Sequence record: MZ170040.1 | Reading direction: 5' to 3' (one strand) | Length of the DNA: 64,000 nucleotides | Source of the DNA: Escherichia phage vB_EcoM_FJ1 | Part shown: positions 1 through 64,000 of the stretch, piece by piece | How positions within the stretch are numbered: position 1 is the first letter of the stretch | Layout of the letters: each line of letters opens with the position of its first letter | The notes under the pieces: model-generated | What the model saw: only the letters and a program-made list of their open reading frames with translations | Databases searched by the model: none | Told to the model about the DNA's origin: nothing | Translations under genes and position numbers: made by a program

Positions 1-1016
1 AATTCTTCTGCGATGGCTTTAACAGTTGTGTAACTATTTTCTGAATAAACTCTAATGCGGCAAGATTTACAAATACCTAGATAGTCAACAATAATGATTG
101 TTGGAACAAAATTCTTCTTGAGCTTTAATTCATTTAAAAGCGACCGAAATGTATTAGCATCTGCTCCACCAGTAGGATACTGTTTAACGATTAAACGGCC
201 GAGAGTAGATTTCTCACGCCATTTTTCCATTTTTCCTTTATACTCAGCGTAAGAAATATGCCCATCATCAATGTCATCAAGAGAAACATCAAGCATGTTA
301 GCGTCAATACGCTTAGCACAGACTTCTTCTGCCATTTCCATGGAAATGTAAAGAACATTATGTCCGAGCTGCAAATAATCTGCTGCCAATGAACACAAAC
401 CTAATGACTTACCGACGTTAACACCAGCCATTAAAACGTTCAGTGTTCCAGTTTCAGCTCCGCCTTTCGTAATTTTGTTTAGAATTCTGAGTTTAAATGG
501 AACTTTACGAGCTTTATTCATATAAGATAGCCAGCGTGCTTCGTAGTCATCCATCCAATCATGACCAACGTAGCTATCAAATGAAATTGATAATGCTTGA
601 CGCATGATGTCAGGAATAGCACCTACATCTGGCATTTTCTTATTTCGTTTTTCCGGAGGAAGCTCAGCATTAGTTTGAATTTCGATTATTTTAGACGTAG
701 CATTAAACATCGCCCTTTGCTGAACATATTTTTCTGTTTCTTTTACTAACCAGCTGTGGTCTTCCGGAGAATCAGCTAGTTTTGAAATAAGTGTTTTTAC
801 ACCAGAATATTCTGTTTCAGTAAATGAACTATTTTCTAATGCAACATTTAACGCATTAATAGATGGAACGCTATGATACTCATTGACATGAGATTTAATT
901 AATTTGAATGTATTTTTAGCTGGACCACTTTCAAAATATTCTGAATCCATATATGGCCAAACTTTTGAAAAATAAGCTTGATCAAATATGAGATGAGAAA
1001 GAATAATTTCTACCAC
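1..1016 (-). CDS. 41: replicative DNA helicase gp41, N-terminal part only (gene runs off the window start)
   Basis: Minus-strand frame open to position 1; GTG start at 1016-1014 five nt after AAGGAG; translation MVEIILSHLIFDQAYF...GAETGTLNVLMAGVNVGKS with DnaB-like Walker A; sits upstream of 40/uvsX as in T4. Confidence 0.8.
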   Translation of the reverse strand, partial: MVEIILSHLIFDQAYFSKVWPYMDSEYFESGPAKNTFKLIKSHVNEYHSVPSINALNVALENSSFTETEYSGVKTLISKLADSPEDHSWLVKETEKYVQQRAMFNATSKIIEIQTNAELPPEKRNKKMPDVGAIPDIMRQALSISFDSYVGHDWMDDYEARWLSYMNKARKVPFKLRILNKITKGGAETGTLNVLMAGVNVGKSLGLCSLAADYLQLGHNVLYISMEMAEEVCAKRIDANMLDVSLDDIDDGHISYAEYKGKMEKWREKSTLGRLIVKQYPTGGADANTFRSLLNELKLKKNFVPTIIIVDYLGICKSCRIRVYSENSYTTVKAIAEE

Positions 1017-1025
1017 ACTTACTCC

Positions 1026-1388
1026 TTAAAAGAATTTAAATTTTTTCTTTGACCTTTTATTAAATGCATCTTGTAGTTGCATTGTAATACATTTTTCTAC
1101 ATGAGGAGCTAACTCAGCTTTTCTTTCTTGGTCAAGAACAGCAAAGTCCATTACGACTTTTCCATCAACCCAATCTAATTTTGTCACATACACAATGTGT
1201 GTAGAACCATCTTCTAGTTTAATGACAATCTCCTGGATAACATTTTCCATGGCAGATTTAATTATCTTAAGAGATTCATTAAAAAGACGTTCTTTTCTTT
1301 CTTCTTCCCCCTCCGAAGAGGGGGATTCGTCGATAATTTCTAGATCTAAGTCTAAATCATCTTTATTCATTAAATTCTTCCATATCAC
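1026..1388 (-). CDS. 40: gp40-like small protein (head vertex assembly chaperone in T4)
   Basis: 120-aa ORF between uvsX and 41, same size and position as T4 gene 40; acidic N-terminus. Confidence 0.55.
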   Translation of the reverse strand: MIWKNLMNKDDLDLDLEIIDESPSSEGEEERKERLFNESLKIIKSAMENVIQEIVIKLEDGSTHIVYVTKLDWVDGKVVMDFAVLDQERKAELAPHVEKCITMQLQDAFNKRSKKKFKFF

Positions 1389-2544
1389 TTAACTGCTCGA
1401 GGTCAGTTTCTAAATCAGCAGCTGATTTACTTTTACTTTCTGGAGATTTAAATTTTTCAACCTTTGAGTTAATCAATTCATCAACTTCAGCTTCAACAAT
1501 TTCATTACTATCAATAGCACCTAACTGATAAGCACGTTTAATAGCATCTCGGAATGGTTGATGCTTAAATAAAGGACCCCAGAATGTAGTGCAGTTGGTA
1601 TCTTTTGCACGCCAAGATTTTTCTTCGCGAATCATCTCGCCGGTTTCTTCATCAAGAAATTCACGAGCATACCAGCCATTTTTAGGTTTTACCACGAATC
1701 CTAATTCTAGAGCCATATCTAACAATCCAGAATAAGGATCGATACCACCGTCAAATTTAACATCAATAAAGAATTTACTTTTTTCTTTAACAGTACGAGA
1801 TTTTTCTACATTTAGAACAAATTGATACCCCTGAAGATCAGAACCATCTTTAATCTGACGTTTACCGATAATGAATACAGTATCAGCCGAATACATTACG
1901 CCTGTACCACCTGTCATCACGGTTTTACTAAACATTTCAATTGTTTCAATTGTATGGTTAACCGCAACACATGGAATATTTTTAATGCTAAAGTAAGGAG
2001 TAACAATACGGAATAATGACTTCAGTGATTTAGCACGAGTCATATCTGCCACAGATTTTTCATTCAAGGCATCTTCCGTTTCTTTCTTAGAAGCCATATT
2101 ACCGATTGAGTCGATGAATACAATAACTTTTTCACCGCGCTCAATAGCTTCAAGCTGATTCACCATATCAATTTTCAGCTGTTCAACTGACTGAATCGGC
2201 GTATGAATTACTCGTTCCGGGTCAACTCCCATGGATCGCAAATAAGCTGGAGTAATACCAAATTCGCTATCATAGAATAGACAAACCGCGTCAGGATATT
2301 TGTTCAAATACGCCGCAACCATAGTCAAAGACATATTTGATTTAAAGTGTTTAGAAGGCCCTGCGAAAATAGTTAAACCAGACTGCATACCACCATCAAT
2401 CGCACCAGAAATAGCAATATTAAGCATTGGAATTTTTGTACGAATTACATCCTTTTCATTAAAGAATTTAGATGTAGTCAGTTCAGCAGTCATTTTAGAA
2501 GTGGAAGCTTTAATCAAACGGGATTTTAAATCTGCAATAGACAT
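1363..2544 (-). CDS. uvsX: UvsX RecA-like recombinase
   Basis: 393-aa ORF; RecA-fold Walker A (GPSKHFKS), Walker B (VIVFIDSIG); near-identical to T4 UvsX as recalled. Confidence 0.95.
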   Translation of the reverse strand: MSIADLKSRLIKASTSKMTAELTTSKFFNEKDVIRTKIPMLNIAISGAIDGGMQSGLTIFAGPSKHFKSNMSLTMVAAYLNKYPDAVCLFYDSEFGITPAYLRSMGVDPERVIHTPIQSVEQLKIDMVNQLEAIERGEKVIVFIDSIGNMASKKETEDALNEKSVADMTRAKSLKSLFRIVTPYFSIKNIPCVAVNHTIETIEMFSKTVMTGGTGVMYSADTVFIIGKRQIKDGSDLQGYQFVLNVEKSRTVKEKSKFFIDVKFDGGIDPYSGLLDMALELGFVVKPKNGWYAREFLDEETGEMIREEKSWRAKDTNCTTFWGPLFKHQPFRDAIKRAYQLGAIDSNEIVEAEVDELINSKVEKFKSPESKSKSAADLETDLEQLSDMEEFNE

Positions 2545-2621
2545 TCATTTTTTCCATAGGCATCATTATATTTTCCTCACTGGTTAAAGATAGAGTAATT
2601 ATAACACAATAAATTTAGGCA

Positions 2622-3470
2622 TTAATCAACTGCTATTGGATGAATAGCATTAAACTTATGAAATGCTTCTGATTTTTCTTTACGAGAAACACACATGCGA
2701 AGAACCTTTAATGGCTCGTCTTCTTCACCCAACGATTTTCGTTTTTCAATATTAGAAGTTTTCCAACGAGCTTGCTCTGGAAACTCTCTATTGATTTGCT
2801 CAAGCGCTCTATTATGTTTAGAATTACTACGAATTGAACTGCACCCGCCGGGAGCGTGTGATTTTCCAGATACAACTAGATATTTGAACAAGGCCAAATG
2901 CGGATAACCTTGATTAATTAAATTGAGAAATGCGTACATATCTTCACATAAATCAATTTTTCCATACCCAATTTGTTCTGTCGTAAGTTTTCCGAGGTCA
3001 TACCATGTATTCGTGAATCCATATGAGTTTTCACGATAATTACCCCAAGATGAAGTAATTTTAAAAATTGGTAGACGAGCATGACCGTGATAATACCCGC
3101 AATCCATAGCATCCTCAACGTATTGAATTAATTCATAGAACTGTTCACGAGTTAATTGATTAATTTTATCTACGCGCCGTTTATCGTCTCTCTTTCGTAT
3201 TGAACTCATACGAATAGTAGTATCATCATCAATCATCCAGATTCGTTGACCTGCATACATATCAGTAATTGCTTTACGAGTACCGGCAATTCCATTAACA
3301 TCATCAGGAATAGTTACAATTTTAGCTCTAGACCCATAAGCATCATAATAAGCTTTTTCTTCGTGTTCACGCACTACAATATGTGGTTCATAATCAGTCG
3401 GAAACATATCAAGGGCAGAAACTGCCCCTACACGTTGATAGCTTGGAATTACGAATTGAATCATTTCCAC
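2622..3470 (-). CDS. glycosyltransferase (DxD, GT-A-like) at the beta-gt locus; not T4 beta-glucosyltransferase
   Basis: 282-aa ORF between uvsX and gene 42 where T4 has the 351-aa beta-gt; contains WMIDDD motif; no resemblance to the T4 beta-gt sequence I recall. Confidence 0.5.
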   Translation of the reverse strand: MEMIQFVIPSYQRVGAVSALDMFPTDYEPHIVVREHEEKAYYDAYGSRAKIVTIPDDVNGIAGTRKAITDMYAGQRIWMIDDDTTIRMSSIRKRDDKRRVDKINQLTREQFYELIQYVEDAMDCGYYHGHARLPIFKITSSWGNYRENSYGFTNTWYDLGKLTTEQIGYGKIDLCEDMYAFLNLINQGYPHLALFKYLVVSGKSHAPGGCSSIRSNSKHNRALEQINREFPEQARWKTSNIEKRKSLGEEDEPLKVLRMCVSRKEKSEAFHKFNAIHPIAVD

Positions 3471-4201
3471 TCACCGTTATAATCTTTTTTCACAATATGA
3501 GTTTCGCCAGTATTCCACCAATGATCAACCAAGTAAAAATGACGAGAATATACATGAAGACTTCCAACATTCCATATAATAGAACCTGCTTTATACTGAC
3601 GAGTTGAATCGCCTGCATTCAAATCAGATACTAATTTATCTAATACGTATTTTTGCCATGCATAATCATTACGGAATCCGAAGACCACGTCATTTGAGCG
3701 CATGCTTACTACTGCATTGACTTTCTTATCACGAATCAGGTACTGTACTGTATTAGTACACATGAAATCCGACATGCCATCTTTATTGTAGTCAAACTGC
3801 ATGGATGGACGAGTATAAATCATGATACCGCGTCGAGAATCAGGATTTTGACCAAGTTCAGCTAAACACATATCATACTGGGCATAGTTATCTTCTGACC
3901 AGATGGCCCAACCATAATTCGAGTTAATTTCGCCTTTAGAAGATGCTACCTGCTGCCAAATCTTCGGCGTTTCACCTGGAATATCTTTAACAAACAGACT
4001 TTGAGACTTATACCATTCAAGTTCACGCTGAATGTATTCATCATTAAGAGCGCCAAAAATAAACGGTTCATCTGCTACAAATGATGCGCCAATAATTTCA
4101 ATAGTTTTAACACCAGTTTTATCAATTACGAAATCTTTTTCCTTTAATGCAATTCCCAAATGAAGACGGATTTCTTCAACTGTCAAAGAGTCATTAATCA
4201 T
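3461..4201 (-). CDS. 42: dCMP hydroxymethylase
   Basis: 246-aa ORF, same length and position as T4 gp42; thymidylate-synthase-like fold motifs. Confidence 0.9.
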   Translation of the reverse strand: MINDSLTVEEIRLHLGIALKEKDFVIDKTGVKTIEIIGASFVADEPFIFGALNDEYIQRELEWYKSQSLFVKDIPGETPKIWQQVASSKGEINSNYGWAIWSEDNYAQYDMCLAELGQNPDSRRGIMIYTRPSMQFDYNKDGMSDFMCTNTVQYLIRDKKVNAVVSMRSNDVVFGFRNDYAWQKYVLDKLVSDLNAGDSTRQYKAGSIIWNVGSLHVYSRHFYLVDHWWNTGETHIVKKDYNGEWK

Positions 4202-4208
4202 TTAAACC

Positions 4209-4358
4209 TCAATTGATACATTCATATTTAACTTGTAACAGTAATAAACCCCAACCTAAAATAATAGTTGGAATCATAAGAGGAACCGTTACACTATAGT
4301 ATATACTTATTATAACCATCAAGATTAAAAGCAACACTGCTATAATTTTGCTTTTCAT
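4209..4358 (-). CDS. small hydrophobic membrane protein (49 aa)
   Basis: ATG at 4358-4356 overlaps the imm stop as ATGA; translation MKSKIIAVLLLILMVIISIYYSVTVPLMIPTIILGWGLLLLQV... is almost entirely hydrophobic. Below the 60-aa cutoff of the ORF track. Confidence 0.4.
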   Translation of the reverse strand: MKSKIIAVLLLILMVIISIYYSVTVPLMIPTIILGWGLLLLQVKYECIN

Positions 4359-4606
4359 TCCTTCTCTCTGATGATAATTACCTGATTTGGCTGCGCAGAC
4401 TTTTTAGTTTCACCTGCAATTGACCAAATAAATGTAATAAACCAACCAATAATTGACCAGTTAAACAGTAAAGATGTGAAAAAGATTCCTACTGTCGATT
4501 TTGACCCACGCATCAAGGCGATAAACCATGGAAGCATGTATATAATAATAGCCAACACGCCTGAAACTAAAACCATAAAAATTGAACCTGCTACTAAAGT
4601 TTCCAT
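4355..4606 (-). CDS. imm: Imm superinfection immunity membrane protein
   Basis: 83-aa two-TM protein between 42 and 43, same size and position as T4 Imm. Confidence 0.8.
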   Translation of the reverse strand: METLVAGSIFMVLVSGVLAIIIYMLPWFIALMRGSKSTVGIFFTSLLFNWSIIGWFITFIWSIAGETKKSAQPNQVIIIREKE

Positions 4607-4613
4607 GTTTTCC

Positions 4614-4994
4614 TCACTTAGTCAAATTTTTTACACATGAATTATAAGAATTCACTACATACTCCATAGGAGCGTTTTTACCTGTACGCCATTGGTAATT
4701 ATTAGCCCAATTTGCCCAAAGTTCTGCACAGTAGTTTTCAATTTTTTCTTCGCGTGTAATTACATCCGAATTACGATATGCTTGAGCAGATTCATCTGGA
4801 CGAATAGCTTCGTCAAAATTCGCCTGCATTTGTTCTACTGTTTGCTTTGGAGCTTCTTTATAACACTTGACATTAGGATTATAAAACTTGCTTGAACAGT
4901 TTACAATTTTTCCTACATCAGACTGATTTACTACCGGTCCTTGAGCTACACAACCAGTAAGACCTAATGCAATAACCAAAATAGCGATTTTCAT
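4614..4994 (-). CDS. predicted lipoprotein
   Basis: 126 aa; N-terminal MKIAILVIALGLTGC (signal peptide plus lipobox LTGC); several Cys and Trp in the mature part. Confidence 0.5.
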   Translation of the reverse strand: MKIAILVIALGLTGCVAQGPVVNQSDVGKIVNCSSKFYNPNVKCYKEAPKQTVEQMQANFDEAIRPDESAQAYRNSDVITREEKIENYCAELWANWANNYQWRTGKNAPMEYVVNSYNSCVKNLTK

Positions 4995-5004
4995 AATAAT
5001 TTCC

Positions 5005-5241
5005 TCAAATACAAGTAGTAATTACTCCAGTAGTGCTTACACAGATATTACCTAATTGAACACCCAGCGTTCCATTAGTATTCACATGAAGATTATCATC
5101 AATTTTAACTGATATTTTACCATTAGTGTGAATAACGGTGCTAGATTCAATCACAGGTTGAGTATCATTTTCAACACTAACAAATGGAACGGCTGCTAAT
5201 GCAACTAAACACACTGCTAAGCAACCATAAACAATTTTCAT
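5005..5241 (-). CDS. small secreted protein
   Basis: Track ORF 5005..5298 starts at a TTG inside the promoter; the likely start is ATG at 5241 (MKIVYGCLAVCLVALAAVPFVSVEN signal peptide) with GGAG 7 nt upstream. Confidence 0.45.
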   Translation of the reverse strand: MKIVYGCLAVCLVALAAVPFVSVENDTQPVIESSTVIHTNGKISVKIDDNLHVNTNGTLGVQLGNICVSTTGVITTCI

Positions 5242-5271
5242 TTCATTCTCCAAATCCGTATCAGTAGTTGA

Positions 5272-5325
5272 TAGTTGTATAGTACCATGGAAGGACAAGG
5301 ATGTAAACCGTTTTGTGAAAAAATT
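5272..5325 (-). promoter_or_regulatory. early promoter (conserved family: -35 GTTTAC, 18-nt spacer, -10 TACTAT, AT-rich upstream)
   Basis: Minus-strand GTTTAC at 5308-5303 and TACTAT at 5284-5279; the same ~55-bp block recurs at least eight times in the window. Confidence 0.65.
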
Positions 5326-5395
5326 TTAATGAATCCAAAGGGTCCAGAATCATCTCTTTTTCATAAGTATAGATTTATATTACTTGTATGAAAAA

Positions 5396-5411
5396 GGGAC
5401 CCGGAGGTCCC
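5396..5411 (-). terminator. stem-loop terminator after gene 43
   Basis: GGGACC-CGGA-GGTCCC hairpin directly after the gp43 stop, followed by a T-run on the minus strand. Confidence 0.55.
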
Positions 5412-5424
5412 TAGATTTATTCTA

Positions 5425-8121
5425 TCAGCCAAACAGGAAGTCTAACGAAGCTTTTTCTTCATAGTCCATACCAGCCGATTCACACATACCCGCAAGCGGT
5501 TTAACAAACGATTTTTGGAACAAAGTTGAGTAGTCAATCCAAGATAGTACATCAGAACGAATTTCTTTTGGAAGTTCTGTGCCCGACGGCCAAGCAATAC
5601 ACTTGTCACCAAATGGATTTCCCTCACGTAATGGAAGAACCATTACTTTATTTCCATCCAAAATTGGAGCTACACCCAGACCACTAACAGCTCGACGATA
5701 AGTTAGCACACCGCGAATATGGAACGGACATTTAAATCCTGGCCAACCTTTATCATCATATTTTGCTATATCGTTCGCAGTTTTTACTTCAGCAATAACT
5801 TTATAGTCAAGTTGACGATATTCTTTCTCGAAGTTCTTGTAGTATTCTTGGACAGACTCTTCACCTTCCTGAAGAATACGACGAATACTTTCTTCGAGAG
5901 CTTCTTGCACTGCTTTTGGTGTTGAACTCTGTTGAGTTTCCATACCCATGATTTTTAGATGCGGTTCAGCAAATCGTTTATCTTCCATATCATAAACGTT
6001 CAGAGCATAACGCTTTTTCGCTTTCCAAAATCCACCAACGCCCTTTGAACCAAGTGGAGGGCAAGAAATAGCTTCACGGTCCATATGCATCAGATGCTCG
6101 CGATTATTCATATAATCACATAACTCACGATATGCAACATCAATCATAGGTTCCATCTTTTTCTTACCAAACTGATTCATGAATTCAACTAAATCATTTT
6201 GTTCTTTAAAGCGGTCAAGACCTACTTTTTCAATTACTTTATCTACACAAACATATACCGAATCAGTATCACCCGCGGCAATGAAATCTTCACCATCAGT
6301 TCCACATACTTTATTTAGATATTCATTAATTTTACGAGCAATCCACTGAATACCGACTTGACCGAAAATTGTGATAGCAGTAGCATTTCGCAAATCATAG
6401 TAACGGAAATGAATATTACCAAGAGCACCATAAAGACTGTTAATAAGAATTTTACGGTTCAGCTGATTTGTGTTAGCAAGTGTAGCTGCTTTTTCACATT
6501 CCTCAATCAGACTATTGAGAACGGATTCGGTGTAATTCGATAGTTCATTTAAGAAATCATCACTGAACTTAACATATCGTTCAACTTCTGGTTTAGTTGA
6601 ACAAGACCCTGCGCCTTTCATAATAATCTTTTTAATAGCTTCGGCATTCATTTCTTCAGCGAACATTTTCTTTTTCCAGTCTTTACGCTGGAAAAATACT
6701 TTAGCGATTTCCTTTGGAATGATACCTTCTTGATGCTTATCATACATCCATCCATTCGGAGAACAAGAATATTCATCACTCGGTTTAGGAGCTGTTCCTG
6801 CAATATATTCATGAATTGGATGAACTTTAAACTGCCCACGAATAGTCTCAGGACTAATGTTAACCTGACGAATAATGCTAGGATACAGAGACGTCAAGTC
6901 AAAACTCATAATATATCGACGAGCAATTGGTTTAGGTTCAAACACAAATGCACCCGGAAAACTTTGTTTAACGTGCGAACCCTGTTGAGGAATAACCTTA
7001 TGTTCACCTTTCAATGAGTTAAAAATAATAGCATCCCAAGTTTTAATAGGACTCATTACACCAGAAAAAGGCATTTTAGCATAATAAGACATACTTAAAA
7101 CTAGATCGATAAACCCGCGAATTTTATCAATTGCTTGAACTGATTCTACGTCAATGATGTTATAACTAATGTATCGTTGATGATTAGTTTCACGAAGTTT
7201 ATTAATAGGACCATCGTACGGTAATTTACCTTTTTTGGTTTCATGTTGAGCAACTGATTCCAAAGAGAATGACGGCAAATTAGTAAATGCGAATTTCTTA
7301 TACAAATCTAAATAATCAAGAATAGATACGCCATCAATAGAATAAATTTCTTTGCTACCGTACACATTTTGAATTAGTTTAGATTTTACTCGACCGATTG
7401 GAGAGAAGCGTTTCATACTACGTTCACCGAGAACCATTTTAACGCGATTCATGATATACGGAACGTCAAATCCCTCAATATTCCAACCGGTAAAAATAGC
7501 AGGTCGTTTCTGTTCCCAAAGATTGATATATTCCATGAGCATATCACGCTCATTATCGAATGGCATATAAATTACTCGGTCAAGAATTTCTTGAGGAACT
7601 TCATCACCACCTTCACAGTCAAGCTTAGCAGCTAACTTTGCATCCCATTTTGATACTGAACCGTACATTGAATTCAAAAGGTCGAAAACATAAAAACGAT
7701 CATCAATTGAATCGTAATGAGTGATAGCATCAATTTCATATTCAGCTTTCATTGGGTCAGGAAATTTATCACCAGTAACCTCAATGTCACAGTTAGCTAC
7801 ACGAACAAATTTTCGGTCATAAACAATTTCTGAACCGTATGTATCACTGATATAAGCGAGTTTAAAATCGTTCATACCGAGAGCTTCGAGACCGATGTCT
7901 TCCATTCGTTTCATCCAATCTCGGGCATCTTTCATTGATGGAAATTTTTGAGGAGCGCAGTTTTTACCATAGATGTCTTTGTATTTTGACTCTTCCTTAC
8001 AATGCCTAAACATAGTTGGAAGATATTCGACTTCACGGGTACGTTCCTTTCCGTTTTCATCAATATAACGTTCAACAATGTTATTTCCGACTGTTTCAAT
8101 AGAGATATAAAATTCTTTCAT
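5425..8121 (-). CDS. 43: DNA polymerase gp43 (family B)
   Basis: 898-aa ORF, same length as T4 gp43; exonuclease and polymerase motifs (DIE, YGDTDS, KILINSLYG). Confidence 0.95.
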   Translation of the reverse strand: MKEFYISIETVGNNIVERYIDENGKERTREVEYLPTMFRHCKEESKYKDIYGKNCAPQKFPSMKDARDWMKRMEDIGLEALGMNDFKLAYISDTYGSEIVYDRKFVRVANCDIEVTGDKFPDPMKAEYEIDAITHYDSIDDRFYVFDLLNSMYGSVSKWDAKLAAKLDCEGGDEVPQEILDRVIYMPFDNERDMLMEYINLWEQKRPAIFTGWNIEGFDVPYIMNRVKMVLGERSMKRFSPIGRVKSKLIQNVYGSKEIYSIDGVSILDYLDLYKKFAFTNLPSFSLESVAQHETKKGKLPYDGPINKLRETNHQRYISYNIIDVESVQAIDKIRGFIDLVLSMSYYAKMPFSGVMSPIKTWDAIIFNSLKGEHKVIPQQGSHVKQSFPGAFVFEPKPIARRYIMSFDLTSLYPSIIRQVNISPETIRGQFKVHPIHEYIAGTAPKPSDEYSCSPNGWMYDKHQEGIIPKEIAKVFFQRKDWKKKMFAEEMNAEAIKKIIMKGAGSCSTKPEVERYVKFSDDFLNELSNYTESVLNSLIEECEKAATLANTNQLNRKILINSLYGALGNIHFRYYDLRNATAITIFGQVGIQWIARKINEYLNKVCGTDGEDFIAAGDTDSVYVCVDKVIEKVGLDRFKEQNDLVEFMNQFGKKKMEPMIDVAYRELCDYMNNREHLMHMDREAISCPPLGSKGVGGFWKAKKRYALNVYDMEDKRFAEPHLKIMGMETQQSSTPKAVQEALEESIRRILQEGEESVQEYYKNFEKEYRQLDYKVIAEVKTANDIAKYDDKGWPGFKCPFHIRGVLTYRRAVSGLGVAPILDGNKVMVLPLREGNPFGDKCIAWPSGTELPKEIRSDVLSWIDYSTLFQKSFVKPLAGMCESAGMDYEEKASLDFLFG

Positions 8122-8160
8122 AGATATTCCTTAGTTTATAGCCCGAGTTATTAGGCTCTT
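8122..8160 (-). promoter_or_regulatory. gene 43 translational operator (hairpin plus Shine-Dalgarno)
   Basis: Minus-strand AAGAGCCUAAUAACUCGGGCUAUAAACUAAGGAAUAUCUAUG immediately 5' of the gp43 ATG; matches the gp43 autoregulatory operator as recalled for T4. Confidence 0.6.
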
Positions 8161-8180
8161 GATATATTATACTCCAAATA

Positions 8181-8196
8181 AGGGGCCGAAGCCCCT
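8181..8196 (-). terminator. GC-stem UUCG-loop hairpin
   Basis: AGGGGC-CGAA-GCCCCT (minus strand GGGGCUUCGGCCCC), flanked by A/T runs. Confidence 0.55.
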
Positions 8197-8201
8197 TTGC
8201 T

Positions 8202-8438
8202 TTAAATTTCTATTGTGTGACGCGATATAACGGACTTGCCATCTTTATTTGTGGTTTTGATAATCGCATGAAATGCGCGTTGGTGCGGGTAAACTAATCG
8301 TTGGAATTCTTTTTGGAATTCTATTTGTTTATCTTCCGGGAGGTCAAAAACCAGTTGGGTAGAAGACAGACCATATGTTTGTTTTAGATTTTCGAATATT
8401 AGAAAAGCTTCGGTAAACTGAATCTCTGATTGTGTCAT
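8202..8438 (-). CDS. hypothetical protein between regA and 43
   Basis: Track ORF 8202..8489 overlaps the regA end; the first ATG at 8438 (MTQSEIQF...) gives 78 aa with no overlap. Confidence 0.4.
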   Translation of the reverse strand: MTQSEIQFTEAFLIFENLKQTYGLSSTQLVFDLPEDKQIEFQKEFQRLVYPHQRAFHAIIKTTNKDGKSVISRHTIEI

Positions 8439-8448
8439 ATAATTTGCC

Positions 8449-8817
8449 TTAATTACCAATCGTATATTTAGGAACGAGTTTCCATTCATGTTTTTGTTTA
8501 AAAGAAATAACTCGGAAGTTATTAGTTAAATCTTTCATAAAAGTTCTTTGACCAGGAACGATTTCAATCAGTCCCCAATCTTCTAACAACCATGCTATTG
8601 AATCACGACGAACTTCATCTTCTTCTGTCATTTCAACTTGGCGACCATCCATACGAAGCATTTCTTTAAAATGAACGATATAGTATAGTCCTTTTTTCTG
8701 AAGAATATGACAGGACTGATACAGAACTTTATCTTTATTATTAGCAATTCCCATACGAGTCAAAGTTTCTTTTACTTTCAGAAAATCTTCAGGTTTTTTA
8801 AGAGTAATTTCAATCAT
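8449..8817 (-). CDS. regA: RegA translational repressor
   Basis: 122-aa ORF, near-identical to T4 RegA as recalled (MIEITLKKPEDFLKVKETLTRMGIANNKDKVLYQSCHILQK...). Confidence 0.9.
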   Translation of the reverse strand: MIEITLKKPEDFLKVKETLTRMGIANNKDKVLYQSCHILQKKGLYYIVHFKEMLRMDGRQVEMTEEDEVRRDSIAWLLEDWGLIEIVPGQRTFMKDLTNNFRVISFKQKHEWKLVPKYTIGN

Positions 8818-8818
8818 T

Positions 8819-9382
8819 TTACCATTCCAATGCTAGTTTTTTGAGTTGTTTCTGTTCTTTTACGTTCTTAGTCACTTCTTTCAAAAAATCATCCGTGACT
8901 AAACCTTTTAGTTCTTTTAATACTAAAGGAAGTTTTCCATTTTTAGTAAGAATTGATTTATAGTTAATTGCATCATTTGTATTAACTTGATACCGCTTAG
9001 CAAGTAACTTAATAATCAATACTTCGGTGGAATCTTCAACCAATTTTGCCCATTTACCATATCTTTTACCACGAGGAACTGCAGCCATTAGATAATTAAA
9101 ATGAGATTCATCACTTAATCCAGAACCGATTAAATTCATTGCATATACAGCTGGCATGCACTCTGGAAATTGTGATAATGCATTTTCAACCATGAATTTT
9201 GAATAATCTTTTTGAGCAATAGAGCATTTAGTTTTATTATTAATAGCTCCAATTATTTCAAAAAATTCATTTTCAGCTTTTTCTTTAAAAGAATCAGCAG
9301 CGGATTGGACAGCTGTCCAATCTTTTGAATACCAAGCAACTTGATGCTCGTTTAATTGAATATCATCTTCAAATAAGCTCAT
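8819..9382 (-). CDS. 62: clamp loader small subunit gp62
   Basis: ATG at 9382 gives 187 aa, the T4 gp62 length; sits between 44 and regA. Confidence 0.85.
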
Positions 9383-9383
9383 A

Positions 9384-10343
9384 TCACTTCCACTGCATTT
9401 CACATGCTAACTGAATGAAAAGATAAGCTAGATGCAATTCAGTATTAGCTGCAATACCATGATACTGGTTATTTTCACCAACAATTTCATACATACGAAT
9501 AATACTTTGCGGAGTTACGCGTGTATAGATTTCTTCGGCAAGTTTACCCACGAACCACGAATAATCAGCTGCATATTTTGGTGCTAAAGCTCTGAGTTGT
9601 TTAACATCTTTATTTTTGAGAGACTCAAGAACATCATCAATAGCACCACGATCGTTAGTAACCAGTGATAAAATACCAGCATCCAAAACACCTTTAGATG
9701 AATAACTATCGAGCTCGCCAATAGTTTTACGAAAATCAGGAAAATTCTTTTTAACCAAAGCTGCTACAACTTTCATATCAGCTATAGCAATTCCTTCATG
9801 CTTACAGATTTCAGTCAATCGACGAATCATCTGCTTCATCATTTCAATTTTATCTTCATCGGTCGGTTGACCGAATGTAATAACTCGGCAGCGTGACTGA
9901 AGCGGTTTAATAATACCATCAATATTGTTAGCAGTAATAATAATACTACAGTTTGAACTATAAGCTTCCATAAATGAACGAAGATGTCGCTGAGACTCTG
10001 CTAGCCCTGAACGGTCAAATTCATCAATAACGATTACTTTTTGACGACCATCAAATGAAGCTGCACTGGCAAAATTAGTCAAAGGACCGCGAACGAAATC
10101 AATTTTACAGTCTGATCCATTTACAAACATCATATCAGCATTTACATCATGACACAATGCTTTTGCTACAGTTGTTTTACCTGTTCCTGGAGAAGGAGAA
10201 TGAAGAATAATATGTGGAATCTTACCTTTACTTGTAATAGATTTAAAGGTTTCTTTATCAAAGGCGGGAAGAATACATTCATCGATAGTAGATGGACGAT
10301 ATTTCTGTTCAAGAATGTGTTCTTTTTCATTTACGGTAATCAT
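9384..10343 (-). CDS. 44: clamp loader ATPase gp44 (AAA+)
   Basis: ATG at 10343 gives 319 aa; Walker A GTGKTT, Walker [12 protein letters not shown] motif. Confidence 0.9.
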
Positions 10344-10377
10344 AATTTCCTCATTCAAGTTTTAGTGTAAATTATAA

Positions 10378-10391
10378 AGGGCCGAAGCCCT
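10378..10391 (-). terminator. GC-stem UUCG-loop hairpin between 45 and 44
   Basis: AGGGC-CGAA-GCCCT. Confidence 0.5.
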
Positions 10392-10394
10392 CTA

Positions 10395-11081
10395 TTAAAA
10401 ATCGTGGGTAGAATCAGCTTCAAGAGCTACTACATAATTCGCGTGTTCACCTTCAAATTTAGCAGCGCCTTGTTTACCTTTTGCCCAGAGCAGAAGTTTA
10501 TAATTTCCTGGTTGCATTTTCATATTTGCCATATTGATAATGAAATTAAATGTATTTTCACCATCATAATCACCAAGAGTCAAAGAATATTTAACACGGG
10601 TCAGAGCAGAATCTTCTACTTTATTAAAACCGTTAATTACGATTTTACCTTCTTTTACCGTGATAGCAATTGTATCAATTTGCAGACCACGAGATACACG
10701 CAACAGTTGTTGAAGGTCTTCAGCTTTAATTTCAGTAACAACAGATGCTACCGGGAATGGAATTGGTTTATTAGGAGCAACTACTGTACTCGGATCGGCT
10801 GCTGGCCAAAAAATTGTTGAACGAGCATCAGCAATTTTAATATTTCCATCTTCTGACTGGGAAATTTCTGCATCATCATTAACTAGAGACAGAATACCGA
10901 GAAAACCGTTCAAATCGTAAATTGCTACATCAAAATCAATAACGTCAGAAATATTTGCTTCCGCATAAGTTGTACCATTAACTGCGCGAGTCATAATAAA
11001 TTGACCGGATTTAAGCATAATGCCAGAGTTAATAGTAGCGAAATTTTTCAAAATATTCAGTGTATCTTTAGACAGTTTCAT
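10395..11081 (-). CDS. 45: sliding clamp gp45
   Basis: 228-aa ORF, same length and position as T4 gp45. Confidence 0.9.
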   Translation of the reverse strand: MKLSKDTLNILKNFATINSGIMLKSGQFIMTRAVNGTTYAEANISDVIDFDVAIYDLNGFLGILSLVNDDAEISQSEDGNIKIADARSTIFWPAADPSTVVAPNKPIPFPVASVVTEIKAEDLQQLLRVSRGLQIDTIAITVKEGKIVINGFNKVEDSALTRVKYSLTLGDYDGENTFNFIINMANMKMQPGNYKLLLWAKGKQGAAKFEGEHANYVVALEADSTHDF

Positions 11082-11104
11082 GTAATTTCCTTCAATTCAA
11101 ATGA

Positions 11105-11140
11105 GATTTAATTTTATAACTAATTTAATAAAGCAATTAA
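11105..11140 (-). promoter_or_regulatory. middle promoter for gene 45 (MotA box plus -10)
   Basis: Minus-strand TTGCTTTA at 11136-11129, then about 10 nt, then TATAAAAT at 11118-11111, about 30 nt before the gp45 ATG. Confidence 0.6.
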
Positions 11141-11526
11141 CGATTAAAATCAGCCGCAATTGTTTCCGCAACAATTTGAGCAGCAACAATTAGACGTTCA
11201 TCTGCATTACCGCAATAATCATCTTCAAGACGTTCACCACATGAAGTCATAATAAATTTAGCACCGGCGTTTAGGGATTCTGTAGTATGTTTGCGCATTA
11301 GTTCAATCCATTTATTACTTACTTCACGATCGATAGCTTCATAATACGCATGACGAGCAGGTGCAGATTTAATTTTGTTCTGAATAACTTCCATTGCGTT
11401 ATCAGAAAGAGACAAAACCCATGCTCGACGAATTTTATTTTGGTTTTGTGGATTTGATTCAGAACGCACGTGTTTTGGCTGAATATCTTTTACATCAACA
11501 GTATAATTCACAGTAATTTTAGTCAT
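11137..11526 (-). CDS. rpbA: RpbA RNA-polymerase-binding protein
   Basis: 129-aa ORF directly upstream of gene 45, as T4 rpbA. Confidence 0.75.
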
Positions 11527-11535
11527 AATACACCT

Positions 11536-11724
11536 TTAGTCATAATAATCAGTAACAGTCCAAGCTTCATTTCTATTGGACATTATTTTTGTATATTCTG
11601 CTTTAAATGCATTCCTAAGCATAGATTCAGTAACTATATGCTCTTCATTAGAAAAATTATTTCTCAGAATATATCGTTTTATTTCAGGAATAGTTAATAG
11701 ATGCTGTCCAGTTGAATATTCCAT
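11536..11724 (-). CDS. hypothetical small protein (45.2-like position)
   Basis: 62-aa ORF between 46 and rpbA. Confidence 0.45.
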   Translation of the reverse strand: MEYSTGQHLLTIPEIKRYILRNNFSNEEHIVTESMLRNAFKAEYTKIMSNRNEAWTVTDYYD

Positions 11725-11779
11725 GTTTTTCCTCCATAGAGATTATACTCTAATAAATTAAAGCATAATCTCTTATAAA

Positions 11780-13462
11780 TTAAACCATTACAGTAAATCG
11801 ACCAACTTTCTTCATTTGAAGATGCTGACCATATTCTTGCGGGTCATGGTCTTTATGCGAAATTATAAAAACATTAGTGTTTTTCATTGAATTTATAATA
11901 TTAGCTACACCTTTAATACCTTCGGCATCAAATGACCCATCAAACACTTCATCGAGTATTAATGTACTAATACTAACACCAGATACAATAGAAGCAATAT
12001 CACGCCAAGTAAATAAAAGAGCAACATCAATTCTTGCTTTTTCACCTTCACTAAATGAAGCATAACTAAAATCTTCGCGACCACGGGATTTAATTGTCTC
12101 ATTAAATTCTTCATCTAATGTAAACACATAATCCGCTTCCATTATTTTAAGATAATGGTTAATCTGCTTATTAAATAATGGAATGTACTTTTTAATAATA
12201 GCACCTTTAATACCAGAATCTTTGAGCATATCAGTCAAAATTCCTCGGTGGTATTTTTCCATTACTAAATTAGTTTTTGTCTTAACAATTTTATCAAGTT
12301 CTTCTTGAAGCAGTGCTATTTCATCAGCATGGTCAATAAACTCAGAAGATGCTTTTTCTATAGCCGCTTTAACTTTTTTAGCTTTATCTACTGCTGCGAT
12401 CAGAGATTGCTTTTTATTGCGAATATCATTTGCCAACGACTGCTGAGTTTTAATATTATCTCGGTATTCATCAACAAGAACTTTTAAATTATCACGATGT
12501 GTTGAAAGCTGTTCAAACGAATGCGTGCATTCAGAAACTTTATCTTTAATTTTAGAAACAACTTTATCACCGGAACTCAATTGTGACAAACAGGTTGGAC
12601 ATAATCCACCTTCGTGATACATATTAATGACTTTATTATATGAGTCAATTTTTGATTTAATTAAAACTGCTTCTTGACCGATTTTATTAAATGCATCAGT
12701 CGGGTCTTCATCTAAAACAATATTAACTAATCTTTCATTAGCTTCTTCTATTTCCGATTTTAGCGTTCTAGCTTCTTTTGCCAAATCATCATACATATTT
12801 TGCAGACGAATAAGGTTTTCACCAGTTAATTTTTTCTGGCGTTCAACGTTATCATTATATATTTTAATTTGTTGGATAATACTATCTTTTTTAACATCAA
12901 GCACTTGGTTTTGTGAATTTAATTCGCGTATTAGTGCTTTATTAAGCTTATCCATTTCAGCTAATGTTCCTACCTCGAGCAGGTCTTCCACAAGCTTTCT
13001 TCGCGCAGGGGTCGACAAACCCATGAAAGGGGTATACCCTGCTGTACCAAGGACAACAATCTGCTTGAAACTGGCATATGACATTCCGATAAGCTGTTCA
13101 AATTCTGCTTGGAAATCTTTACTGCTGGCAGATTCATTAAGACGTGTACCGTTAACGGTGATTTCGAAAACGTTTGGTTTTTGTCCTCTTTTGATATAGT
13201 ACTTTTTCTCATCATATTCCATCCACAGTTCAACTAAAAGTTCTTTCTTATTTGTGCTGTTTATTAATTGACCTTTCTTTACATCACGAAATGGCTTGCC
13301 AAAAAGCCCAAATGTGATGGCTTCTAACATAGTAGACTTACCACCGCCATTTCGTCCAGTAATAAGAGTTTTTTGAACCTTATCTAATTGAATGTCAACT
13401 CCATTTTGACCAACTGACATTATATTTTTATATTTTACTCTATTAAGTTTAAATGATTTCAT
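11780..13462 (-). CDS. 46: recombination nuclease subunit gp46 (Rad50/SbcC-like ATPase)
   Basis: 560 aa; Walker A GRNGGGKST, zinc hook CPTC, signature and Walker B (LILDEVFDGSFD) motifs. Confidence 0.9.
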   Translation of the reverse strand: MKSFKLNRVKYKNIMSVGQNGVDIQLDKVQKTLITGRNGGGKSTMLEAITFGLFGKPFRDVKKGQLINSTNKKELLVELWMEYDEKKYYIKRGQKPNVFEITVNGTRLNESASSKDFQAEFEQLIGMSYASFKQIVVLGTAGYTPFMGLSTPARRKLVEDLLEVGTLAEMDKLNKALIRELNSQNQVLDVKKDSIIQQIKIYNDNVERQKKLTGENLIRLQNMYDDLAKEARTLKSEIEEANERLVNIVLDEDPTDAFNKIGQEAVLIKSKIDSYNKVINMYHEGGLCPTCLSQLSSGDKVVSKIKDKVSECTHSFEQLSTHRDNLKVLVDEYRDNIKTQQSLANDIRNKKQSLIAAVDKAKKVKAAIEKASSEFIDHADEIALLQEELDKIVKTKTNLVMEKYHRGILTDMLKDSGIKGAIIKKYIPLFNKQINHYLKIMEADYVFTLDEEFNETIKSRGREDFSYASFSEGEKARIDVALLFTWRDIASIVSGVSISTLILDEVFDGSFDAEGIKGVANIINSMKNTNVFIISHKDHDPQEYGQHLQMKKVGRFTVMV

Positions 13463-13477
13463 TTTGTATCCAATTGT

Positions 13478-14332
13478 TCACAATGAAGAAAATTCTTTAA
13501 CTAAAGCCTGTAATGAAGCCTCTATTGGATATCCGTTCTTAACTAACATTTTCCTAAACATCACATGTTTAGGACGATTATATGATATCCACAATTCATA
13601 CAATTTATCTTTATTATCCCAATGATAGCCTTTTCGTCGAGATGCTATATGAGCTTTTCTAATCTCCGGATTTTTCCAACTAGCAGCTACTGAATTTGAT
13701 ATAGCTATTTTATATTCAGGTTTTGATAAAGCAGCACGAACAGCCTTTTGGTGTTTAATTTTATTTTCTTCGTTATTAAACCATTCCCTTGAAGCCATTG
13801 AAATTTTTTGTTTTGTTTTAAAATTATTTAATCTTTCTTTGTTATCTTTCCTATTTTTTGCTACTGAAAAATATTTTAATGCCCTTTCTCTAGCAGCATT
13901 TCTATTTTGTGGATTTGAATAATACTGTTGAAGCCTTTTTGATATTGTGTCACTTACATCTTGTTTTATAAAACTATATTCAGCAGCTATTAAATCAACT
14001 TCGGCTAAAGATAAATTTTTATATGTTTTTCCTGACATCATTCTATTTAAAGCATTTAGCATTTTTCCATTTTTACCTTTTGCTAATAAGAAATGTGCTT
14101 TAAAATGATTAAAATGACTTAAATTAACTAAATTCCATGTAGATTTTAAATATTCAGGAAATATTGATTTAGGAAGCACGTGATGTGCTTCCGTTTTACC
14201 TGGAGTTTTAACAGTTGAATTCATAGAAATAAAATTAATGTAAGACTTGGCGTCTTCTTCACTCAACGCTAATTTTTCAACTAATTCCTTTATTAAAAAT
14301 TCATCATTAATGTCAAGTTTAAAATTCTTCAC
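13478..14332 (-). CDS. HNH-family homing endonuclease-like protein
   Basis: 284 aa, GTG start overlapping the upstream stop; HHVLPKS...N...HFNHFKAH HNH-like motif; lysine-rich, AT-rich; inserted between genes 47 and 46. Confidence 0.65.
   Translation of the reverse strand: MKNFKLDINDEFLIKELVEKLALSEEDAKSYINFISMNSTVKTPGKTEAHHVLPKSIFPEYLKSTWNLVNLSHFNHFKAHFLLAKGKNGKMLNALNRMMSGKTYKNLSLAEVDLIAAEYSFIKQDVSDTISKRLQQYYSNPQNRNAARERALKYFSVAKNRKDNKERLNNFKTKQKISMASREWFNNEENKIKHQKAVRAALSKPEYKIAISNSVAASWKNPEIRKAHIASRRKGYHWDNKDKLYELWISYNRPKHVMFRKMLVKNGYPIEASLQALVKEFSSL
14296..14332. repeat. direct repeat copy A (about 37 bp, core 18 bp exact)
   Basis: ATTCATCATTAATGTCAA at 14299-14316 recurs at 14502-14519 with similar flanks; encodes DINDEF in both the HNH N-terminus and the upstream ORF. 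Confidence 0.7.
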
Positions 14333-14592
14333 AAAAGATTCCTTTTAATGTATCTTTTAGACCATTCTATCATATCATCATAATCTAAAAAGTATTCATC
14401 AAATTCAGCCATGCAAACAACACCTTGTGCTGCTTTTGATGTGATATAAATTATTCCAACATATCTAGAATCTTCTTCGGTATAATCAATATTTGCTATG
14501 AATTCATCATTAATGTCAAATGTCGAAAACTTCACAATACGCATCCTTAATACAAGATACAGCCATATCTCGTAATGATTTAGGTGTGTCAT
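14329..14592 (-). CDS. hypothetical protein
   Basis: 87-aa ORF; overlaps the next ORF by 77 nt, so the true start may be internal. Confidence 0.35.
   Translation of the reverse strand: MTHLNHYEIWLYLVLRMRIVKFSTFDINDEFIANIDYTEEDSRYVGIIYITSKAAQGVVCMAEFDEYFLDYDDMIEWSKRYIKRNLL
14499..14535. repeat. direct repeat copy B
   Basis: See copy A; 18-bp exact core at 14502-14519. Confidence 0.7.
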
Positions 14593-14779
14593 TATCTAAA
14601 ATGTTGAAGTTAAAAGATACAGCCCAGTCAGTGCAGACTGTAACCTTTTTAATACAATTATCTTCAACCTCTAGCGGTTCAAACCAATATTCAATAATTT
14701 CTTTATGCCCAATATCATCTTTTACTTCGCATTCAAAATGCTGACTCATCATAACATTTTTAAATTCATCAAAAGTCAT
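14516..14779 (-). CDS. hypothetical protein
   Basis: 87-aa Cys-rich acidic ORF starting at the gp47 stop. Confidence 0.4.
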   Translation of the reverse strand: MTFDEFKNVMMSQHFECEVKDDIGHKEIIEYWFEPLEVEDNCIKKVTVCTDWAVSFNFNILDNDTPKSLRDMAVSCIKDAYCEVFDI

Positions 14780-15795
14780 TGTGTTGCCTCTACATATAGC
14801 TGATTTGCATATTGAATAAGTGCTTCACGATCAGAATCAGTGATGTCTGGAATTGCATTAATGTATTCTTCCATCAACGTCTGAAGAGATTGAACTTCAA
14901 CTTCTTCACTGTCATCTGACTCGACAGAGTTATCAATTTTTGACACAACTCGTAATGAATGCACAACTTTTTCTAGTTCAGATTCGAACTTCGTTAGATT
15001 TTTGTCTACTTCAGTTACTATAACACGTACTGATAGATTTGTAAAATCTTTATAGTCAATTTTTCCTTTAAATGGATAATGAATTCTACGATGCCAGGTA
15101 GTATTGTTTGGAATAAATTCCATTCGTTCTGTTTCTGTATCAAACATCCAGAACCCACGAGGGTCATTCTCGTCACCTGCTGTTAGTGTCCATGGTGTCC
15201 CAATATATCTGACGTTTGCAGCCTCAGAAATAGTATGGAAGTGACCAGACCACACTTCTTTATAAGTCTTAAGGAAATCAGGTTCAAGACCGTGAGATTT
15301 CATTCCTTTATAAAAATAAAATCCATTCAGTTCCCAGTGACCAACACAAAAAGAAGCAGATGAAGTTTTGATGTGCTCAAGAATTTCACCAGTATTTTCT
15401 TCGCACATCCAAGGAATTAAATCAATTAAACATCCGTCAAAATCGACTGTAGTAGGCTTATCATATACTTTAACATTAGGATATTTAGCCAAAAGCTCAG
15501 TAGAGGCATTTGGATGCATTACATTTTTGTAGTGGAGATCGTGATTTCCTACAATAGTATGTAATGTGATTCCAGCACCATCAAGCATTTGAACTATTTC
15601 ACGGGCAAACTCCATAGTTTTATGTGTGATTGCTTTTCGCACATCAAAAATATCACCGTATTGAATCCAGGTAGTAATTCCATTTTTCTTAGAATATTCT
15701 ATCGCTTGCTTAATTCCATCAATTTGAATACCGCGAATCCACTCATCATCAGCTTTAACGCCTAAATGCCAATCACCTAAATTTAAAATTTTCAT
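14776..15795 (-). CDS. 47: recombination nuclease subunit gp47 (Mre11/SbcD-like phosphoesterase)
   Basis: 339 aa; calcineurin-like motifs (LGDWHLG, GDIFD, GNHD, GHFH). Confidence 0.9.
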   Translation of the reverse strand: MKILNLGDWHLGVKADDEWIRGIQIDGIKQAIEYSKKNGITTWIQYGDIFDVRKAITHKTMEFAREIVQMLDGAGITLHTIVGNHDLHYKNVMHPNASTELLAKYPNVKVYDKPTTVDFDGCLIDLIPWMCEENTGEILEHIKTSSASFCVGHWELNGFYFYKGMKSHGLEPDFLKTYKEVWSGHFHTISEAANVRYIGTPWTLTAGDENDPRGFWMFDTETERMEFIPNNTTWHRRIHYPFKGKIDYKDFTNLSVRVIVTEVDKNLTKFESELEKVVHSLRVVSKIDNSVESDDSEEVEVQSLQTLMEEYINAIPDITDSDREALIQYANQLYVEATQ

Positions 15796-15957
15796 ATATC
15801 AAGAACCGTCATTGAAATGCAAAATAAAATTATTGAAATAAATCCATCTGGAGTGCTAAAGAACCCAATCCAACATGCTCTAGTGAATAGATAAAATGCA
15901 AGAAAAAGTATCACATATCCAAGAAATATCATTATATCAAACTCCGTATAAAGCTAA

Positions 15958-15971
15958 AGGGCCGAAGCCCT
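15958..15971 (-). terminator. GC-stem UUCG-loop hairpin after a-gt
   Basis: AGGGC-CGAA-GCCCT directly after the a-gt stop codon. Confidence 0.55.
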
Positions 15972-17174
15972 TTATTTTGTAATAATGTCAAACTGTTCTT
16001 TAAAACAGAAGCTTGAATCTTGATGCTGATACAAAAATTCATATGCTTTTTCTCGCTCACGGTCATAAAGAGCTCGGTCAGATGACAGTTCTTTAATACG
16101 CTCGAATGTTGATTCCATGTCATTTTCATCAAACCAAATGATACCGCTATCATGCGAGGTCAAAGGAGTATTATCAACACGGAATTTTAAATTTTCGCCA
16201 GTAGATTTCCAGAAAACAGGAATTGTACCGCAAGCACCTAATTCAAGATGAGTATATTCTAGTGAGCGTTGTAAGTATTTCTGGTTAAGTTTACTCAACT
16301 GATATCCAAAGCCAGATTTACTCATTCGTTCAAGCATTTCACTATTAATATAACAATCTAGGATTTGTGCCGGTTGATTCGGCGTGAGATTCATTTTATC
16401 GATCTCACGATTACCGTAATATTCATACGGAATACCTTTTTCCTTAATTGCAATAAAAGCAGGGGAACGTTCAAGACCTTCCATTACAGTGGATTTACCA
16501 GCAGGTTTTAAGAATTTTTCGTGAAAATCAAACATCTGGTAAAAACCTTTCCATGTAGTCGTACGACCAATCCAACGATTGATATTCATGTTAATTTCAG
16601 AAACATCTTTCCAGTAGGTTGATCGAACTTTCGCAATATCCATAGGAGGCTGAAAGTTATATACGGTCGGTGCTTCTTCAATATCATCAAACAGAGAAAC
16701 AGTTTCTGGATACCATTCTTTCATCAAAACTTTATTAAAATCGCCATTATCAGAATGACTAAAAATAACATCAGCTCGACGAACAGTTTCTTCTAATCCC
16801 AAATTTCGACGCAAAGAAAGAACAGAATGATCATGCTGATAAACTACAACACGAATAGAAGGTTTAATATTATCTAAAAGTTTTTTATAGTTATTAATCG
16901 TGGCTTCTTGAACGGAAGTAGCAGGAACAGAATTAATAATTAGAATATCACAATCATTTACCAGCTTAAGTGCTTTATCGTATTCTTTAGCTAAAATAAC
17001 TGGAATTGAAAATGATTTGTGGTCATGAGAACTTGTACGAGTAAATGATTTATCTTTAGCATAAACCAAAGTTACTTCATGACCATTCTTAATAAACCAA
17101 TCACGTTGCTCAAGAGAAAATTTAGTTACACCACAACCTTCAAGACCTCGAGCCATAAAAATACATACTTTCAT
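15972..17174 (-). CDS. a-gt: DNA alpha-glucosyltransferase
   Basis: 400-aa ORF, near-identical to T4 alpha-glucosyltransferase as recalled (MKVCIFMARGLEGCGVTKFSLEQRDWFIKNGHEVTLVYAK...). Confidence 0.9.
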   Translation of the reverse strand: MKVCIFMARGLEGCGVTKFSLEQRDWFIKNGHEVTLVYAKDKSFTRTSSHDHKSFSIPVILAKEYDKALKLVNDCDILIINSVPATSVQEATINNYKKLLDNIKPSIRVVVYQHDHSVLSLRRNLGLEETVRRADVIFSHSDNGDFNKVLMKEWYPETVSLFDDIEEAPTVYNFQPPMDIAKVRSTYWKDVSEINMNINRWIGRTTTWKGFYQMFDFHEKFLKPAGKSTVMEGLERSPAFIAIKEKGIPYEYYGNREIDKMNLTPNQPAQILDCYINSEMLERMSKSGFGYQLSKLNQKYLQRSLEYTHLELGACGTIPVFWKSTGENLKFRVDNTPLTSHDSGIIWFDENDMESTFERIKELSSDRALYDREREKAYEFLYQHQDSSFCFKEQFDIITK

Positions 17175-17189
17175 TTAATATCCTCTTTG

Positions 17190-17225
17190 TTTTGGTTTAT
17201 TTTATCAAAAATTTATAAAGCAATA
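17190..17225 (-). promoter_or_regulatory. probable middle promoter for a-gt
   Basis: Minus-strand TTGCTTTA at 17223-17216, followed about 12 nt later by GATAAAAT. Confidence 0.45.
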
Positions 17226-17243
17226 TAGGAGCCGAAGCTCCTA
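17226..17243 (-). terminator. GC-stem UUCG-loop hairpin
   Basis: TAGGAGC-CGAA-GCTCCTA. Confidence 0.5.
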
Positions 17244-17414
17244 TCCGCATAATACGCCATACAGAGGCTCATTAGAACTTTTAAATTTTATGCGCTTATA
17301 TGTTATAGTTCCTTCTGCTTTAGCTTTATCATGAGACTCTTTAAAGCGTCTCATCATTTCCTCTTTAGAGGAACGAATTTTATTATAATCTATTTCACAA
17401 GTCTGGGCGTTCAT
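17241..17414 (-). CDS. hypothetical small protein, in frame with the ORF upstream
   Basis: 57-codon ORF (MNAQTCEIDYNKIRSSKEEMMRRFKESHDKAKAEG...) in the same frame as 17418..17624, separated by one TGA and one codon. Confidence 0.3.
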   Translation of the reverse strand: MNAQTCEIDYNKIRSSKEEMMRRFKESHDKAKAEGTITYKRIKFKSSNEPLYGVLCG

Positions 17415-17417
17415 CTT

Positions 17418-17624
17418 TCACAGTTGCCACCATTTTTTGACTTGATAAGAATCAACCCACACTTTCATATTAGGGTCTGCTCTTACAATAGGAGGATTAA
17501 CTTCTTTAATTGAACTATCATGGTATTCTTTTTCAGAAATTTTCACGCAAAGATGACCATTCAAAGATTCAGTAAATCCTGCATTAATTTTAAGACGCTT
17601 GAATTTTACGTGTGTAAGCATCAA
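17418..17624 (-). CDS. hypothetical protein
   Basis: 68-aa ORF ending at TGA 17420-17418. Confidence 0.35.
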   Translation of the reverse strand: MMLTHVKFKRLKINAGFTESLNGHLCVKISEKEYHDSSIKEVNPPIVRADPNMKVWVDSYQVKKWWQL

Positions 17625-17907
17625 TCATATCCTCAATTTGCGATCTAGTAGTCTTCCAAAGAATACTGATGAGTTCATCGTTATATGGCTGTTTTAGAAT
17701 ATCCCGACTTTTCTTGATAGCATATTCGTATTGAGCAAAATTATTATTTTCAGCCGCAATCTGAGCATGCTTATAAAGACGATTCAGTTCGCGTTTGTTT
17801 TTAGACAATAACTTATTTGCTTTTCTTTCTGCTTCAAGACGGTTCTTTTCTTCAATAGAAGAAATAAGCTTTTCCACTTCATCATTAATTTCGGGTTTAT
17901 CAGTCAT
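17590..17907 (-). CDS. hypothetical coiled-coil protein
   Basis: 105-aa ORF, charged and helical. Confidence 0.45.
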   Translation of the reverse strand: MTDKPEINDEVEKLISSIEEKNRLEAERKANKLLSKNKRELNRLYKHAQIAAENNNFAQYEYAIKKSRDILKQPYNDELISILWKTTRSQIEDMIDAYTRKIQAS

Positions 17908-17908
17908 A

Positions 17909-18127
17909 TTATTTCTCTAATATAAAATAAAAATCATCATCTGTTAAATGATACCTGTAATTTAATTCTACACCATTAGATTTAAAAGCGGTATCATACG
18001 GATTTTCTGGATCAATATCAATGTCAAGAGCTAAAACTTCCCTGAGATACATTTTAAGTAAATAGGGAATAGCTTCAACTTCAGGTATTTCTTCCAAGAA
18101 TCCGGAGAGGTTAATCGTTAGCCTCAT
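17909..18127 (-). CDS. hypothetical protein
   Basis: 72-aa ORF immediately downstream of gene 55. Confidence 0.45.
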
Positions 18128-18668
18128 ATAAAAAATCCAAACTAGGAGAATCGTCTACAACACTTTTCTTTTCAGCCCCCGGTGTTCTATAGGTTGATTC
18201 TTCGTAATGCGTCATTTTATCGTAGATGTCTTGAATAAAAGTTTCATCTACTAACGCAACCATATCGTCGTCACGACTGTCATAGACATTGTGAACGAAG
18301 TAACTATATTTCTTTGCAACTTCCTTACGTTCTTTTTTAATACGTTGGACGAATGCATTAAAACAAGCTTGAGTTATATACGCATGTGGGTTTTTATATT
18401 TCGTTTCATCAAAATTGTGAAGCCCCTTAATAGAAGCTTCTATACCATCTGCAATCATTTCTTGTTTCCAAGACTGGGTGTATCCTGAAAAGTTGAAACG
18501 TTTAGATAAGCCTTCTGCAATAAGCATAATGGCTAATCCGATAGTATCATTCTGACGAACTACTTTATTTGGGTCTTTATTATTTGCTAATTCTGTTTTC
18601 CAATCAATAATAGCTTGTAAAAGCTCTTTATTGTTTACGTAATTATATTTAGGCTTAGTTTCTGACAT
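18111..18668 (-). CDS. 55: late-transcription sigma factor gp55
   Basis: ATG at 18668 gives 185 aa, the T4 gp55 length; sequence matches gp55 as recalled. Confidence 0.9.
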
Positions 18669-18746
18669 TTTCACCTCTTAGCTCAATTCATAGATCTATT
18701 ATATCATAATATTTGAAGATCTATCTTAAAGCACAGAGGATATCAG

Positions 18747-19016
18747 TTATCTAAGTAAGCAGTATGCTTGGAACACTTTCTCCATCATCTTTTTAAATTC
18801 ATGAATATCTATATAATGACTAGTTAAATCAGCATGATATAAAAAGTCTAAAAACTTTTTATGGGTATTAGAATATTTACTTCCAGTTAATTCAGAAACA
18901 TGGCTTTCCCAATATCCAACACCAGTTTTATTTGGGAAAAATGAAATTTTCATGTATTGGTCAACATAGAAAATACCAAAATTTTCAATAGCAATAGAAA
19001 TATTAATTAATTTCAT
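18747..19016 (-). CDS. hypothetical protein
   Basis: 89-aa ORF. Confidence 0.4.
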   Translation of the reverse strand: MKLINISIAIENFGIFYVDQYMKISFFPNKTGVGYWESHVSELTGSKYSNTHKKFLDFLYHADLTSHYIDIHEFKKMMEKVFQAYCLLR

Positions 19017-19228
19017 ACATTCATCAACTTAGCCGCTTCAAGAGCTGCATCTAGTGAATCAAATTGGTCAACATATTCAATCAATTCGCCGTAATTGGCA
19101 TATAACCACCATTGGCTAAATTCATACTCAAGGATGAATCCATTTCCTTCAATTTGAGTTAAACCAATGCCATTTGTATTTACTTCATATCCGGCAAGAC
19201 GCAAATCGTTAATAAGAGCTTCGTTCAT
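19013..19228 (-). CDS. hypothetical acidic protein
   Basis: 71-aa ORF, stop/start coupled to its neighbour. Confidence 0.45.
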   Translation of the reverse strand: MNEALINDLRLAGYEVNTNGIGLTQIEGNGFILEYEFSQWWLYANYGELIEYVDQFDSLDAALEAAKLMNV

Positions 19229-19230
19229 AA

Positions 19231-19557
19231 TTATACCTTAGTAATTTTCAGGTCTGCAAATTTTTTCTTGCGTTGATTTTTCATGCGACGAATAGTTTTA
19301 TCGGAAATTTCATGCTTTTGATAAGCTTTAGATTCTACACCAAAAGCTTTAACATCAAATTCTGACAAGATATATTGAACCAACAATTCACGGACAGTAT
19401 TGCGTCCAATCTTCTGATCATTCTGTTTCATCATCTGATGAAGCTCTTTTTCCCATTTATCCAAAATTTGAGGAGTTACAATATCGCCTTTTTCTAGCAA
19501 AGAAACTACTTTATCGTATGCGTAAGAATTAATGACGTTTTTAATTTGAATAGTCAT
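19231..19557 (-). CDS. hypothetical protein
   Basis: 108-aa ORF. Confidence 0.45.
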   Translation of the reverse strand: MTIQIKNVINSYAYDKVVSLLEKGDIVTPQILDKWEKELHQMMKQNDQKIGRNTVRELLVQYILSEFDVKAFGVESKAYQKHEISDKTIRRMKNQRKKKFADLKITKV

Positions 19558-19596
19558 ACATTATCCTCAATTACGTTAAAATTTTATTATCCAAAA

Positions 19597-19610
19597 AGGG
19601 CCGAAGCCCT
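19597..19610 (-). terminator. GC-stem UUCG-loop hairpin
   Basis: AGGGC-CGAA-GCCCT. Confidence 0.5.
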
Positions 19611-19810
19611 TAGCTAAACTTTTTGGCACCCTTCCAGCCTTCGTACATCATTGCGGCTGATATTAATATTGCTCCTGAGCAACTTGAATATTTGTGATTC
19701 CAAAACCAGTTCAGAAAAACTTCGTCATCAATACCTTGGGCTATCATATTTTCAAAGAACTGACGACGAGCTTCGGCAATTCGTTGTGATAATTTAGATT
19801 CAGGATTCAT
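19610..19810 (-). CDS. hypothetical protein
   Basis: 66-aa ORF. Confidence 0.4.
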   Translation of the reverse strand: MNPESKLSQRIAEARRQFFENMIAQGIDDEVFLNWFWNHKYSSCSGAILISAAMMYEGWKGAKKFS

Positions 19811-20026
19811 TTAAATTTTCCAGTTACCGTTTTCATCAATAAATTTAATCCAGTCATTTACTGACCACTTGGTCGTATCGCCTTTTGGAGCAATATTTAA
19901 AGTGTATAATCCTTGTTTAAAAAGCATGCGTTTGATATTCATATTTTCCTCAGCTGTAACGATAGCACTCGTTTGATTTACGCTTAGCAACTCGTTGAGA
20001 AGTATTGTAATCAAAATCATCGTCAA
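19811..20026 (-). CDS. hypothetical protein (start uncertain)
   Basis: 71-aa ORF overlapping its neighbour by 77 nt; an internal ATG at about 19942 would give 44 aa. Confidence 0.3.
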   Translation of the reverse strand: MTMILITILLNELLSVNQTSAIVTAEENMNIKRMLFKQGLYTLNIAPKGDTTKWSVNDWIKFIDENGNWKI

Positions 20027-20243
20027 TGTAAACTGATTTTTTCAACTTTCTTACTTCACCGCGTAATTGACGATTTAGCTCATCTTTAACTTCTGAATCA
20101 ATGCCTTTCATTCTACGCCATTTATCTGAGCGAAAAATGTTTTCAACCATATCTTTATGACTTACCCCATCAGGAGCTTTACGCTTTCCGAAATAGTCAT
20201 AATCACGCACTTTTAAGTCTTTACGACGATACGTTTTACCCAT
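19950..20243 (-). CDS. hypothetical basic protein
   Basis: ATG at 20243 (MGKTYRRKDLKVRDYDY...); Lys/Arg-rich. Confidence 0.4.
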   Translation of the reverse strand: MGKTYRRKDLKVRDYDYFGKRKAPDGVSHKDMVENIFRSDKWRRMKGIDSEVKDELNRQLRGEVRKLKKSVYIDDDFDYNTSQRVAKRKSNECYRYS

Positions 20244-20418
20244 GGAGTTTAATTTCCTTAGCAACTGAACTAAATACAGCACGATCACAAATCATGCGTT
20301 TATGTAACTTGAGTATAATATAGCAAACTTCAAAACTATTTACATGAGTAACACGAACAGCATTACCATTAATGAGATAATACTGTCCCTTTTTAATTTC
20401 TTTATCAACCATAACCAT
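20236..20418 (-). CDS. hypothetical protein
   Basis: 60-aa ORF downstream of the early promoter at 20.45 kb. Confidence 0.4.
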   Translation of the reverse strand: MVMVDKEIKKGQYYLINGNAVRVTHVNSFEVCYIILKLHKRMICDRAVFSSVAKEIKLHG

Positions 20419-20444
20419 AACAATTCCTCAAAGGCAATTCATAT

Positions 20445-20500
20445 GTTAATAATACCACAGTTTGAGCTCGTTGTAAACAACTTTGTGAAAATTATTTTAG
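20445..20500 (-). promoter_or_regulatory. early promoter (GTTTAC family)
   Basis: Minus-strand GTTTAC at 20478-20473, TATTAT about 18 nt downstream, AT-rich upstream block. Confidence 0.5.
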
Positions 20501-20559
20501 GGAATGATAAGAAAGGAACGATAGCTTAGAATGGTAATATACAGAATGCGAGAAAGAAA

Positions 20560-20572
20560 GGCCCAGAGGGCC
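20560..20572 (-). terminator. hairpin after nrdH
   Basis: GGCCC-AGA-GGGCC, then a T-run on the minus strand. Confidence 0.5.
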
Positions 20573-20576
20573 CGTC

Positions 20577-20885
20577 TTAGTCTTCTATGATATCTCTATC
20601 ATATCCAAGTGAAATGAGAGTTTCTTTGAAGTGTTTAATGTTCTTTTGTCTAGAATCATTAATGAAAATGACTGGATAACGAATGTTAAGAGATGTGAAT
20701 CCAGCGCGTTTAGCAAGAGATACAATCAGTGGACGATCATACTCAATCTTACCGTTATTTGTAAGAACTTTATAGAAAGTAAAAGGAGCATTGAGCTCCT
20801 TTAGAAGTTTTGTAACTGATTGACATCCAGGACAACGACCAACTTCATCTGGAATTCCATAGACTTCAATCTTATTTTGTTTCAC
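20577..20885 (-). CDS. nrdH: glutaredoxin/NrdH-like redoxin
   Basis: 102 aa with CPGC redox motif in a thioredoxin-fold context; adjacent to nrdG and nrdD. Confidence 0.65.
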   Translation of the reverse strand: MKQNKIEVYGIPDEVGRCPGCQSVTKLLKELNAPFTFYKVLTNNGKIEYDRPLIVSLAKRAGFTSLNIRYPVIFINDSRQKNIKHFKETLISLGYDRDIIED

Positions 20886-20887
20886 AA

Positions 20888-21124
20888 CTATTCCTTACTA
20901 AGAGCAGCATTCAGCTTGTTAGTAATTTTATCCAGACGCTCATTGAACTCACTAGAAGATAAGCCCTTTTCTGGAGAAATCAAACTAATCACGAAAAATA
21001 TAGCAATAAAAGGAATAAGGAAAATAGCTCCAACTGCCATAAACAGAAAGAATGTTACAGTTGTAAGAAAATCAGCTAAACCTTTACGAAATTTATACAT
21101 ATTTACCCTTAATTGATTAACCAA
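20888..21124 (-). CDS. small membrane protein
   Basis: 78 aa with a long hydrophobic segment (FLTTVTFFLFMAVGAIFLIPFIAIFFVISLI). Confidence 0.45.
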   Translation of the reverse strand: MVNQLRVNMYKFRKGLADFLTTVTFFLFMAVGAIFLIPFIAIFFVISLISPEKGLSSSEFNERLDKITNKLNAALSKE

Positions 21125-21214
21125 GCATTGATAAGCACTAAACTATATTGGGAATAAAATTCTGGACCAAAATGAAAAATCATATCATTTATAGTATCCA
21201 TAATGTAATTCAAT

Positions 21215-21685
21215 TTAATCATGTTTCCACACCCCATCGGTATTTGACCAAAGCCGCTGATTATCTGATCCTCGCCACAGCTTTTTAGTCGGAAGATTTT
21301 TCTCATACTTCCCATCAATAATAACATCAACATATTTAAGCATTTCTAGCTGTTTAATATCTTCAAATTTATATCCTGTCCACAACCAAATGCTTTTATT
21401 GGGATAAAGATTTTTTACTGTTTGAACAATGCAATGAATAACATCTCGGTTATCAGGATAGAGAGGGTCTCCTCCAGTTATAGTTAATCCTTCTATATAA
21501 TCATTATTCAAACATTCAATTAATTGCTCTAGTGTCTCTCCAGTGAATGGAATACCATTTCTAACATTCCATGTTGATTTATTATAACACCCTTCGCATT
21601 TATGCAAACAACCTGTAACGAAAAGAACGACCCTGCATCCAGGGCCATTCACAAAATCGCAAGGATAAAATCTATCATAATTCAT
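21215..21685 (-). CDS. nrdG: anaerobic ribonucleotide reductase activase (radical SAM)
   Basis: 156 aa; Cys cluster CLHKCEGCYN; overlaps the nrdD stop. Confidence 0.9.
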   Translation of the reverse strand: MNYDRFYPCDFVNGPGCRVVLFVTGCLHKCEGCYNKSTWNVRNGIPFTGETLEQLIECLNNDYIEGLTITGGDPLYPDNRDVIHCIVQTVKNLYPNKSIWLWTGYKFEDIKQLEMLKYVDVIIDGKYEKNLPTKKLWRGSDNQRLWSNTDGVWKHD

Positions 21686-23499
21686 TGGTGTTTAACCCTA
21701 TGCATGATTTCTTTATTTTTGCCGAGATTAAATCCGCGTTCGTTCGGGTTTCCAAGATAGCCGCATGTTCTTCTTATTGTGTTCATCTTTTTAGGATCAG
21801 TTTCTCCACAAATAGAACAAACAAATCCGTTTTCAGTAGGAGTCATTTCATGAGTGCTTCCACACGTAAAACATTTATCTACTGGCATGTTAACACCAAA
21901 ATAATCTAAATGTTGTGCAGCATAATCCCATACAGCCTCAAGACCTTTTAGGTTATTTTTCATATCAGGAAGTTCAACATAAGAAATGTGACCACCTGTC
22001 GCAATGAAATGATATGGTGCTTCACGAGAAATCTTTTCAAACGGAGTGATATTTTCTTCTACTGAAACATGGAAACTATTAGTGTACCAACCTTTATCAG
22101 TAACATCTTTTACGCTTCCATATTTTTCAGTATCAAGTTTACAGAAGCGATAGCAAAGGTTTTCAGCAGGAGTAGAATACAAGCTAAAAGCAAAACCGGT
22201 TCTTTCGGTCCACTGTTTAAGATGAGCATTCATCTTAGTTAAAATTTCTTGTCCAATATCACGACCGACAAGAATATTCAATTCGTGAATACCAATGTAT
22301 CCTAAGGACACTGAACTTCTACCGTTTTTAAATAACTCAATTATGTCGTCATCAGGTTTAAGACGAACCCCGAATGCACCTTCTTGGTAAAGAATAGGAG
22401 CAACAGTAGCTTTAACTCCTTTTAAGGAACTAATTCTACACATCAAAGCTTCAAAACACAAATCCATACGTTCATTAAATAGCTCAACAAATTTCTGTTC
22501 ATTGAACTGTGTTCCAATATAAGAATCTAACGCGATGCGAGGAAGATTCAGTGTTACAACACCAAGATTATTACGTCCATCAAGAATTTCATTACCAGTC
22601 GAATCTTTCCATACGCTCAAGAAACTACGGCATCCCATCGGAGAAACAGGAACAGATGAACCAGTGATAGCTTTATTGTTCTTGGCTGAAATAATATCAG
22701 GATACATCCTTTTGCTTGCGCACTCTAGAGCAAGCTGCTTAATATCATAGTTCGGATCGTCTTTGTAAAGATTAACACCTTCTTCAACGAACATAACAAG
22801 CTTAGGGAAAATAGGAGTTATCCCATCACGACCAAGACCTTTAATACGATTTTTCAGAATTGCTTTCTGAATCATTCGTTCAGTCCAGTCAGTTCCCGTA
22901 CCAAATGTAATTGTTACAAAAGGCGTTTGTCCGTTTGAACTAAAGAGAGTATTTACTTCATATTCATAAGCTTGGAATGCATCATATACATCTTTTTCTG
23001 TTTTAGATTGAGCATAATTTAACGCATCAGCGATTTGCCATTTTTCTGCATCCTCAATATGTTTTGCATAGGTGCGTTTAACATAAGGAGAAAGTACTTT
23101 ATCTACATTCGCAAAAGTCGTTCCGCCGTATTGATGGGAAGCAACCTGTGCAGTAATTTGTGCCATAATTGCAGTAGCAACACCGATTGATTTAGGAGTT
23201 TCAATCTGTGCATTACCAAGCTTAAATCCATTCTCAAGCATTCCTTTTAAATCTACTAAACAGCAATTAGTAAAAGGCAATGATATACTGTAATCTAAAT
23301 CATGAAAATGAATTAATCCAACATTATGGGCATTTACAATATGACTTGGAAGAATACGACAAGCGATATGTTTAGAAACAATACCGGCCATTAAATCTCT
23401 TTTTGTTGGAAAGACACGAGAATCTTTGTTGGCGTTTTCGGTATTTAATTCTTTATCTTTATTTGAAATAAAATTTAAAACATCTTTCTCTAAAGACAT
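21682..23499 (-). CDS. nrdD: anaerobic ribonucleotide reductase, class III (intronless)
   Basis: Uninterrupted 605-aa ORF; C-terminal zinc ribbon CFTCGSTHE...CSICG and glycyl-radical motif RRTCGYLG. Confidence 0.95.
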   Translation of the reverse strand: MSLEKDVLNFISNKDKELNTENANKDSRVFPTKRDLMAGIVSKHIACRILPSHIVNAHNVGLIHFHDLDYSISLPFTNCCLVDLKGMLENGFKLGNAQIETPKSIGVATAIMAQITAQVASHQYGGTTFANVDKVLSPYVKRTYAKHIEDAEKWQIADALNYAQSKTEKDVYDAFQAYEYEVNTLFSSNGQTPFVTITFGTGTDWTERMIQKAILKNRIKGLGRDGITPIFPKLVMFVEEGVNLYKDDPNYDIKQLALECASKRMYPDIISAKNNKAITGSSVPVSPMGCRSFLSVWKDSTGNEILDGRNNLGVVTLNLPRIALDSYIGTQFNEQKFVELFNERMDLCFEALMCRISSLKGVKATVAPILYQEGAFGVRLKPDDDIIELFKNGRSSVSLGYIGIHELNILVGRDIGQEILTKMNAHLKQWTERTGFAFSLYSTPAENLCYRFCKLDTEKYGSVKDVTDKGWYTNSFHVSVEENITPFEKISREAPYHFIATGGHISYVELPDMKNNLKGLEAVWDYAAQHLDYFGVNMPVDKCFTCGSTHEMTPTENGFVCSICGETDPKKMNTIRRTCGYLGNPNERGFNLGKNKEIMHRVKHQ

Positions 23500-24311
23500 A
23501 ATTCTAATTTATCCTTTTGAAATTCTTCGTCTAAATATGGGTTCCAACCCATTTTAAACCTTTTGATGAAATTATCAATTCTAAATTTCGGTAAGTTTAA
23601 ATCCGCAAAAATAGATGATTTACTTTTAAAATCTGGACCTAAATAATCATATAAAATTTCTGCGTATTTTAACCATAATATACAAGTACCAGATTTAATT
23701 GCGTTCGGAGTTTTCCAAGGTTTTACACCATACATCGGATTTCCACTTCCTTTATGCCTGATAGAAGATGAAATTCCAATTTTAATTTTAGCTTCCTTTG
23801 TATGCGAAAATCCACGATGCTGATTTTCTTTCCAGTATTTTTTAGAAGCTTCTGATATTTTCTTTCTGGCTAAATTAGTATGATGCTTTCCATAAAATCC
23901 ATGATTTTTGCCTTTATTACGATTTCTTTTAATCATGGTTATTGATTGCTTTTCTCTAGTTTCTTTAGAAGGAGAAATACCATATGTCGTAAATTTGCCA
24001 TCAGCATATGCTAAATTAAAATACTCTTTATTCCATACATCTTTTTCTATATTCTTTTGAAATTCAGCTTCAATGCTAGTTATTTGTTCATCTCCGACTA
24101 ATTGAAAATATAATATTTCAACTTTCGGCGTTTCTTTCAATAAGGCTTTTTGAAATTCGGAAGATGACGAAGACGAATAATAAAATTTACCATTTTTATC
24201 AATAATATTCGTTCCATCAAAAGTGCAATTGGTTTTACTTCCAATGTAATAATATGGTGGGGTTTTAGCATTAATTCTATTAATAAATGATAGTTTATAT
24301 ACTACATTCAT
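23490..24311 (-). CDS. GIY-YIG homing endonuclease-like protein (free-standing)
   Basis: 273 aa; N-terminal VVYKLSF...YYYIGSKTN (GIY...YIG spacing), NUMOD-like GKNHGFYGKHH and GSGNPMYG repeats; start overlaps the gp49 stop as ATGA. Confidence 0.7.
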   Translation of the reverse strand: MNVVYKLSFINRINAKTPPYYYIGSKTNCTFDGTNIIDKNGKFYYSSSSSSEFQKALLKETPKVEILYFQLVGDEQITSIEAEFQKNIEKDVWNKEYFNLAYADGKFTTYGISPSKETREKQSITMIKRNRNKGKNHGFYGKHHTNLARKKISEASKKYWKENQHRGFSHTKEAKIKIGISSSIRHKGSGNPMYGVKPWKTPNAIKSGTCILWLKYAEILYDYLGPDFKSKSSIFADLNLPKFRIDNFIKRFKMGWNPYLDEEFQKDKLELCL

Positions 24312-24781
24312 TTTAAACTCTTTCTAAGCTGCTTCTTAAATGAAGCTATTAATTGTGTTTTGGTGTCAGATTCATTATATTCAAATCCTCTTTGAAGCAT
24401 CTCGGCCATCATTTCCTCTTTTCCTAAACGAGAAAATTCCTTTGATTTATCTCCAACAAAGTTAGGGTGAATATTATTTTGGGTGTAATCGGATTTTAAA
24501 TAAGTAAGTAAATTTTCTAACCATTCAAGATAATCAACACCTTGTCCCTTTAAGCCAGAACGATTAAATTTGTGCTTCATTTGACCTTCTGCGGCATTGC
24601 ATAGATTACAAAGCAATCCACGTACCTTTCCTGCTTTTGGTCCATTTAATTCATGGTCATGATCGAGGTGATTAGCTTGAACATCAGGATTTAGTTCTCG
24701 TTGGCAAATTAAGCATTTACCGTTTTGCGCATCATAAAATTTCTGTTTTTCTTCTTTATATAATTTGCCAGTCAATAACAT
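24308..24781 (-). CDS. 49: endonuclease VII (Holliday junction resolvase)
   Basis: 157 aa; zinc-binding CLICQ...CNLCN; matches T4 gp49 as recalled. Confidence 0.9.
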   Translation of the reverse strand: MLLTGKLYKEEKQKFYDAQNGKCLICQRELNPDVQANHLDHDHELNGPKAGKVRGLLCNLCNAAEGQMKHKFNRSGLKGQGVDYLEWLENLLTYLKSDYTQNNIHPNFVGDKSKEFSRLGKEEMMAEMLQRGFEYNESDTKTQLIASFKKQLRKSLK

Positions 24782-24823
24782 AATAAACCCTTACCTTAAA
24801 TAGATAAGGGTATTTATTATTTT

Positions 24824-25309
24824 TCAAGTATTGTAAAACATTTGATGCAATCGCTTATATTGCCGAATCTTTTGGTCAGAAAAAGAAATTTGATTTTCAA
24901 GCCATTCAATGTATTCTGCGGCAGCTTGCATCAGGTTACCTTCATAGCCATCGTTATTTTCTTGTGCAGCTAATTTAGCTAATGCGTATGAAATACGTTC
25001 ACCTTGAAAATCGGCTTTAGGCTTCTGAACAACTTGATTAGTTCGCTCTACAACTTCTTCAATTTCGCCATTTTCTACTGATTCAGTATTCCACAAGCAC
25101 CAATACGTAATTGGCTTATCGTAGATGTTAATAATCTTTCCATCAGAAAGTTCAATTTCAATAATTCCAGTATCAGGCTCTATATCATCTTCACATTCTT
25201 TTGCAAGTTCACGAACTTTAAAGACATTACCTGCACTAAGTTCCGGCCAGTAATTACACAGCCCTGTATCAACACGATTAATTCTAAACCACTTATCTAC
25301 TGTAATCAT
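24824..25309 (-). CDS. hypothetical protein (position and size of T4 pin)
   Basis: ATG at 25309 gives 161 aa; assignment by position and size only. Confidence 0.4.
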   Translation of the reverse strand: MITVDKWFRINRVDTGLCNYWPELSAGNVFKVRELAKECEDDIEPDTGIIEIELSDGKIINIYDKPITYWCLWNTESVENGEIEEVVERTNQVVQKPKADFQGERISYALAKLAAQENNDGYEGNLMQAAAEYIEWLENQISFSDQKIRQYKRLHQMFYNT

Positions 25310-25432
25310 GTCCCATCTCCATATCAATTAAGTCATTTATCGTTGGTTCATTATATATTGTTTCTTCATCAGTGTAAACCGGTTCTTCCGGCTCTGGCTC
25401 TACAGTTTCCCATCTAGCCGCCCACCAAGGTT

Positions 25433-25753
25433 TTATAGCGTAATCCATTCTCGTACTGTCTGAGTTACTACACGTTCACGGGGCTCGACTAGTTCAACGG
25501 TAGGAACTGCATAATACCAGTCAGAATGATAAGAACCTGACCGAGATTCATTTACCGCTACATGTACATTATGTTCTGGACTAAAGTAAACACACTGACG
25601 ATATTGGCATTTACCATCTTGCACCCAGTCTTCTATTTCGACAGGTTTAAGATAATCGGAAAAATCGAAATCATAGTTTTCCGAAAATGCATCATGGTCT
25701 TCAATGATTTCGCTCAGAACTGCATCAACATCTAATTTATTTTCAATAGTCAT
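25433..25753 (-). CDS. hypothetical acidic protein
   Basis: 106-aa ORF. Confidence 0.45.
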   Translation of the reverse strand: MTIENKLDVDAVLSEIIEDHDAFSENYDFDFSDYLKPVEIEDWVQDGKCQYRQCVYFSPEHNVHVAVNESRSGSYHSDWYYAVPTVELVEPRERVVTQTVREWITL

Positions 25754-25763
25754 TTTTCACCAA

Positions 25764-25973
25764 TTAATTTCGCAATTTATTAAGTTCTTCATAATCAATC
25801 CAGGATTCTAATCCTGATGGCAAATCAGATTCAATTTCCCAAAGAAGTTCTTCAATTTTATGAAGACGATCTAATTCTTCAGCTGGAATAGTAACCATTG
25901 ACGGAGTTCTTGATACACTAATATCGTAAATCATATTTACCCCAGTTTGACCATGCAATCGCCGTATTTCCAC
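25764..25973 (-). CDS. hypothetical protein
   Basis: 69-aa ORF. Confidence 0.4.
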   Translation of the reverse strand: MEIRRLHGQTGVNMIYDISVSRTPSMVTIPAEELDRLHKIEELLWEIESDLPSGLESWIDYEELNKLRN

Positions 25974-26152
25974 TTAGAAATAGACTTTTCACCATTAGAA
26001 TAATAAACTTCGAGTTTAGCGCGGCCATTTTTAATTTGAATAACCTTTGCTGTCATCAAAGTTCCATACCCATAATAAACTGCAACCTCATCACCTACAT
26101 ATACCGCGCTTCCGCGGTAGTCATGGATATAATCAGTTCCTTCGAGCATCAT
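25937..26152 (-). CDS. hypothetical protein
   Basis: 71-aa ORF. Confidence 0.4.
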   Translation of the reverse strand: MMLEGTDYIHDYRGSAVYVGDEVAVYYGYGTLMTAKVIQIKNGRAKLEVYYSNGEKSISKWKYGDCMVKLG

Positions 26153-26412
26153 TTAAAGTATTCCCGCAATTGGTCAAATCCACCAATATGACTTCCATCA
26201 GGAGCAAATACTTGTGGCATTGTCAAACCAATTTGAGTATCACGACCTAGTTTAGTCAGAAGCTCAGCGATTTTCTCATCATCAAAAACACCTTTTTCCG
26301 GCATAATGTTGATAAATTCAAACGGTTGTTTCTTCACAGTCAAGAGACGTTTTGCATTATCGCAATACACACATTTATGGATGTTGCTATCATAACCATA
26401 TACTTTAAACAT
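26149..26412 (-). CDS. nrdC: thioredoxin (glutaredoxin-like)
   Basis: 87 aa with CVYC redox motif; matches T4 NrdC as recalled. Confidence 0.9.
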   Translation of the reverse strand: MFKVYGYDSNIHKCVYCDNAKRLLTVKKQPFEFINIMPEKGVFDDEKIAELLTKLGRDTQIGLTMPQVFAPDGSHIGGFDQLREYFK

Positions 26413-26413
26413 A

Positions 26414-26656
26414 TTATTCCTTAATTCCTAGTACTTGTTTAAAAGTCTCGTCGTAATCAAGACTTTGGCCCGTTTGTTCTTTATGTTTGTATATAATATC
26501 ACTTACTTCTGATAGCATATTTTTATATGAACGAGTTAAAGCAGATTTAAGCACGCTGTATCTATCAGGAAATTTACCGTGTTCATTATAATAAGCTATT
26601 GCTAATTCACGGACTGCCTTTTCAGCAGTCTCCATATATTCTTTACGCTTGGTCAT
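26414..26656 (-). CDS. hypothetical protein
   Basis: 80-aa ORF coupled to nrdC. Confidence 0.45.
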
Positions 26657-26658
26657 TT

Positions 26659-27048
26659 TTAATCCAAAATATTATTAGGCATTGGTTGAACACTCGCAAG
26701 TTCTTTAAAGAACTCAGTAGAGTCAGGCAATTTAACCATTTCCGGAGCATGCTTACTGAATTTATGTTTACATTGACGGCATTTATATTCAAGCTCTGGT
26801 TTACGCCAGTTAATCAACTGAACTTGTTCAGTACCGCATTCAGGGCAATTAGGAACGTTTTTAGAAGCTCTTTCACGTCGTTCAACCATAGCCATAATAG
26901 CATCCCATGCTGGAGGTTTAAAATCTAAATCGTCGCAGCCGTGAATCTTTCCACGCATTTCCATATCATCTTCCTCACCAGCCATAATAATTTTAATTAA
27001 ACTGGAATTACTTGAAGCTGCAATGTCTTCTAATAAACGCTTTTTCAT
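26659..27048 (-). CDS. zinc-ribbon protein
   Basis: 129 aa with CPECG...CRQC four-Cys zinc ribbon. Confidence 0.5.
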
Positions 27049-27974
27049 TTCAATACCTCAATAGCATTACGTAAACCATTTGCTTTTGCATTAAGAGCTT
27101 TTAACAATTTGGTGTGTTCTGCAATTTGGGCTTCAACTTCAATCAAACGGGCATTGAGATATTCACGTTCTTCACTCAGATTATCAATCTTTTCTACTTT
27201 AGGCTCTTTTACAACTGTCTTATATATATTAGGGTTCTTCAGTTTAATTAAAATGCGTGAACTGTATAACATTGAACCATTATCTTCGGTTTCGTCATAC
27301 ATTTCTACTACGTCCATGATTTTTAACATCATGCGGAGTTTATAAGATAACGAACGAATAGTTTTGTTGTGCTTATTAATTTCTCTAGAGTTCATGGTGC
27401 CGAGATTACGTGAGTAATAATAAGGAACCTGGATATTAATTAATACTGATGAACCACCTGGCTTGTGTGTTACTTCATCAGCAATAACCCAATCCTTAAC
27501 ATGAACTGTATTTGTACGGTCATCGCCCGCGGTAAATAGTTTGCGAGCATGCTTAAAAAGCATATTCACTTGGTCATTGAATTGACAAGCAAATTTATCA
27601 GCAAATTTAGTTTCAGGAATGGTAGATAACCAATCAGCCAAATGAGTCTTTTTAACATCGTTAACAATAGTAAATTCAACCAAATCAGTTATAGATGTCT
27701 CAGATTTAATAAAGCTCGGCTTCATAAAGTTTTTAATGTTATCGCGAGCTACAGTAGAAGATAACATACGAGAACGTTTAAACCATTGAAGCAAATTGCC
27801 CAACGAATGAGAATAAGCGTTTTGAGTATCTTTACAGATATGATTTTCCTGGCCAACATATTGAAGGAAATCACGAAGAATATTATTGATTACTGCCCTG
27901 TGTCCTATCTGATAATTACGATGTTTAGTAATAAGACTGTCAAAATAATCAATATAATGTTTACGAGTTTTCAT
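27045..27974 (-). CDS. hypothetical protein with C-terminal coiled coil (tandem family, member 1)
   Basis: 309 aa; C-terminal heptad-like segment [42 protein letters not shown]. Confidence 0.5.
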   Translation of the reverse strand: MKTRKHYIDYFDSLITKHRNYQIGHRAVINNILRDFLQYVGQENHICKDTQNAYSHSLGNLLQWFKRSRMLSSTVARDNIKNFMKPSFIKSETSITDLVEFTIVNDVKKTHLADWLSTIPETKFADKFACQFNDQVNMLFKHARKLFTAGDDRTNTVHVKDWVIADEVTHKPGGSSVLINIQVPYYYSRNLGTMNSREINKHNKTIRSLSYKLRMMLKIMDVVEMYDETEDNGSMLYSSRILIKLKNPNIYKTVVKEPKVEKIDNLSEEREYLNARLIEVEAQIAEHTKLLKALNAKANGLRNAIEVLK

Positions 27975-28026
27975 GTTCTTCTCACTTGGTTAATGATTTA
28001 TACTCCGAGCCATCCTTGGCTTTAAA

Positions 28027-29028
28027 TTACTTAATTAACTGTAAAGCTTGTTCCAGACGATCAAGACGATTAACAGATTCTTCCCAAATCCTTTTAGCCT
28101 GCTCATATTCTTTCTGCGCTTTATTAGAAATTTCTAGAACTTCTTTATAAGCTTTTTCTAGTGCAATAACTTCTGGACGAATTTCTACCGGTTCAGGTGA
28201 ATCGTCAAGACATTCCATTAGTTCCTCAAGGGTAGTTTCTTCTTTAGGAGTATTCACAATTTCATCACATTTTTGTTGGTAAATTTCTTTATCAGTAGGT
28301 GAATAAGCACATTTCACTTCACGAAGACTAATTACAATTTTATATCCTTCCCAACCGCATATATTCTTAAAAGGATAAGTATGAATATTTTCTACTGTTT
28401 CCATACAAAGTAATGCGGTCTCTAATTGACGAGTTATAGTACTAGCAATTGAGAAAAATTTATTAATATTCTTTTGGTTAGTTTCTGGTGTAAAAAATCC
28501 ATAATTCACAAAAATAGATACTTTATTTTTATCAAGTTCATATTCTTTTACGATAATCATATCAGAAGCCAAAGGATGAATTTGACGATAATCGCCATAA
28601 CATAATTTAGAAGCTGATTTTAGAATTTGTCCTTTGAAAAGTCTGAAATTACTAATCCAACGACGAGTAAAAATATTCTCAGGGTCTTCTTTATTATTAA
28701 GATGATAAGAATTAACATCACCGAACCAATTATATCCTACTACATCTTTAGTTCGTTTAATTTCTTTCCCAAAATTACCAAGAATATCCCGATTAACCAA
28801 ATATGAAAGAAGACGAGACTCTTTAAAGGTTTTCTTGATAAGATCTTTATCTACACGACTAGAAATTTTACGAATTTCATGAATAAATTTAGTAGAAGAA
28901 ACAATACTTGCATCAACACTATTGAGCCATTGATTGATAATAGAAAGAACGATATTTTGACCAAACATCGGTATAGCTTTATCATCAATAACGCTATTGA
29001 ATGATTTGATATATTCGTTACGAGTCAT
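28027..29028 (-). CDS. hypothetical protein with C-terminal coiled coil (member 2)
   Basis: ATG at 29028 preceded by GGAGG (the track start at 29079 lies inside a promoter); C-terminal ...YEQAKRIWEESVNRLDRLEQALQLIK. Confidence 0.5.
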   Translation of the reverse strand: MTRNEYIKSFNSVIDDKAIPMFGQNIVLSIINQWLNSVDASIVSSTKFIHEIRKISSRVDKDLIKKTFKESRLLSYLVNRDILGNFGKEIKRTKDVVGYNWFGDVNSYHLNNKEDPENIFTRRWISNFRLFKGQILKSASKLCYGDYRQIHPLASDMIIVKEYELDKNKVSIFVNYGFFTPETNQKNINKFFSIASTITRQLETALLCMETVENIHTYPFKNICGWEGYKIVISLREVKCAYSPTDKEIYQQKCDEIVNTPKEETTLEELMECLDDSPEPVEIRPEVIALEKAYKEVLEISNKAQKEYEQAKRIWEESVNRLDRLEQALQLIK

Positions 29029-29056
29029 ATTAATCTCCTCAGTAGAAAGTAAGAAC

Positions 29057-29086
29057 ATTATACCACATCCTTGTGGCAAAGTAAAC
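29057..29086 (-). promoter_or_regulatory. early promoter (GTTTAC, 18 nt, TATAAT)
   Basis: Minus-strand GTTTAC at 29086-29081 and TATAAT at 29062-29057. Confidence 0.6.
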
Positions 29087-30111
29087 TAGTTCAGTGCATT
29101 TAGTGCATTGTTCAGTTTAGAACGTTGCTTTGTCAGATTTTGAACCCTTGACTGAGCTTGTTTTAACACCTTTTCAGCTTCTAGCACTTCATTAGTTGCT
29201 TTAACGAGTTCATCATCTACTGCCTTAAGAGACTTCTCAATCGCATCCGCGTGCCATTTTTCAACAGGTTTAAGACTCGGATTTTCAACAGGAAGAAAAT
29301 TCACTTTATTGAATTTCCATGCATCTTTATTACCTGAACTATACATCCAAAATTTAGGATCGTTTGATAAGTAATTGGATAAATTTAAATTTAAGTTATC
29401 TTGTACTTCCTGCTTTTTCTCTTGCGGGACTTCGTCCTTTCTCAAAAATTCATATTTAAATGAAACGATCATATCAAGTTCATATGATGTTGTATCTAAC
29501 TTAAATCGTTCAAAACGAGGTAAAATCTTAGATTGAACAGCAGCAACAACATCCATATACTTAAATGCTTCTGTCAACTGTGATTTAAGGCATTCACAAA
29601 TTGAAAGAGAATTTTTTGTATTAGGTTTAAAGCTAATTCGTGCAGTTCTATTATTTTCTTTTAACGGTCTTACTTCCATCTGAAGAGTATAACCATCAAA
29701 TTTCAGGTTCTTTAAGTTAATATCAGAACCTTTTAATCGACTAGCAGTAGACAAAATTTGCTTTAATTGTTTACGGAATAGAGCAATAAATCTCCATTCA
29801 AGACGATAATGATTTGGATTGAAAAATCCAGATGATAAATTGACCTTACTTTGACCAACGCCTTGAACAAATAGAGGATTTTTATAATCAATAGTTTTAC
29901 AGAAATCGGTGAGCTGCTCACGAGCAGTCATTTGTGTAATATATCCCGCTTTACTAAAATGACGTAACCATTCACTGCTATTCATATACTTAAAGTGAAT
30001 ATCACGATTAACTTTATCAGGGTCTAAATTATTTTGGCACAAAAATGTCATAACATCACGAGTATAGCTGGCATTACGAACCATATCTTCAATTTGAGAA
30101 CGAGTTTTCAT
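29086..30111 (-). CDS. hypothetical protein with C-terminal coiled coil (member 3)
   Basis: 341 aa; C-terminal ...EAEKVLKQAQSRVQNLTKQRSKLNNALNALN. Confidence 0.5.
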   Translation of the reverse strand: MKTRSQIEDMVRNASYTRDVMTFLCQNNLDPDKVNRDIHFKYMNSSEWLRHFSKAGYITQMTAREQLTDFCKTIDYKNPLFVQGVGQSKVNLSSGFFNPNHYRLEWRFIALFRKQLKQILSTASRLKGSDINLKNLKFDGYTLQMEVRPLKENNRTARISFKPNTKNSLSICECLKSQLTEAFKYMDVVAAVQSKILPRFERFKLDTTSYELDMIVSFKYEFLRKDEVPQEKKQEVQDNLNLNLSNYLSNDPKFWMYSSGNKDAWKFNKVNFLPVENPSLKPVEKWHADAIEKSLKAVDDELVKATNEVLEAEKVLKQAQSRVQNLTKQRSKLNNALNALN

Positions 30112-30119
30112 AGTGTTCC

Positions 30120-31022
30120 TTAAGATTTAAGTAAATCAACAATTTTAATTAATTTTTCACGCTCAGATTTAGCTTTACTACTCAATCCAGATAGTCTGAA
30201 AATTTCATCGTCATACTGTTGAATAGAAATATTCAGCTCTTCAATTTGCTTATTAAAATAATCAATTTGTTCAGAATGTTTTTCGTTACTACGAACTGGT
30301 ACAGGTTTTGTAGGCAATTTAGTTGAACTGGATTCATCCGGGCAATAAATTAAAATACAATTTGAACCAATCGGACATTTAGCACCAGACACATATTCTA
30401 ATGTTCCGGCTTCTTTTAAAACTTCAAAAGCTAAACAGAGATGATGCCCCATATTAACATAATCTGTAGAGTGAGCTCTGATGTAATAATCATCTCCACG
30501 AATACTAAATTTAAAGCATTTAAGGTCTTCTGTATTATTGGTCTTAAAAATCATTTGTTTATCTAGACCTTTAGCTAATCGAGCGCCTAATGCTAATAAT
30601 CGTCGTTGATTTTCCCACAAATCCGCAATCATTTGGTCAAATGATAATTTCGGCATTAGTCGACCATAAAGGTCATATCCTTTATTATAATTGCGAAGGA
30701 TTTCACTCGCATTAATACGAGACAACGCTCCAATTTTATTAAGGGCTTTCATAATGCGATTAGATAAACTCATTCCAGATCCGTTTGTTCGCTGTAAATG
30801 TTTTTCTAATCCAAATCCAATATCAACTTTAAACTTATCTAAAATTTCTGCATGAACATCTTTATCAATAACATTCAAATCCAAAGTTGGGTTAAATCTA
30901 TGAAAAAATTTATCTGGCTCTCCACGACGAAGTACAGTCCATTCATTTAATTTTTTATTAACTAAAGATTTAATTACTGCATTGACATTATTAATTACTA
31001 CTGACATATTTTCCTCACTCAA
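30120..31022 (-). CDS. hypothetical protein with C-terminal coiled coil (member 4)
   Basis: 300 aa; C-terminal ...IQQYDDEIFRLSGLSSKAKSEREKLIKIVDLLKS. Confidence 0.5.
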   Translation of the reverse strand: MSEENMSVVINNVNAVIKSLVNKKLNEWTVLRRGEPDKFFHRFNPTLDLNVIDKDVHAEILDKFKVDIGFGLEKHLQRTNGSGMSLSNRIMKALNKIGALSRINASEILRNYNKGYDLYGRLMPKLSFDQMIADLWENQRRLLALGARLAKGLDKQMIFKTNNTEDLKCFKFSIRGDDYYIRAHSTDYVNMGHHLCLAFEVLKEAGTLEYVSGAKCPIGSNCILIYCPDESSSTKLPTKPVPVRSNEKHSEQIDYFNKQIEELNISIQQYDDEIFRLSGLSSKAKSEREKLIKIVDLLKS

Positions 31023-31429
31023 TTTTCAATTTTAATTTTACTAAATACGCAGAATATGATGGAAAAGACTATATAAGCACCACACACAGATTGAACTAAT
31101 ACCATTCCAAAGAACCAAACAATATTATCAAACAATGTCTGTTTTACGTCGAAAGGACGTAAACTTACAGTAATATTATCATCTTTTTCTATTGAAGAAT
31201 ACATCTCTGGGGAAATATATTCGCTAAATCTATAACCGTCTTTGAGTTCATATACGGCAATAAACGATAAACTAGACCCTTTTCCTTGTGTTCCTGTAAT
31301 GGTATTAACTACAGTAACATCATAATCTTTATAATGCATATAATCATTAATTGCGTAATAACCATATGCAACTACTACACATAAACAACATATCAATAAA
31401 TTCAATCTTTTAATTATCAACTGTTTCAT
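31019..31429 (-). CDS. membrane protein (two TM segments)
   Basis: 136 aa with hydrophobic N- and C-terminal segments; overlaps the next gene by 4 nt. Confidence 0.5.
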   Translation of the reverse strand: MKQLIIKRLNLLICCLCVVVAYGYYAINDYMHYKDYDVTVVNTITGTQGKGSSLSFIAVYELKDGYRFSEYISPEMYSSIEKDDNITVSLRPFDVKQTLFDNIVWFFGMVLVQSVCGAYIVFSIIFCVFSKIKIEN

Positions 31430-31458
31430 AATAATCTCAATTAAAAGGGCTTAGAACC

Positions 31459-31482
31459 ATTATACCATCCTTGGTATAAAGC
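31459..31482 (-). promoter_or_regulatory. middle-type promoter (MotA-box-like plus TATAAT)
   Basis: Minus-strand GCTTTA at 31482-31477, 12 nt, TATAAT at 31464-31459. Confidence 0.4.
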
Positions 31483-31484
31483 GG

Positions 31485-32012
31485 TTATGCGAGTACCGTC
31501 TTTAACCGTTCTTCAAACTTCCGAAGAGTATTTTGGCGTTCAGCTCTTTGCTTTTTGTAAGTTTCAATACGCTCTGAAATGAGAGTGTATCGTTCATTTA
31601 CTGATTCTTTCATAAAATCAGGAATTTCACGAGAAGCTTTAATCTCATCAAATTTATCAATAACAGCTTGCTCTTCAGCAATTAAGTTATCATACATCAA
31701 AATATCTTTCTTGATGAACTCAATATCTTCTTGAGTTACACGAGATAATTTAGATGCTTTATCCTTTTTGTACTGTTCGTTAGTATCACGAGACCAATGT
31801 AATGTACGATTTTTATTCGTATTCTTGTAAATTTCTACAATACCAATCTCATCGATAATAACGATCCAATTCCAACGAGATTTGTAAATTTGTCCTCCAT
31901 CAACAGTGATTTCACCTCCGATTGAGATGTCATTAAAGAACTTGCTTTGTGCTTCTGATTTAAATTTACCATCGTTGTAATTTACCAGGTTGAAAATATC
32001 TTTAGCGTTCAT
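31485..32012 (-). CDS. hypothetical protein
   Basis: ATG at 32012 (MNAKDIFNLV...) with GGAGG upstream; the track start at 32072 lies inside the promoter. Confidence 0.5.
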   Translation of the reverse strand: MNAKDIFNLVNYNDGKFKSEAQSKFFNDISIGGEITVDGGQIYKSRWNWIVIIDEIGIVEIYKNTNKNRTLHWSRDTNEQYKKDKASKLSRVTQEDIEFIKKDILMYDNLIAEEQAVIDKFDEIKASREIPDFMKESVNERYTLISERIETYKKQRAERQNTLRKFEERLKTVLA

Positions 32013-32040
32013 TTTGTGTTCCTCCGTAGTTGATAGTTGT

Positions 32041-32070
32041 ATAGTACCACAGAGGAACGGTCTTGTAAAC
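32041..32070 (-). promoter_or_regulatory. early promoter (GTTTAC family)
   Basis: GTTTAC at 32070-32065, TACTAT at 32046-32041. Confidence 0.6.
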
Positions 32071-32072
32071 AA

Positions 32073-32387
32073 CTAAAAGAAACTTCTTTCACAATTTTTT
32101 CCACTGAACCATGCGCTCACTGCTTTCTTAGTCTCAGGAGCAGTATTATCCATAAACCATTCAAAGGCAGCCTTTTTATGATTCTGGAGGGCTTCTCGGG
32201 CTTTAATCTGCTCACGGTCTATTAACACTAACATATGAGCCTTTCTTGTCACCAAGGGCTTCTTATGATTCTTGGAGTATTCCCAGTCATTTGTCCAACG
32301 CATTGTCGTTGCGAACTGATGAACCGCGTCTTTAATTTTAGTTTCGTAAATTTCACGAGCCTTTGAGTATAACATCACTACCTCCAT
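32073..32387 (-). CDS. hypothetical protein
   Basis: 104-aa ORF. Confidence 0.45.
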   Translation of the reverse strand: MEVVMLYSKAREIYETKIKDAVHQFATTMRWTNDWEYSKNHKKPLVTRKAHMLVLIDREQIKAREALQNHKKAAFEWFMDNTAPETKKAVSAWFSGKNCERSFF

Positions 32388-32477
32388 TTACCAGTTTAAT
32401 TCTAGTCATCTTTTTGATGGCAGTCCATATAATCTATTTCTGAACTGCCTTTTTGTCTTAGAAGGCCTCTTATGAAT

Positions 32478-33446
32478 TTATTTCAGAAGAGTAACCTCAG
32501 CGATTTCTTGCCAACCGTTTTTGTCGGTCATAATAAAGTCAGCAAGATAAAGTGCAGTACGCAGTGAAACATTGCGTAAACGGTTAACATTGACTTTCAT
32601 CCATGATAATGCTTTATAAGTTTCTTCATCAGAAAGACCGCGCTTTTGCATCATGTCGGTTGAAAGAATAACATCTTCAACCCTGACCATAATTTCTTCA
32701 TTAGTGTGAACACCCAAATCTAAATAAACTGAGCGGGACACTAATGCTTGTAAATGTGGAGCAAGTTTAGTACCACGGTCTAATTCGCGGTCAATGTCAA
32801 CGTTTGTGATAAAAACAATCGTTCCTTTAAATTCAAACTCACGCTCAATGCCTTTTTCTTCTAAGTAAGAAGATGCAGTGCTCCAGCAGACTTTACGGGT
32901 CTCTCCGGTGTCCAGAGCGGCTTTTAGAAGATTAAGAATGTCCATATCAGAGAAAACATCCACATCATCAATCAAAAGGACAGAATTCTCTTCACGATTA
33001 TTCCAAAGCTGTTCATAAAGACCGATACCAGAGATTTTACCGTTAATGCTTTTATATTCAATGTATCCAATATCATTTGCTTTATTTAAAGCTTTATCTA
33101 AAGAATACGTTTTACCAATACCCGCCGCACCAGAGATAATTAATGAACGAATATTTCCATTAATAATACCATTCGTCATCATTCCCATAACATTAAATCT
33201 TTTATTAATGCGGGTTTTCATATCTTCATACGATTCTTTAACTTCTTCAACTTTTACACCATCATATGAAATGTCTGATTTGTAAACCCAAACACCGCGA
33301 CGTTTACCGTCAATTTCAACAAAAACTTTACCATCTCCTTGTGCATCTACCGGAGCATTATCTGGGAACCATTCGCCTAAGAGCTCAAAAGTTCCAGAGA
33401 TTTCTTTACCGAAGTAGATACCCTTATTGATAGTTACAGTTTTCAT
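32478..33446 (-). CDS. P-loop NTPase (AAA-like)
   Basis: 322 aa; Walker A GAAGIGKTY, Walker B VLLIDDVD; ATG at 33446 with GGAG upstream. Confidence 0.6.
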   Translation of the reverse strand: MKTVTINKGIYFGKEISGTFELLGEWFPDNAPVDAQGDGKVFVEIDGKRRGVWVYKSDISYDGVKVEEVKESYEDMKTRINKRFNVMGMMTNGIINGNIRSLIISGAAGIGKTYSLDKALNKANDIGYIEYKSINGKISGIGLYEQLWNNREENSVLLIDDVDVFSDMDILNLLKAALDTGETRKVCWSTASSYLEEKGIEREFEFKGTIVFITNVDIDRELDRGTKLAPHLQALVSRSVYLDLGVHTNEEIMVRVEDVILSTDMMQKRGLSDEETYKALSWMKVNVNRLRNVSLRTALYLADFIMTDKNGWQEIAEVTLLK

Positions 33447-33464
33447 TTTATTCTCCTTTGATTT

Positions 33465-33492
33465 GATAGGACTACTATAACATAGTCCTATC
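33465..33492. repeat. perfect 10-bp inverted repeat (hairpin, 8-nt loop)
   Basis: GATAGGACTA-ctataaca-TAGTCCTATC, about 19 nt upstream of the NTPase ATG; no U-tract follows on the minus strand. Confidence 0.6.
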
Positions 33493-33503
33493 AGTTTGTA
33501 TAC

Positions 33504-33704
33504 TTATTTTGACATTTCTTCGATGTCACGACGATACCCGTCACGAACTTCACGAAGAGCTTCAAGGCCACACATAGGCTCGATACCAGTAATGTGAACT
33601 TGATTAATCTGATACTCTACATCTTCTAACTGAGCGAAAACATAACGACGTTCAGCTGCACAACCAGATTTAGCTTTACCGAAACGTTTATTCAAAGTAG
33701 TCAT
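33504..33704 (-). CDS. hypothetical protein
   Basis: 66-aa ORF. Confidence 0.4.
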   Translation of the reverse strand: MTTLNKRFGKAKSGCAAERRYVFAQLEDVEYQINQVHITGIEPMCGLEALREVRDGYRRDIEEMSK

Positions 33705-33742
33705 TTTGTATCTCCAATTTACTCATTTGTTTTGATAGGTCT

Positions 33743-33772
33743 ATAGTATCAACAACTACAGACCATGTAAAC
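33743..33772 (-). promoter_or_regulatory. early promoter (GTTTAC family)
   Basis: GTTTAC at 33772-33767, TACTAT at 33748-33743. Confidence 0.55.
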
Positions 33773-33775
33773 AAT

Positions 33776-34039
33776 TTATTTTAATTTTCGCCAAATTTTT
33801 ACTGCTTCTCGCCTCGATACTTCTACGGCGCCAAGTTCTATAGCTTTTTGACGACGACTTGCACGTAAGTCATAATGTTTAATGCGTTTATCTTGAAACC
33901 AAGAACGTTTCATTCCTATTGCTTCTGCCATTTCGTGAAGCTCTTCAATATCTCCATCAGTGAACATATGACAATTTTTAGTTGGATGACCGCGAAGTTT
34001 CCATCCATGATTCATTAAAACATCTACGTAAACTGTCAT
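33776..34039 (-). CDS. conserved phage protein (DUF4031-like)
   Basis: 87 aa, MTVYVDVLMNHGWKLRGHPTKNCHMFTD...RSWFQ...HYDL pattern typical of a small conserved phage family. Confidence 0.45.
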   Translation of the reverse strand: MTVYVDVLMNHGWKLRGHPTKNCHMFTDGDIEELHEMAEAIGMKRSWFQDKRIKHYDLRASRRQKAIELGAVEVSRREAVKIWRKLK

Positions 34040-34185
34040 TGATTCTTCTCCAAATAAGTTTCGATAATTTTCTGGGCGAGATAAACCGCGTTATCTTCAG
34101 TTGCGTCTTCTAAGAAACTTTCAAAACACTCTGAAATTTCTTCTGTATCAATCAACTTTTTTACTTCAATTGGTGTAATTTTCAT
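34036..34185 (-). CDS. small acidic protein (49 aa)
   Basis: ATG at 34185; stop overlaps the next start as ATGA; below the ORF-track cutoff. Confidence 0.3.
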   Translation of the reverse strand: MKITPIEVKKLIDTEEISECFESFLEDATEDNAVYLAQKIIETYLEKNQ

Positions 34186-34221
34186 TTTGTTTTCCGTTTA
34201 AGTGTTTGTTTTGATAGTTGT

Positions 34222-34251
34222 ATAGTACCATAAAGCTTTATGCTTGTAAAC
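34222..34251 (-). promoter_or_regulatory. early promoter (GTTTAC family)
   Basis: GTTTAC at 34251-34246, TACTAT at 34227-34222. Confidence 0.55.
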
Positions 34252-34281
34252 AGTTTTGTGAAAAATTTTTGAAATAAAAAA

Positions 34282-34299
34282 GGGAGCCCGAAGGCTCCC
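34282..34299 (-). terminator. GC-stem GNRA-loop hairpin
   Basis: GGGAGCC-CGAA-GGCTCCC directly after the 34302 ORF stop. Confidence 0.55.
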
Positions 34300-34301
34300 T
34301 A

Positions 34302-35315
34302 TCATTTATAATAGCTTCGGTGGTTTTCAAGATAAACCTTCTCAAGGAAGTCATCCCAGAAACCCATGTCTACTTTTTGCTGCATACCGTTCTTAGAAGC
34401 TTCAGTAGATGCTGCTTCTACTTGATCGACCACATCTTCCAAAAACTCTTGAACTGTTTTAAATGGATGTTTACCCAACTTCACGTCGAGAATAAATGGA
34501 GCATCTTGGAGTGGATAAACCAAGTCACCAGTTTTGTAAATTTCCAATAGTTGGAGTCCACCACGGCAGGCATGGCTCAGAGCTTTCCAGTCAATGCCTT
34601 CATTGGCTTCGGCCTTACGAGCGCGTTCACCGTATTCAGCATCTAATTTGTTCAGTGACTGCTTAAGCTCAATAAGAGAAAGCGTTGTCTGATATTTACG
34701 ACCCAACACAGTGTAGAACATTTGTGGGCCTGTTTTCTCATGATTATGGAACACCCATTCACAGAATTCGTTTTCTGGAAGACGATGCTTAATATCTTCA
34801 ACTTTAGTACGACGCTGCTTAATAGAACCATCTTCTTGGTAATCAATCCATTGCTCAGGGATTTGATTAACTACTTTCAATACATCACGTAATGCAGCCA
34901 AACGAGAACCCTTGACGCCATATTTAGAAGCTTGCTTACGGACATATCCTAAATAGGATTTCATGTTAGTCGTATAAAAACGAGAACGGTTGTCTTGAAT
35001 AAACTTCCACACATCAGGCAAATCAGATTTAACCACTAGTTCAGGTGGAGTGTGAAGCATATCCAATGCTACGGTTTCACCATCTGCTGCTAATTTAAAG
35101 AAATATTTAAGACTGTATAGTTCATGGTCAATATCATCTTTAGTGTTTTTAGATGATGTGTTGTTAGTGTTTTTACTCATATGCTCTTTAACATTTCCGA
35201 TAAGAATATCGCGAGCAGGAGGAACAAAGATTTCTTTAAAATCTACATCAGATTCTGGGGTAGAAGTTCCATAAAGATGACTACCAAAATAGCTTTTCAT
35301 TACTGTTTTCATCAT
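34302..35315 (-). CDS. nucleotidyltransferase-fold protein (Pol-beta-like GS...DxD)
   Basis: 337 aa; N-terminal FGSHLYGTSTPESDVDF fits the hG[GS]x9-13DxD minimal NTase signature; helical C-terminal domain. Confidence 0.55.
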   Translation of the reverse strand: MMKTVMKSYFGSHLYGTSTPESDVDFKEIFVPPARDILIGNVKEHMSKNTNNTSSKNTKDDIDHELYSLKYFFKLAADGETVALDMLHTPPELVVKSDLPDVWKFIQDNRSRFYTTNMKSYLGYVRKQASKYGVKGSRLAALRDVLKVVNQIPEQWIDYQEDGSIKQRRTKVEDIKHRLPENEFCEWVFHNHEKTGPQMFYTVLGRKYQTTLSLIELKQSLNKLDAEYGERARKAEANEGIDWKALSHACRGGLQLLEIYKTGDLVYPLQDAPFILDVKLGKHPFKTVQEFLEDVVDQVEAASTEASKNGMQQKVDMGFWDDFLEKVYLENHRSYYK

Positions 35316-35785
35316 TCAGCCTTATATTCAATAACAGGACATACTTTAGCTTTACGAGCTTTTAAAAATTCGACGATAATCGATTTCTTAGGTTGAATAG
35401 GAGGTAAACCTTTATACGCCCTATCAATATTTTCTACGTGTAAAGCATAATCCTTTTTCCATTTATAATCTTTATATTTTTCACGCAGTTGTGCAGGAAT
35501 AACAAATGAACCGATAATAAGTAAAACAAGCAAAATGGCAAGTATAAATGCTGATGGAATAAGAGTCCATAAACTACCAAAAATAAGCCATTTCTGCATG
35601 ATTTCTGCGCAGATAATAGTTAGACCTACGAGTATAGTACATCCGAAAAAAGAAACGAAAAATGTAGGAATAACAATAGACCAAAAATACGCGCACAGTG
35701 TCTTAGGTCGTTGCCATTCATCGTTAAACAATTTGAATAATTTATAGTGCCAAGAGTTTTCATTAATAATCATAATTATAATCAT
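35312..35785 (-). CDS. membrane protein (about four TM segments)
   Basis: 157 aa with multiple hydrophobic helices; stop overlaps the NTase-fold gene start by 4 nt. Confidence 0.5.
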   Translation of the reverse strand: MIIIMIINENSWHYKLFKLFNDEWQRPKTLCAYFWSIVIPTFFVSFFGCTILVGLTIICAEIMQKWLIFGSLWTLIPSAFILAILLVLLIIGSFVIPAQLREKYKDYKWKKDYALHVENIDRAYKGLPPIQPKKSIIVEFLKARKAKVCPVIEYKAE

Positions 35786-36303
35786 CCTTTCATTGAAGGC
35801 GTAACGGTTGTTAAATACTTAATCATAGCTTCAGCTTCTGATTTTGATAATGAAATTTCTCCATTGTTTTGACGAATAGAAATAAAATCCGGATGACGGT
35901 CACCACCGGCTTTTAAAACACACATATAAGTATCAGTTTCATCTTCAATATTTGAAATGATTGAAGCAGTTCCACACGAATGTGGTTTTTGATAAATCAA
36001 TACAGCTTTTCTTCCACCATTTGACTGTTCATAAACTTTTAATACATCAAACAAATCACTTCTTTTATCAATAGCTAAAATGTTGTTTTCATCTTCAATG
36101 TTAAATCCTTCGGATACTTCATAAAGTGTCACCCATAAATCACCTATATCGATAGTAGCATTTTCCTTTCCATGACTTTCAAGAGCATGACAAATTTTCT
36201 TGATTTCGTCATAACTCATTTTAATAATATCATCTCCTTGACTAAGAAAGATGTCATTTTTAAATTCAACACGAATTAAACCGCTTCCACTTGAAATAAA
36301 CAT
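35782..36303 (-). CDS. hypothetical protein (tandem paralog A)
   Basis: 173 aa; C-terminal ...KSEAEAMIKYLTTVTPSMKG resembles the C-terminus of the next ORF. Confidence 0.5.
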   Translation of the reverse strand: MFISSGSGLIRVEFKNDIFLSQGDDIIKMSYDEIKKICHALESHGKENATIDIGDLWVTLYEVSEGFNIEDENNILAIDKRSDLFDVLKVYEQSNGGRKAVLIYQKPHSCGTASIISNIEDETDTYMCVLKAGGDRHPDFISIRQNNGEISLSKSEAEAMIKYLTTVTPSMKG

Positions 36304-36309
36304 ATTTCC

Positions 36310-36852
36310 TCACTTTGAAATCATAGTTGGAATGACAGAATCAAGATAAGTCTTTAACGCAATAGCTTCGTCTTTGGTAAATGTGACAATATGCGCTCGA
36401 AAATCATCAATTTGACGAATAGTTAAGACATCTCCATCTTCATAACATTTTGATACATTTAAAACAGTTTCATCATTCTGATCGCACTGATCGCAAGCGT
36501 TAGTAATAATAGCATTGCAATTTTTAAGCCATTTTAAACTATGTTTTCTTTCATTAGAATAATAAAAATATTTAATGTAAGTTATAAAATTATCCCAATT
36601 ATTAATTGATAAGCATATTGACTCGCTTTCAATGTTAAATCCTGGGCATAAAGAATAGAAATGAATTTTATGCTCATCATTAATGCTTACAATTTTATCA
36701 GTGTAAGGTTTTTCAATTTGGGTTAAATGAATAATTTCGCTAGGCGTAAAATATAGCATATCGTCTTCTTGCGTCAAACGATACATATTATTTACTTTTT
36801 CTATAGCCAATTCACCAAAAAATGAACTAACTTCTAATACTAATCGTTTCAT
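36310..36852 (-). CDS. hypothetical protein (tandem paralog B)
   Basis: 180 aa; C-terminal ...KDEAIALKTYLDSVIPTMISK. Confidence 0.5.
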   Translation of the reverse strand: MKRLVLEVSSFFGELAIEKVNNMYRLTQEDDMLYFTPSEIIHLTQIEKPYTDKIVSINDEHKIHFYSLCPGFNIESESICLSINNWDNFITYIKYFYYSNERKHSLKWLKNCNAIITNACDQCDQNDETVLNVSKCYEDGDVLTIRQIDDFRAHIVTFTKDEAIALKTYLDSVIPTMISK

Positions 36853-36853
36853 A

Positions 36854-37132
36854 TTAATCCTTTTTATTTGCGCTGATTTGTTCTAAAATTTTAGAGTATT
36901 CCTTTGTATCAGATTTACGTACAATTGATACACTATAAGGCATACTATCGGTGTCTTTTATAAAGCGTTCCAAATGACACTCTAACAAAATTTCTGGATT
37001 ATAAATCGTGTACATCAAATTACCTGTTGCTCCACGATATTGGCAGATTTCTACTGATTGAACACCATTCCATAATTTTGTTAAAACTAAGTCACCTACT
37101 TCTAATTTAGGAAAACTCATATTATTCACCAA
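36854..37132 (-). CDS. hypothetical protein
   Basis: 92-aa ORF. Confidence 0.45.
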   Translation of the reverse strand: MVNNMSFPKLEVGDLVLTKLWNGVQSVEICQYRGATGNLMYTIYNPEILLECHLERFIKDTDSMPYSVSIVRKSDTKEYSKILEQISANKKD

Positions 37133-37307
37133 TTAAAGTTTCAATATAAGAATCAAGATTTACTTTAGCTTCTTCCATAAGAGTTTTGTATTTAATCTTG
37201 TTAGCATGTCCGGAGAAAGCTGATTCATCAATAATTGTTGATGTATGAACAGCTTTACTATACGTCTCAATTAATTCTCTTAATTTAAAAGCCTGCTCAC
37301 TTGTCAT
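37122..37307 (-). CDS. hypothetical protein
   Basis: 61-aa ORF. Confidence 0.4.
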   Translation of the reverse strand: MTSEQAFKLRELIETYSKAVHTSTIIDESAFSGHANKIKYKTLMEEAKVNLDSYIETLIGE

Positions 37308-37439
37308 TACATACTCCTTTGAATAATATCAATAATGTTGTTCACCAGATTATAAGTAAACATTGGGTAATTATATTGAATCATCACATACACAACAAAC
37401 AAAACTTTCATTCTCTTCTCCTTGGCAGTTGACAAGATT

Positions 37440-37469
37440 ACTATACCATAACCTTGCCAACTTGTAAAC
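37440..37469 (-). promoter_or_regulatory. early promoter (GTTTAC, 18 nt, TATAGT)
   Basis: GTTTAC at 37469-37464, TATAGT at 37445-37440. Confidence 0.55.
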
Positions 37470-37634
37470 CATTAAATGACGTTTTCAATAAAATTCTGAA
37501 GCTTTGTGTGAGCATCAACCATGATTTTCATTTCTTCTTTGGCGAAAGCTGTACCTCTTTCCCGAGCAGAATACTCATAGTCAGAAACTGCGTTAGCATA
37601 TTCTTCAATTAGTTTCATTAAAAACATCTGCTTT

Positions 37635-37829
37635 TCAGTTTTCATTATTCCACCTAATCATTTCAAGATATTGAACTAACTTAGCTTTAGATTTATCCAA
37701 ATCCTTTTTAGCTGCTGCTATACCTTCGTATGAATATCCTTCACAGTGCTCAACTGCTAATTGATATGAATCTATTTCAATATCACGTGCTAATTTAATG
37801 ATTTTTTCAAACTGTTCGCGTGTTAGCAT
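37635..37829 (-). CDS. hypothetical protein
   Basis: 64-aa ORF. Confidence 0.4.
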   Translation of the reverse strand: MLTREQFEKIIKLARDIEIDSYQLAVEHCEGYSYEGIAAAKKDLDKSKAKLVQYLEMIRWNNEN

Positions 37830-37831
37830 AC

Positions 37832-38071
37832 TTAAACTCTCGTATTATGATCGATAATTTCATCAAGAAACATATCTAACGCTTCTACAGCATTATTAAC
37901 TTTATCTTCAAGTTCTTCAATACTTTTATTTGCAATTCCTGACGAAAACCAAGCAAAGTCACTAAGTTCCTCATCTGCTTTACGAATTAAAGCTACCAAT
38001 TCCTTAATTTTATCCGCTTGTTCGATACTAATCATTATTCTACCACATATGAAAGAGAGAATATTGCACAC
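37832..38071 (-). CDS. hypothetical acidic protein
   Basis: 79-aa ORF. Confidence 0.4.
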
Positions 38072-38223
38072 GCCATGTGAGTTGCAACTTCATCACACAT
38101 ATTATAACGTTTCTTAAGAAGTTCTACAAGTTCTTCACTAGTAACTTCATCCATGTCGACGAAAAAATCACCATTAATGATGACGTAGATATTTCCTTCT
38201 TGATTAAGTGCTTCAATTTTCAT
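38035..38223 (-). CDS. hypothetical protein
   Basis: ATG at 38223 with AGAGGAG upstream; the track start lies inside the promoter. Confidence 0.4.
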
Positions 38224-38251
38224 GATGTTCTCCTCTTTATCTGATAGTTGT

Positions 38252-38281
38252 ATAGTATCACAGCTCAAATGGAAAGTAAAC
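38252..38281 (-). promoter_or_regulatory. early promoter (GTTTAC family)
   Basis: GTTTAC at 38281-38276, TACTAT at 38257-38252. Confidence 0.55.
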
Positions 38282-38296
38282 CGGTAAAATGAAAAA

Positions 38297-38314
38297 AGTC
38301 TCCCGAAGGAGACT
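38297..38314 (-). terminator. GC-stem hairpin
   Basis: AGTCTCC-CGAA-GGAGACT. Confidence 0.5.
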
Positions 38315-38318
38315 AACG

Positions 38319-38705
38319 TTATTCGAGGGAAAGAAGATACTTACTCTGGTAAAACATTCCAGTAATATCATCTATCGTGCTTTGGATGGCTGGAGGCATT
38401 TCTTTATAAATGCTGTTAGATTGGTCTAGTATGCGATCAATCATTTTAATTGTGTCGGTAGGAAGTTTACTAGCATCTGGAATTGAAGGTGTGTATTTTC
38501 TACCAGAATACCCCAAATATTGCTCACCAAATTTATCAATCAAATCTGGCAACTCGGAGAAAATAAAATCGTATGCTTTGTGTCTAGCATAACTTTTAGT
38601 TTCAAAATGTGCAGAATGAAAATAAGCTTGTGCAGCCATTAATAAACCTAAGTATTCATCTGCCTTTGAAGGTTTTCCACTTTGTGAAAAGTCGCTGAAT
38701 TTCAT
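38319..38705 (-). CDS. hypothetical protein adjacent to rI
   Basis: 128-aa ORF overlapping the rI start by 4 nt. Confidence 0.45.
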
Positions 38706-38995
38706 TCAGTCTCCAATTTAATGTTCATAATTCTAGCGTATGATTGTGCCATCTCCGCGCCTCGTTCTATACATTCAAAATCAGAAGAGCACGGGTCATT
38801 TTTATAGGTCGTTCTCATAAAACTATAGAATTGTTCAGACGATTCTACGCTTTTATTTTCAAAAAGCATATAAACGTGCCTAATACCAGATTCCATAAAT
38901 TTATCAAAATGAGGATCGACATTCGCTTCAATCGGTGGAGATAAAGCAAACGCTAATCCTAGCATGGCAAATAGTGCCGTTGCTTTTAAGGCCAT
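38702..38995 (-). CDS. rI: RI lysis-inhibition regulator (antiholin)
   Basis: 97 aa with N-terminal signal-anchor MALKATALFAMLGLAFALSP; near-identical to T4 RI as recalled. Confidence 0.85.
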   Translation of the reverse strand: MALKATALFAMLGLAFALSPPIEANVDPHFDKFMESGIRHVYMLFENKSVESSEQFYSFMRTTYKNDPCSSDFECIERGAEMAQSYARIMNIKLETE

Positions 38996-39007
38996 AAAGG
39001 CCTCCTA

Positions 39008-39220
39008 TCATTTTTGTCCTGTATTTACTTTATGCCGATGCACGGCCTTAACTTTATCAAGGTATTTTTCAAAATTTCGCAATCTAGTATAGTCTGCCGG
39101 AGATTGGTTGAGTGATACTTCTCGACGCAAAGCTGAAATGATATTTCCAACTTCCCTACGAATTTCATCTAATTGAAGAACAGTAAGATTGCGAAGTTGC
39201 TTTTCAGTTAATTGTAGCAT
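39008..39220 (-). CDS. hypothetical protein
   Basis: 70-aa ORF between tk and rI. Confidence 0.4.
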
Positions 39221-39262
39221 ATATACCCCTTTAGTTAGATAAACCTATTTATAACTTTTGCA

Positions 39263-39844
39263 CTAACCGAGTTTTTTAGTTAATTCATTCCAATGTTTTC
39301 TACACAAAGAAACATAAATTTCATCACCAATACAGATTTGATTACCTTCTTTAACTGGTGTTCCATCTTCCATTAATCGAGCTGTCATAATCGCTTTTTT
39401 ACCACAATGACAAACTGCCTTTAGTTCAATAAGTTTATCTGCAATCGCTAAAAGTTCTTTAGAACCTTCAAACAATTTTCCAGCGAAATCAGTCCTTAAT
39501 CCATAAGCCATAACAGGAACATTATATGTATCAACAATTCGGCTCAATTGATGCACCTGTTCAGTTTTTAAAAACTGAGCTTCATCTACAAATACGCAAT
39601 GAATATCTTTTTGTGCTTCAGCCCATTTATAGAACTCGAAAATATCCATATCATCTGTAATAATATTCGCTTCCTGCTTAATTCCAATGCGAGAAACGAC
39701 TTCACAGACAGAATCGCGAGTATCAATAGCAGGCTTAAGAACTAATACACTCATTCCACGTTCTTTATAATTATGTGCAGCAGTCAAAAGAGAAGCAGAT
39801 TTTCCAGCATTCATTGCTGCATAAGTAAAAATTAAACTCGCCAT
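39263..39844 (-). CDS. tk: thymidine kinase
   Basis: 193 aa; P-loop AAMNAGKS and C-terminal zinc motif CHCGK...CRKH; matches T4 Tk as recalled. Confidence 0.9.
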   Translation of the reverse strand: MASLIFTYAAMNAGKSASLLTAAHNYKERGMSVLVLKPAIDTRDSVCEVVSRIGIKQEANIITDDMDIFEFYKWAEAQKDIHCVFVDEAQFLKTEQVHQLSRIVDTYNVPVMAYGLRTDFAGKLFEGSKELLAIADKLIELKAVCHCGKKAIMTARLMEDGTPVKEGNQICIGDEIYVSLCRKHWNELTKKLG

Positions 39845-39853
39845 ATCACCTTC

Positions 39854-40045
39854 TTAAAGCGTATTCACATAAGCTATTAATTCATTTTCTTTCTTATCAA
39901 ACCGATCAGCAAATTCTTCCTGCTGTTCGGGAGATAGCGGGCCGTATTCATCATAAAAGGTGTTTGCTTCTGTATGCTCATCTAGAAGTTCATGGATAAG
40001 CTCAAACAATTTATCTTTTTGTTCTTTACTCAGACTCATAACCAT
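39854..40045 (-). CDS. hypothetical acidic protein
   Basis: 63-aa ORF. Confidence 0.4.
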   Translation of the reverse strand: MVMSLSKEQKDKLFELIHELLDEHTEANTFYDEYGPLSPEQQEEFADRFDKKENELIAYVNTL

Positions 40046-40263
40046 GTCACCTTTAAGCAGTATTCTTCTACATGCTGTTTACGACCTTTCTTATCAATAA
40101 AGGTATATTCAACGAATGTTCCAATGTAGTCTTTATCTACATCATGTGGACTATTAATTGGACATTTAGTACGGCAAATGCGTTCCCATTGACGAATAAT
40201 TACTGCCTTATTCTTTGGGTCATACGGATGTGGATAATGTATATTCATAATAACGGTTCCCAA
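40036..40263 (-). CDS. hypothetical protein
   Basis: 75-aa ORF. Confidence 0.4.
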   Translation of the reverse strand: MGTVIMNIHYPHPYDPKNKAVIIRQWERICRTKCPINSPHDVDKDYIGTFVEYTFIDKKGRKQHVEEYCLKVTWL

Positions 40264-40712
40264 TCAACAATCACAATTTCTAATTTAGAGGAATATGTAT
40301 CTAAAATCCCCTCAATAATATCCCAGTTCCCTTTACCTATGCCTGCTCCAATCCTAGGCATATAGATTGTAGGTTTAATCAGTTTATTTTCACCAAACTC
40401 ATTTAATTCTAACATACAATTCATTAAAGCGGAATACTCAAAATTTGGCCCTGGTTGAAATTGAGTATAAAGATTAAAGCAGTAAGCTTTATGAGTCCTA
40501 AAGTATTTTTCATAGACTGAGTAAGAACCGAGTTTAGTTACATCGCCCCATTCTGTCTGTAATTTATCAGCTTCCAAAATTTTAGGGAAAGCTTTGGTTA
40601 ATTGACCCGCTACGCCTGAACCCATAGTATGAAAACAATTGCATCCATGCGCAATATTTTTACCTTCAGCGAAAAGGGCGACAATATCGCCCTTGATATA
40701 TTTTACAATCAT
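40245..40712 (-). CDS. macro-domain protein (ADP-ribose binding/processing)
   Basis: 155 aa; macro-like motifs ...IAHGCNCFHTMGSGVAGQL... and ...RIGAGIGKGNWD... Confidence 0.55.
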   Translation of the reverse strand: MIVKYIKGDIVALFAEGKNIAHGCNCFHTMGSGVAGQLTKAFPKILEADKLQTEWGDVTKLGSYSVYEKYFRTHKAYCFNLYTQFQPGPNFEYSALMNCMLELNEFGENKLIKPTIYMPRIGAGIGKGNWDIIEGILDTYSSKLEIVIVDWEPLL

Positions 40713-41056
40713 CTAGTACTCAATCCTCGATTATAAGAATCTACCAAACGGTCAACCATTGAATGACAAGCGGCTTTATCTTTCTCCTCCGCAACTGAAC
40801 ATTCTAAGGTATTCCACTTTTTAGCATATCGTTTTAATAATGTATCGTTTTTGTATCTACTTGATTTATCTCTTTCTCCGTCTTTATATGCATATATTAA
40901 TTTCTGTGCAAATTCAGCTTGACATGCTTTATTTTTCCCACAATAATCTGCCGCAGTGCGGTTTACATATTCTCTAATTTCAGTATATGATGTATCTGCT
41001 AACGCAGAAGCAGAAAATGAAATTAATCCTATACATAAAACCAAAATTTTAGTCAT
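40709..41056 (-). CDS. secreted protein (position of T4 vs)
   Basis: 115 aa with signal peptide MTKILVLCIGLISFSASALA and four Cys. Confidence 0.45.
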   Translation of the reverse strand: MTKILVLCIGLISFSASALADTSYTEIREYVNRTAADYCGKNKACQAEFAQKLIYAYKDGERDKSSRYKNDTLLKRYAKKWNTLECSVAEEKDKAACHSMVDRLVDSYNRGLSTR

Positions 41057-41594
41057 TTACTATTTCCAAAAGTTTATTATTTTTAAGGTAATTAGCCTTT
41101 TCTAGGACTTCAGAAGCATATTTAGAACCAGCTTTAACATTCCATCCCGAATTATAAGAGGATATTGCCTTTCTTATATCACCCTTATGTATATTTAACC
41201 AATAAGAAAGTTCAATGTACGCCCAGGAAGCTGAATTGGACCGTTTATTCAACATTCTTTTTATTTCAGCATCGGTCATATTATAACCAAGTTCCTTAAC
41301 TCTCGCTCGCATAGTAGGCAAATAATTTTGGAACATTCCGTAGGCGTGATGCTTTGGTTTAGATTTTAAATTAACTCCGCCAGAGCTTTCTTGCCATAAA
41401 ATGGCTGCCATTATATGACCTAATCCGCTCTTGTGGATATTTTTGTGTGTTTTATATTTTCCATCCTTAGAAAATTGTTCCCCGAATTGATACGCGTAAC
41501 GCATGTTATCGAGTTGGACATTACTGAAAGTATGCTCGGAGCTATGTGCCATCATTGAAATGGCCAATAGACCAGCGAGTAGTGCTTTTCTCAT
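41049..41594 (-). CDS. secreted lytic-transglycosylase-like protein
   Basis: 181 aa; signal peptide MRKALLAGLLAISMMAHS; AILWQESSGG motif resembling the SLT catalytic E-S motif. Confidence 0.45.
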   Translation of the reverse strand: MRKALLAGLLAISMMAHSSEHTFSNVQLDNMRYAYQFGEQFSKDGKYKTHKNIHKSGLGHIMAAILWQESSGGVNLKSKPKHHAYGMFQNYLPTMRARVKELGYNMTDAEIKRMLNKRSNSASWAYIELSYWLNIHKGDIRKAISSYNSGWNVKAGSKYASEVLEKANYLKNNKLLEIVND

Positions 41595-41601
41595 GCTTAC
41601 C

Positions 41602-42063
41602 TCATTGAGTTTTAATTACTGCTTTAGAAGCCTTTCCTGGTAAACGACGACTGTTGATAATTGCCATCCTGCATTGAAGTGACGGGTTTTTGAACTTCTC
41701 ATTAGGCTTACAAACCGTAAATCCAAGCCAAAGATTTCCATCTGTAATTTCCAAACGCCCAGGACGATATTCAACCCCATCAATAAAATCCTCGTCAATG
41801 TCAGGACGCGGAGGCATACTCAGGAATTCATTAACTTCTAAAACATGGTCTTTTATTTTATGGAATAATTCAAAAACGTATGTCTCATCAATCTCCCGTT
41901 GAATTGCGCGATCAAGAAGATGCTGAGAATATTTTAGATGAAACGATGAGACTCCTGCTGCTTTTGATGCCTCACGAATCTCATTGTTAATTTGACGAAA
42001 CTCCGACTCAAAGTGACGACGAAGCTTATTTCGACGGATAAAAACTTCTGTATTGATAGTCAT
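41602..42063 (-). CDS. regB: RegB site-specific endoribonuclease
   Basis: 153 aa, same size as T4 RegB; directly downstream of an early promoter. Confidence 0.8.
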   Translation of the reverse strand: MTINTEVFIRRNKLRRHFESEFRQINNEIREASKAAGVSSFHLKYSQHLLDRAIQREIDETYVFELFHKIKDHVLEVNEFLSMPPRPDIDEDFIDGVEYRPGRLEITDGNLWLGFTVCKPNEKFKNPSLQCRMAIINSRRLPGKASKAVIKTQ

Positions 42064-42090
42064 GTTATTCTCCTCTTAACTGATAGAAAA

Positions 42091-42120
42091 ATTATACCAC
42101 AGTCAAGAGGAAAAGTAAAC
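42091..42120 (-). promoter_or_regulatory. early promoter (GTTTAC, 18 nt, TATAAT)
   Basis: GTTTAC at 42120-42115, TATAAT at 42096-42091. Confidence 0.6.
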
Positions 42121-42122
42121 AG

Positions 42123-42443
42123 TTATTCTTTAAATCTAATCAATTTATTCATAGACTTTGAAACTTCTGCACGAACCTCATGTAGATTTTTGAGCTGTTC
42201 AAGACGCTGCTCATAGTAAGCAATTTCATCTTCTTCGAGACAGTCCTGTGAATCTTCTTTAAGATAACGTGCATAGTCCTGGAAAGCTTTACGGACTACT
42301 TCCTGGAAGTCATCAAGACTTTGAATTTTCTTAGGAGCAACAGATACACGACGAGGGGCAGTATAATACTCATAACCAAACCCTGCGCTTAATTGAGCCA
42401 TTAGTATTTTTCCTCTGGTTGGAACACAGCACGGCAAGCCCAC
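42123..42443 (-). CDS. hypothetical protein
   Basis: 106-aa ORF. Confidence 0.4.
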
Positions 42444-42667
42444 ATACTGGCTTCTTTGAGTTTCGTTTTAGCAATAGTTAACTGATCGAGGCTTTCGGCG
42501 TAATTCTTCGCGAGTTCATCATCTTCACAGCTATCAAATGCTTCCCAGAATTCATCATATAAAGCATCAAAGATAAGCCCTAAACGAACTTCAGCATCTT
42601 TGATAGCATTCACTTTACTGATTTTATCGTCAGTATGTGGTTTATAACCTTTAATGTCTTCAATCAT
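42401..42667 (-). CDS. hypothetical helical protein (T4 vs.4/Acb2 position)
   Basis: 88-aa ORF in the block after regB; identity by position only. Confidence 0.35.
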
Positions 42668-42881
42668 ATTTTACTTCCTCACCTGTTCCCAAATCATATT
42701 CAACTAAACGAATAGGTTCATGAATGCCATATCCTTGAACAGAAATTTCTGTCGTAGGATAAATTCCATTAATATCACCCATGTTCCATGCTTCGTTAAA
42801 TTGCTGTTCGCCTGAATTACTAAACCACTCGGCGAAAGCATTTAGCACATCTTCAGAACCTTCAATAATTATCTTTGCCAT
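42660..42881 (-). CDS. hypothetical acidic protein
   Basis: 73-aa ORF. Confidence 0.4.
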   Translation of the reverse strand: MAKIIIEGSEDVLNAFAEWFSNSGEQQFNEAWNMGDINGIYPTTEISVQGYGIHEPIRLVEYDLGTGEEVKYD

Positions 42882-43243
42882 TACAAACTCTCGGTGAAGG
42901 TACGAGCGATAACGTCGCGCTGCTGTTCCGGAGTCAGAGAGTTAAAGCGAACTGCATAACCGGATACACGGATGGTCAGCTGCGGATATTTTTCCGGATG
43001 CTTAACTGCATCTTCCAGAGTTTCACGACGCAGAACGTTAACGTTCAGGTGTTGACCACCTTCAATTTTAACTGTAGGCTGTTGCTCAATTTCAATTTCA
43101 CGGGCATGCAAACCGTAGAAAATTTCTGGGTCTACAAAAGAGTCCTCTTTAAAGGTTTTAGAGACAATAATTCGTGCTTGAATACCATCTTCAAAATAAA
43201 TAGTACCTTTATGTGTGCCTTCAAGAATTTGATATGCTTTCAT
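42881..43243 (-). CDS. autonomous glycyl-radical cofactor (GrcA/YfiD-like)
   Basis: 120 aa; C-terminal [25 protein letters not shown] glycyl-radical signature. Confidence 0.7.
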
Positions 43244-43250
43244 ATAAACC

Positions 43251-43580
43251 TCAATTAGAAAATAAATTTATCCAAGATTGTTCTTTGATTAAAAATGGCT
43301 CAGAATCATATGCCATTAAACTCTGTGTGATTAGTCCTTTAAAAGGCCCATCAATAAATTCCATGGTAAAATATGGAATTTTATTCATTAGCCGTGCATT
43401 AGGAGCAGTACACAAAACTCTGCATCCTTTGAATACGCCTTTTTGTAATTTGTATTGCTTAGGATAAAATTCGCTCAAGACGTTGTTATTTGCCAAAATT
43501 TCAAAATGATTCACCAATTTATTTTTAATAGTTTTTGGCGAAAAATAAAGATATTCGAAAAGCTGAGTGTCTGTCATCAT
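43251..43580 (-). CDS. hypothetical protein
   Basis: 109-aa ORF. Confidence 0.4.
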
Positions 43581-44164
43581 TGCATTCCGATTACGAAAAA
43601 CTGTGGACGAGTAATACCATCAATGCAACATTTAATATTACAGCAGCAGTGTACAGTGTCAATATGGACACTATAAATCTTATCCATATCAGGAGATTTG
43701 ACAGGCTCATCAATTATATACAAAATTCGCGAAAGCGATAAACCTCTGAACTTGCTTCCTTTATTACCAATAAAACTGCGCACAGAATCAGTAAATAAAC
43801 GAAAACGTATATCATCATTAGAATAACGCGAAAATTCCTTTTTAATGTTATTTGCAGAAATTTTAGCGTAAGCTGAAGTATTAGAAAGAACAATAACTGT
43901 TCCGCCATCATACAACCAATTAGCAGCAAAGTTAGTCACAGCAATTGATTTACCAGATTGACGTCCACCATCTAGTCGAAGTGTGCAATACTGTTTGAGT
44001 AAGTCTTCAAATGGTGGGATATAATCGTTTTTACAAATTTCTTCTACTCTAGCATCAGAATGGTGTGTAAAAGCATTCATCAGGGATAGATAAGGACCAG
44101 TTAAAAATGTTCTCATTTTGTTATCTCTAAATTTGGGCCATTCCGTGGCGCGTGAATTGTCCAT
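43577..44164 (-). CDS. small P-loop protein
   Basis: 195 aa; Walker A GGRQSGKS and Walker-B-like ILYIIDEP. Confidence 0.45.
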   Translation of the reverse strand: MDNSRATEWPKFRDNKMRTFLTGPYLSLMNAFTHHSDARVEEICKNDYIPPFEDLLKQYCTLRLDGGRQSGKSIAVTNFAANWLYDGGTVIVLSNTSAYAKISANNIKKEFSRYSNDDIRFRLFTDSVRSFIGNKGSKFRGLSLSRILYIIDEPVKSPDMDKIYSVHIDTVHCCCNIKCCIDGITRPQFFVIGMQ

Positions 44165-44269
44165 TTCTGTATTTACCCATTACCGCGCTTGGGCTCGACC
44201 TTATTACAGGTTGGCGGGAATCCCTCACAGAATCATGAGGTCCAGCTTGTTCCCATATTTCTTATTTGC

Positions 44270-44743
44270 TTATTTGAATGATTTAACGTACTGAATAGAA
44301 CCCTTACTATTCACAAAGGCAATTTTACCATTTTTATTATACATGGTAGCAGTACGCTGATAACCATAGGTTTGTTTACCAGATTGATAACCAACTAATG
44401 CAAAATTATCTTCACCCATTTTATTCTGTTTAGCGCGAATGCGTTCATGACCATGTGCCATAAGAACCTTAGCATCACCAGTTGCAATGGATCGACGAGT
44501 TTTTTCATCTTCAACTGCATTAACAAAGTCGTCAAATGAATCAAATTTAGCATGAGATTTATTATACAATTTTCCATCTACTGCATAATTATATCCCTGT
44601 ACATCCATCTCAACTTCTGTACCATCATCCAATACAGCAGTAATTTTTTGACCTTTTTTAAATTTCAAAAGATCAGTAAAAGATTCAGCAATAATTTGAG
44701 AATTAATAGCTGCTTCAGTGATAAATTCTTGATATGTTTTCAT
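44270..44743 (-). CDS. internal-protein-like capsid protein with N-terminal capsid targeting sequence
   Basis: 157 aa beginning MKTYQEFITEA, matching the T4 CTS consensus MKTYQEFIAE; sits next to denV where T4 has ipII/ipIII. Confidence 0.6.
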   Translation of the reverse strand: MKTYQEFITEAAINSQIIAESFTDLLKFKKGQKITAVLDDGTEVEMDVQGYNYAVDGKLYNKSHAKFDSFDDFVNAVEDEKTRRSIATGDAKVLMAHGHERIRAKQNKMGEDNFALVGYQSGKQTYGYQRTATMYNKNGKIAFVNSKGSIQYVKSFK

Positions 44744-44752
44744 GGGTTTCCT

Positions 44753-45169
44753 TTAAATGTAAATATTTTTGCCGTAATACTTGTACCAGTGTGGCTTCAT
44801 TAAAATTTTTTCATCAAGTCGTTGTTGACTCAATTTAATAGCTGATTTGCATGGATTATAATCATTTTTCCATTCTATTGGAATATCGCTGATGTCAGGA
44901 ACTTCAGTATCTTTTATACTGAACCCGCGTTTTAAGCATTCCGTTATAATGTCTAATTGACGCTTTCGCAAAAATTCTAACTTATCGTAAAAGAACGTAA
45001 CATGGCCAGAACCTAAAATAAACTCGGAAGATATTTTAAAATCTTTAACGCGCTTACCGTTTGCCACATGCTTACGAACTATACCAAAAACACGCGGCAA
45101 TTCACGGTATTCTGCGATTAAATGTTGATCAGCAAGTTCAGATACTAAAGTCAAATTAATACGAGTCAT
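44753..45169 (-). CDS. denV: endonuclease V (pyrimidine-dimer DNA glycosylase)
   Basis: 138 aa; [17 protein letters not shown]...WYKYYG matches T4 DenV as recalled. Confidence 0.9.
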
Positions 45170-45194
45170 TTTATCCCTCCAAGTAACTGTGAAT

Positions 45195-45224
45195 ATACTA
45201 TCACAATTCTAGGAGAAAGTAAAC
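45195..45224 (-). promoter_or_regulatory. early promoter upstream of denV
   Basis: GTTTAC at 45224-45219, TAGTAT 18 nt downstream. Confidence 0.45.
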
Positions 45225-45228
45225 AACT

Positions 45229-46197
<969 letters not shown>

Positions 46198-46216
<19 letters not shown>

Positions 46217-46686
46217 TCGGTGATAAAATTATTTAAATTTTGAGTATATTTCTTTTCATCAAAAATCTTTTGCTGCCTACGTAAACGCCATGGCATTTCA
46301 ATGAACGTGTACCATATCCCAGATAATATTGCTGCTGTAAAAATATTAACAAGTATGGTTAAAATAATCCAATCTCCCGTTCTGTCTACTGGACTTTCTC
46401 CAAAGAAGCAAAATACAAATGATGTCACAGGAAAACTAATAATATACCACAGAATCATAATCTTATCTGTGAACCAATCAGTGTTCGTTAATTTAGCGCG
46501 ACCATTATGAATACACACGAATTTATCATCTGTTGCAGTAGATGGCTTAACTGGTTGATATCCCATTCTAAACTCCCTAATCAGCAAATTTTTCATATCT
46601 TCGGAACAGCCATTCCAGTCAACTCTATCAACTGAAATGCCATCATCCCCATCATCTAAATCATACCAGCGAGTTTTTAAAATCAT
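46198..46686 (-). CDS. membrane protein (paralog family, member 1)
   Basis: 162 aa with TM segments; C-terminal ...NNFITECRKLK. Confidence 0.45.
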
Positions 46687-47045
46687 TTGATTTTCCTACA
46701 ATCATTCACGAATTCTTTCATTGATTCATTTTCAATATAAGACATGTAGTTATTATATTCTTTTAATTGTATTTTGTAATCCTTTTTTCTTTGCCAATTT
46801 ATTTTAAAATTATCATAATGAAAATATAAAATAATACCAAAGAATGAAAATAATGAAATTGCTATAGTATAATGAAGTTCACTCCAAACTTCTGTTATAT
46901 TTACTGTGCCGTCGATGTTTAAAATAAGACAGTCAATTAACAATCCAAAAAGACTACCCGCAAGAGCTGCAGCCAACGCCACAGCAAAAATTAAAAATGA
47001 CTCAGAAAACGAATATTTGACTTTATTTAGTTTTGGCTTTTGCAT
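46683..47045 (-). CDS. membrane protein (member 2)
   Basis: 120 aa with TM segments; C-terminal ...KEFVNDCRKIK. Confidence 0.45.
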   Translation of the reverse strand: MQKPKLNKVKYSFSESFLIFAVALAAALAGSLFGLLIDCLILNIDGTVNITEVWSELHYTIAISLFSFFGIILYFHYDNFKINWQRKKDYKIQLKEYNNYMSYIENESMKEFVNDCRKIK

Positions 47046-47440
47046 CGTGATTCCTTAACAAATTTCATAATTTCATCAAATTCATACGCGGCAAGTTTAA
47101 GCTGATGTTCCTTTTTAATCTTTTTACACTGTGCTTTCCAATCACGTACACGTTTACGATAATGTCTTCCTTGATACCAATATCCTATCCAATTTACAGG
47201 TACTAATAAAAGTGGAACTATTAATGGAAGAATTAGCATTAACACAAGTATTTCGCCAGAATCAATATCAGTCATAACATCTAAAACACCTCCAATAATC
47301 AATAGAATTACAAATGATATGAGTATAACAGGACCTATTAACACATCAGTAGAAATTATCTGACGCTTTAATTCATACTTTAAGGGTTTACTTGGAAGAT
47401 ACATTGATGGCTTTGACATATTCTCTACATTCCTTAACAA
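47027..47440 (-). CDS. membrane protein (member 3)
   Basis: 137 aa with TM segments; C-terminal ...MKFVKESRCKSQN. Confidence 0.45.
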   Translation of the reverse strand: MLRNVENMSKPSMYLPSKPLKYELKRQIISTDVLIGPVILISFVILLIIGGVLDVMTDIDSGEILVLMLILPLIVPLLLVPVNWIGYWYQGRHYRKRVRDWKAQCKKIKKEHQLKLAAYEFDEIMKFVKESRCKSQN

Positions 47441-47996
47441 ATTTTTCTAATAATAAATCGCTTTCAAAATTGGGATTTTCTACGAATTTATCAAAAAGAT
47501 CATCAACAATATTCAAGATATTTCTTTTACTAAGAATACGTTTATTTTCATGTTTCGTTTCAGAATCAACTATAAGAGTAAAGAAATATTTCTTTCCCTG
47601 AAATTTTACCGTAGTATCAATATAGAATAAATTTGACTTTTGTAAATTACGTTTAAACCATGCGTCACTTAAACTATAAACACCGAGATAATCAAAATCG
47701 TCGTTTAAATAACATACTGTCCATTCAGGAGAAATGAAATCAGTAAATTCAACATCAAAATCACACGTCAATGAATGAATTGATTCAATACTGTTAATAA
47801 GTATTCCAGGACGTATTAAAGACTTTTTACCTCTGGAAAATCTTCCAGAAAGACTTTCATCAGTTTCATATGAAGAACCCCAATAATAATTACGTCCTTC
47901 TGCCATACGTTTAAGAGCATTTAGTAATTGGTCTGGAACATCAACTTGTCGTTGGAATTCTTCAAACATTGAATTGAAATCACTTTGCATTTTCAT
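47388..47996 (-). CDS. hypothetical protein (member 4, soluble)
   Basis: 202 aa; C-terminal ...EKFVKECREYVKAINVSSK. Confidence 0.45.
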   Translation of the reverse strand: MKMQSDFNSMFEEFQRQVDVPDQLLNALKRMAEGRNYYWGSSYETDESLSGRFSRGKKSLIRPGILINSIESIHSLTCDFDVEFTDFISPEWTVCYLNDDFDYLGVYSLSDAWFKRNLQKSNLFYIDTTVKFQGKKYFFTLIVDSETKHENKRILSKRNILNIVDDLFDKFVENPNFESDLLLEKFVKECREYVKAINVSSK

Positions 47997-48016
47997 TCCT
48001 ATTTACTCCAAGTAAT

Positions 48017-48032
48017 AGGGGCCGAAGCCCCT
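48017..48032 (-). terminator. GC-stem UUCG-loop hairpin
   Basis: AGGGGC-CGAA-GCCCCT. Confidence 0.55.
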
Positions 48033-48037
48033 TATCA

Positions 48038-48631
48038 TTATTTCAGAGAATTAATGTATTCCTGAACATCGGCAGAGGTAGTTTCAACCCCAGAAATATT
48101 ACCATTAAAGGTTTCAACTCGAGCAAGAGTATCTTCAATATCAACCTTAGTCAGTGCTGCAATTTCAACTACATCATCAGCAGTACTAATTCCAAGGGCA
48201 TTTGCTGCACGAGTTTCACGGATATATTCCAATTTAACCGCAAGTTCTTGGCGTGCATCATCTAACTCAACTACTTTCTTGGCGATTTCAATTCGCATTT
48301 CAGCATAACCATCAGCTTTAGTAGTCAACTGCTCAGCTGTTCGACGATATAGCAAGCCGAGTTTAGCATGCATTGTTACATCTTGACCTTCGGAAAGAAG
48401 CTTGCGAATTTCACGCTCTTTTGATTCGGCCTGCTTATTCTTTTCGACAATAAGTTCACGAATACGCTTTTCTTCATTAATAGATTTAACAGAAGCAGTT
48501 TTTAGGTCTTTAATTTTATCAAGCAGTTTTGCTGCTGCGGCAGTATACTGTTCTTCAACAGATAGATTTTTAGCCATAGCAGAACCAAGTTTAGTGCGAA
48601 TAAACTCAACAATTTTCTTCAGTGTGTTCAT
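48038..48631 (-). CDS. hypothetical coiled-coil protein
   Basis: 197 aa, strongly helical and charged. Confidence 0.5.
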
Positions 48632-48706
48632 AGTAGTTCCTTAGGTTGATTAAGATTTAAAATCCATGAGAGTATTATACCCTGTTATTTGAGGGATGTA
48701 AACATT

Positions 48707-49105
48707 TTATTTCATTTTTGCGAGGCAGATTTCATTGGCTTCCCATTGAGCTTGCTTAATAATAGCTTTGGATACAGGAACCTTTTGACCATAAGTTTTT
48801 GACGTTGAGAGAACAATATATTTGTTTGCCTCATTATGCCAACCCCATGATTTTTCGCCATGAGTACCTTTAATTACGGCCGACACTTCAACAGAGCATC
48901 CATCAGAACTAATCTTGGTGTCTACAATCCATTCATTTCTCTCGACAGCTTCATTTTCCGATCTCATTTTTTCTTCATACACGGCGGCCCAATCAGTTTT
49001 TGTCAAGCTTAAACTAAGAGCTTTCTCTAATTCTTTGGCAGCCTTTTGTTGTTCGGGTGTTAATGAATTATATAACTCTCGCATTTCTTTATCTTCAATA
49101 TTCAT
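48707..49105 (-). CDS. hypothetical protein
   Basis: 132-aa ORF. Confidence 0.45.
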   Translation of the reverse strand: MNIEDKEMRELYNSLTPEQQKAAKELEKALSLSLTKTDWAAVYEEKMRSENEAVERNEWIVDTKISSDGCSVEVSAVIKGTHGEKSWGWHNEANKYIVLSTSKTYGQKVPVSKAIIKQAQWEANEICLAKMK

Positions 49106-49162
49106 TATGTTCTCCTCAAGTTATAGGCTCATAATATCTCAATCATGAGCCTGTGTACACAA

Positions 49163-49438
49163 TTATTTCATATTATTGAAATATTCTTCTGCGATTTCGT
49201 CGTTATCATGGTAAACTTTAGAAGACAGTTTAACATAACTTTCAGCAGTGAACATGTTAATCACAACCTTTACAGTATACCACTGACCATCTTCATTACC
49301 CATTACTGCGTAAGTTTCAAACATCGGATGGTCAGGACCGATAACTTTAATATCATTCACTGTACGACCAAAATCTTCTGAAACACATTTCATAAAGAAG
49401 TTGAACAGTTCACCGTAATTATCCATTTCATTCTCCAA
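49163..49438 (-). CDS. hypothetical acidic protein
   Basis: 91-aa ORF directly downstream of an early promoter. Confidence 0.45.
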   Translation of the reverse strand: MENEMDNYGELFNFFMKCVSEDFGRTVNDIKVIGPDHPMFETYAVMGNEDGQWYTVKVVINMFTAESYVKLSSKVYHDNDEIAEEYFNNMK

Positions 49439-49469
49439 GTTGTTTTCTGTATCAGTAGTTGATAGTTGT

Positions 49470-49499
49470 ATAGTACCATGGAAGAACAGAGATGTAAAC
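49470..49499 (-). promoter_or_regulatory. early promoter (GTTTAC family)
   Basis: GTTTAC at 49499-49494, TACTAT at 49475-49470. Confidence 0.6.
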
Positions 49500-49637
49500 A
49501 GTTTTGTGAAAAAATTTTTAAAAAGTTTTAGGGAATTCTAGGGCAGGGAGGGGAAATCAAAGGATAGGATAATATATTATAAAGGGTATAAACTAAATGA
49601 TGCCTAGAGAGGCCCGGAAAGGCCTAGATACCAAAAA

Positions 49638-49659
49638 GCCCCAACCTTTTGGTCGGGGC
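49638..49659 (-). terminator. hairpin terminator (copy 1 of a duplicated 31-bp element)
   Basis: GCCCCAACC-TTTT-GGTCGGGGC preceded by AAAAA; near-identical copy at 50194-50215. Confidence 0.55.
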
Positions 49660-49667
49660 TAAGAATG

Positions 49668-49937
49668 TTATTTGATTTGTTTAGCAGACCAAATGCGATC
49701 TTTAATAATTTTTTGGATGTCTTCAACATACTCTAGGTCATGAGCATGTGGATTATCTTTGAAACTATGAGCTCGCGCAAGTTTCTGGCCTTCGGTCTTA
49801 ATTATCAAAAGTTCTTTAAGAATTGCTTCATACCTAGAGATAATTCCTTTAGCAATATTTTTTTTCTTGTGCTGCTTTAGGGTCAGCCTTAGGAGCAGGT
49901 TTACCTGAAGCCTTTGCAAAAGCAGCTCCAGTAGCAA
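49668..49937 (-). CDS. hypothetical protein (uncertain)
   Basis: 89-aa ORF overlapping the upstream gene by 89 nt. Confidence 0.3.
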   Translation of the reverse strand: MLLELLLQRLQVNLLLRLTLKQHKKKNIAKGIISRYEAILKELLIIKTEGQKLARAHSFKDNPHAHDLEYVEDIQKIIKDRIWSAKQIK

Positions 49938-50142
49938 CTAAACTTTTCCAGGCCATACTAACTGCATTTCCCGTAAATCCTTCCGCTTTCATGTCGCGTG
50001 CGAACTGGAATCGCGATTCATCGGAAGCATCTTTATAGGAATATTTACCCGCGGCAATGGCTGCTTTTGCGACAGCTTGAATTTCGGTGCTAGATGCTTC
50101 ATTTAACACCGCTTCATTTAAAAATTGAGCATATGATTTCAT
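49849..50142 (-). CDS. internal-protein-like protein with CTS-like N-terminus
   Basis: 97 aa beginning MKSYAQFLNEA (CTS-like M-K-[ST]-[YF]-x-[EQ]-F-[IL]-x-E-A), Ala/Lys-rich; late promoter TATAAATA 37 nt upstream. Confidence 0.55.
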   Translation of the reverse strand: MKSYAQFLNEAVLNEASSTEIQAVAKAAIAAGKYSYKDASDESRFQFARDMKAEGFTGNAVSMAWKSLVATGAAFAKASGKPAPKADPKAAQEKKYC

Positions 50143-50178
50143 CTTATTTCCTGTTTTAATTCGTGGTTTTAATATACT

Positions 50179-50186
50179 TATTTATA
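50179..50186 (-). promoter_or_regulatory. late promoter (TATAAATA)
   Basis: Minus-strand TATAAATA at 50186-50179. Confidence 0.5.
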
Positions 50187-50193
50187 CTAAAAA

Positions 50194-50215
50194 GCCCCAA
50201 CCTTTCGGTCGGGGC
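50194..50215 (-). terminator. hairpin terminator (copy 2)
   Basis: GCCCCAACC-TTTC-GGTCGGGGC; ends the stable-RNA/tRNA-Arg transcript region. Confidence 0.55.
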
Positions 50216-50530
50216 TAAGCCTTGCGGCAACCTTGTCGGGGTTCCACCTGCTAAGGCAAGTGTTTGTACGAAACGCCGGGACTTGAACCCGGTTATTAAG
50301 TAGTTGACGCTACTCAATATTTTTAAAAGGCCATATCTCGACCATATCCGAACGTTCCGTCAAAAACGCTACTCGGCTTACGGCAAAGATATTTCCTCGA
50401 ATCGATAATTCGGTGCGCCGTTTCTGCTGTGATGTAAGAGGGCATCAATAAACGCAAAGATTATTAACGCAATTCCTTACTCAGGGAGCATCAGTCCGAC
50501 GACTTACCGGTAGCGACCCGGTTTCTTGTC
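50216..50530 (-). ncRNA. stable small RNA region downstream of tRNA-Arg (T4 rnaC/rnaD-like), including a tRNA-like element
   Basis: About 315 nt with no ORF between tRNA-Arg and a terminator; minus strand 50359-50266 has a 7-bp acceptor-like stem (CGGAACG/CGTTTCG) and T-arm CCGGG-TTCAAGT-CCCGG but no canonical anticodon arm. Confidence 0.4.
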
Positions 50531-50607
<77 letters not shown>

Positions 50608-50610
50608 TAG

Positions 50611-51276
50611 TTAAAATTTCATTTTTCGACCTTTAAACCATCCTTCTGGAATTGGGTCAGTTTTCTTAATACGTTTAGAAACTTTTTCATCTAATGAATG
50701 AATCCACATCATACCAAATTGGGAATTCTTTTCACCTTTTTGGTGATTATTTTTAGCATGAATTTCTTTCATTTTATTAATAGTTTCAAGAGTATGATGC
50801 TTATTTAAAAATCGGCTATTATTTAAAAATTTTTCTTTGTATTCAGGAGTTGACCACAAACGGTTAAATACATTTGAACCATTTTTACGATATTTTTCTT
50901 GAAGTAAAATATCATTTTTAAAACGTGACTTAAACGATTTAGCTCCTTTTAAACTAGCGTCTTTCTTCTGATTTAGCATCTCAGGAATATTTATATGATC
51001 CCATCCACCTTCACCGCCAAGTTTTAAATTATACACATCAGGTCTATTTAAAAACTCTTCTGTGACAATATTTTTCTCGGCTTCAAGCATAGATTCTTTA
51101 TCATCAAAATACTCTAATATTTCTTTAGAAAAATTTTCTATGCCATACTTATCTTGGGCTCTTTTTAATAATTTACCAGAACCCATATATCCATCATCTA
51201 AATTTTCGGTAGAATGCACACCAATATAAATTTTATTATTAATTTTATTTGTTATTTTATAAAGATAAAAATGCAT
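50611..51276 (-). CDS. segB: GIY-YIG homing endonuclease SegB-like
   Basis: ATG at 51276 gives 222 aa beginning MHFYLYKITNKINNKIYIGV (GIY...YIG); lies inside the tRNA cluster as T4 segB does; the longer track ORF would overlap tRNA-Tyr. Confidence 0.7.
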   Translation of the reverse strand: MHFYLYKITNKINNKIYIGVHSTENLDDGYMGSGKLLKRAQDKYGIENFSKEILEYFDDKESMLEAEKNIVTEEFLNRPDVYNLKLGGEGGWDHINIPEMLNQKKDASLKGAKSFKSRFKNDILLQEKYRKNGSNVFNRLWSTPEYKEKFLNNSRFLNKHHTLETINKMKEIHAKNNHQKGEKNSQFGMMWIHSLDEKVSKRIKKTDPIPEGWFKGRKMKF

Positions 51277-51322
51277 ATCAGTCCCTAATAAAGAACTGAG
51301 CGTCTCACGACGAGTCATAAAT

Positions 51323-51409
51323 TGGTGGGGAGTGGTGGAGTCGAACCACCCGAGTCGCAATGACAATGGATTTACAGTCCACACCGCTACCTCTACGGGA
51401 TAACTCCCC
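51323..51409 (-). tRNA. type-II tRNA, anticodon GUA (tRNA-Tyr)
   Basis: Manual fold: acceptor GGGGAGT/ACTCCCC, anticodon loop CTGTAAA, long variable arm, T-arm GGTGG-TTCGACT-CCACC, CCA encoded; resembles E. coli tRNA-Tyr (GACUGUAAAUC, GUCAU). Confidence 0.65.
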
Positions 51410-51418
51410 TAATTAATT

Positions 51419-51495
51419 TGGTGACCCAGACCAGATTTGAACTGGTAACCTTTCCCTTATGAGGGGACTGCTGCTAACCATTGAGCTACAGGGCC
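51419..51495 (-). tRNA. tRNA with CAU anticodon (Ile lysidine-type, or Met)
   Basis: Acceptor GGCCCTG/CTGGGTC with one U-U mismatch, anticodon loop CTCATAA, T-loop TTCAAAT, CCA encoded; same position as T4 tRNA-Ile. Confidence 0.6.
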
Positions 51496-51496
51496 T

Positions 51497-51572
51497 TGGT
51501 GCTGATTGACGGAATCGAACCGCCGACCTTCTCATTACAAGTGAGTTGCTCTACCTACTGAGCTAAATCAGC
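51497..51572 (-). tRNA. tRNA-Thr (UGU)
   Basis: GCTGATTTAGCTCAGTAGGTAGAGC...CTTGTAAT...GGTTCGATTCC...AATCAGCACCA; canonical cloverleaf. Confidence 0.85.
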
Positions 51573-51574
51573 AA

Positions 51575-51661
51575 CGGAGGCGATAGGATTTGAACCTATG
51601 AGTCGCCGGAGCGACTGCCGGTTTTCAAGACCGGTGCATTAAACCACTCTGCCACGCCTCC
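51575..51661 (-). tRNA. tRNA-Ser (UGA), type II
   Basis: GGAGGCGTGGCAGAGTGGTTTAATGCACCGGTCTTGAAAACCGG... with long variable arm; matches T4 tRNA-Ser as recalled. Confidence 0.9.
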
Positions 51662-51663
51662 AG

Positions 51664-51737
51664 TCTCCGTGGCAGGATTTGAACCTACGACATTCTGCTC
51701 CCAAAGCAGACGCTCTACCAAACTGAGCTACACGGAG
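51664..51737 (-). tRNA. tRNA-Pro (UGG)
   Basis: Acceptor CTCCGTG/CACGGAG, anticodon loop TTTGGGA, T-loop TTCAAAT. Confidence 0.85.
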
Positions 51738-51747
51738 TAAATTAAAT

Positions 51748-51821
<74 letters not shown>

Positions 51822-51826
51822 AAATT

Positions 51827-51913
51827 TGGTGCGAGAAGTGGGACTCGAACCCACATGGAAATCATTCCGCAGCATTTTAAGTGCTGTGCCTTTACCAATT
51901 TGACCATTCTCGC
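51827..51913 (-). tRNA. tRNA-Leu (UAA), type II
   Basis: GCGAGAATGGTCAAATTGGTAAAGGCACAGCACTTAAAATGCTGC... with long variable arm; matches T4 tRNA-Leu as recalled. Confidence 0.9.
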
Positions 51914-51914
51914 G

Positions 51915-51987
51915 CTGGGAATAAAGGACTCGAACCTTTGCATCCTGGAATCAAAATCCAGTGCCTTACCAACTTGGCTAATTCCCA
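51915..51987 (-). tRNA. tRNA-Gln (UUG)
   Basis: Acceptor TGGGAAT/ATTCCCA, anticodon loop TTTGATT, T-loop TTCGAGT; abuts tRNA-Leu. Confidence 0.85.
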
Positions 51988-52084
51988 ATTATTAACAAAG
52001 GCTCTCTAACAAGAACCCTTGATGATAGAGGGTATTAATCAGTGCGGTATGAGTTAATAATAACAAATAATTCTTAAAGCATAT

Positions 52085-52378
52085 TTACCATTTATGATGA
52101 TACATACTTACGATGCATTCAAGACCCAAAGGATTCTTGAAAATATCATATTCAAGAGGACCTTTTTCCGTTTCAATAAAGAAATCAAAATTTACTGTAT
52201 TAAATTTACGGTCTTCCTTCACTAATTTAACCTGAGAAGATGAACGGTCAATGTAAACCTTTTCAACTTCAAAACATGTTAAAATGCCATAATCATCAAT
52301 CAAGGCTTTAGCCGCGTCTTGATCATATTTATATCCATTTTCAATGGACGATACTTTCGCATAAAGAATCATTATCAA
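52085..52378 (-). CDS. hypothetical protein
   Basis: 97-aa ORF. Confidence 0.45.
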   Translation of the reverse strand: MIMILYAKVSSIENGYKYDQDAAKALIDDYGILTCFEVEKVYIDRSSSQVKLVKEDRKFNTVNFDFFIETEKGPLEYDIFKNPLGLECIVSMYHHKW

Positions 52379-52755
52379 CCTTCATCAACAATAGTATGAG
52401 TGTGGGCATTTACAATTTGCCACCAATCAAAGCGATTAGAACCATACATTGGTTTGTTCTCATTTTCTTTGATAATGTCACGGAGTTCATCTTCGGTAGC
52501 GGCTTTCGCGATTAAATCAGCATATCCACCGCGAGGATAATAATTATCACCTGCAAAAAGTAAAAAGTTCGGTTTAATATTATTGAACTCTTCAAGAGTA
52601 ATAACTTTTCCTGTCGGTTGAACAATCTCTACATATTTATATCCTAATTTTTGAGCAGCATCTACTGCTTCAAGCAAAGTATCATGAGCCCATCCAATTT
52701 GACAACCTGGCTTTTCAGATGGATTAGCCTGATAATCCGCGTACACTTTATACAT
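52375..52755 (-). CDS. hypothetical protein
   Basis: ATG at 52755 (MYKVYADYQANP...), 126 aa. Confidence 0.45.
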   Translation of the reverse strand: MYKVYADYQANPSEKPGCQIGWAHDTLLEAVDAAQKLGYKYVEIVQPTGKVITLEEFNNIKPNFLLFAGDNYYPRGGYADLIAKAATEDELRDIIKENENKPMYGSNRFDWWQIVNAHTHTIVDEG

Positions 52756-52756
52756 T

Positions 52757-52942
52757 CTATTCACCTTTAGAAATTTTATCCATAACGATAGCAATTAAAC
52801 CAATTAAAAATGCTACTACAAGTGAAAACACATTTTCTGCTGTAGTCAATAATCCGCATATAAATCCAACAAACATTGAAAAACTAAAAGCAGAAGCAGA
52901 AATTGCAATAGCAACATTTCGAATTAATTCACAACGTTTCAT
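52757..52942 (-). CDS. small membrane protein
   Basis: 61 aa, two hydrophobic segments; directly downstream of an early promoter. Confidence 0.45.
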   Translation of the reverse strand: MKRCELIRNVAIAISASAFSFSMFVGFICGLLTTAENVFSLVVAFLIGLIAIVMDKISKGE

Positions 52943-52970
52943 TTTATTCTCCTCGGTAGTTGATAGGGTA

Positions 52971-53000
52971 ATAGTATCACAACTAAAACCCTATGTAAAC
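52971..53000 (-). promoter_or_regulatory. early promoter (GTTTAC family)
   Basis: GTTTAC at 53000-52995, TACTAT at 52976-52971. Confidence 0.55.
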
Positions 53001-53018
53001 AACTTTGTGAAATATTTA

Positions 53019-53306
53019 TTACAAAAGATTTTTAGCAATAATCTTGAGATGTGCCGCAGAAATGTGTTTAGCTTTAAACAACGCAGTTTCTTCAGCAGGA
53101 GAGATAACGATTGTAGCACCATCCTTTTTAGCAGACCACCCATCACCTAGGTAAACAGTACCTTTGATTTCTTCGCCATCAACCAGACTAATCATTGGTT
53201 TACCTTCTCGTCCTTTATTTGCTTTAATAACTTCAGAAGTAAGAGTAGCCTCGGTAATGGTAGAAACCGGGGTAGTTGTAGAAGTAAATTCTTTAAATGT
53301 TTTCAT
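53019..53306 (-). CDS. internal protein I-like (CTS-bearing) at the ipI locus
   Basis: 95 aa beginning MKTFKEF (CTS-like), Lys/Ala-rich; sits between the tRNA region and 57B where T4 has ipI; same length as T4 IPI. Confidence 0.6.
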   Translation of the reverse strand: MKTFKEFTSTTTPVSTITEATLTSEVIKANKGREGKPMISLVDGEEIKGTVYLGDGWSAKKDGATIVISPAEETALFKAKHISAAHLKIIAKNLL

Positions 53307-53336
53307 TTTATTTTCCTAATTAATTTTGATGAGGTA

Positions 53337-53366
53337 ATAGTATCACTACCTCATCAACGTGTAAAC
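53337..53366 (-). promoter_or_regulatory. early promoter (GTTTAC family)
   Basis: GTTTAC at 53366-53361, TACTAT at 53342-53337. Confidence 0.55.
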
Positions 53367-53378
53367 AACTTTGTGAAA

Positions 53379-54075
<697 letters not shown>

Positions 54076-54076
<1 letters not shown>

Positions 54077-54789
54077 TATAGTACCTTTAGTGTATTTTTA
54101 ATTTTAGAAAAAAGTTCTTCAAGAGAACCATCGTTTGTAATTACTAAATCGCCATCACGAATTGGCAATCCAGCTTCTGTAATATGAGTATCATTGGATT
54201 TTTGACCAGGACGAACTACATGAATTACTGTAGCACCCATCGCCCTAGCCGCATCCATTTCATGATCTTGACGAGTATCAGGAACGATATAATAATCATA
54301 ACCTGAGTTAAATTTATCAAGATAATCTAAAGCAAATAATTTTACCCAATACATGCGGTCGAAGTTATTAACAATCAAATCCGTACCTAGGGCTTGCATC
54401 AGACGACGGACTGACCATTGATCTTCAATATTATTTATAACGTCAGCAATCTTGTTAAATGCTACGAAATTAACTGCGTCATCAAAAACAAACACACCCT
54501 TAATTGGGCTTTTACCGTTAAGATAGCAAAATGCTTGTTCCATAATCGTGATTACTTCTGATTTAGTCAGATTTAAATTAGTCTCACGATCATAGTCAAT
54601 TCCTTCAAACTCTTTACGAGTTAAGCAAGGATAGTCAGTGTTTTCTGCAAATACGCCCCATGCATAAGCCAATGCATCCTTAATAGGACCAGCAAGTTGG
54701 TATTTAACTGCAGAATAATTGCTCATGATAAAATCAGCAGTAGTATCTTTTCCACTACGCTTTACACCGCTTAAAAAGATTAGTTTCAT
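54076..54789 (-). CDS. 1: deoxynucleoside monophosphate kinase
   Basis: ATG at 54789 (MKLIFLSGVKRSGKDTTADF, P-loop) with AGGAGA upstream; 237 aa. Confidence 0.85.
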
Positions 54790-54838
54790 GTGTTTCTCCT
54801 CAAATTTAATTAAAATTATAACACACAAAACTGAAGCA

Positions 54839-55369
54839 TTAAACTTCTGCTATAATTTTTCCATCTTTTTCTACTTGAAAATAGGTGTAAGGAATCGTTG
54901 CAGTGCATACTAAAGCCGGGTCTGAATCTTCTGTGTAGCTAAATTCTACTTCAGATAGGTCAGAAACCCAAGGCTTATAAAAATTTATTGACATCACGAT
55001 TTCAGTTTTGCTATTATCTAAGATGTAAAGCGTAATGTACTCAGGACCTGTTTTTTGGGCAGTATTTTCACCTGTAAGATAGTTGCTCGTTCCTAGCATC
55101 CATTCATACATTCCTATCCACGACTTAAGTTCTTCATCAACTATAAATCTCACAATGAGTGGATCATACTCAAATGTAACGCCTGGACGTTGTGCTCGGC
55201 CTAGTCCAAACGGCCCAGTCACGGTATCAGTAACAGGTATTCTAATTCCTGGAATAGGAACTGACTGAGCATTTAAAGTAAAAGCAGATGTAGTATTACT
55301 ATGTGGTATTGATACTACAAAGTTAGTTGTATTTGCTTGGTTAAAAATTTGTTGTAGAGCTTGCGACAT
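54839..55369 (-). CDS. 3: tail completion/sheath stabiliser gp3
   Basis: ATG at 55369 gives 176 aa, the T4 gp3 length; position between gene 2 and gene 1. Confidence 0.75.
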   Translation of the reverse strand: MSQALQQIFNQANTTNFVVSIPHSNTTSAFTLNAQSVPIPGIRIPVTDTVTGPFGLGRAQRPGVTFEYDPLIVRFIVDEELKSWIGMYEWMLGTSNYLTGENTAQKTGPEYITLYILDNSKTEIVMSINFYKPWVSDLSEVEFSYTEDSDPALVCTATIPYTYFQVEKDGKIIAEV

Positions 55370-55475
55370 ATATTCCTCATAATGCTTTATAACTGTTGGT
55401 GGTATAATGGGTCTAAATCCCTTCCATTCAATTCCATTTAGAACAAACAACAGAAAAGAATGGAAGATAATAGAA

Positions 55476-56300
55476 TTAGATATTTGACCAGACTTTGTTT
55501 GCAGAGAAACGTTTTCCTTTTGAAACGAACTGCTGAAGTGGCATCAACACAACGTTCGCCCAGTCTTTCGGGGCGATTTCAACAAGGCTACCCATAATAT
55601 TACCAGGTATATATGCCTTAATCATTTGGTCTGCACCCCTAAATCCTTTCACTTGACTCCAATCAATTTTTAATTTCGTTTTATTAGTAATAGTAGGTGT
55701 ATTTGCATATTGCTTTAAAAGCTCTTCTAGAAACTGTTGACGAGCTTTAGGTGGAATATAGTGCAAGTTCAATCCGTACATTAAATTATGCTTACCTAAA
55801 CCAAGGTAAATTATCAAAGGAAATTTATCCCAGTAAGGAAGAGTTTCCTTGTGTTTAGCATCATAAGCAAAAGCATATATTCGTCCCGGCTGCGGGCGAA
55901 CAACTTTATGTCCTTTTACTTGCTTAATAGTTTCAGCAAACCACTTTCTGGTTTTATTATTAATTGCTGCGCCTTCATTACGAATTTTATCACGCAATGT
56001 TTGCCTGAATGAATTTATCATAAGCAGTTGTCTTTCTTGCTTATTGAGTTTATTCATTGGTTTTGATTCAAGCTTTTGAATCTTTTCAGCTGTTTTAATT
56101 CCTGAAGCATATTTTGACATTGCCGAAGTAAACGTAGAGTATTTGATTCCTCTTTCTTCAGCAAATTGCTTTCCTGTCATTCCTTTTGCTTTGGCCTTTT
56201 TGTATTCAAGACCTATCTGAATCCATTTCTTTTCGTTTAATGATTGCTTAACCTTTGGAACTTGGGGAGTGCTTTCATTAATTATTTGAAAAATAGCCAT
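55476..56300 (-). CDS. 2: DNA end protector gp2
   Basis: 274-aa ORF, same size and position as T4 gp2. Confidence 0.8.
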
Positions 56301-56752
56301 TATGCCCCCTTAAAGCCAAGAGCTCGTAATCCATCTTCTGTTAGAATTCTAAATTTTATTCCACGCTTTTCAGCTAAAGCTTGCGCTGCTTTCCATTTGT
56401 CGGTATTAACGGAATATGTATAAATTTCATTCATAAATCTTTTCTTCGCTGCAGTTGTTAGATGTGCTGGTTTAACTGGTGGTTGTGTTTCTTTTTTAGG
56501 TTTTATTTCAATAAAAAATTCTTGTCCAGAAGAATCTTTCATCCAAATATCCATGAAGTATCTACGTTTTTTCCCTTCTGCATTACAAAAATAAGGAATT
56601 ACTGCTGTTTCACTACCCCATGCAATAATTTCTGGATTTTTATCTAACCATTCAAAAAAGAATTTTTCCCAATTTGATCTATACGTAATTTTTTTAGGGT
56701 CACCTCTATATTTTGATATATTTTTAGGAACCCATTTTCCAGAATATGCCAT
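56300..56752 (-). CDS. 4: head completion protein gp4
   Basis: 150-aa ORF, same size and position as T4 gp4; start overlaps the gp2 region. Confidence 0.8.
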
Positions 56753-56763
56753 TGGATTCTCCT

Positions 56764-56771
56764 TATAAATA
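56764..56771 (+). promoter_or_regulatory. late promoter (TATAAATA) for gene 53
   Basis: Plus-strand TATAAATA 29 nt upstream of the gp53 ATG. Confidence 0.6.
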
Positions 56772-56778
56772 GATAATA

Positions 56779-56786
56779 TATTTATA
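56779..56786 (-). promoter_or_regulatory. late promoter (TATAAATA) for the 4-2-3-1-57 unit
   Basis: Minus-strand TATAAATA 27 nt upstream of the gp4 ATG, divergent from the gene 53 promoter. Confidence 0.55.
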
Positions 56787-56799
56787 AACAGGAGGGCCC

Positions 56800-57390
56800 A
56801 TGCTCTTTACATTTTTTGATCCGATTGAATATGCGGCCAAAACGGTGAATAAAAACGCGCCGACTATTCCTATGACAGATATTTTTAGAAACTATAAAGA
56901 CTATTTCAAACGTGCTCTTGCGGGATACCGCTTACGTACTTATTATATTAAAGGTTCACCACGCCCGGAAGAATTAGCAAATGCTATATATGGAAATCCG
57001 CAGTTGTATTGGGTTTTATTGATGTGTAATGATAATTATGATCCGTATTATGGATGGATTACTTCGCAAGAAGCTGCTTATCAAGCATCTATACAAAAAT
57101 ACAAAAACGTAGGTGGAGACCAAATAGTATATCATGTGAATGAGAACGGTGAAAAATTTTATAATTTAATATCATACGATGATAATCCATATGTTTGGTA
57201 TGATAAAGGCGATAAAGCTAGAAAATATCCTCAATATGAAGGAGCGCTTGCTGCGGTCGATACGTATGAAGCGGCTGTTCTTGAAAATGAAAAACTTCGT
57301 CAAATAAAAATAATAGCAAAATCAGACATCAATTCATTTATGAACGACCTTATACGTATAATGGAGAAATCTTATGGAAATGATAAGTAA
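56800..57390 (+). CDS. 53: baseplate wedge protein gp53
   Basis: 196-aa ORF, the T4 gp53 length; first plus-strand gene, followed by gene 5. Confidence 0.85.
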   Translation: MLFTFFDPIEYAAKTVNKNAPTIPMTDIFRNYKDYFKRALAGYRLRTYYIKGSPRPEELANAIYGNPQLYWVLLMCNDNYDPYYGWITSQEAAYQASIQKYKNVGGDQIVYHVNENGEKFYNLISYDDNPYVWYDKGDKARKYPQYEGALAAVDTYEAAVLENEKLRQIKIIAKSDINSFMNDLIRIMEKSYGNDK

Positions 57391-59101
57391 TAACCTTAAT
57401 TGGTTTGTTGGTGTTGTTGAAGATAGAATGGACCCATTAAAATTAGGTCGTGTTCGTGTTCGTGTGGTTGGTTTGCATCCACCTCAAAGAGCACAAGGTG
57501 ATGTAATGGGTATTCCAACTGAAAAATTACCATGGATGTCAGTTATTCAACCTATAACTTCGGCAGCTATGTCTGGAATTGGAGGTTCCGTTACTGGACC
57601 AGTAGAAGGAACTAGAGTTTATGGTCATTTTTTAGACAAATGGAAAACTAACGGAATTGTCCTTGGCACGTATGGTGGAATAGTTCGCGAAAAACCGAAT
57701 AGACTTGAAGGATTTTCTGACCCAACTGGACAGTATCCTAGACGTTTAGGAAATGATACGAACGTATTAAACCAAGGCGGAGAAGTAGGATATGATTCGT
57801 CTTCTAACATTATCCAAGATAGTAACTTAGACACCGCAATAAATCCCGATGATAGACCACTATCAGAGATTCCAACCGATGATAATCCAAATATGTCAAT
57901 GGCTGACATGCTTCGCCGTGATGAAGGATTAAGACTAAAAGTTTATTGGGATACCGAAGGATATCCTACAATTGGTATTGGTCATCTTATCATGAAGCAG
58001 CCAGTTCGTGATATGGCTCAAATTAATAAAGTTTTATCGAAACAAGTTGGTCGTGAAATTACTGGAAACCCAGGTTCTATTACAATGGAAGAAGCGACGA
58101 CTTTATTTGAACGTGATTTAGCTGATATGCAACGCGACATTAAATCGCATTCTAAAGTTGGCCCAGTTTGGCAGGCAGTTAATCGTTCTCGTCAAATGGC
58201 ATTAGAAAATATGGCATTTCAGATGGGTGTTGGCGGTGTAGCTAAATTTAACACAATGTTAACTGCTATGTTAGCCGGAGATTGGGAAAAAGCATATAAA
58301 GCTGGTCGTGATTCATTGTGGTATCAACAAACAAAAGGCCGTGCATCCCGTGTTACCATGATTATTCTTACGGGGAATTTGGAATCATATGGTGTTGAAG
58401 TGAAAACTCCAGCTAGGTCTTTATCGGCAATGGCTGTGACTGTAGCTAAATCTTCTGACCCTGCTGACCCTCCTATTCCAAATGACTCGAGAATTTTATT
58501 CAAAGAACCAGTTTCTTCATATAAAGGCGAATATCCGTATGTTCATACAATGGAAACTGAAAGCGGACATATTCAGGAATTTGATGATACCCCTGGGCAA
58601 GAACGATATAGATTAGTTCATCCAACTGGAACTTATGAAGAAGTATCACCATCAGGAAGAAGAACAAGAAAAACTGTTGATAATTTGTATGATATAACCA
58701 ACGCTGATGGTAATTTTTTGGTAGCCGGCGATAAAAAGACTAACGTCGGTGGATCAGAAATTTATTACAACATGGATAATCGTCTTCACCAAATAGATGG
58801 AAGCAATACAATATTTGTACGTGGCGATGAAACTAAGACGGTTGAAGGTAATGGAACTATCCTAGTTAAAGGTAATGTTACTATTGTAGTTGAAGGCAAT
58901 GCTGACATTACAGTTAAAGGAGATGCTACCACTTTAGTTGAAGGAAATCAAACTAACACAGTAAATGGAAACCTTTCTTGGAAAGTTGCCGGGACAGTTG
59001 ATTGGGACGTTGGTGGTGATTGGACAGAAAAAATGGCATCTATGAGTTCTATTTCATCTGGTCAATACACAATTGATGGATCGAGGATTGACATTGGCTA
59101 A
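57374..59101 (+). CDS. 5: baseplate hub/cell-puncturing protein gp5 with lysozyme domain
   Basis: 575 aa; OB-fold N-terminus, internal lysozyme domain (DMLRRDEGLRLKVYWDTEGYPTIGIGHLI, paralogous to gene e), C-terminal beta-helix VxGxxxxx repeats. Confidence 0.95.
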   Translation: MEMISNNLNWFVGVVEDRMDPLKLGRVRVRVVGLHPPQRAQGDVMGIPTEKLPWMSVIQPITSAAMSGIGGSVTGPVEGTRVYGHFLDKWKTNGIVLGTYGGIVREKPNRLEGFSDPTGQYPRRLGNDTNVLNQGGEVGYDSSSNIIQDSNLDTAINPDDRPLSEIPTDDNPNMSMADMLRRDEGLRLKVYWDTEGYPTIGIGHLIMKQPVRDMAQINKVLSKQVGREITGNPGSITMEEATTLFERDLADMQRDIKSHSKVGPVWQAVNRSRQMALENMAFQMGVGGVAKFNTMLTAMLAGDWEKAYKAGRDSLWYQQTKGRASRVTMIILTGNLESYGVEVKTPARSLSAMAVTVAKSSDPADPPIPNDSRILFKEPVSSYKGEYPYVHTMETESGHIQEFDDTPGQERYRLVHPTGTYEEVSPSGRRTRKTVDNLYDITNADGNFLVAGDKKTNVGGSEIYYNMDNRLHQIDGSNTIFVRGDETKTVEGNGTILVKGNVTIVVEGNADITVKGDATTLVEGNQTNTVNGNLSWKVAGTVDWDVGGDWTEKMASMSSISSGQYTIDGSRIDIG

Positions 59102-59630
59102 TATACTTCCAATGAGCGCTGATTTAGGAGAATCCATGGAAGGTTCTTCTATCGACGTCACCTTTACCGCTCAATTAGAAACAGGTGAAACGTTAGTATC
59201 TATAAATATAACTAGTTACGAAGAAACTCCTGGGGTTTTAGTAGAAGAAAATCGCTTATATGGAACATATGAATCTGTATTTGGTTTCGGAAATGACGCG
59301 TTGAAATATCGTTTAGGCGATGAATTTAAAACTGCTGCTTCATGGGAAGAACTTCCTACTGATTCTAATACTCAGTTGTATTTGTGGAAAGCTCCCCAAA
59401 ATCTCCAGAAGACATTCACTTACGAAGTAACATTAATATATGACTACCAAGAACAAAGTGAATCTGGAGGTTCTGGCAGTAATTCTAGGTCATCTTCTGA
59501 TACTACTGAACCGGCAGATCCTCCTGCTCCAGTAAGAAAAACTCTCGTTAAAAATTATACTAAAACTATAGTTGGAAATTGGAGTCGTTGGGCTAATAAA
59601 CTGAGAAGCTATGTGTATGAGAGGCCATAA
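59073..59630 (+). CDS. 5.1: gp5.1-like baseplate-associated protein
   Basis: 185-aa ORF overlapping the gp5 end; position as T4 5.1. Confidence 0.6.
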
Positions 59631-59924
59631 ATGTCAGGATTAAGTTATGATAAGTGTGTTACTGCTGGCCATGAAGCGTGGCCTCCAACAGTTGTGAATG
59701 CTACACAAAGTAAAGTATTCACTGGAGGAATTGCTGTTCTCGTAGCAGGCGATCCAATTACAGAACACACAGAAATTAAAAAGCCATATGAAACACATGG
59801 CGGAGTGACACAACCCAGAACTTCTAAAGTATATGTCACTGGAAAGAAAGCTGTTCAAATGGCTGATCCAATATCATGCGGTGATACTGTGGCTCAGGCA
59901 TCATCTAAAGTATTCATTAAATAG
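59631..59924 (+). CDS. 5.4: PAAR-repeat spike-tip protein gp5.4
   Basis: 97 aa, the T4 gp5.4 length; Gly/Val-rich PAAR-like repeats; between gp5 and gp6. Confidence 0.8.
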
Positions 59925-59932
59925 GATTTAAA

Positions 59933-61915
59933 ATGGCAAATACCCCTGTAAATTATCAATTAACAAGAACAGCAAATGCTATTCCCGAGATATTCGTCGG
60001 GGGTACGTTTGCTGAAATAAAACAAAACCTCATTGAATGGCTTAATGGTCAAAATGAATTTTTGGATTATGATTTTGAAGGCTCAAGATTAAACGTTCTG
60101 TGTGACCTTTTGGCTTATAATACGCTGTACATTCAACAGTTTGGTAATGCTGCTGTGTATGAAAGCTTTATGCGTACTGCTAACTTACGAAGTTCAGTTG
60201 TTCAAGCTGCACAAGATAACGGATATTTACCTACTTCAAAATCCGCTGCGCAGACCGAAATTATGTTAACATGCACAGATGCATTGAATAGAAATTACAT
60301 TACTATTCCTCGCGGTACTCGCTTTTTAGCATATGCAAAGGATACTTCTGTTAATCCTTATAACTTTGTATCTACCGAAGATGTTATTGCTATTCGTGAT
60401 AAAAATAACCAATATTTTCCGCGTTTAAAATTAGCCCAGGGGCGTATAGTAAGAACTGAAATCATTTATGATAAGTTAACACCTATTATCATTTATGATA
60501 AAAATATTGATAGAAACCAGGTTAAATTATATGTTGATGGAGCGGAATGGATTAACTGGACGAGAAAGTCAATGGTTCATGCTGGTTCAACATCAACGAT
60601 TTACTATATGCGTGAAACTATTGATGGAAACACTGAATTCTATTTTGGCGAAGGTGAAATTTCTGTTAATGCTTCTGAAGGAGCTTTGACCGCTAATTAT
60701 ATCGGAGGTCTTAAACCTACCCAGAACTCTACGATTGTTATTGAGTACATCAGTACTAACGGTGCAGATGCGAATGGCGCAGTCGGATTTTCATATGCAG
60801 ATACATTAACAAATATAACTGTCATCAATATTAATGAAAATCCAAACGACGACCCAGATTTTGTCGGAGCAGATGGCGGCGGTGATCCAGAAGATATTGA
60901 GCGTATTCGCGAATTGGGTACTATTAAACGCGAAACTCAGCAACGATGCGTAACTGCGACTGACTACGATACATTCGTTTCAGAGAGATTTGGTTCTATT
61001 ATTCAAGCTGTTCAAACTTTCACTGATTCTACTAAACCTGGGTATGCATTTATTGCTGCTAAACCTAAATCAGGACTGTATTTAACTACTGTACAACGTG
61101 AAGATATTAAAAATTATCTCAAAGACTATAATTTAGCTCCTATTACACCATCAATTATTTCTCCTAATTATCTTTTTATTAAGACTAATTTAAAAGTCAC
61201 ATATGCTTTAAATAAGCTGCAAGAATCCGAACAGTGGCTCGAAGGTCAAATAATTGATAAAATTGATCGTTATTATACCGAAGATGTAGAAATTTTTAAC
61301 TCGTCTTTCGCTAAATCTAAGATGTTGACATATGTAGATGATGCAGATCATTCTGTCATTGGTTCATCAGCGACTATTCAAATGGTTCGTGAAGTACAAA
61401 ACTTCTATAAAACGCCTGAAGCGGGTATTAAATACAATAATCAAATAAAAGATCGTTCTATGGAATCTAATACGTTTTCATTTAATTCTGGACGAAAGGT
61501 TGTAAATCCTGATACTGGTTTAGAAGAAGATGTATTATATGACGTTCGTATAGTATCAACAGACCGAGATTCTAAAGGAATTGGTAAAGTTATTATTGGT
61601 CCATTTGCTTCTGGCGATGTTACAGAAAATGAAAACATTCAGCCGTATACAGGCAATGATTTTAATAAATTAGCAAATTCTGATGGACGTGACAAATATT
61701 ATGTTATCGGTGAAATAAATTATCCGGCTGACATGATTTATTGGAATATCGCTAAAATTAATTTAACATCTGAAAAATTTGAAGTTCAGACCATTGAATT
61801 ATATTCTGACCCAACCGATGATGTTATCTTTACTCGCGATGGTTCACTGATTGTATTTGAAAATGACTTACGTCCACAATACTTAACTATCGATTTGGAG
61901 CCTATATCACAATGA
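59933..61915 (+). CDS. 6: baseplate wedge protein gp6
   Basis: 660-aa ORF, the T4 gp6 length; stop overlaps the gp7 start as ATGA. Confidence 0.9.
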   Translation: MANTPVNYQLTRTANAIPEIFVGGTFAEIKQNLIEWLNGQNEFLDYDFEGSRLNVLCDLLAYNTLYIQQFGNAAVYESFMRTANLRSSVVQAAQDNGYLPTSKSAAQTEIMLTCTDALNRNYITIPRGTRFLAYAKDTSVNPYNFVSTEDVIAIRDKNNQYFPRLKLAQGRIVRTEIIYDKLTPIIIYDKNIDRNQVKLYVDGAEWINWTRKSMVHAGSTSTIYYMRETIDGNTEFYFGEGEISVNASEGALTANYIGGLKPTQNSTIVIEYISTNGADANGAVGFSYADTLTNITVININENPNDDPDFVGADGGGDPEDIERIRELGTIKRETQQRCVTATDYDTFVSERFGSIIQAVQTFTDSTKPGYAFIAAKPKSGLYLTTVQREDIKNYLKDYNLAPITPSIISPNYLFIKTNLKVTYALNKLQESEQWLEGQIIDKIDRYYTEDVEIFNSSFAKSKMLTYVDDADHSVIGSSATIQMVREVQNFYKTPEAGIKYNNQIKDRSMESNTFSFNSGRKVVNPDTGLEEDVLYDVRIVSTDRDSKGIGKVIIGPFASGDVTENENIQPYTGNDFNKLANSDGRDKYYVIGEINYPADMIYWNIAKINLTSEKFEVQTIELYSDPTDDVIFTRDGSLIVFENDLRPQYLTIDLEPISQ

Positions 61916-64000
61916 CAGTAAAAGCACCTTCAGTCACTAGTCTCAGAATTTCCAAGTTATCCGCAAATCAGGTGCAAGTACGCTGGGATGACGTTGGTGC
62001 TAATTTCTACTATTTTGTAGAAATCGCTGAGACAAAAACAAACTCGGGGGAAAATCTCCCGAGTAATCAATACAGATGGATTAACTTAGGATATACTGCA
62101 AATAACAGCTTCTTTTTTGATGATGCTGATCCATTAACAACATACATTATTAGAGTAGCTACGGCGGCGCAAGATTTTGAGCAGTCTGATTGGATTTATA
62201 CCGAAGAGTTTGAAACTTTTGCTACAAATGCTTATACATTTCAAAACATGATTGAAATGCAATTAGCCAATAAATTCATTCAGGAAAAATTTACTCTTAA
62301 TAATTCTGATTATGTTAATTTTAATAATGATACTATAATGGCTGCATTGATGAATGAATCATTTCAATTCAGCCCATCATATGTTGATGTTTCATCAATA
62401 AGTAATTTTATTATTGGTGAAAATGAATATCATGAAATACAAGGTTCTATTCAACAAGTATGTAAGGATATTAACCGTGTTTATTTGATGGAATCAGAAG
62501 GGATTCTATATCTTTTTGAGCGCTATCAACCCGTAGTTAAAGTATCCAATGATAAAGGACAAACCTGGAAAGCTGTAAAGCTCTTCAATGACCGTGTAGG
62601 ATATCCTTTATCTAAGACAGTATATTACCAATCTGCGAACACAACATACGTTCTAGGATACGACAAGATTTTCTATGGCCGCAAATCTACTGATGTTAGA
62701 TGGTCAGCTGATGATGTCAGATTTAGTTCACAGGATATAACATTTGCTAAACTTGGCGACCAATTACATCTAGGATTTGATGTAGAAATTTTTGCCACTT
62801 ACGCGACTTTGCCAGCGAATGTATACCGCATTGCAGAAGCTATTACTTGCACCGATGATTACATTTACGTTGTCGCCAGAGACAAAGTTAGATACATAAA
62901 AACGAGTAATGCACCTATAGATTCTGATCCATTATCTCCAACATATTCGGAAAGACTTTTTGAACCTGATACAATGACTATAACTGGAAATCCTAAAGCA
63001 GTATGCTATAAAATGGATTCTATCGGTGATAAAGTTTTTGCTCTTATTATTGGTGAAGTTGAAACATTAAATGCCAATCCGAGAACATCAAAAATAATTG
63101 ATTCTGCTGATAAAGGAATATATGTTTTAAATCATGATGAAAAAACATGGAAAAGAGTTTTCGGTAATACCGAAGAAGAAAGAAGACGTATTCAACCCGG
63201 ATATGCGAATATGTCAACTGACGGTAAATTAGTTTCTCTGTCTTCGAGTAATTTTAAATTTTTAAGTGATAACGTTGTTAATGACCCTGAAACTGCTGTA
63301 AAATACCAGTTAATCGGTGCTGTTAAATATGAATTTCCTCGCGAATGGTTAGCTGATAAACATTATCATATGATGGCGTTTATAGCGGATGAAAAATCTG
63401 ATTGGGAGACTTTTACTCCTCAACCGATGAAATACTACGCAGAACCGTTCTTTAACTGGTCTAAAAAATCTAACACTCGTTGTTGGATAAACAACTCTGA
63501 TAGAGCTGTAGTAGTTTATGCGGATTTAAAATACACCAAAGTTATAGAAAATATTCCGGAAACATCACCAGATAGATTAGTTCATGAATACTGGGATGAT
63601 GGTGATTGCACTATAGTAATGCCAAATGTTAAATTTACTGGATTTAAAAAATATGCATCTGGGATGCTTTTCTATAAAGCCTCTGGTGAAATAATTTCTT
63701 ACTATGATTTTAACTATCGCGTGAGAGATACAGTAGAAATTATTTGGAAGCCAACTGAAGTATTTTTAAAAGCATTTTTACAAAACCAAGAGCATGAAAC
63801 TCCTTGGTCGCCTGAAGAAGAGCGTGGATTGGCTGACCCTGATTTAAGACCATTGATTGGCACAATGATGCCTGATTCTTATTTGTTACAGGATTCGAAT
63901 TTTGAGGCATTTTGCGAAGCATATATTCAGTATCTTTCTGATGGATATGGAACTCAGTATAACAATTTACGAAATTTAATTCGTAACAAATATCCACGAG
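61912..64000 (+). CDS. 7: baseplate wedge protein gp7, N-terminal part only (runs off the window end)
   Basis: ATG at 61912; open frame to position 64000 (about 696 codons of roughly 1030 expected); position after gp6. Confidence 0.8.
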   Translation, partial: MTVKAPSVTSLRISKLSANQVQVRWDDVGANFYYFVEIAETKTNSGENLPSNQYRWINLGYTANNSFFFDDADPLTTYIIRVATAAQDFEQSDWIYTEEFETFATNAYTFQNMIEMQLANKFIQEKFTLNNSDYVNFNNDTIMAALMNESFQFSPSYVDVSSISNFIIGENEYHEIQGSIQQVCKDINRVYLMESEGILYLFERYQPVVKVSNDKGQTWKAVKLFNDRVGYPLSKTVYYQSANTTYVLGYDKIFYGRKSTDVRWSADDVRFSSQDITFAKLGDQLHLGFDVEIFATYATLPANVYRIAEAITCTDDYIYVVARDKVRYIKTSNAPIDSDPLSPTYSERLFEPDTMTITGNPKAVCYKMDSIGDKVFALIIGEVETLNANPRTSKIIDSADKGIYVLNHDEKTWKRVFGNTEEERRRIQPGYANMSTDGKLVSLSSSNFKFLSDNVVNDPETAVKYQLIGAVKYEFPREWLADKHYHMMAFIADEKSDWETFTPQPMKYYAEPFFNWSKKSNTRCWINNSDRAVVVYADLKYTKVIENIPETSPDRLVHEYWDDGDCTIVMPNVKFTGFKKYASGMLFYKASGEIISYYDFNYRVRDTVEIIWKPTEVFLKAFLQNQEHETPWSPEEERGLADPDLRPLIGTMMPDSYLLQDSNFEAFCEAYIQYLSDGYGTQYNNLRNLIRNKYPR

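Follow-up and report, generated by a model that had tools for sequence, protein, structure and literature searches.

Organisation of the nrdC.10 Locus

The stretch of DNA analysed here (the window, 64,000 nucleotides of Escherichia phage vB_EcoM_FJ1, record MZ170040.1) comes from a Tequatrovirus (T4-like) genome and carries at 32478..33446, on the minus strand, a gene for a 322-aa AAA+ ATPase, which is identified as the ortholog of T4 nrdC.10 by its open reading frame, its identity to T4 NrdC.10 and its match to phrog_1250. According to the ORF list, every gene around nrdC.10 lies on the minus strand; this orientation of both the gene and the hairpin in front of it had been missed in the earlier note on this DNA. 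The position of nrdC.10 between nrdC.11 and nrdC.9 is kept: nrdC.9 (DUF7203, 32073-32387) is the downstream neighbour and an nrdC.11-like nucleotidyltransferase gene (34302-35315) lies upstream. Three small ORFs intervene on the nrdC.11 side, namely a 49-codon ORF, a DUF4031 gene and a 66-codon ORF, here called orf66 (33504..33704, minus strand), which the ORF list and PHROGs assign to phrog_6200, a family with no functional label.

Three transcription signals face nrdC.10 on the minus strand. The most distant (34222..34300) comprises a T4-type terminator (34281-34300) and an early promoter similar to P54.4 (34250-34222); in T4, the terminator and P54.4 lie directly upstream of nrdC.10, and the window keeps this pair, with the three small ORFs now standing between it and the gene. 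A canonical early promoter of the form TTTACA-17-TACTAT with TGn is located upstream of orf66 (33738..33771, 49.6 bits in the weight matrix described below) and possesses its own bracketing stem, GGUCUGUAG/CUAUAGACC, with one G·U pair included. The third is a T4-early-type promoter-like site (33474..33502) in the gap between orf66 and nrdC.10, with TATACA at -35 (33502-33497) and TATAGT at -10 (33479-33474), separated by a 17-nt spacer (33496-33480) that ends in TGn (33482-33480).

The cassette to which this third site belongs is intergenic, extending from the orf66 stop codon TAA (33506-33504) to the Shine-Dalgarno sequence (SD, 33456-33453) and the ATG at 33446, and on the minus strand it reads TAA (stop)-G-TATACA-AACTGATAGGACTATGT-TATAGT-AGTCCTATCAAATCAAAGGAGAATAAAATG. 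Its spacer contains the 5' arm of the hairpin, while the 3' arm begins on the final base of the -10 element and crosses the expected start site. The earlier note regarded the hairpin as an isolated element close to the ribosome-binding site, a view which we do not retain, since the arms flank the TGn/-10 of an early-type promoter and the whole forms a repeated mobile cassette.

To score the site, we derived a promoter weight matrix (PWM) from 20 other early promoters, leaving out the nrdC.10 site and two close paralogues. The site scored 10.2 bits and ranked 16 of 127,868 positions, with canonical sites at 27-58 bits. This low score is explained by the replacement of the UP-like tract by coding sequence and by a T to A change in the -35 element: the 25 nt upstream of the -35 belong to orf66; they have 72% AT and do not contain the canonical TTTTCACAAAAC tract. 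Given its low score and apparently absent UP element, the local nrdC.10 promoter may be inactive.

The SD and its A-rich tail (33446..33456, minus strand; GGAG at 33456-33453, the tail entering the ATG at 33446-33444) read GGAGAAUAAAA. Durand et al. (2006, PMC1702504) described the target of RegB/S1 as a single-stranded 11-mer, GGAGRAYARAA, with the T4 consensus GGAGAAUAAAA. Positions 33456-33446 are thus an exact 11-nt match to this consensus, unpaired in the predicted RNA fold, and represent a candidate RegB site; 7 nt separate it from the end of the stem, which leaves the SD outside the stem.

NrdC.10 Is a Conserved AAA+ ATPase

At the nucleotide level, nrdC.10 of the window is 97% identical to its T4 counterpart, and the proteins are 99% identical over 316 aa, so that the choice of T4 nrdC.10 for comparison in the earlier note was the right one. 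The two genes share nrdC.9 downstream and nrdC.11 upstream; they differ in the final C-terminal residues of their products (325 aa in T4, 322 aa in the window), in the upstream regulatory cassette and in the three extra small ORFs that precede nrdC.10 in the window. The protein matches phrog_1250 over residues 1-322 (1.8e-166), a PHROGs family without functional label, and its 1008 homologs come mainly from T4-like phages of enterobacteria, Acinetobacter, Aeromonas and Vibrio.

The P-loop NTPase motifs noticed earlier were found again, Walker A as GAAGIGKT and Walker B as VLLIDDVD, in invariant alignment columns (G106-T113 and D160/D161): G106, G109, G111, K112, T113, D160 and D161 do not vary across 26 homologs. 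Invariance extends to N215, R184, R291/R296 and R238, the last within an SRS motif, which are candidates for the sensor 1, arginine finger and sensor 2 residues. The observation that no further domain can be named also stands. All Pfam matches are sub-threshold: AAA_14 scored 23.5 bits and AAA_22 21.2 bits (cut-off 27 for both), with nSTAND3 as the third match below its cut-off. A sequence search of the PDB with NrdC.10 returned nothing but a designed helical protein at E = 0.11, and searches with PADLOC and NCBIfam yielded no match for the NrdC.10 ATPase, NrdC.11 or orf66.

Structure prediction had been proposed as a check in the earlier note. An AlphaFold (AF2) model built from the 26 homologs (pLDDT 88) begins with an N-terminal beta domain (residues ~1-61); the ATPase core (~100-245) is of the P-loop alpha-beta-alpha type and is followed by a helical lid (~249-320), which is the AAA+ architecture. 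The fold matches generic AAA+ proteins at 9-18% identity. An attempt to place it in a clade was given up because the fold scores are flat across MoxR, NtrC, DnaA/ORC, RFC, RuvB and NSF; from generic AAA+ proteins (MoxR/NorQ/CbbQ, NtrC-type, DnaA/ORC/Cdc6, RFC, RuvB) NrdC.10 differs by its phage-specific N-terminal beta domain. NrdC.10 could represent an AAA+ clade so far undescribed.

The T4 record AAD42628 is annotated as a "conserved hypothetical protein", a weak AAA match is the sole remark made on nrdC.10 in a 2006 comparative paper, and our full-text literature search on nrdC.10 and its neighbours retrieved no functional study. These data clearly indicate that the ORF at 32478-33446 is the ortholog of T4 nrdC.10 and encodes a conserved, functionally uncharacterised AAA+ ATPase.

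Structure of the Hairpin

As described in the earlier note, GATAGGACTA-N8-TAGTCCTATC forms an exact inverted repeat, which lies at 33465..33492; even when up to 3 mismatches are allowed, the window has no second copy of it. The hairpin itself is slightly larger (33464..33493, minus strand): its 5' arm UGAUAGGACUA (33493-33483) and 3' arm UAGUCCUAUCA (33474-33464) form 11 Watson-Crick pairs, to which U33482·G33475, closing a 6-nt loop, adds a twelfth. Only 4 of these 12 pairs are G-C, the stem being AT-rich. On the sense (minus) strand, 18 nt separate the 10-bp repeat from the ATG, close to the 19 nt estimated before, and the repeat does lie 5' of the GGAG. The sense strand 3' of the stem reads AAAUCAAAGGAG / AAAUCAAAGGAGAAUAAAAUG, with no U-tract, in agreement with the earlier reading.

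Folding of the 5' untranslated region, another check that had been suggested, predicts that the stem forms in RNA (-17.7 kcal/mol, z = -3.45; of 200 shuffles, 1 is equally good), and that the SD and AUG of nrdC.10 stay unpaired in both the MFE and the centroid folds, so that the SD is not sequestered here. The corresponding DNA fold has -8.6 kcal/mol (z = -3.36). A search of Rfam at a permissive threshold over 32000-35000 returned nothing at the hairpin and sub-threshold noise near 34200-34400.

Perfect inverted repeats of at least 10 bp with a loop of 3-12 nt occur at three loci of the window, giving 5 stem/loop listings as against 1.2 +/- 1.3 in shuffled sequences; a perfect repeat of this size is on its own only mildly unusual. 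One of these loci, at 53326, is another early promoter with its stem in the same position as that of the nrdC.10 hairpin. It is this promoter context, 53326 together with the class-level test presented below, that leads us to judge the nrdC.10 hairpin non-random.

Bracketing Stems Are a Feature of T4-Type Early Promoters

The window contains a repeat family of T4 early promoters on the same strand as nrdC.10. For the class-level test, we compared 29 promoters of the T4 early type, 14 from the window and 15 from a 50-kb portion of Mosigvirus SHSML-52-1. Pairing between the spacer and the downstream region is stronger within a promoter, where it averages -11.6 kcal/mol, than between promoters, where the mean is -7.4 kcal/mol (p<5e-5 in a permutation test on the 29 promoters), and stems of at least 9 Watson-Crick pairs were found in 11 of 29 own pairings as compared with 4.6% of cross pairings. 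About half of the early promoters in the window and in this one Mosigvirus genome carry a bracketing stem. The stem is therefore a class feature of T4-type early promoters and not a coincidence.

It is the architecture that is shared, the stem sequences being unrelated: UUGAUGAGGUA/UACCUCAUCAA at 53366, AGGCUCAU/AUGAGCCU at 49160 and AGUUGGCAAGGUU/AAUCUUGUCAACU at 37469, while the promoter directly upstream of nrdC.10 in phage ECML-134 has yet another stem, AGGGUAGUA/UAUUACCCU. Two classes can be distinguished by the position of the 3' arm, which falls in the start-site region in the first (the nrdC.10 hairpin, 33772 and 53366) and over the SD in the second (32070 and 42120, and 15530 and 28767 in L004).

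Folding energy favours the sense strand at 19 of the 29 promoters. Among the non-Watson-Crick positions of the real stems, read on the transcribed strand, 12 are G·U and 2 are A·C, which gives p = 0.006 against a 50:50 expectation and p ~0.07 against the 99:55 ratio of the cross-pair control. We considered this asymmetry as a proof of RNA-level selection and rejected it as such; the G·U excess is suggestive only, because the cross-paired control stems already stand at 99:55.

Four promoters lie behind a clear classical terminator, and all of them are devoid of a bracketing stem. Though this concerns four promoters only, it hints that bracketing stems substitute for terminators as transcript-boundary elements.

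Conservation and Exchange of the Cassette

For stem conservation, we used 16 related copies of the nrdC.10 hairpin cassette. Across them 92.7% of cells are paired, a share that drops to 30-63% if the partner is slid. AU, GC and GU take turns at pair 13-38, and all variants of the 5' arm remain wobble-compatible with the 3' arm, which is fixed; a C·A mismatch is present in one copy and a G·A mismatch in a second. Because the cassette copies are related, the covariation control (5 of 500 shuffles) overstates independence. The pairing in the stem is under selection.

A scan of IMG/VR with CTGATAGG-N16-CCTATCA was tried as a further source of covariation and abandoned, nearly all its matches being unrelated palindromes; the T4-like ones were only L025, which is identical to the window, and L013/L033.

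The 1.5 kb around nrdC.10 and the hairpin match 659 phage records, mostly at 95-99% identity, and the arrangement of the window is present in ~55 of the 659; phage slur03 has the identical sequence over 33441-33790. It is precisely in the cassette upstream of nrdC.10 that T4, ECML-134 and the window differ from one another. The orf66 and hairpin cassette is absent from T4 and ECML-134, each of which has another cassette in its place; ECML-134 possesses the 49-codon ORF and the DUF4031 gene without orf66 and the hairpin cassette. The earlier note had staked its reading on the ATPase being poorly characterised and on the hairpin recurring in relatives. The outcome is mixed: the ATPase proved to be a known T4 ORF, though not a well characterised one, and the hairpin, absent in T4, is kept in those ~55 records and in Mosigvirus copies.

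In Mosigvirus phages, the module comprising orf66 and the hairpin (33441-33772 in the window) is ~95% identical and stands before a different, unrelated gene near the lysozyme/nudix region; the gene upstream of orf66 in these phages is not an NrdC.11 homolog. A Mosigvirus genome has the hairpin cassette at 6-8 places, and wobble as well as compensatory variants of it occur. In Mosigvirus phi25-307, a canonical cassette with GTTTACA, an AT-rich upstream tract and the identical stem precedes an internal-head-protein gene.

The points at which similarity switches fall within a shared early-leader segment, CTATCAA ... GGAGAAUAAAAUG / CTATCAA ... GGAG, and in the chimeric copy L045 the upstream homology breaks inside the 5' arm. 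The cassette has a defined architecture, is repeated, and has moved and been exchanged between genomes.

Possible Role of the Hairpin

PeSLs are cassettes that unite an early promoter with a stem-loop, in which the stem can lie between -35 and -10 or overlap the -10 (Arbiol 2010, PMC2839356). We think it fairly probable that the nrdC.10 hairpin belongs to a PeSL-like cassette of early promoter and overlapping repeat, imported with orf66 and having a putative role in defining a transcript boundary. While the cassette and its exchange are directly visible in the genome comparisons, the RNA-level role of the stem and the activity of the local promoter are what we infer from them.

The cassette copy arrived together with orf66 by exchange within the shared leader segment. 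Since the local copy seems to have lost its UP element and has a weakened -35, most nrdC.10 transcripts probably originate 270 nt upstream, at the strong promoter before orf66. This orf66-upstream promoter is also the likely source of read-through RNA bearing the hairpin: only such RNA would have both arms and fold, and a transcript initiated locally would have its 5' end within the 3' arm and remain without the fold. RegB would then cut the nrdC.10 SD, leaving an orf66 RNA that ends in a stable hairpin, and the hairpin would shield this upstream RNA from 3' exonucleases after the cut. The stem may in addition partly attenuate read-through, and the conserved DNA of the cassette would supply homology for modular shuffling. 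A 12-bp stem should be too short for an RNase III site, and this reading was set aside. A putative role as a processing or stabilising RNA element, which was one of the options in the earlier note, remains plausible.

Could the repeat act in DNA alone? It might promote the insertion, excision and exchange of single-ORF cassettes as a stretch of extra homology or as a hairpin or cruciform that forms during replication or recombination, in line with the mini-circle model for PeSLs, the RNA hairpin being a by-product. We consider this unlikely, although it would account for the cassette lying exactly at the indel boundaries among T4, ECML-134 and the window, for its multiple copies in Mosigvirus genomes and for the predicted stability of the stem as DNA. 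The L045 break inside the 5' arm points the same way, as does a crossover that was mapped inside a PeSL loop (Arbiol 2010, PMC2839356). Homology alone, however, does not need complementary arms, and folding energy at most of the 29 promoters favours the sense strand. The 3' arms that cover the SD at 32070, 42120 and the two L004 promoters are sensible only in RNA, and the preponderance of G·U on the transcribed strand, suggestive as it is, goes in the same direction.

The hairpin might also be an inherited relic, functional in the canonical cassette that precedes internal-protein genes and carried along with orf66 to nrdC.10, where it would have no selected function. The promoter half of such copies is indeed degraded, its -35 reading GTATACA or GTGTACA and the UP element being apparently absent, and the module, 95-100% identical between genera, was imported recently, so that the stem has had little time to decay. 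What makes this explanation distinctly improbable is that a weakened -35 with an intact stem recurs in different contexts (L038, L041b, L044b, L045b and L002b), the pairing being kept in these copies save for wobble changes and one mismatch.

Termination is a still weaker candidate. The earlier note preferred an operator or a processing site to a terminator, and the dismissal of the terminator stands: with no U-tract on the sense strand, a classical intrinsic terminator is rejected, and the small share of G-C pairs also speaks against one. What could be left is a weak attenuation of sense read-through, or antisense termination on the plus strand through the hairpin followed by GTTTGTATACTTATTTT, and both seem to us very unlikely. 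A consensus scan does list the hairpin as terminator-like on the plus strand, but the T-tract there is interrupted, the region has 3 terminator-like sites where 2.4 are expected from shuffles, and it contains no plus-strand genes that need termination. More favourable to termination are the stemless promoters behind classical terminators and a phi1/RB49 PeSL stem-loop which, in a reporter, equalled rrnB T1 in termination (Arbiol 2010, PMC2839356).

The operator, another of the options in the earlier note, at which a dimeric phage or host protein would bind the palindrome GATAGGACTA/TAGTCCTATC and repress a subset of early promoters, is barely credible: the palindrome does overlap the -10, a classic repressor position, and recurs at several promoters in Mosigvirus genomes, but no candidate binding protein emerged, the stems of other promoters are unrelated to it in sequence and place their arms differently, and the variants differ by wobble pairs in one arm, which break the palindromic symmetry yet keep the pairing in RNA.

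Returning to the boundary role of the PeSL-like cassette, we can extend it, with more doubt than conviction, to a general RNA-level insulation code for the early-gene cassettes of T-even phages, written in promoter-embedded stems; separately, NrdC.10 may belong to a new AAA+ clade. The 5' arm would be placed in the promoter spacer, hence the stem would fold only in transcripts coming from the upstream cassette. The 3' arm would either sequester the next SD, with the gene being translated solely from its own promoter, or, as in nrdC.10, form a cap just upstream of a RegB site, by which the upstream message would have its 3' end both set and shielded. If true, such a code would explain why stems survive despite the decay of their promoters.

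What looked like an odd hairpin is thus explained by a mobile regulatory cassette of a known kind, a finding that is real but ordinary; T4, ECML-134 and FJ1 provide a clean three-way case of single-ORF cassette shuffling outside the IP loci.

Comparison with Known Systems

In the hairpins of T4 e, soc, 49 and I-TevI, transcripts that start at an internal promoter lack the helix's 5' strand and therefore do not fold, as long transcripts from upstream do (Uzan & Miller 2010, PMC3014915). The nrdC.10 hairpin would follow a similar internal-promoter logic. It differs in that the helix of the T4 examples sequesters the SD or AUG and their internal promoter is late or middle, whereas the SD of nrdC.10 is free and its promoter is of the early type. 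The neighbouring promoters at 32070 and 42120 fit the SD-sequestering pattern.

The PeSLs of phi1/RB49, for which the overlapping stem position is documented, acted as terminators or attenuators in a reporter and as recombination sites giving mini-circles (Arbiol 2010, PMC2839356). They were later extended to T4 and PST, where "degraded" copies were remarked upon and the stem was drawn just upstream of the promoter (Comeau 2014, PMC4122927). The nrdC.10 cassette resembles them in being intergenic, from a stop codon to the next SD/ATG, in combining a sigma70-type early promoter with a stem-loop, and in occurring in multiple copies in variable regions, at the boundaries of insertions, deletions and replacements between close relatives. 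In contrast to the G/C-rich terminators tested in phi1/RB49, its stem is AT-rich and no U-tract follows it; the nrdC.10 copy also has a weak promoter that lacks the canonical AT-rich upstream part, and its stem is not upstream of the promoter as drawn for PST/T4.

The repeats of the T-even IP loci, attributed to work by Repoila in 1994, are reportedly ~70 bp long and consist of a T4 early promoter with an overlapping inverted repeat. As relayed by Arbiol (2010, PMC2839356), these IP-locus elements are analogous to PeSLs, lie on T4 early promoters and have weaker, AT-rich stems. The same paper suggested that they might confine shuffling to the IP loci. The likeness to the nrdC.10 cassette covers the T4 early promoter type, the AT-rich overlapping stems of variable size and the small shuffled ORFs that are flanked. 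In the window, ipI (PF11634, 53019-53306) lies between two such promoters, at 53366 and 53000, and the nrdC.10 stem sequence precedes the internal-head-protein gene of phi25-307. The difference is one of place, the nrdC.10 copy being located between nrdC.11 and nrdC.10. Judged by sequence, the nrdC.10 hairpin is the stem-loop of this known type of promoter/stem-loop cassette, situated outside an IP locus and with its promoter half degraded.

Early promoters and inverted repeats

At two minus-strand early promoters of the window the spacer pairs with the downstream Shine-Dalgarno (SD) region: at 32041-32070, upstream of nrdC.8, through the stem GUUCCUCUGUGGU/ACUACGGAGGAAC, and at 42091-42120, upstream of another gene, through the stem UUUCCUCUUGACUG/CAGUUAAGAGGAGA. 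In both, the SD would be masked in read-through RNA and free in RNA started at the promoter itself.

Apart from the hairpin upstream of nrdC.10, only one short-looped inverted repeat in the window is a perfect 10-bp match, located at 13552-13574 (TCCTAAACAT-CAC-ATGTTTAGGA). A G/C-rich hairpin, (A)GGG(G)CCGAAGCCC(C)TT, is followed by T-rich sequence and recurs at 8181-8204, 10375-10396, 15955-15980, the 19594-15615 region and 48017-48040; these copies, with their GAAG tetraloops, resemble intrinsic terminators that differ little from one another and form one family.

A chimeric copy of the nrdC.10 hairpin cassette (early promoter plus inverted repeat) was observed at 4300-4400 of L045, the IMG/VR contig 2706795553_000001. 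Its homology to the cassette starts within the 5' arm, the break falling between …CAGGGAC and TATGTTATAGTAGTCCTAAC, and the sequence upstream is unrelated, which may represent a recombination junction inside the stem.

Gene content around nrdC.10 and the tRNA cluster

Between the P54.4-like early promoter and orf66, the 66-codon ORF upstream of nrdC.10, an 87-aa DUF4031 protein and an overlapping 49-aa ORF are inserted (33776-34185, minus strand); T4 has neither of them at this position, and the comparison phage ECML-134 has both. The nrdC.11 ortholog (34302-35315, minus strand), a neighbour of the AAA+ NrdC.10 gene, matches Pfam RlaP (2.6e-11), described as an “RNA repair pathway DNA polymerase beta family” nucleotidyltransferase. 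In a T4 genome-reduction study, nrdC.1-6 and nrdC.11-mobD.3 were among the spontaneous large deletions (PMC9825161), and these two blocks flank the nrdC.7-nrdC.10 segment on both sides.

Nine tRNA genes (Arg, Tyr, Met, Thr, Ser, Pro, Gly, Leu and Gln) occupy 50531-51987 on the minus strand, where tRNA-Arg is separated from the other eight by a GIY-YIG (Seg-like) homing-endonuclease ORF (50611-51384, minus strand). Since this ORF as listed overlaps tRNA-Tyr, its true start is probably located further in.

The ipI locus

The ipI gene (53019-53306; PF11634, nuclease inhibitor IPI) has on each side a minus-strand early promoter with a bracketing stem, whose 5' arm lies in the -35/-10 spacer and 3' arm downstream (52971-53000 and 53337-53366); the stem of one of them is the 11-bp perfect repeat at 53326-53357. 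Adjoining ipI, in the position of T4 57B, is a 151-aa ORF (53379-53834, minus strand) matching Pfam Acb1, an anti-CBASS protein (2.6e-60). The location of ipI between two stem-bearing early promoters is the classical arrangement of an internal protein (IP) locus.

Follow-up and report, generated by a model that had tools for sequence, protein, structure and literature searches.

Phage T4 Tk.4 (AdfM) in Escherichia phage vB_EcoM_FJ1: a TARG1/ALC1-like macrodomain protein with a predicted lysine-free active site

Escherichia phage vB_EcoM_FJ1 (MZ170040.1) encodes a macrodomain protein that is 100% identical to phage T4 Tk.4 across all 155 residues. We analyzed a 64-kb stretch of this DNA (64,000 nucleotides, hereafter the window), for which a sequence-only reading had proposed a macro-domain protein that could be either a regulator or an anti-defense enzyme. 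The gene and its role against the DarTG2 toxin-antitoxin defense system are already known. In November 2025, a T4 transposon library was reported to have been grown on DarTG2-expressing E. coli, with tk.4 as the single significant HIDEN-SEQ hit (bioRxiv 10.1101/2025.11.20.689424). A clean tk.4 knockout made T4 sensitive to DarTG2, and the gene was renamed adfM, for anti-DarT factor, macrodomain. The authors of that preprint noticed that the protein resembles the DarG macrodomain of M. tuberculosis in structure. They describe enzymatic removal of ADP-ribose from DNA as something that 'seems likely', their support being genetic (bioRxiv 10.1101/2025.11.20.689424). Because the protein in the window is identical to T4 Tk.4, for which these genetics are published, the anti-defense idea is supported and has already been described. 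The best-supported biochemical reading of Tk.4 is that it hydrolyzes bonds at C1'' of ADP-ribose.

The other role that had been suggested, regulation of T4's own ADP-ribosylation by Alt, ModA and ModB, fared differently, and we found nothing in favor of it. Alt and the Mod enzymes modify arginine. Arginine-linked ADP-ribose is a substrate of enzymes of the ARH/DraG type, not of TARG1-class macrodomains. It is true that this phage family carries these transferases and that ADP-ribose-processing domains co-occur with them in T4-like phages (PMC9503650). However, tk.4 is dispensable on plain E. coli K-12 and becomes important only in the presence of DarTG2 (bioRxiv 10.1101/2025.11.20.689424). We consider it very unlikely that Tk.4 regulates or erases the Alt/ModA/ModB marks.

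The tk.4 (adfM) coding sequence lies at 40245..40712 on the minus strand. In the ORF listing it has an ATG start and encodes 155 amino acids, with a single macro domain, before the stop codon. As the sequence-only reading had stated, the ORF sits between tk and regB, and it shares the minus strand with both flanks. The two motifs quoted in that reading, GCNCFHTMGSGVAGQL and IGAGIGKGNWD, correspond to residues 23-38 and 121-131, respectively. The gene order along the minus strand is regB (41602..42063), vs.1 (41049..41594), vs (40709..41056), tk.4, tk.3 (40036..40248), one copy of a 63-aa tk.1/tk.2-like ORF (39854..40045) and tk (39263..39844). At both of its ends, tk.4 overlaps its neighbor by an ATGA. 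The stop codon of vs overlaps the start codon of tk.4 at 40709..40712, where the minus strand reads ...CTAGATGATT..., and the stop codon of tk.4 overlaps the start codon of tk.3 at 40245..40248, where it reads ...TTATGAATATA... These paired overlaps suggest translational coupling along the gene string.

A candidate sigma-70-like promoter lies 5' of regB at 42091..42119 on the minus strand (TTTACT, a 17 nt spacer and TATAAT, with TG; 10/12 consensus matches), and is a weak candidate for the start of the transcript that carries tk.4. A consensus scan found no minus-strand terminator-like site between regB and tk. The number of promoter-like sites in the scan equaled the shuffled-sequence expectation, so the transcription unit is tentative. 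Within the regB-vs.1-vs-tk.4-tk.3 string, tk.4 is probably made early, and would then be co-expressed early with regB and vs. Elsewhere in the window, a weak macro-like tblastn match at 9483..9773 (E 0.19) falls inside a gp44-like clamp-loader ORF, and we took it as a chance match.

The comparison with T4 tk.4 that had been proposed as a check identified the protein as Tk.4, which appears as ORF 60.5 in the 1980s T4 sequence X04567. Orthology is further indicated by the flanks, which are vs and tk.3 in both phages. The stretch from regB to tk has ~98% DNA identity to a T4 record, and the window comes from a T4 relative, not from T4 itself. For example, T4 has two tk.1/tk.2 paralogues, whereas the window has a single tk.1/tk.2-like gene. 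The two tk.4 genes differ at 7 nucleotides, all seven of them synonymous third-position changes, which indicates purifying selection on tk.4. Homologues are widespread: of 50,697 phage records, 2,750 gave a tblastn match, and these cover T-even phages as well as other phages of Escherichia, Klebsiella, Salmonella, Pseudomonas, Vibrio and Acinetobacter. Their GenBank labels include 'macro domain protein', 'phosphatase', 'Poa1p-like family protein' and 'hypothetical protein'.

Both sequence profiles and structure prediction point to a macro fold, and the profile matches go well beyond what chance would give. The HMM search that had been suggested gave a match between Tk.4 and the Pfam Macro family PF01661 at 27.7 bits (E 2.9e-6), above the gathering score of 22, covering Tk.4 residues 22-132 and profile positions 2-113 of 118. 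When we compared a profile of 64 homologues with solved macrodomains, the E values ranged from 4e-17 to 1e-11. The alignment of these 64 homologues was also the source of an AlphaFold2 model of Tk.4 (mean pLDDT 95.5, pTM 0.90), and the model has the three-layer alpha/beta/alpha macro fold that the sequence-only reading's macro-domain call implied. The best Foldseek matches in the PDB are the macrodomains of TARG1, Poa1p, BT1257 and DarG (E 1e-9 to 5e-7, TM 0.7-0.8). TARG1 and Poa1p head the list (E 1e-9 to 2e-9, TM 0.7-0.8), and the top 50 matches are macrodomains or designed enzymes on macrodomain scaffolds. The family profile matches these solved proteins by sequence too, BT1257 being the best sequence match among solved structures. 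The coronavirus (Mac1), alphavirus and MacroD-type domains are weaker Foldseek matches by 3-4 orders of magnitude. By its nearest neighbors in sequence and structure, Tk.4 belongs to the TARG1/ALC1-like class of macrodomains, not to the MacroD or PARG class. Of the top matches, TARG1, BT1257, DarG and SCO6735 have been placed in the ALC1-like class (PMC9411070); the sources consulted assign no class to Poa1p, which is a top match as well.

The class of the fold also bears on whether Tk.4 might deacetylate O-acetyl-ADP-ribose or regulate RNase III in the manner of YmdB. JGI labels several homologues 'O-acetyl-ADP-ribose deacetylase (regulator of RNase III)', and the PDB entry for TARG1 is itself named O-acetyl-ADP-ribose deacetylase 1. 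However, such names are transferred automatically, and MacroD/YmdB-type structures such as E. coli 1spv match the Tk.4 model with a Foldseek E value of 4e-5, compared with 1e-9 for the TARG1 class. There is also no sirtuin partner nearby. An activity of this kind is extremely improbable for Tk.4.

ADP-ribose binding by Tk.4 is predicted from two glycine-rich loops and a conserved Asp or Asn at position 9. We examined conservation in the alignment of 64 sequences, and also counted it over 119 family members. In the 64 sequences, G23, N25, G33, A35, D49, Y82, Q84, P119, I121, G122 and G124 are invariant. All of the coordinates that follow are on the minus strand. In K7-G8-D9 (40686..40694), D9 aligns with the Asp of the TARG1 'KGD' motif, and the region around it was aligned to 'KGDLF' of TARG1 and 'KGDAT' of BT1257. 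Of the 119 family members, 87 have D and 32 have N at this position, and we take D9 to be a putative adenine contact. In H22-G23-C24-N25-C26 (40635..40649), N25 corresponds to Asn22 of DarG, G23 to Val25 of SCO6735 and H22 to His23 of Poa1p. N25 and G23 are each conserved in 118/119 family members, and hhalign places N25 on N22 of two bona fide DarGs. N22 and K80 are the residues that have been named as the DarG active site (PMC13309987).

The first glycine-rich loop, M30-G31-S32-G33-V34-A35-G36 (40605..40625), aligns with 'MGAGIA' of TARG1 and 'MGKGIA' of DarG; its G33 and A35 are among the invariant residues. The GxG motif that it contains has been described as belonging to the ADP-ribose cleft (PMC9503650), and in Tk.4 this loop would bind the diphosphate and distal ribose. 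D49 (40566..40568) is a family-specific, near-invariant Asp, being D in 118/119 and E in 1/119 members. An Asp is also found at this position in phage Gary Adpp and in Poa1p, and is absent from BT1257 and TARG1. The second glycine-rich loop, P119-R-I-G-A-G-I-G-K-G-N-W130 (40323..40358), carries the invariant P119, I121, G122 and G124, and was aligned to 'PRIGCGLDRLQW' of TARG1 and to the Poa1p F152A chain. Within this loop, G126 stands at the position of the catalytic Asp125 of TARG1 and of Phe152 of Poa1p.

A further motif is N80-L81-Y82-T83-Q84 (40461..40475). Its Q84 is invariant in all 119 family members, and it occupies the position of the catalytic lysine, which is K80 in DarG and K84 in TARG1, and of Gln85 in SCO6735. 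We mapped Q84 with a HMMER profile alignment for TARG1 and with hhalign for the two DarGs and for a close SCO6735 homologue. As aligned, the active site of Tk.4 is therefore of the lysine-free type. The Lys84/Asp125 catalytic dyad of human TARG1 (OARD1) is Gln84/Gly126 in Tk.4.

A glutamine at the catalytic-lysine position is shared with SCO6735 of Streptomyces coelicolor (5e3b) and with BT1257 (2fg1), at ~23-27% identity to Tk.4. The stand-in for SCO6735 in our alignments was a close Streptomyces homologue (E 5e-67 to PDB 5e3b). By hhalign, the Gln of its 'ANMIGQHG', equivalent to SCO6735 Gln85, aligns with Q84, and in the HMMER profile alignment the BT1257 Gln does so too. SCO6735 Gln85 has been described at the DarG/TARG1 lysine position, and the Q85A variant loses all activity (PMC9411070). 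On thymidine-ADP-ribose made by DarT, SCO6735 is a faster hydrolase than DarG or TARG1, and it rescues cells from DarT. In the mechanism proposed for it, the Val25 backbone positions a water and Gln85 holds the distal ribose (PMC9411070). The fit of Tk.4 to the SCO6735/BT1257 subclass is imperfect. The defining trait of this subclass is a mobile loop with five more residues than the loop of DarG and TARG1 (PMC9411070), and the distance from Q84 to Y93 in Tk.4 is 9 residues, as in TARG1 and DarG, compared with 14 in SCO6735. The short loop after the Gln indicates that Tk.4 is without the long mobile loop of SCO6735 and BT1257.

We think it likely that the role of Tk.4 in T4 is to hydrolyze DarT2's ADP-ribose off thymidines in phage DNA, and that it does so with SCO6735-like chemistry. 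The DarT2 toxin ADP-ribosylates thymidines in single-stranded DNA. In the mechanism that we propose, Tk.4 would hold the ADP-ribose in the cleft formed by its two glycine-rich loops. Tk.4 would then hydrolyze the bond that joins C1'' of the distal ribose to N3 of thymine, which would free the ADP-ribose and restore replicable phage DNA. The alignment suggests that the chemistry is more likely to be SCO6735-like: Q84, as the equivalent of Gln85, may position the distal ribose, and backbone atoms beside the conserved N25 may hold the water that starts the reaction. Chemistry of the DarG/TARG1 lysine type is not expected, because the alignment puts the invariant Q84 in place of that lysine.

There are precedents for this substrate. 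The Gln-type SCO6735 cleaves DarT-made thymidine-ADP-ribose (PMC9411070), and the AdfM of a chimallivirus clears DarT2 marks from DNA (PMC13309987). Other observations run against reading Tk.4 as a DNA hydrolase. Its nearest characterized relative, Adpp, is a phosphatase (hhalign E 1e-32 between the Tk.4 family and Adpp), whereas the Tk.4 family matches DarG at E 1e-14. Tk.4 also lacks the longer, lysine-bearing loop of SCO6735 that has been linked to DNA binding (PMC9411070). A weaker observation of this kind concerns charge: the calculated pI of Tk.4 is 5.9, compared with 8.5-9.0 for DarG macrodomains. We dropped overall charge as a proxy for DNA binding because it was uninformative, the close SCO6735 homologue also being near neutral (pI 6.4).

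Tk.4 could in principle be an antitoxin mimic that neutralizes DarT2 chiefly through binding, instead of erasing its marks. Inhibition of DarT in vitro persists in catalytically dead forms of SCO6735, DarG and TARG1 and is strongest for SCO6735 (PMC9411070), and the knockout phenotype alone is therefore no proof of catalysis. In addition, AdfB of phage ICP1 counters DarT, likely via direct interaction (PMC11481870). However, the 155-aa Tk.4 has no counterpart of the C-terminal DarT-binding domain of DarG, and its active-site residues do not vary among phages that infect many different hosts, which fits an enzyme and not a binder of one toxin. We regard neutralization mainly through binding as unlikely.

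A further activity to be weighed against removal of DNA marks is dephosphorylation of ADP-ribose-1''-phosphate (ADPR-1''P), as carried out by Poa1p and Adpp. Adpp is a Poa1p-like macrodomain found in some phage NARP1 operons, described in a January 2026 preprint (bioRxiv 10.64898/2026.01.28.702374). When purified, the Adpp of Vibrio phage Gary turns ADPR-1''P into ADP-ribose, and this activity lets NARP1 rebuild NAD+ after cleavage by the aRES defense (bioRxiv 10.64898/2026.01.28.702374). In a tblastn of phages with a Vibrio megaplasmid macrodomain, phage Gary was not among the matches listed. The Gary Adpp sequence was taken from Table S1 of the preprint (bioRxiv 10.64898/2026.01.28.702374). 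Tk.4 and Gary Adpp are 35% identical (BLASTP E 2e-23), and the Tk.4 family profile matches Gary Adpp with an hhalign probability of 99.9%. Gary Adpp is the closest experimentally characterized relative of Tk.4.

The likeness extends to architecture and active site. Adpp is a single domain of ~155 aa that has the H-x-C-N-C, A-D, N-x-Y-x-Q and IG-x-G-x-x-GGDW motifs in common with Tk.4, and it too has Gln at position 84 as well as the Asp at position 49. The two proteins differ in two motifs, which read HGCNC and YTQ in Tk.4 but HQCNC and YGQ in Adpp, and in the loop after the Gln, which is 7 residues longer in Adpp. We considered whether HGCNC...YTQ marks a DNA-acting AdfM type and HQxNC...YGQ an Adpp-type phosphatase, and rejected this division on the counterexample of Acinetobacter phage phiAbaA1. 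This phage has a macrodomain with the exact HGCNC...YTQ motifs immediately 3' of Adps and Namat, and an NJ tree, crude and unbootstrapped, places this macrodomain within the Tk.4-like sequences.

On the phosphatase reading, the substrate would be ADPR-1''P from RES-domain NADases (aRES) or from RNA repair. The close match to Adpp with its equivalents of Gln84 and Asp49, the Tk.4-type macrodomain directly after Adps and Namat in phiAbaA1, and the retention of Poa1p His23 as H22 all argue for it. Several points argue against it. Adpp lies within an Adps-Namat (NARP1) operon, whereas tk.4 lies outside any such operon in the window; a tblastn search of the 64-kb window found neither Adps nor Namat, so that the ADP-ribose produced would have no NARP1 pathway to feed. 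The position of Poa1p Phe152 is Gly or Ala across the Tk.4 family. A phosphatase would also leave the DarTG2 phenotype unexplained; the reported role of Adpp is against aRES, whereas that of Tk.4 is against DarTG2. The residues altered in deposited mutants of yeast Poa1p give a mixed picture, His23 being H22, Ser30 being Thr29 and Phe152 being Gly126 in Tk.4. We view phosphatase activity, as either the main or an additional activity of Tk.4, as possible but doubtful. It is compatible with removal of ADP-ribose from DNA, and Tk.4 may be bifunctional, because each of the two reactions displaces a leaving group at C1'' of the distal ribose. Less likely than either activity are non-catalytic binding of the toxin, removal of the Alt/Mod marks and deacetylation of O-acetyl-ADP-ribose.

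These comparisons lead us to a tentative generalization about the family. Tk.4/AdfM and its many phage relatives might be general 'C1'' erasers', in which a lysine-free site of Gln, Asn and water would serve both thymidine-ADP-ribose and ADPR-1''P. If this is true, a general eraser would counter DarTG2 and, where the NARP1 pathway is present, RES-type NADases. The recently named T4 AdfM and Adpp would in that case be two views of a single enzyme family, described in two preprints. If one active site does both, the thousands of phage genes annotated 'phosphatase' or 'macro domain' would have to be reinterpreted together. The literature already describes tk.4 as one of the counter-defense genes that make T-even phages difficult to stop, and as a probable phage-borne eraser of marks made by a DNA-ADP-ribosylating toxin. 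What the present analysis adds is that Tk.4 belongs to a lysine-free branch with an invariant Gln at the catalytic position and is not a copy of DarG. It also adds that the nearest characterized relative is a phosphatase of a different anti-defense pathway, which links AdfM and Adpp.

Two further known systems close to Tk.4 are DarG and the AdfM of PhiKZ. DarG (PDB 5m3e, 5m3i) shares the fold class and the active-site Asn with Tk.4, at 21-22% identity. Both proteins counter the same toxin, and their substrate is predicted to be the same. To compare them, we used the NCBIfam model NF048014, which has a curated cut-off of 250 bits. Tk.4 scores 30.3 bits, below the cut-off, whereas two plasmid-borne reference DarGs score 477 and 392 bits; one of these has almost the same sequence as the M. 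tuberculosis DarG macrodomain of known structure. DarG has Lys80 where Tk.4 has Gln84, and it is a protein of 346-356 aa with a C-terminal DarT-binding domain, whereas Tk.4 is a single domain of 155 aa without it. No darT (DUF4433) lies beside tk.4, whose adjoining genes are vs and tk.3. By score threshold, catalytic lysine and domain architecture, Tk.4 classifies as a protein other than DarG. The phage orthologous group PHROG 335 ('phosphatase'), which Tk.4 matches at 1.3e-65, was rejected as a discriminator, since Adpp, PhiKZ gp104 and a bacterial DarG macrodomain also match it strongly.

Phages also carry macrodomains of the DarG-like, lysine-bearing type: a tblastn query with a DarG macrodomain matched 302 phage records, including PhiKZ-like and phiEco32-like phages, compared with 2,750 for Tk.4. 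Among the 40 matches listed and the 10 organism names tallied, out of these 302, there was no Tequatrovirus. The name AdfM has also been given to another protein, gp104 of the chimallivirus PhiKZ (Cell Rep 2026, PMC13309987). This protein has N23 and K78, and its removal of DarT2 marks from DNA was shown biochemically (PMC13309987). Its identity to the Tk.4 family is ~18% (hhalign E 9e-10). This hhalign alignment is off by one residue near the catalytic position, and the equivalence of K78 to DarG K80 is taken from the published work (PMC13309987). Like Tk.4 of T4, PhiKZ gp104 is a free-standing phage macrodomain that acts against DarTG2. In contrast to Tk.4, it resembles DarG in having a lysine, Lys78, belongs to a distinct lineage and undergoes import into the phage nucleus.

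The regB-tk stretch of the window is approximately 98% identical to that of T4 at the DNA level. T4 encodes tandem paralogues, tk.1 and tk.2, whereas the window has one tk.1/tk.2-like gene at the same place (39854..40045, minus strand; 63 aa, single copy). Judged by sequence, the phage is a close relative of T4 but not T4 itself, since a single gene stands where T4 has two. Many related phages carry approximately 370 bp of extra DNA in the tk.1/tk.2 stretch, unlike the window. The 181-aa product of vs.1 (41049..41594, minus strand) has a signal-peptide-like N-terminus. This gene is annotated as a lytic transglycosylase in one related phage record and as hypothetical in others.

A terminator-like hairpin, with an 8-bp stem followed by a T-rich tail, lies on the plus strand at 40674..40694, antisense to tk.4 and within its 5' end. 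Such sites are no more common in the window than shuffling predicts, and therefore this hairpin is probably a chance occurrence. In tblastn, a phage macrodomain aligned weakly with the gp44-like clamp-loader ORF (9384..10358, minus strand; 27% identity over 121 aa, E 0.19), which we likewise took as chance.

Tk.4-like macrodomains are also found in other genomes. In Acinetobacter phage phiAbaA1, an operon of Adps, a small ORF, Namat and a macrodomain gene lies at L006:949-4453. Its macrodomain is of the Tk.4 type (HGCNC...YTQ) and starts at the Namat stop codon. Upstream of the operon is a gene for RNA ligase 2, and downstream of it is one for a PseT-like kinase/phosphatase. A 938-kb Vibrio parahaemolyticus 'plasmid' encodes a 406-aa protein (L005:2308-3528) with a C-terminal Tk.4-like macrodomain that is 33% identical to Tk.4. 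Approximately 2 kb from it are genes encoding a Dam methylase and a protein of the NADAR family.

Asp49 of Tk.4 (D49; 40566..40568, minus strand) is present in 118 of 119 family members. Adpp, the ADP-ribose-1''-phosphate phosphatase of Vibrio phage Gary, and Poa1p share this Asp, whereas DarG, TARG1 and BT1257 lack it. D49 may be a family-specific residue with a catalytic or structural role.

Two phage proteins have been named AdfM: T4 Tk.4, on genetic evidence only (bioRxiv 10.1101/2025.11.20.689424), and gp104 of the chimallivirus PhiKZ, for which biochemistry was shown (PMC13309987). At the catalytic-lysine position, T4 Tk.4 is Gln-type whereas PhiKZ gp104 is Lys-type, and the two are only approximately 18% identical. 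The two AdfM proteins belong to unrelated lineages.

Follow-up and report, generated by a model that had tools for sequence, protein, structure and literature searches.

The gene e locus of Escherichia phage vB_EcoM_FJ1 raises the question of which internal head protein it encodes, whether this protein travels in the virion, and what it might do in the infected cell. We analyzed a stretch of 64,000 nucleotides (MZ170040.1), hereafter the window. A minus-strand ORF with an ATG start encodes a product of 157 aa with the N-terminus MKTYQEFITEAAINSQ (longer start stretch, MKTYQEFITEAAINSQIIAESF), and a ribosome-binding site, AAAGGAAACCC, is located 5′ of the ATG. The gene and its leader elements are as follows.

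44270..44743, minus strand: ip4 (IpIV) coding sequence, 157-aa precursor, stop codon included (ORF list, Pfam, PHROG, near-identity to RB68 and T2)
44714..44743, minus strand: predicted capsid targeting sequence MKTYQEFITE, codons 1-10, ending in the first candidate gp21 site, ITE/A (leader alignment)
44684..44692, minus strand: second conserved candidate gp21 site, IAE, codons 18-20, then S21 (14-sequence alignment)

The leader was compared with those of T4 IPII and IPIII, for which the references were taken from NC_000866. BLASTP and alignment showed that 10 of the first 11 residues of the ip4 product were the same as in IPII and IPIII, both of which begin with MKTYQEFIAEA. An earlier note on this DNA had described the start MKTYQEFITEA as near the T4 capsid targeting sequence, which was confirmed, and the ORF boundaries were exact. 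The targeting and processing positions Y4, F7, I8, and E10 were all the same as in IPII and IPIII. Mutagenesis of the IPIII leader has indicated that residues 4 and 7 matter in targeting and residues 8 and 10 in processing; residues 1-10 alone are enough for packaging, and the leader carries foreign proteins into the head (PMC9026906). In a six-frame scan of the window, such an N-terminus was found only twice, in ip4 and in the ORF at 53019..53306 (minus strand), indicating that the ip4 leader is no chance match.

Next, the identity of the whole protein was analyzed. By tblastn, Ip4 was found in 470 of 50,697 phage records, 306 of them at an identity of at least 95%. Over all 157 residues, the window protein was 100% identical to that of RB68, 99.4% to those of T2 and PP01, 99-100% to that of RB32, and 98% to that of K3, so that one or no amino acid separates it from the RB68, T2, and PP01 proteins, a difference of no substance. 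The gene is annotated as ‘ip4’ in T2 (MH751506), as ‘Ip4’ in RB68 (NC_027979) and RB32 (NC_008515), and as ‘ipIV: IpIV internal head protein’ in PP01 (LC348379); the match in a viral structure library was UniProt Q38388, ‘Ip4 [Enterobacteria phage K3]’. Residues 1-157 matched profile positions 1-158 of the Pfam family DUF7412 (PF24183) with E=9e-96 and a score of 318.7 bits (curated threshold, 27). The full length also matched PHROG 3155 (‘internal virion protein’), with E=1.2e-101. Near-identity and the neighboring genes in RB68 both indicated orthology with the annotated ip4 genes. As judged from these matches, the ORF at 44270..44743 is almost certainly Ip4, a protein of the T4-type internal protein class. 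Ip4 is already known, having been named in the 1990s and widely annotated, and our analysis adds no new entity. The reading of the ORF as an unrecognized variant was thus withdrawn, since it is the same protein as the Ip4 of T2, RB32, RB68, and PP01, and a commoner one than IPII or IPIII. About ten internal-protein genes are credited to Repoila et al. 1994 (EMBO J 13:4181) in the accounts given by later papers (PMC12373910; PMC9026906). A literature search on the name ‘Ip4’ gave no matches. Some misannotations were also observed: Ip4 homologues are called ‘IpIII’ in Shigella phage Sf25 and ‘lp4 protein’ in vB_SenM-AKM_NP4, and a vs.8 homologue (2655-3188) is called ‘IpIII internal head protein’ in Klebsiella phage ValerieMcCarty01.

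BLASTP aligned Ip4 with IPIII over residues 1-13 only, and with IPII weakly, 31% over 77 residues with E=7e-07, leaning on the common leader. PHROG matches of Ip4 to other internal-protein families were likewise confined to the N-terminus. The possibility of a close IPIII or IPII homologue was thus ruled out, the BLASTP similarity being essentially leader-bound, and the earlier statement that the protein differs from IPII and IPIII stood, with no convincing homology past the leader. Its length of 157 aa also suits neither T4 protein, as had been stated, IPII being 100 aa and IPIII 193 aa. The T4 proteins nevertheless resemble Ip4 in the N-terminal targeting sequence, in the nucleotide sequence of the 5′ leader with its ribosome-binding site, in the e-to-vs.8 neighborhood, and in being mildly basic when mature. 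They differ in their known targets, which are GmrSD-ECOR17 for IPIII and GmrSD-ECOR21 for IPII, whereas none is known for Ip4. Mature IPIII was found in 261 phage records and mature IPII in 198, compared to 470 for Ip4, indicating that T4 has a minority configuration at the e locus. Their history also appears to differ. Klebsiella-phage IPIII is ~88% identical to that of T4, whereas Ip4 in these phages, like the products of the neighboring genes, is 65-70% identical. IPIII and IPII of Klebsiella (Jiaodavirus) phages together showed 88-97% identity to those of T4, which is far above the ~65-72% observed between genera for Ip4, e, and gp42, suggesting that ipII/ipIII cassettes were recently transferred between genera.

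The arrangement of the locus was then compared among phages, with the following gene orders.

Window: nudE-e-denV-ip4-vs.8
RB68: nudE-e-denV-ip4-vs.8, as in the window
T4: nudE-e-ipIII-ipII-denV-vs.8
T2: e-ip4-vs.8, without denV
PP01: e-ip10-ipIV-vs.8
Bas37: e-denV-vs.8, without an internal-protein gene

The earlier note had counted one gene here instead of two. A single gene is indeed present, but its slot is not that of T4 ipII/ipIII, which lie between e and denV, whereas ip4 of the window lies between denV and vs.8. In T2 and PP01, which have no denV at the locus, ip4 directly follows e or ip10, respectively. Two polymorphic internal-protein loci are known, the e-vs.8 region and the ipI region, and three observations placed ip4 in the former: its position in the denV-vs.8 interval, its T4 ipII-type leader, and the promoter/inverted-repeat cassette 5′ of denV. 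The joints of the locus, read from a four-way alignment of T4, T2, PP01, and the window, involve the following elements.

45170..45228, minus strand: putative early-promoter-like cassette GTTTAC...TAGTAT with an overlapping inverted repeat, TGTGATAGTATATTCACA, between e and denV (alignment)
44753..45169, minus strand: denV (endonuclease V), immediately upstream of ip4 (ORF, RB68 annotation)
44744..44770, minus strand: 27-nt ‘ip leader’, AAAAATATTTACATTTAAAGGAAACCC (starting AAAAATATTTACATTTAAAGGAAAC), containing the ribosome-binding site and the last codons and stop of denV (alignment)
44120..44269, minus strand: conserved spacer 3′ of ip4, before the vs.8 start (MRTF at 44119) (four-way alignment)

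The cassette at 45170..45228 was nearly the same as that between e and the first ip gene in T4 and PP01, and T2 showed the same inverted repeat between e and ip4. The 27-nt leader and the leader-coding sequence that follows were common to T4 ipII and ip4. The window denV ends with ...YGKNIYI* inside this ip leader, and the end of T4 denV differs. Because its last codons and stop are inside the leader, the recombination joint of denV with the ip4 cassette falls within the 3′ end of the denV gene. By this alignment, denV has been inserted in this phage with the promoter cassette on its 5′ side and the ip leader on its 3′ side, and denV and ip4 are probably co-transcribed. Elements of this type have been described at internal-protein loci, whose modular shuffling is already known (PMC2839356). 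The denV allele of the window was 100% identical to that of RB68, 98% to that of Bas37, and 78% to that of T4. At the other side of ip4, the spacer of ~150 nt varied hardly at all among T4, T2, PP01, and the window, and the sequence 5′ of it differs completely; by this comparison, the variable cassette region ends at the spacer on the right-hand side. It is relatively GC-rich, and is probably non-coding. In the T4 annotation, it encodes the N-terminal part of vs.8 (219 aa), a 9-nt deletion closes this frame in T2 and PP01, and an extra base in the window opens another frame to give a 195-aa ORF from 44164. The spacer gave no support for a structured RNA or for the remnant of a tRNA, as the fold z-score was −0.08, no tRNA was detected, and the sole Rfam match was far below threshold.

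Transcription signals were examined by pattern search, and the nearest late promoters able to drive late ip4 expression by read-through were those 5′ of e.

45737..45757, minus strand: two tandem consensus T4 late promoters (TATAAATA), 5′ of e (pattern search)

No consensus late promoter was found by the pattern search between this site and ip4, so a dedicated late promoter of ip4 was rejected, and the minus strand showed no terminator-like site between the e late promoters and ip4. Since there is neither a late promoter directly before ip4 nor an intervening terminator-like site, late synthesis of Ip4 probably proceeds via read-through from e.

Processing of the precursor was considered from an alignment of 14 family members of four genera. 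F7 was invariant in all 14, as were E10 and E20, both in an (I/L/M)-x-E-(A/S/T) context; around E20, the context (I/L/M)-x-E-(S/A) was kept in every member. Both sites agree with the gp21 motif (L/I)-x-E plus a small residue, namely ITE/A at residues 8-11 and IAE/S at 18-21, and the invariance of E10 and E20 in a like context points to two candidate gp21 cleavage sites. IPI is known to lose 19 residues at ITE/A (PMC9026906). Cleavage of Ip4 possibly extends to E20. The mature form would have 147 aa, 16.5 kDa, and pI 9.1 if cut after E10, and 137 aa, 15.5 kDa, and pI 9.3 if cut after E20; either form is mildly basic, as are IPI*, IPII*, and IPIII*. The AlphaFold2 model of Ip4 had a moderate mean pLDDT of 74, and consisted of a helix at the N-terminus (residues 4-27) and, after it, a mixed beta/alpha domain. 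Foldseek of this model against the PDB returned nothing at E≤0.001, and thus no fold relative. A PDB sequence search and NCBIfam gave nothing meaningful, Pfam gave DUF7412 only, and no catalytic motifs were observed in Ip4. Virion proteomics for Ip4 was not found in the searched literature. The leader makes it very probable that Ip4 is packaged in the head and injected.

The second N-terminus of this kind in the window belongs to another small gene.

53019..53306, minus strand: second internal-protein gene, IPI-like, 95 aa, MKTFKEFTSTTTPVSTITE/ATLTSEV..., with a 19-residue leader ending at ITE/A (motif scan and ORF list)

This ORF is probably the T4-type IPI, as judged from its sequence and from its position beside a 57B-like ORF. 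The window phage thus carries an IPI-like protein plus Ip4, and its e locus has neither IPII nor IPIII. Ip4 can be likened to T4 IPI/IPI*, which inhibits the GmrSD of E. coli CT596 and is a packaged, gp21-processed, and injected small basic protein. Another internal protein, Bas37_0260, is encoded at the ipI locus of Bas37, a phage without ip4. It is a non-homologous protein with nothing but the N-terminal packaging signal in common, and it demonstrates that type IV systems outside GmrSD are within reach of variant internal proteins. At the ipI locus of the window, no second such ORF was observed. Three putative free-standing homing endonuclease-like ORFs were seen in passing, all on the minus strand: a GIY-YIG/SegE-like one beside the tRNA region (50611-51318), one with a NUMOD3 motif (23490-24311), and one with an HH..P motif and no Pfam match (13478-14224).

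We then analyzed how Ip4 has been inherited. The ip4 gene abuts or overlaps the e stop codon in phages of Gelderlandvirus (Salmonella), Jiaodavirus (Klebsiella), and Muldoonvirus (Serratia). Identities of the window proteins to those of the Salmonella, Klebsiella, and Serratia phages, respectively, were 71%, 65%, and 61% for Ip4 and 66%, 65%, and 64% for e (lysozyme); for nudE, the Salmonella phage gave no match, and the other two gave 50% and 40%. Pairwise dN/dS of ip4 was 0.02 within Tequatrovirus and 0.12 against the Salmonella phage, compared to 0.02-0.08 and 0.18 for e. By these measures, Ip4 behaves as a stably, vertically inherited gene under purifying selection, not as a fast-evolving cassette. 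When 1.8 billion representative proteins were searched with a profile, the only additions were three distant relatives, with E=1e-17 to 1e-22 and an identity of about 35%. They start with MNFEQFLNE/S, MNFKDFLNE/S, and ...SLNE/S, which are leaders of the internal-protein type. One of them is encoded directly 3′ of a weak denV-family gene, and another between 57B and vs homologues in a T4-like contig. The strong conservation of Ip4 fits an inhibitor of a conserved target, a function in head assembly or DNA packing, and another host target about equally well.

As for function, we propose the following course of events. The ip4 precursor would be made late by read-through from the gene e late promoters, as the leader and T4 genetics suggest, and may also be made early from the promoter cassette 5′ of denV. 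The 10-residue N-terminal targeting sequence would bring Ip4 into the prohead scaffolding core, where the prohead protease gp21 would cut the leader after E10 and possibly remove 10 further residues by a cut after E20. The mildly basic protein of 15.5-16.5 kDa (pI about 9.2) would stay in the head and be ejected into the cell with the DNA. In the cytoplasm, by analogy only, Ip4 would most likely bind and block a nuclease of the host directed at DNA with glycosylated hydroxymethylcytosine, i.e., a type IV modification-dependent restriction enzyme. This target would differ from the GmrSD variants that are paired with Ip1, Ip2, or Ip3 or have been tested so far. The whole chain, from the identity of Ip4 through packaging, processing, and injection to the anti-type-IV role, falls a little short of an even balance in our judgment, and the anti-type-IV-restriction role itself, which is drawn by analogy, is put forward tentatively.

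The analogy is drawn from internal proteins of known function. Growth on E. coli ECOR17 requires IPIII, and leaderless IPIII expressed in the cell works (Srikant et al. 2022; PMC9391042). Ip1, Ip2, and Ip3 block the GmrSD of CT596, ECOR21, and ECOR17, respectively, with no cross-protection (Silas et al. 2025; PMC12373910), and the internal-protein-like Bas37_0260 blocks McrBC according to a 2025 preprint (bioRxiv 10.1101/2025.11.20.689424). Thus, all four internal proteins of known function, Ip1, Ip2, and Ip3 (GmrSD) and Bas37_0260 (McrBC), act on type IV restriction. In the window, gp42 (dCMP hydroxymethylase) is encoded at 3461-4201, an alpha-glucosyltransferase at 15972-17174, and a second glycosyltransferase of the Pfam TAGT family (280 aa) at 2622-3464, where T4 has beta-gt beside gene 42, all on the minus strand. 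On the evidence of these genes, the phage makes hydroxymethylcytosine and glycosylates it. The TAGT-family gene at the beta-gt place implies T2/T6-type (gentiobiosyl) and not T4-type glucosylation; relatives annotate it as a beta-glucosyl-HMC-alpha-glucosyltransferase. A gp42 homologue with a neighboring glycosyltransferase was also found in Ip4-bearing S16-like Salmonella phages and in Klebsiella phages, and 137 Klebsiella phage records had gp42 compared to 135 with Ip4.

The anti-defense role suggested in the earlier note is the standing working hypothesis for internal proteins generally (PMC12373910, PMC9391042), and the sole published test of Ip4 that we located was negative: ip4-ip10 gave no reproducible inhibition of further active GmrSD classes (PMC12373910, Supplementary Fig. 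9). T2 is restricted by GmrSD-ECOR17 and GmrSD-ECOR21 (PMC12373910), and sequenced T2 has ip4, although the stock used may differ. Against the anti-restriction reading we also counted that Ip4 is unlike an arms-race protein, given its within-genus dN/dS and a cross-genus divergence equal to that of e. The proposed chain is also weakened by the failure to find Ip4 virion proteomics in the searched literature, by the lack of a consensus late promoter immediately 5′ of ip4, and by the moderate AlphaFold2 model, for which no structural relative hinted at a mechanism. The HIDEN-SEQ fitness data of Bas37 were not applicable, as Bas37 has no ip4 and bas37_0232 is vs.8. The notion that variant internal proteins counter host defenses reportedly dates from 1994.

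Other readings were weighed against this proposal. Ip4 could be mainly a structural or assembly protein, a basic core component that helps scaffold assembly or neutralizes and organizes the packaged DNA without a specific host target. The strong purifying selection, the apparently vertical inheritance, the fixed place directly after e in four genera, the mildly basic character, and the absence of an inhibitory target in the GmrSD screen would all suit such a function, and in T4 IPIII mutants, heads assemble more slowly and the burst is reduced (PMC9026906). However, ip4 is dispensable in nature, as Bas37 has no internal-protein gene at the locus and T4 has no ip4, and T4 remains viable without any of its three internal proteins (PMC9026906); moreover, IPIII, despite its assembly phenotype, still proved to be a GmrSD inhibitor. 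We regard a mainly structural Ip4 as unlikely. A different proposal makes Ip4 an injected effector against a target outside type IV restriction, either another first-response defense or a host-takeover function like that of the Alt ADP-ribosyltransferase, which shows that injected head proteins need not inhibit nucleases. The negative results against all GmrSD classes tested agree with this, and conservation in Escherichia, Salmonella, Klebsiella, and Serratia phages suggests a target shared by hosts, not a strain-specific nuclease. Nevertheless, the lack of catalytic motifs, of any Pfam family besides DUF7412, of a PDB sequence match, and of a fold relative counts against it, and the small internal proteins with such leaders characterized so far all act on type IV restriction. 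We hold it to be rather unlikely, if somewhat less so than a structural role.

The remaining alternative concerns the leader itself, which could be a relic of recombination, with Ip4 staying out of the head as an ordinary early protein of the cytoplasm. Unrelated ip genes have the nucleotide sequence of the leader and the 5′ UTR in common, and these serve as joints for recombination (PMC2839356), and ip4 of the window is behind an early-type promoter and denV, not its own late promoter. Yet the leader with F7, E10, and the cleavage context was kept in members of 61-71% identity and was recognizable at about 35%, and ten residues suffice for packaging in T4 (PMC9026906). Conservation at the protein level would not persist without function, which argues for a functional leader, and we consider the relic very improbable. 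A further reading starts from inheritance: Ip4 would be no further shuffled cassette but an old, vertically inherited e-locus internal protein of Tequatrovirus, Gelderlandvirus, Jiaodavirus, and Muldoonvirus under endolysin-strength selection, which would therefore hit a target conserved in Enterobacterales outside the tested GmrSD classes. This reading is doubtful as it stands.

Our analysis adds that Ip4 appears conserved and vertically inherited, that it has a second conserved candidate protease site, and that denV has been inserted in this phage 3′ of the promoter cassette, ahead of the ip leader. If the last reading is true, Ip4 would be processed twice, with the conserved second (I/L/M)xE site setting the end of a propeptide of 20 residues. 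Of all phage products, injected internal proteins encounter host immunity first, and Ip4, as the commonest internal protein of the e locus with 470 phage records and no known target, is a sensible candidate for experiments. Its target, if the last reading holds, would define a new defense/counter-defense pair or a new step in host takeover.

Follow-up and report, generated by a model that had tools for sequence, protein, structure and literature searches.

A terminator-bounded cassette between rnaC and e.8

The window, the whole 64,000-nt stretch of DNA that was analysed, belongs to a T4-like (Tequatrovirus) genome and has, at a variable site, one gene bracketed by two copies of a single terminator. 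All features of the site lie on the minus strand. Its upstream edge is rnaC (about 50267–50405), which is preceded by rnaD (about 50412–50530), with coordinates carried over from the T4 and Aplg8 annotations. rnaC and rnaD are stable RNAs located after tRNA-Arg (50531–50607); no Rfam family covers them. The downstream edge is the σ70-type early promoter motif of e.8 (TTTACA-17-TACTAT, 49498–49470), ahead of the e.8 coding region (49426–49163).

The first-pass annotation had described two near-identical 31-bp terminator copies around a single-gene unit, and this arrangement is borne out by the anatomy of the repeat and the ORFs. Specifically, AAAAAGCCCCAACCTTTTGGTCGGGGCTAAG is located at 49633–49663, a copy with one mismatch is located at 50189–50219, and the homology extends to a 36-nt element (49628–49663 and 50184–50219) with 34 of 36 positions identical. 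There is no further copy at up to three mismatches within the 64-kb window, and 0 of 100 shuffles produced a match. Each copy forms a 10-bp stem, seven of its pairs being G-C, closed by a 4-nt loop and followed by a T5 run. The two copies fold as RNA at −19.7 kcal/mol (z-score −4.3) and −20.3 kcal/mol (z-score −3.6). Each copy is thus a strong intrinsic terminator, a GC-rich stem-loop that is stable relative to shuffled sequence and directly followed by a U-run, and the same sites are annotated as terminators in the fPS-2 and Aplg8 records. The Rfam scan returned only tRNAs, with no riboswitch or sRNA model that accounts for the repeat.

The upstream copy (copy A, 50184–50219; stem-loop 50216–50193, T-run 50192–50188) is the terminator of the tRNA/rnaD/rnaC unit, its relation to rnaC being drawn from homology to the T4 and Aplg8 annotations. 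The downstream copy (copy B, 49628–49663; stem-loop 49660–49637, T-run 49636–49632) is the terminator of the cassette gene. The hairpin and T-run are accompanied by 4–5 shared flanking nucleotides per side.

The gene had also been credited with a late promoter of its own, and the motif is present: an exact TATAAATA at 50186–50179, which begins 2 nt beyond the copy A T-run; the ATG is 36 nt further on. TATAAATA occurs nine times on the minus strand of the window, where about eight occurrences are expected, i.e. at the chance rate for an AT-rich sequence. The arrangement GGGGCTTTTT(A/G)GTATAAATA is also found in fPS-2, Aplg8, PinkRuby, IMG/VR loci, and Klebsiella phage KP1, and this conserved place right after a terminator in relatives, including another genus, supports the assignment of TATAAATA as a putative late promoter. 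A Shine-Dalgarno sequence, AGGAAA (50152–50147), is located 4 nt before the ATG. The interval is probably best read as a 556-bp late-gene cassette, in which a putative late promoter and a ribosome-binding site precede one gene and the upstream terminator recurs after it.

One gene split by an extra adenine

Between the terminators are a 97-aa ORF and an overlapping 89-aa ORF, which had been described as the cassette gene and an ORF sharing the cassette with it. Both ORFs exist; they are the halves of a single gene, 157 aa in its intact form, split by one extra A. Specifically, the 97-aa ORF (49849–50142) has the CTS-like N-terminus claimed for it. Its family codons 1–93 encode the propeptide (MKSYAQFLNE|A), a three-helix domain, and a linker rich in P/K/A, and are followed by out-of-frame KYC and a stop codon. 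It is a truncated reading of the 157-aa gene. Comparison with relatives places the break at an A8 homopolymer (49858–49865; T8 on the plus strand), which is A7 in relatives; the extra A shifts the frame and splits the gene. The true C-terminal 63 codons and stop (NIAKGIISRYEA...SAKQIK; 49668–49859) are now in another frame and are nucleotide-identical to fPS-2. The 89-aa ORF (49937–49668) consists of this C-terminal segment and 26 spurious upstream codons, and was rejected as a second gene.

Consistent with this assignment, the colinearity of fPS-2 g131c and Aplg8 with the window is interrupted only at A7 versus A8, and an intact 153–157-aa ORF is found at 12 of the 12 other loci inspected. 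Removal of one A from the window gene yields an intact gene, with no differences from fPS-2 in the 3’ half. The dN/dS ratio is 0.01–0.2 in both halves of the gene across alleles with dS up to >1, which marks it as a genuine coding gene. For the C-terminal half it is 0.01–0.12, indicating strong purifying selection on codons that are out of frame in the window.

The full-length protein is not encoded in the window phage. Barring a slippage event that brings back the frame, its product is limited to 97 aa (propeptide and N-terminal domain). In annotation, a single frameshifted gene should replace the 97-aa and 89-aa ORFs, and likewise the comparable split calls present in dozens of records.

A protein family with a putative capsid-targeting leader

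The intact family protein (153–157 aa) belongs to phrog_2280, which is unnamed and of ‘unknown function’, and the intact form is found in ~92% of the ~400 Tequatrovirus records carrying the gene. The protein is probably all-helical, and its first ten residues probably constitute a T4-type capsid-targeting propeptide. The ORF starts with MKSYAQFLNEA, and T4 IPII and IPIII start with MKTYQEFIAEA. CTS determinants have been mapped to residues 4 and 7 for targeting (Y4 and F7 in IPIII) and residues 8 and 10 for processing, and gp21 cuts after L/I-x-E (PMC9026906). The window ORF has both targeting determinants, Y4 and F7, and the motif predicts gp21 sites at L8-N9-E10|A11 and L13-N14-E15|A16. The pattern [YF]4..F7-[LV]8-x-E10 is kept in family members that are only 38–43% identical; Y or F at position 4 and F at position 7 are found in all family members recovered, shifted by one residue in a few. 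The strict CTS pattern has just two matches in the whole window, namely this ORF and the IpIV-like gene. In the AlphaFold2 model (pLDDT 73), residues 1–15 are the sole stretch with pLDDT under 50. The mature body contains roughly equal numbers of K/R and D/E residues, as counted from the sequence.

The intact protein had no match in Pfam or NCBIfam, a Foldseek search of the model against PDB and BFVD returned its own family and no functional clue, and no similarity in sequence or fold to a known Ip or anti-defence protein was detected. A profile search of 1.84 billion representative proteins, from a library itself without annotation, retrieved 13 clusters and no wider superfamily; the named members found in other searches are all from T4-like phages. 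The QEKN segment is absent from distant homologues. IpI, IpII, IpIII, IpIV, IpV, and IpVI each match their own ‘internal protein’ PHROG, and the 157-aa family matches none of these. Because the known Ips are not mutually homologous, this result does not argue against membership of the Ip class. The ‘IpIV’ of PST, considered as a relative, is of equal length (157 aa), yet unrelated. The literature on the names RB32ORF133c and Ip5–Ip8 yielded nothing useful, Repoila et al. 1994 being outside the scope covered.

Presence and absence of the cassette

The gene is carried by 404 records, corresponding to ~400 of roughly 600–680 Tequatrovirus-type records. The first-pass annotation had proposed a survey of the site in related phages, and this survey reveals the presence/absence polymorphism that had been predicted. 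The gene is missing from T4, T6, and PST, each of which has just one terminator copy, with the junction precisely at the repeat; the site is empty in ~7 of 60 sampled records (~12%). In 165 carrier records, a second CTS gene of 187 aa is located directly downstream. The neighbouring genes of 187 and 189 aa have the same leader as the 157-aa family. When the 187-aa neighbour was compared with the 157-aa family by hhalign, the result did not reach significance, though both match phrog_2280, so we claim no paralogy beyond the leader and the PHROG grouping.

Related loci are found in two other genera. Klebsiella phage KP1 (Jiaodavirus) has a hairpin, TATAAATA, a homologue, and an e.8-type promoter region, and fHe-Yen9-01 (Tegunavirus) has a paralogue pair ahead of the e.6 homologue. 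The two hairpins flanking the KP1 gene are not copies of each other, which indicates that the duplicated terminator is specific to Tequatrovirus.

The gene had been suggested to enter by recombination at the terminator. The empty-site junction, exactly at the repeat, agrees with recombination there; the direction was probably the reverse. Because the site holds homologues in Jiaodavirus and Tegunavirus as well and carriers are in the majority, loss in T4 through recombination of the two terminator copies is likelier than recent insertion, and comparison of the sequences suggests that T4 is in a derived, deleted state. A recent insertion, in which the resident terminator of an empty T4-like site recombined with incoming DNA, e.g. 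of a mini-circle or a co-infecting phage, would explain the target-duplication structure, namely one copy in T4, two in carriers, and a period equal to the cassette length. The PeSL model permits both directions, and the two copies in PinkRuby share one variant stem, while L009 has a mixture of both types. Nevertheless, we consider a recent insertion unlikely, in view of the homologues in two other genera, the large majority of carriers, and the divergence of alleles at the site to dS >1, which implies long residence. Mapping of the crossover inside the repeat by means of two diagnostic positions failed; both positions are polymorphic among genomes.

The cassette had further been linked to the shuffling of internal-protein genes in T-even phages. 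It is at neither of the two classical internal-protein loci; it occupies a separate site, from rnaC to e.8, which would be a third Ip locus, apparently unrecognised. That the neighbouring SegB endonuclease stimulates recombination at the site is only a thought. The site illustrates how terminator repeats of 31–36 bp may allow T-even phages to gain or lose a single gene with neighbouring transcription undisturbed.

Length variation of the A-run

Two A/T runs of at least 7 nt are seen in the 64-kb window, versus 64 ± 7 expected. The A7/A8 run, one of these two, is kept in all Tequatrovirus-type alleles, including two (L014 and L015) with changed adjacent synonymous sites. In a public collection, 43 blocks index the 97-aa A8 product in exact form. 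The ten A8 loci read come from Logan SRA assemblies, ENA metagenomes, and an isolate; they represent at least five haplotypes up to 39 of 475 nt apart, occur in both single-gene and two-gene contexts, and have an open 63-codon C-terminal frame in all ten cases. A7 haplotypes matching A8 ones exist. The A8 break also occurs in a diverged allele, products of 108 and 111 aa are consistent with a one-base deletion (A6) at the run, and the near-identical pairs bov9_1/bov10K1 and Pu-Krd-SF3/SF4 differ at the run. As at a contingency locus, natural polymorphism of tract length toggles the frame and has arisen independently (A7 in ~92%, A8 on at least five haplotypes, and A6-like products).

The extra A could be a sequencing or assembly error in the window record, in which case the phage really has an intact 157-aa gene. 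The difference is a single base in a homopolymer, the 3’ half is otherwise without differences from fPS-2, and sister records differ at the run only. An error is improbable, however, since many assemblies made independently, among them metagenomes and assemblies of public sequencing runs, contain the A8 allele on several haplotypes, and the window contains no other candidate homopolymer frameshift. A control A7 run in gp4 has indels in 0 of 46 close relatives versus 4 of ~52 at the cassette run, a comparison that points the same way but is underpowered.

Alternatively, the run could be a maintained hypermutable ON/OFF switch (contingency locus) or a two-isoform slippage site, in which case phage populations would always hold both carriers and non-carriers of the full-length injected protein. 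A8 recurs with the C-terminal frame still open each time, other breaks occur at the run, sister phages differ there, and the run is retained despite the scarcity of such runs in the window. Because the C-terminal half is under strong purifying selection, a synonymous change removing the hazard would seem favoured. On the other side, ~92% of deposited genomes are A7, distant homologues lack the QEKN segment, and the codons GAA AAA AAT are presumably preferred at 35% G+C, so that the run could persist in a few lineages through codon bias. The same picture would arise if a dispensable gene had been lost recently and repeatedly, and the gp4 comparison, with an essential gene, is underpowered. A switch thus seems quite doubtful, and we favour a lesion that has broken the gene in the window phage.

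An orthologue in fD1 virions and a model for the cassette

The first-pass annotation held the protein to be virion-associated. The intact 157-aa orthologue in phage fD1, g140, has nine amino-acid differences from the repaired window protein (our own count). It is listed as PPAP in purified virions analysed by LC-MS/MS, with no T4 counterpart; the PPAP tier comprises proteins with at least two peptides and a spectral count of at least 2 (PMC8309999 Table S3). The neighbours g138 and g139 (e.8) are not flagged. The fD1 virion list contains 113 proteins, including DenV, lysozyme, and NudE (PMC8309999). The fPS-2 paper contains no proteome. The virion detection concerns an orthologue in another phage, in a list that also includes non-structural proteins, and ‘particle-associated’ is for that reason weak evidence that packaging is specific.

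An ordinary late cytoplasmic accessory protein, unpackaged, with a CTS likeness that is incidental or reflects a shared translation-initiation sequence, would be compatible with such a list and with the lack of any Pfam, NCBIfam, or structural link to virion proteins. We regard this as very unlikely, because all four mapped CTS positions match and are kept while the rest diverges to ~40% identity, the 187-aa and 189-aa neighbours share the leader, the propeptide region is predicted to be disordered, and g140 is in the higher-confidence tier with its neighbours unflagged.

The reading of the locus that we consider probable as a whole is a late cassette for a capsid-targeted, injected protein, subject to terminator-mediated turnover, deleted in T4 and broken in the window phage. 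The protein would be made late and recruited into the prohead core through its propeptide. The prohead protease gp21 would trim it after Glu10 and/or Glu15, and the trimmed protein would stay in the DNA-filled head until it is injected together with the DNA. By analogy, it would probably neutralise a defence in the host, as do Ip1, Ip2, and Ip3, each of which inhibits a GmrSD type IV restriction enzyme of its own (Silas et al. 2025, PMC12373910). The two terminator copies, with 31–36 bp of homology, and the GGGGCTTTTT ends shared by neighbouring terminators would serve as recombination points, such that the site alternates between zero, one, and two such genes, with T4, T6, and PST in the deleted state. 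A more elaborate version, in which the rnaC–e.8 site is a third Ip locus holding zero to two genes of a new injected family and the A7 tract is a selected switch keeping populations mixed, is a long shot; populations might then be mixed, e.g., because one host defence senses the full-length protein and another is blocked by it.

Because Ip1–Ip3 disarm different GmrSD enzymes, each further CTS-bearing family is a ready candidate anti-defence protein, and other genes of Ip loci are starting to show anti-defence phenotypes similar to those of Ip1–Ip3. The phrog_2280 family, present in roughly two thirds of sequenced Tequatrovirus genomes, is unnamed probably because T4 and T6 lack the gene. Existing assays suffice for its immediate testing.

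Comparison with known systems

The T4 internal proteins IPI–IPIII and the polymorphic Ip genes of T-even phages are reportedly the subject of work by Repoila et al. in 1994 and by Mullaney and Black in 1996. Like them, the cassette gene is a small, non-essential, putatively late gene, with a leader of ~10 residues (Y/F at 4, F at 7, and L/I-x-E|A at 8–11). Its body is unrelated to those of other Ips, it is present or absent among close relatives, its neighbours have the same leader, and an orthologue is found in virions. Unlike them, it is located between rnaC and e.8 rather than at the ipI locus (trna.4–57B) or the ipII/ipIII locus beside e, it belongs to an unnamed PHROG with no Ip annotation in the records examined, and it is frameshifted in the window. 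In addition, its mature body is not markedly basic, and its processing and injection are predicted.

Homopolymers provide a second comparison. Runs of A are frameshift hotspots in T4, as in Streisinger’s model for the rII and e genes, and homopolymers also form contingency loci, e.g. the poly-G tracts of Campylobacter phages. The cassette run is similar in being a coding homopolymer with natural +1 (and −1-consistent) product-off variants that recur on different haplotypes. It differs in that the tract is short (A7) and lies in the gene for a putative injected protein rather than a receptor-binding protein.

Homologous recombination excises cassettes flanked by stem-loops, and GGGC/GCCC motifs are sites of T4 deletions (Arbiol et al. 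2010, PMC2839356). As in PeSL cassettes (PMC2839356; Comeau et al. 2014, PMC4122927), a variable ORF in a hyperplastic region is located between two GC-rich (GCCCC...GGGGC) terminator copies, relatives without the ORF keep a single copy, and recombination between the copies would be the obvious route of excision or insertion. The repeat itself is different. A PeSL is a composite of ~100 bp with a σ70 early promoter, whereas the repeat here is a terminator only (31–36 nt, hairpin and T-run), a late-promoter motif follows copy A, and the nearest early promoter is ~140 nt beyond copy B, outside the repeat. Terminator-bounded cassettes and polymorphic internal proteins are thus both known kinds, and what is new here is apparently the member family and the locus.

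Locus organization and the terminator repeat

The window derives from a T4-like phage of the genus Tequatrovirus, and all genes around the cassette lie on the minus strand. In order of transcription, the tRNA cluster (51987..50531, with a SegB-type GIY-YIG gene inside) is followed by two stable RNAs, rnaD and rnaC, and by the cassette, e.8, e.7, and e.6. The 881 nt spanning the cassette have matches in 679 phage records (80-98% identity; best, 98%), nearly all of them Escherichia, Shigella, or Yersinia T4-like phages. Both copies of the terminator repeat claimed by the first-pass annotation are found in the window. Specifically, they form a direct repeat of 36 nt, 34/36 identical, at 50184-50219 (copy A) and 49628-49663 (copy B). 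Each copy reads AGCCCCGACC-(G/A)AAA-GGTTGGGGCT on the minus strand, followed by TTTTT; the stem has 10 pairs, 7 of them G-C, with a folding energy near −20 kcal/mol (z-scores −3.6 and −4.3). There is no third copy of the 31-nt core in the window with up to 3 mismatches allowed, and the core is absent from 100 of 100 shuffles. Because the copies share their flanks (CTTA 5' of the stem and (A/G)GTAT 3' of the T-run) as well as the stem, they point to a common origin and not to convergence on terminator shape.

An exact late-promoter motif, TATAAATA, lies at 50186..50179 on the minus strand, 2 nt past the T-run of copy A, with AGGAAA and then the ATG at 50142 downstream. Elsewhere in the window, two TATAAATA motifs stand 13 nt apart on the minus strand (starts 45757 and 45744; window 45744-45764), just upstream of the lysozyme start (45723).

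The SegB-type homing endonuclease ORF (50611-51409) lies between tRNA-Arg and tRNA-Tyr. Its longest form starts with GTG at 51384 and overlaps tRNA-Tyr (51323-51409), so the true start probably lies deeper inside the ORF. A recent study reports that SegB drives segmental amplification at the tRNA/SegB locus in T6 (PMC13096335). The cluster carries tRNA-Tyr and tRNA-Met as in T6 and PST, while T4 has tRNA-Ile instead. The 70-nt early-promoter region of e.8 (49449-49518) occurs a second time about 44 kb away (5258-5327, 94% identity), with shorter pieces at ~32030, 34220-34270, and 38250; these repeats probably represent an extended, highly conserved T4 early-promoter consensus.

The cassette holds one gene split by a frameshift

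The 97-aa and 89-aa ORFs of the first-pass annotation (50142..49849 and 49937..49668) are both readable in the window, but they are not two genes. The region is colinear with Yersinia phage fPS-2 and phage Aplg8 and ~98% identical to them, except for one run: the window reads CAAG-A8-TATTGC, with the A-run at 49865..49858, while both relatives have A7. The fPS-2 gene, g131c, is a single CDS of 474 nt and 157 aa. Three-frame reading of the window indicates that the 97-aa ORF comprises residues 1-93 followed by KYC-stop, and that the next frame continues perfectly after residue 93 (NIAKGIISRY...SAKQIK). Since this frame resumes the family sequence, the 89-aa ORF consists of the displaced C-terminal 63 codons and 26 spurious codons. 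Removal of one A leaves the window gene intact, with a 3' half nucleotide-identical to that of fPS-2.

The cassette gene is a real gene under selection. Across alleles with dS of 0.3 to >1, dN/dS is 0.03-0.19 for the N-terminal half and 0.01-0.12 for the C-terminal half, the part lost in the window.

Among records sampled across the 404 that carry the gene at >80% nucleotide identity, ~48 full-length matches have A7 (474-nt span), three are one base longer (EC128, SF2-1, and OE5505), and one is one base shorter (F26), so that ~8% are out of frame. With a 79-nt probe, A8 is found in bov10K1 and Pu-Krd-SF4, and A7 in their near-identical sisters bov9_1 and Pu-Krd-SF3. The exact 97-aa product occurs in 43 indexed blocks of the public collection and on 19 contigs. 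A different variant of 97 aa is present on 9 contigs, and products of 108 and 111 aa are consistent with a one-base deletion at the A-run. Ten loci were read; their sources are one isolate, ENA metagenomes, and assembled public sequencing runs. All ten have A8 and an open displaced 63-codon frame, and they represent at least five haplotypes, up to 39/475 nt apart, in both single-gene and two-gene sites. A diverged allele has the same A8 break.

Recurrent slippage at a hotspot, within a gene that is dispensable, is the most economical explanation. A minority reading is that the A-run is a selected ON/OFF switch or slippage site. Under a first-order Markov model, the window has 2 A/T runs of at least 7 versus 64 ± 7 expected, and 67 runs of 6 or more versus 175 expected, indicating that long homopolymers are strongly avoided in the genome. 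The two long runs are the one in the cassette gene (49858-49865) and an A7 at 56689-56695, in codons 19-21 of gene 4, an essential head-completion gene. The cassette run is thus kept despite genome-wide avoidance, inside a gene under strong purifying selection, and every Tequatrovirus-type allele has it, even two in which neighbouring synonymous sites have changed. Indels are found at the gene 4 run in 0/46 close relatives versus 4/~52 at the cassette run, a difference that is not significant. A recording error as the source of the extra A is unlikely in general because A8 occurs on at least five haplotypes in independent assemblies, though possible for the window record itself.

The cassette protein is a candidate internal protein

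The cassette ORF starts MKSYAQFLNEA, compared with MKTYQEFIAEA in T4 IPII and IPIII. The first ten residues of IPIII are enough for capsid targeting, with residues 4 and 7 serving targeting and 8 and 10 processing, and the prohead protease gp21 cleaves after Glu in L/I-x-E (Black laboratory work, reviewed in PMC9026906). The cassette ORF has Y4, F7, L8, and E10|A11, and a second LNE|A at 13-16. This leader pattern is kept in all family members recovered, including Klebsiella and Yersinia phage homologues at 38-43% overall identity. In its strict form, it matches two ORFs in the 64-kb window, namely the cassette ORF and the IpIV-type gene (44743..44270).

The first-pass annotation proposed virion proteomics as a check, and published data include an orthologue. 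Specifically, g140 of Yersinia phage fD1, an intact 157-aa orthologue adjoining e.8, is listed as particle-associated by LC-MS/MS of purified virions, in the higher tier (≥2 peptides, spectral count ≥2) and flagged as without T4 counterpart (PMC8309999 Table S3). The detection favors packaging and is supportive rather than decisive, as the list has 113 entries with DenV, lysozyme, and NudE among them (PMC8309999 Table S3). We infer late transcription of the gene, and gp21 cleavage, injection, and anti-defence activity of its product.

The family comprises 13 proteins by word-indexed search and 13 clusters by exhaustive profile search of 1.84 billion representatives, and its named members all belong to T4-like phages. 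It corresponds to phrog_2280 ('unknown function'), and the cassette protein has no match in Pfam or NCBIfam. The AlphaFold2 model (mean pLDDT 73) contains a disordered leader (residues 1-15, the sole stretch with pLDDT <50). Residues 18-75 form a three-helix domain, followed by a linker rich in Pro, Lys, and Ala and by a long helical hairpin at 88-154. Foldseek searches of PDB and BFVD returned nothing outside the family itself.

The site is polymorphic and the empty state probably reflects loss

A survey of related phages, also proposed in the first-pass annotation, indicates a polymorphic site. T4 has 284 nt and one hairpin between e.8 and rnaC: the copy A left flank is joined to the copy B right flank, and no other sequence is missing. 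PST and T6 share this arrangement. With a junction probe, the site is empty in ~7/60 records sampled from 603 matching ones, and in the remainder the junction is mostly split by ~556 nt. By tblastn, the gene is found in 511 records, other genera included.

In 165 phage records, a second late gene, with a CTS-like leader, lies directly downstream of the 157-aa gene (PinkRuby, L007 1728-2291; also loci L010, L011, L016, L026, and L027). It encodes 187 aa starting MKTYAEFLTEAAK, is preceded by AATAAATA (7/8 late-promoter positions), and ends at a different hairpin, CCCTATC...GATAGGG. The 187-aa protein also matches phrog_2280, and its hhalign comparison with the 157-aa family is not significant. 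All boundaries among the three site states fall at GGGGCTTTTT or GGGCTTTTT, the terminator 3' end, in agreement with the stem-loop-flanked cassettes of Arbiol et al. (PMC2839356), who also refer to the deletions of Mosig in T4, located at GGGC/GCCC motifs.

Klebsiella phage KP1, of the genus Jiaodavirus, has a homologue immediately after a tRNA cluster, with AGCCCCGTC-TTCG-GACGGGGCTTTTTAGTATAAATA upstream; downstream come an unrelated hairpin and a segment with homology to the e.8 promoter region. Yersinia phage fHe-Yen9-01, of the genus Tegunavirus, has 189-aa and 178-aa genes that share the leader and are located immediately ahead of its e.6 homologue. The same locus (L018) has a 52-aa ORF with a CTS-like leader (1200-1358, MKTYIEFINEIIVKSGDK...), preceding a short stretch with tRNA-like spurious ORF translations and then the 189-aa/178-aa pair. 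Because the KP1 and fHe-Yen9-01 homologues occupy the same site, the family is an old resident there. The insertion by recombination at the terminator suggested by the first-pass annotation is therefore disfavored: homologues in two other genera, and carriers being the majority, favor loss. For the empty site in T4, T6, and PST, the simplest reading is deletion between duplicated terminators, not an ancestral state. The duplication is specific to Tequatrovirus, and the match of copy B to copy A may reflect gene conversion or an earlier exchange at the hairpin. Both diagnostic repeat positions are polymorphic: the two copies in PinkRuby carry one and the same variant stem, and locus L009 has one of each type.

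Comparison with known internal proteins and cassettes

After the lysozyme gene e (45229-45723) come denV (44753-45169) and then the IpIV-type gene (44270-44743, MKTYQEFITEAA...), whose product differs from PST IpIV by one amino acid in the translations compared. PST 'IpIV' was considered as a member of the cassette family and rejected as a different protein. The window has a T4-type ipI at 53019-53306; ipII and ipIII are absent from this phage. Two diverged relatives (L012 221-719 and L015 2-500) have two internal protein genes of annotated types (74 aa, phrog_8765; 90 aa, phrog_7673) only ~2 kb upstream of the cassette gene, a spacing that makes the ipI-type locus and the cassette site close neighbours there.

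The functionally closest class is the T-even internal proteins. Recent work, which names two Ip loci, shows that the GmrSD enzyme blocked is a different one for each of Ip1, Ip2, and Ip3 (PMC12373910). A gene at the ipI locus of phage Bas37 is required solely on a K-12 strain retaining its type IV restriction systems. The cassette site differs from both Ip loci. In the records compared, the phrog_2280 family is never annotated as Ip, with a prior mention of the site in Repoila et al. 1994 possible. PeSL cassettes are structurally alike (PMC2839356), but an early promoter within the repeat is their defining feature, and the cassette repeat is without one. The finding is a candidate family of internal proteins, carried in a cassette bounded by terminators, both of kinds already known.
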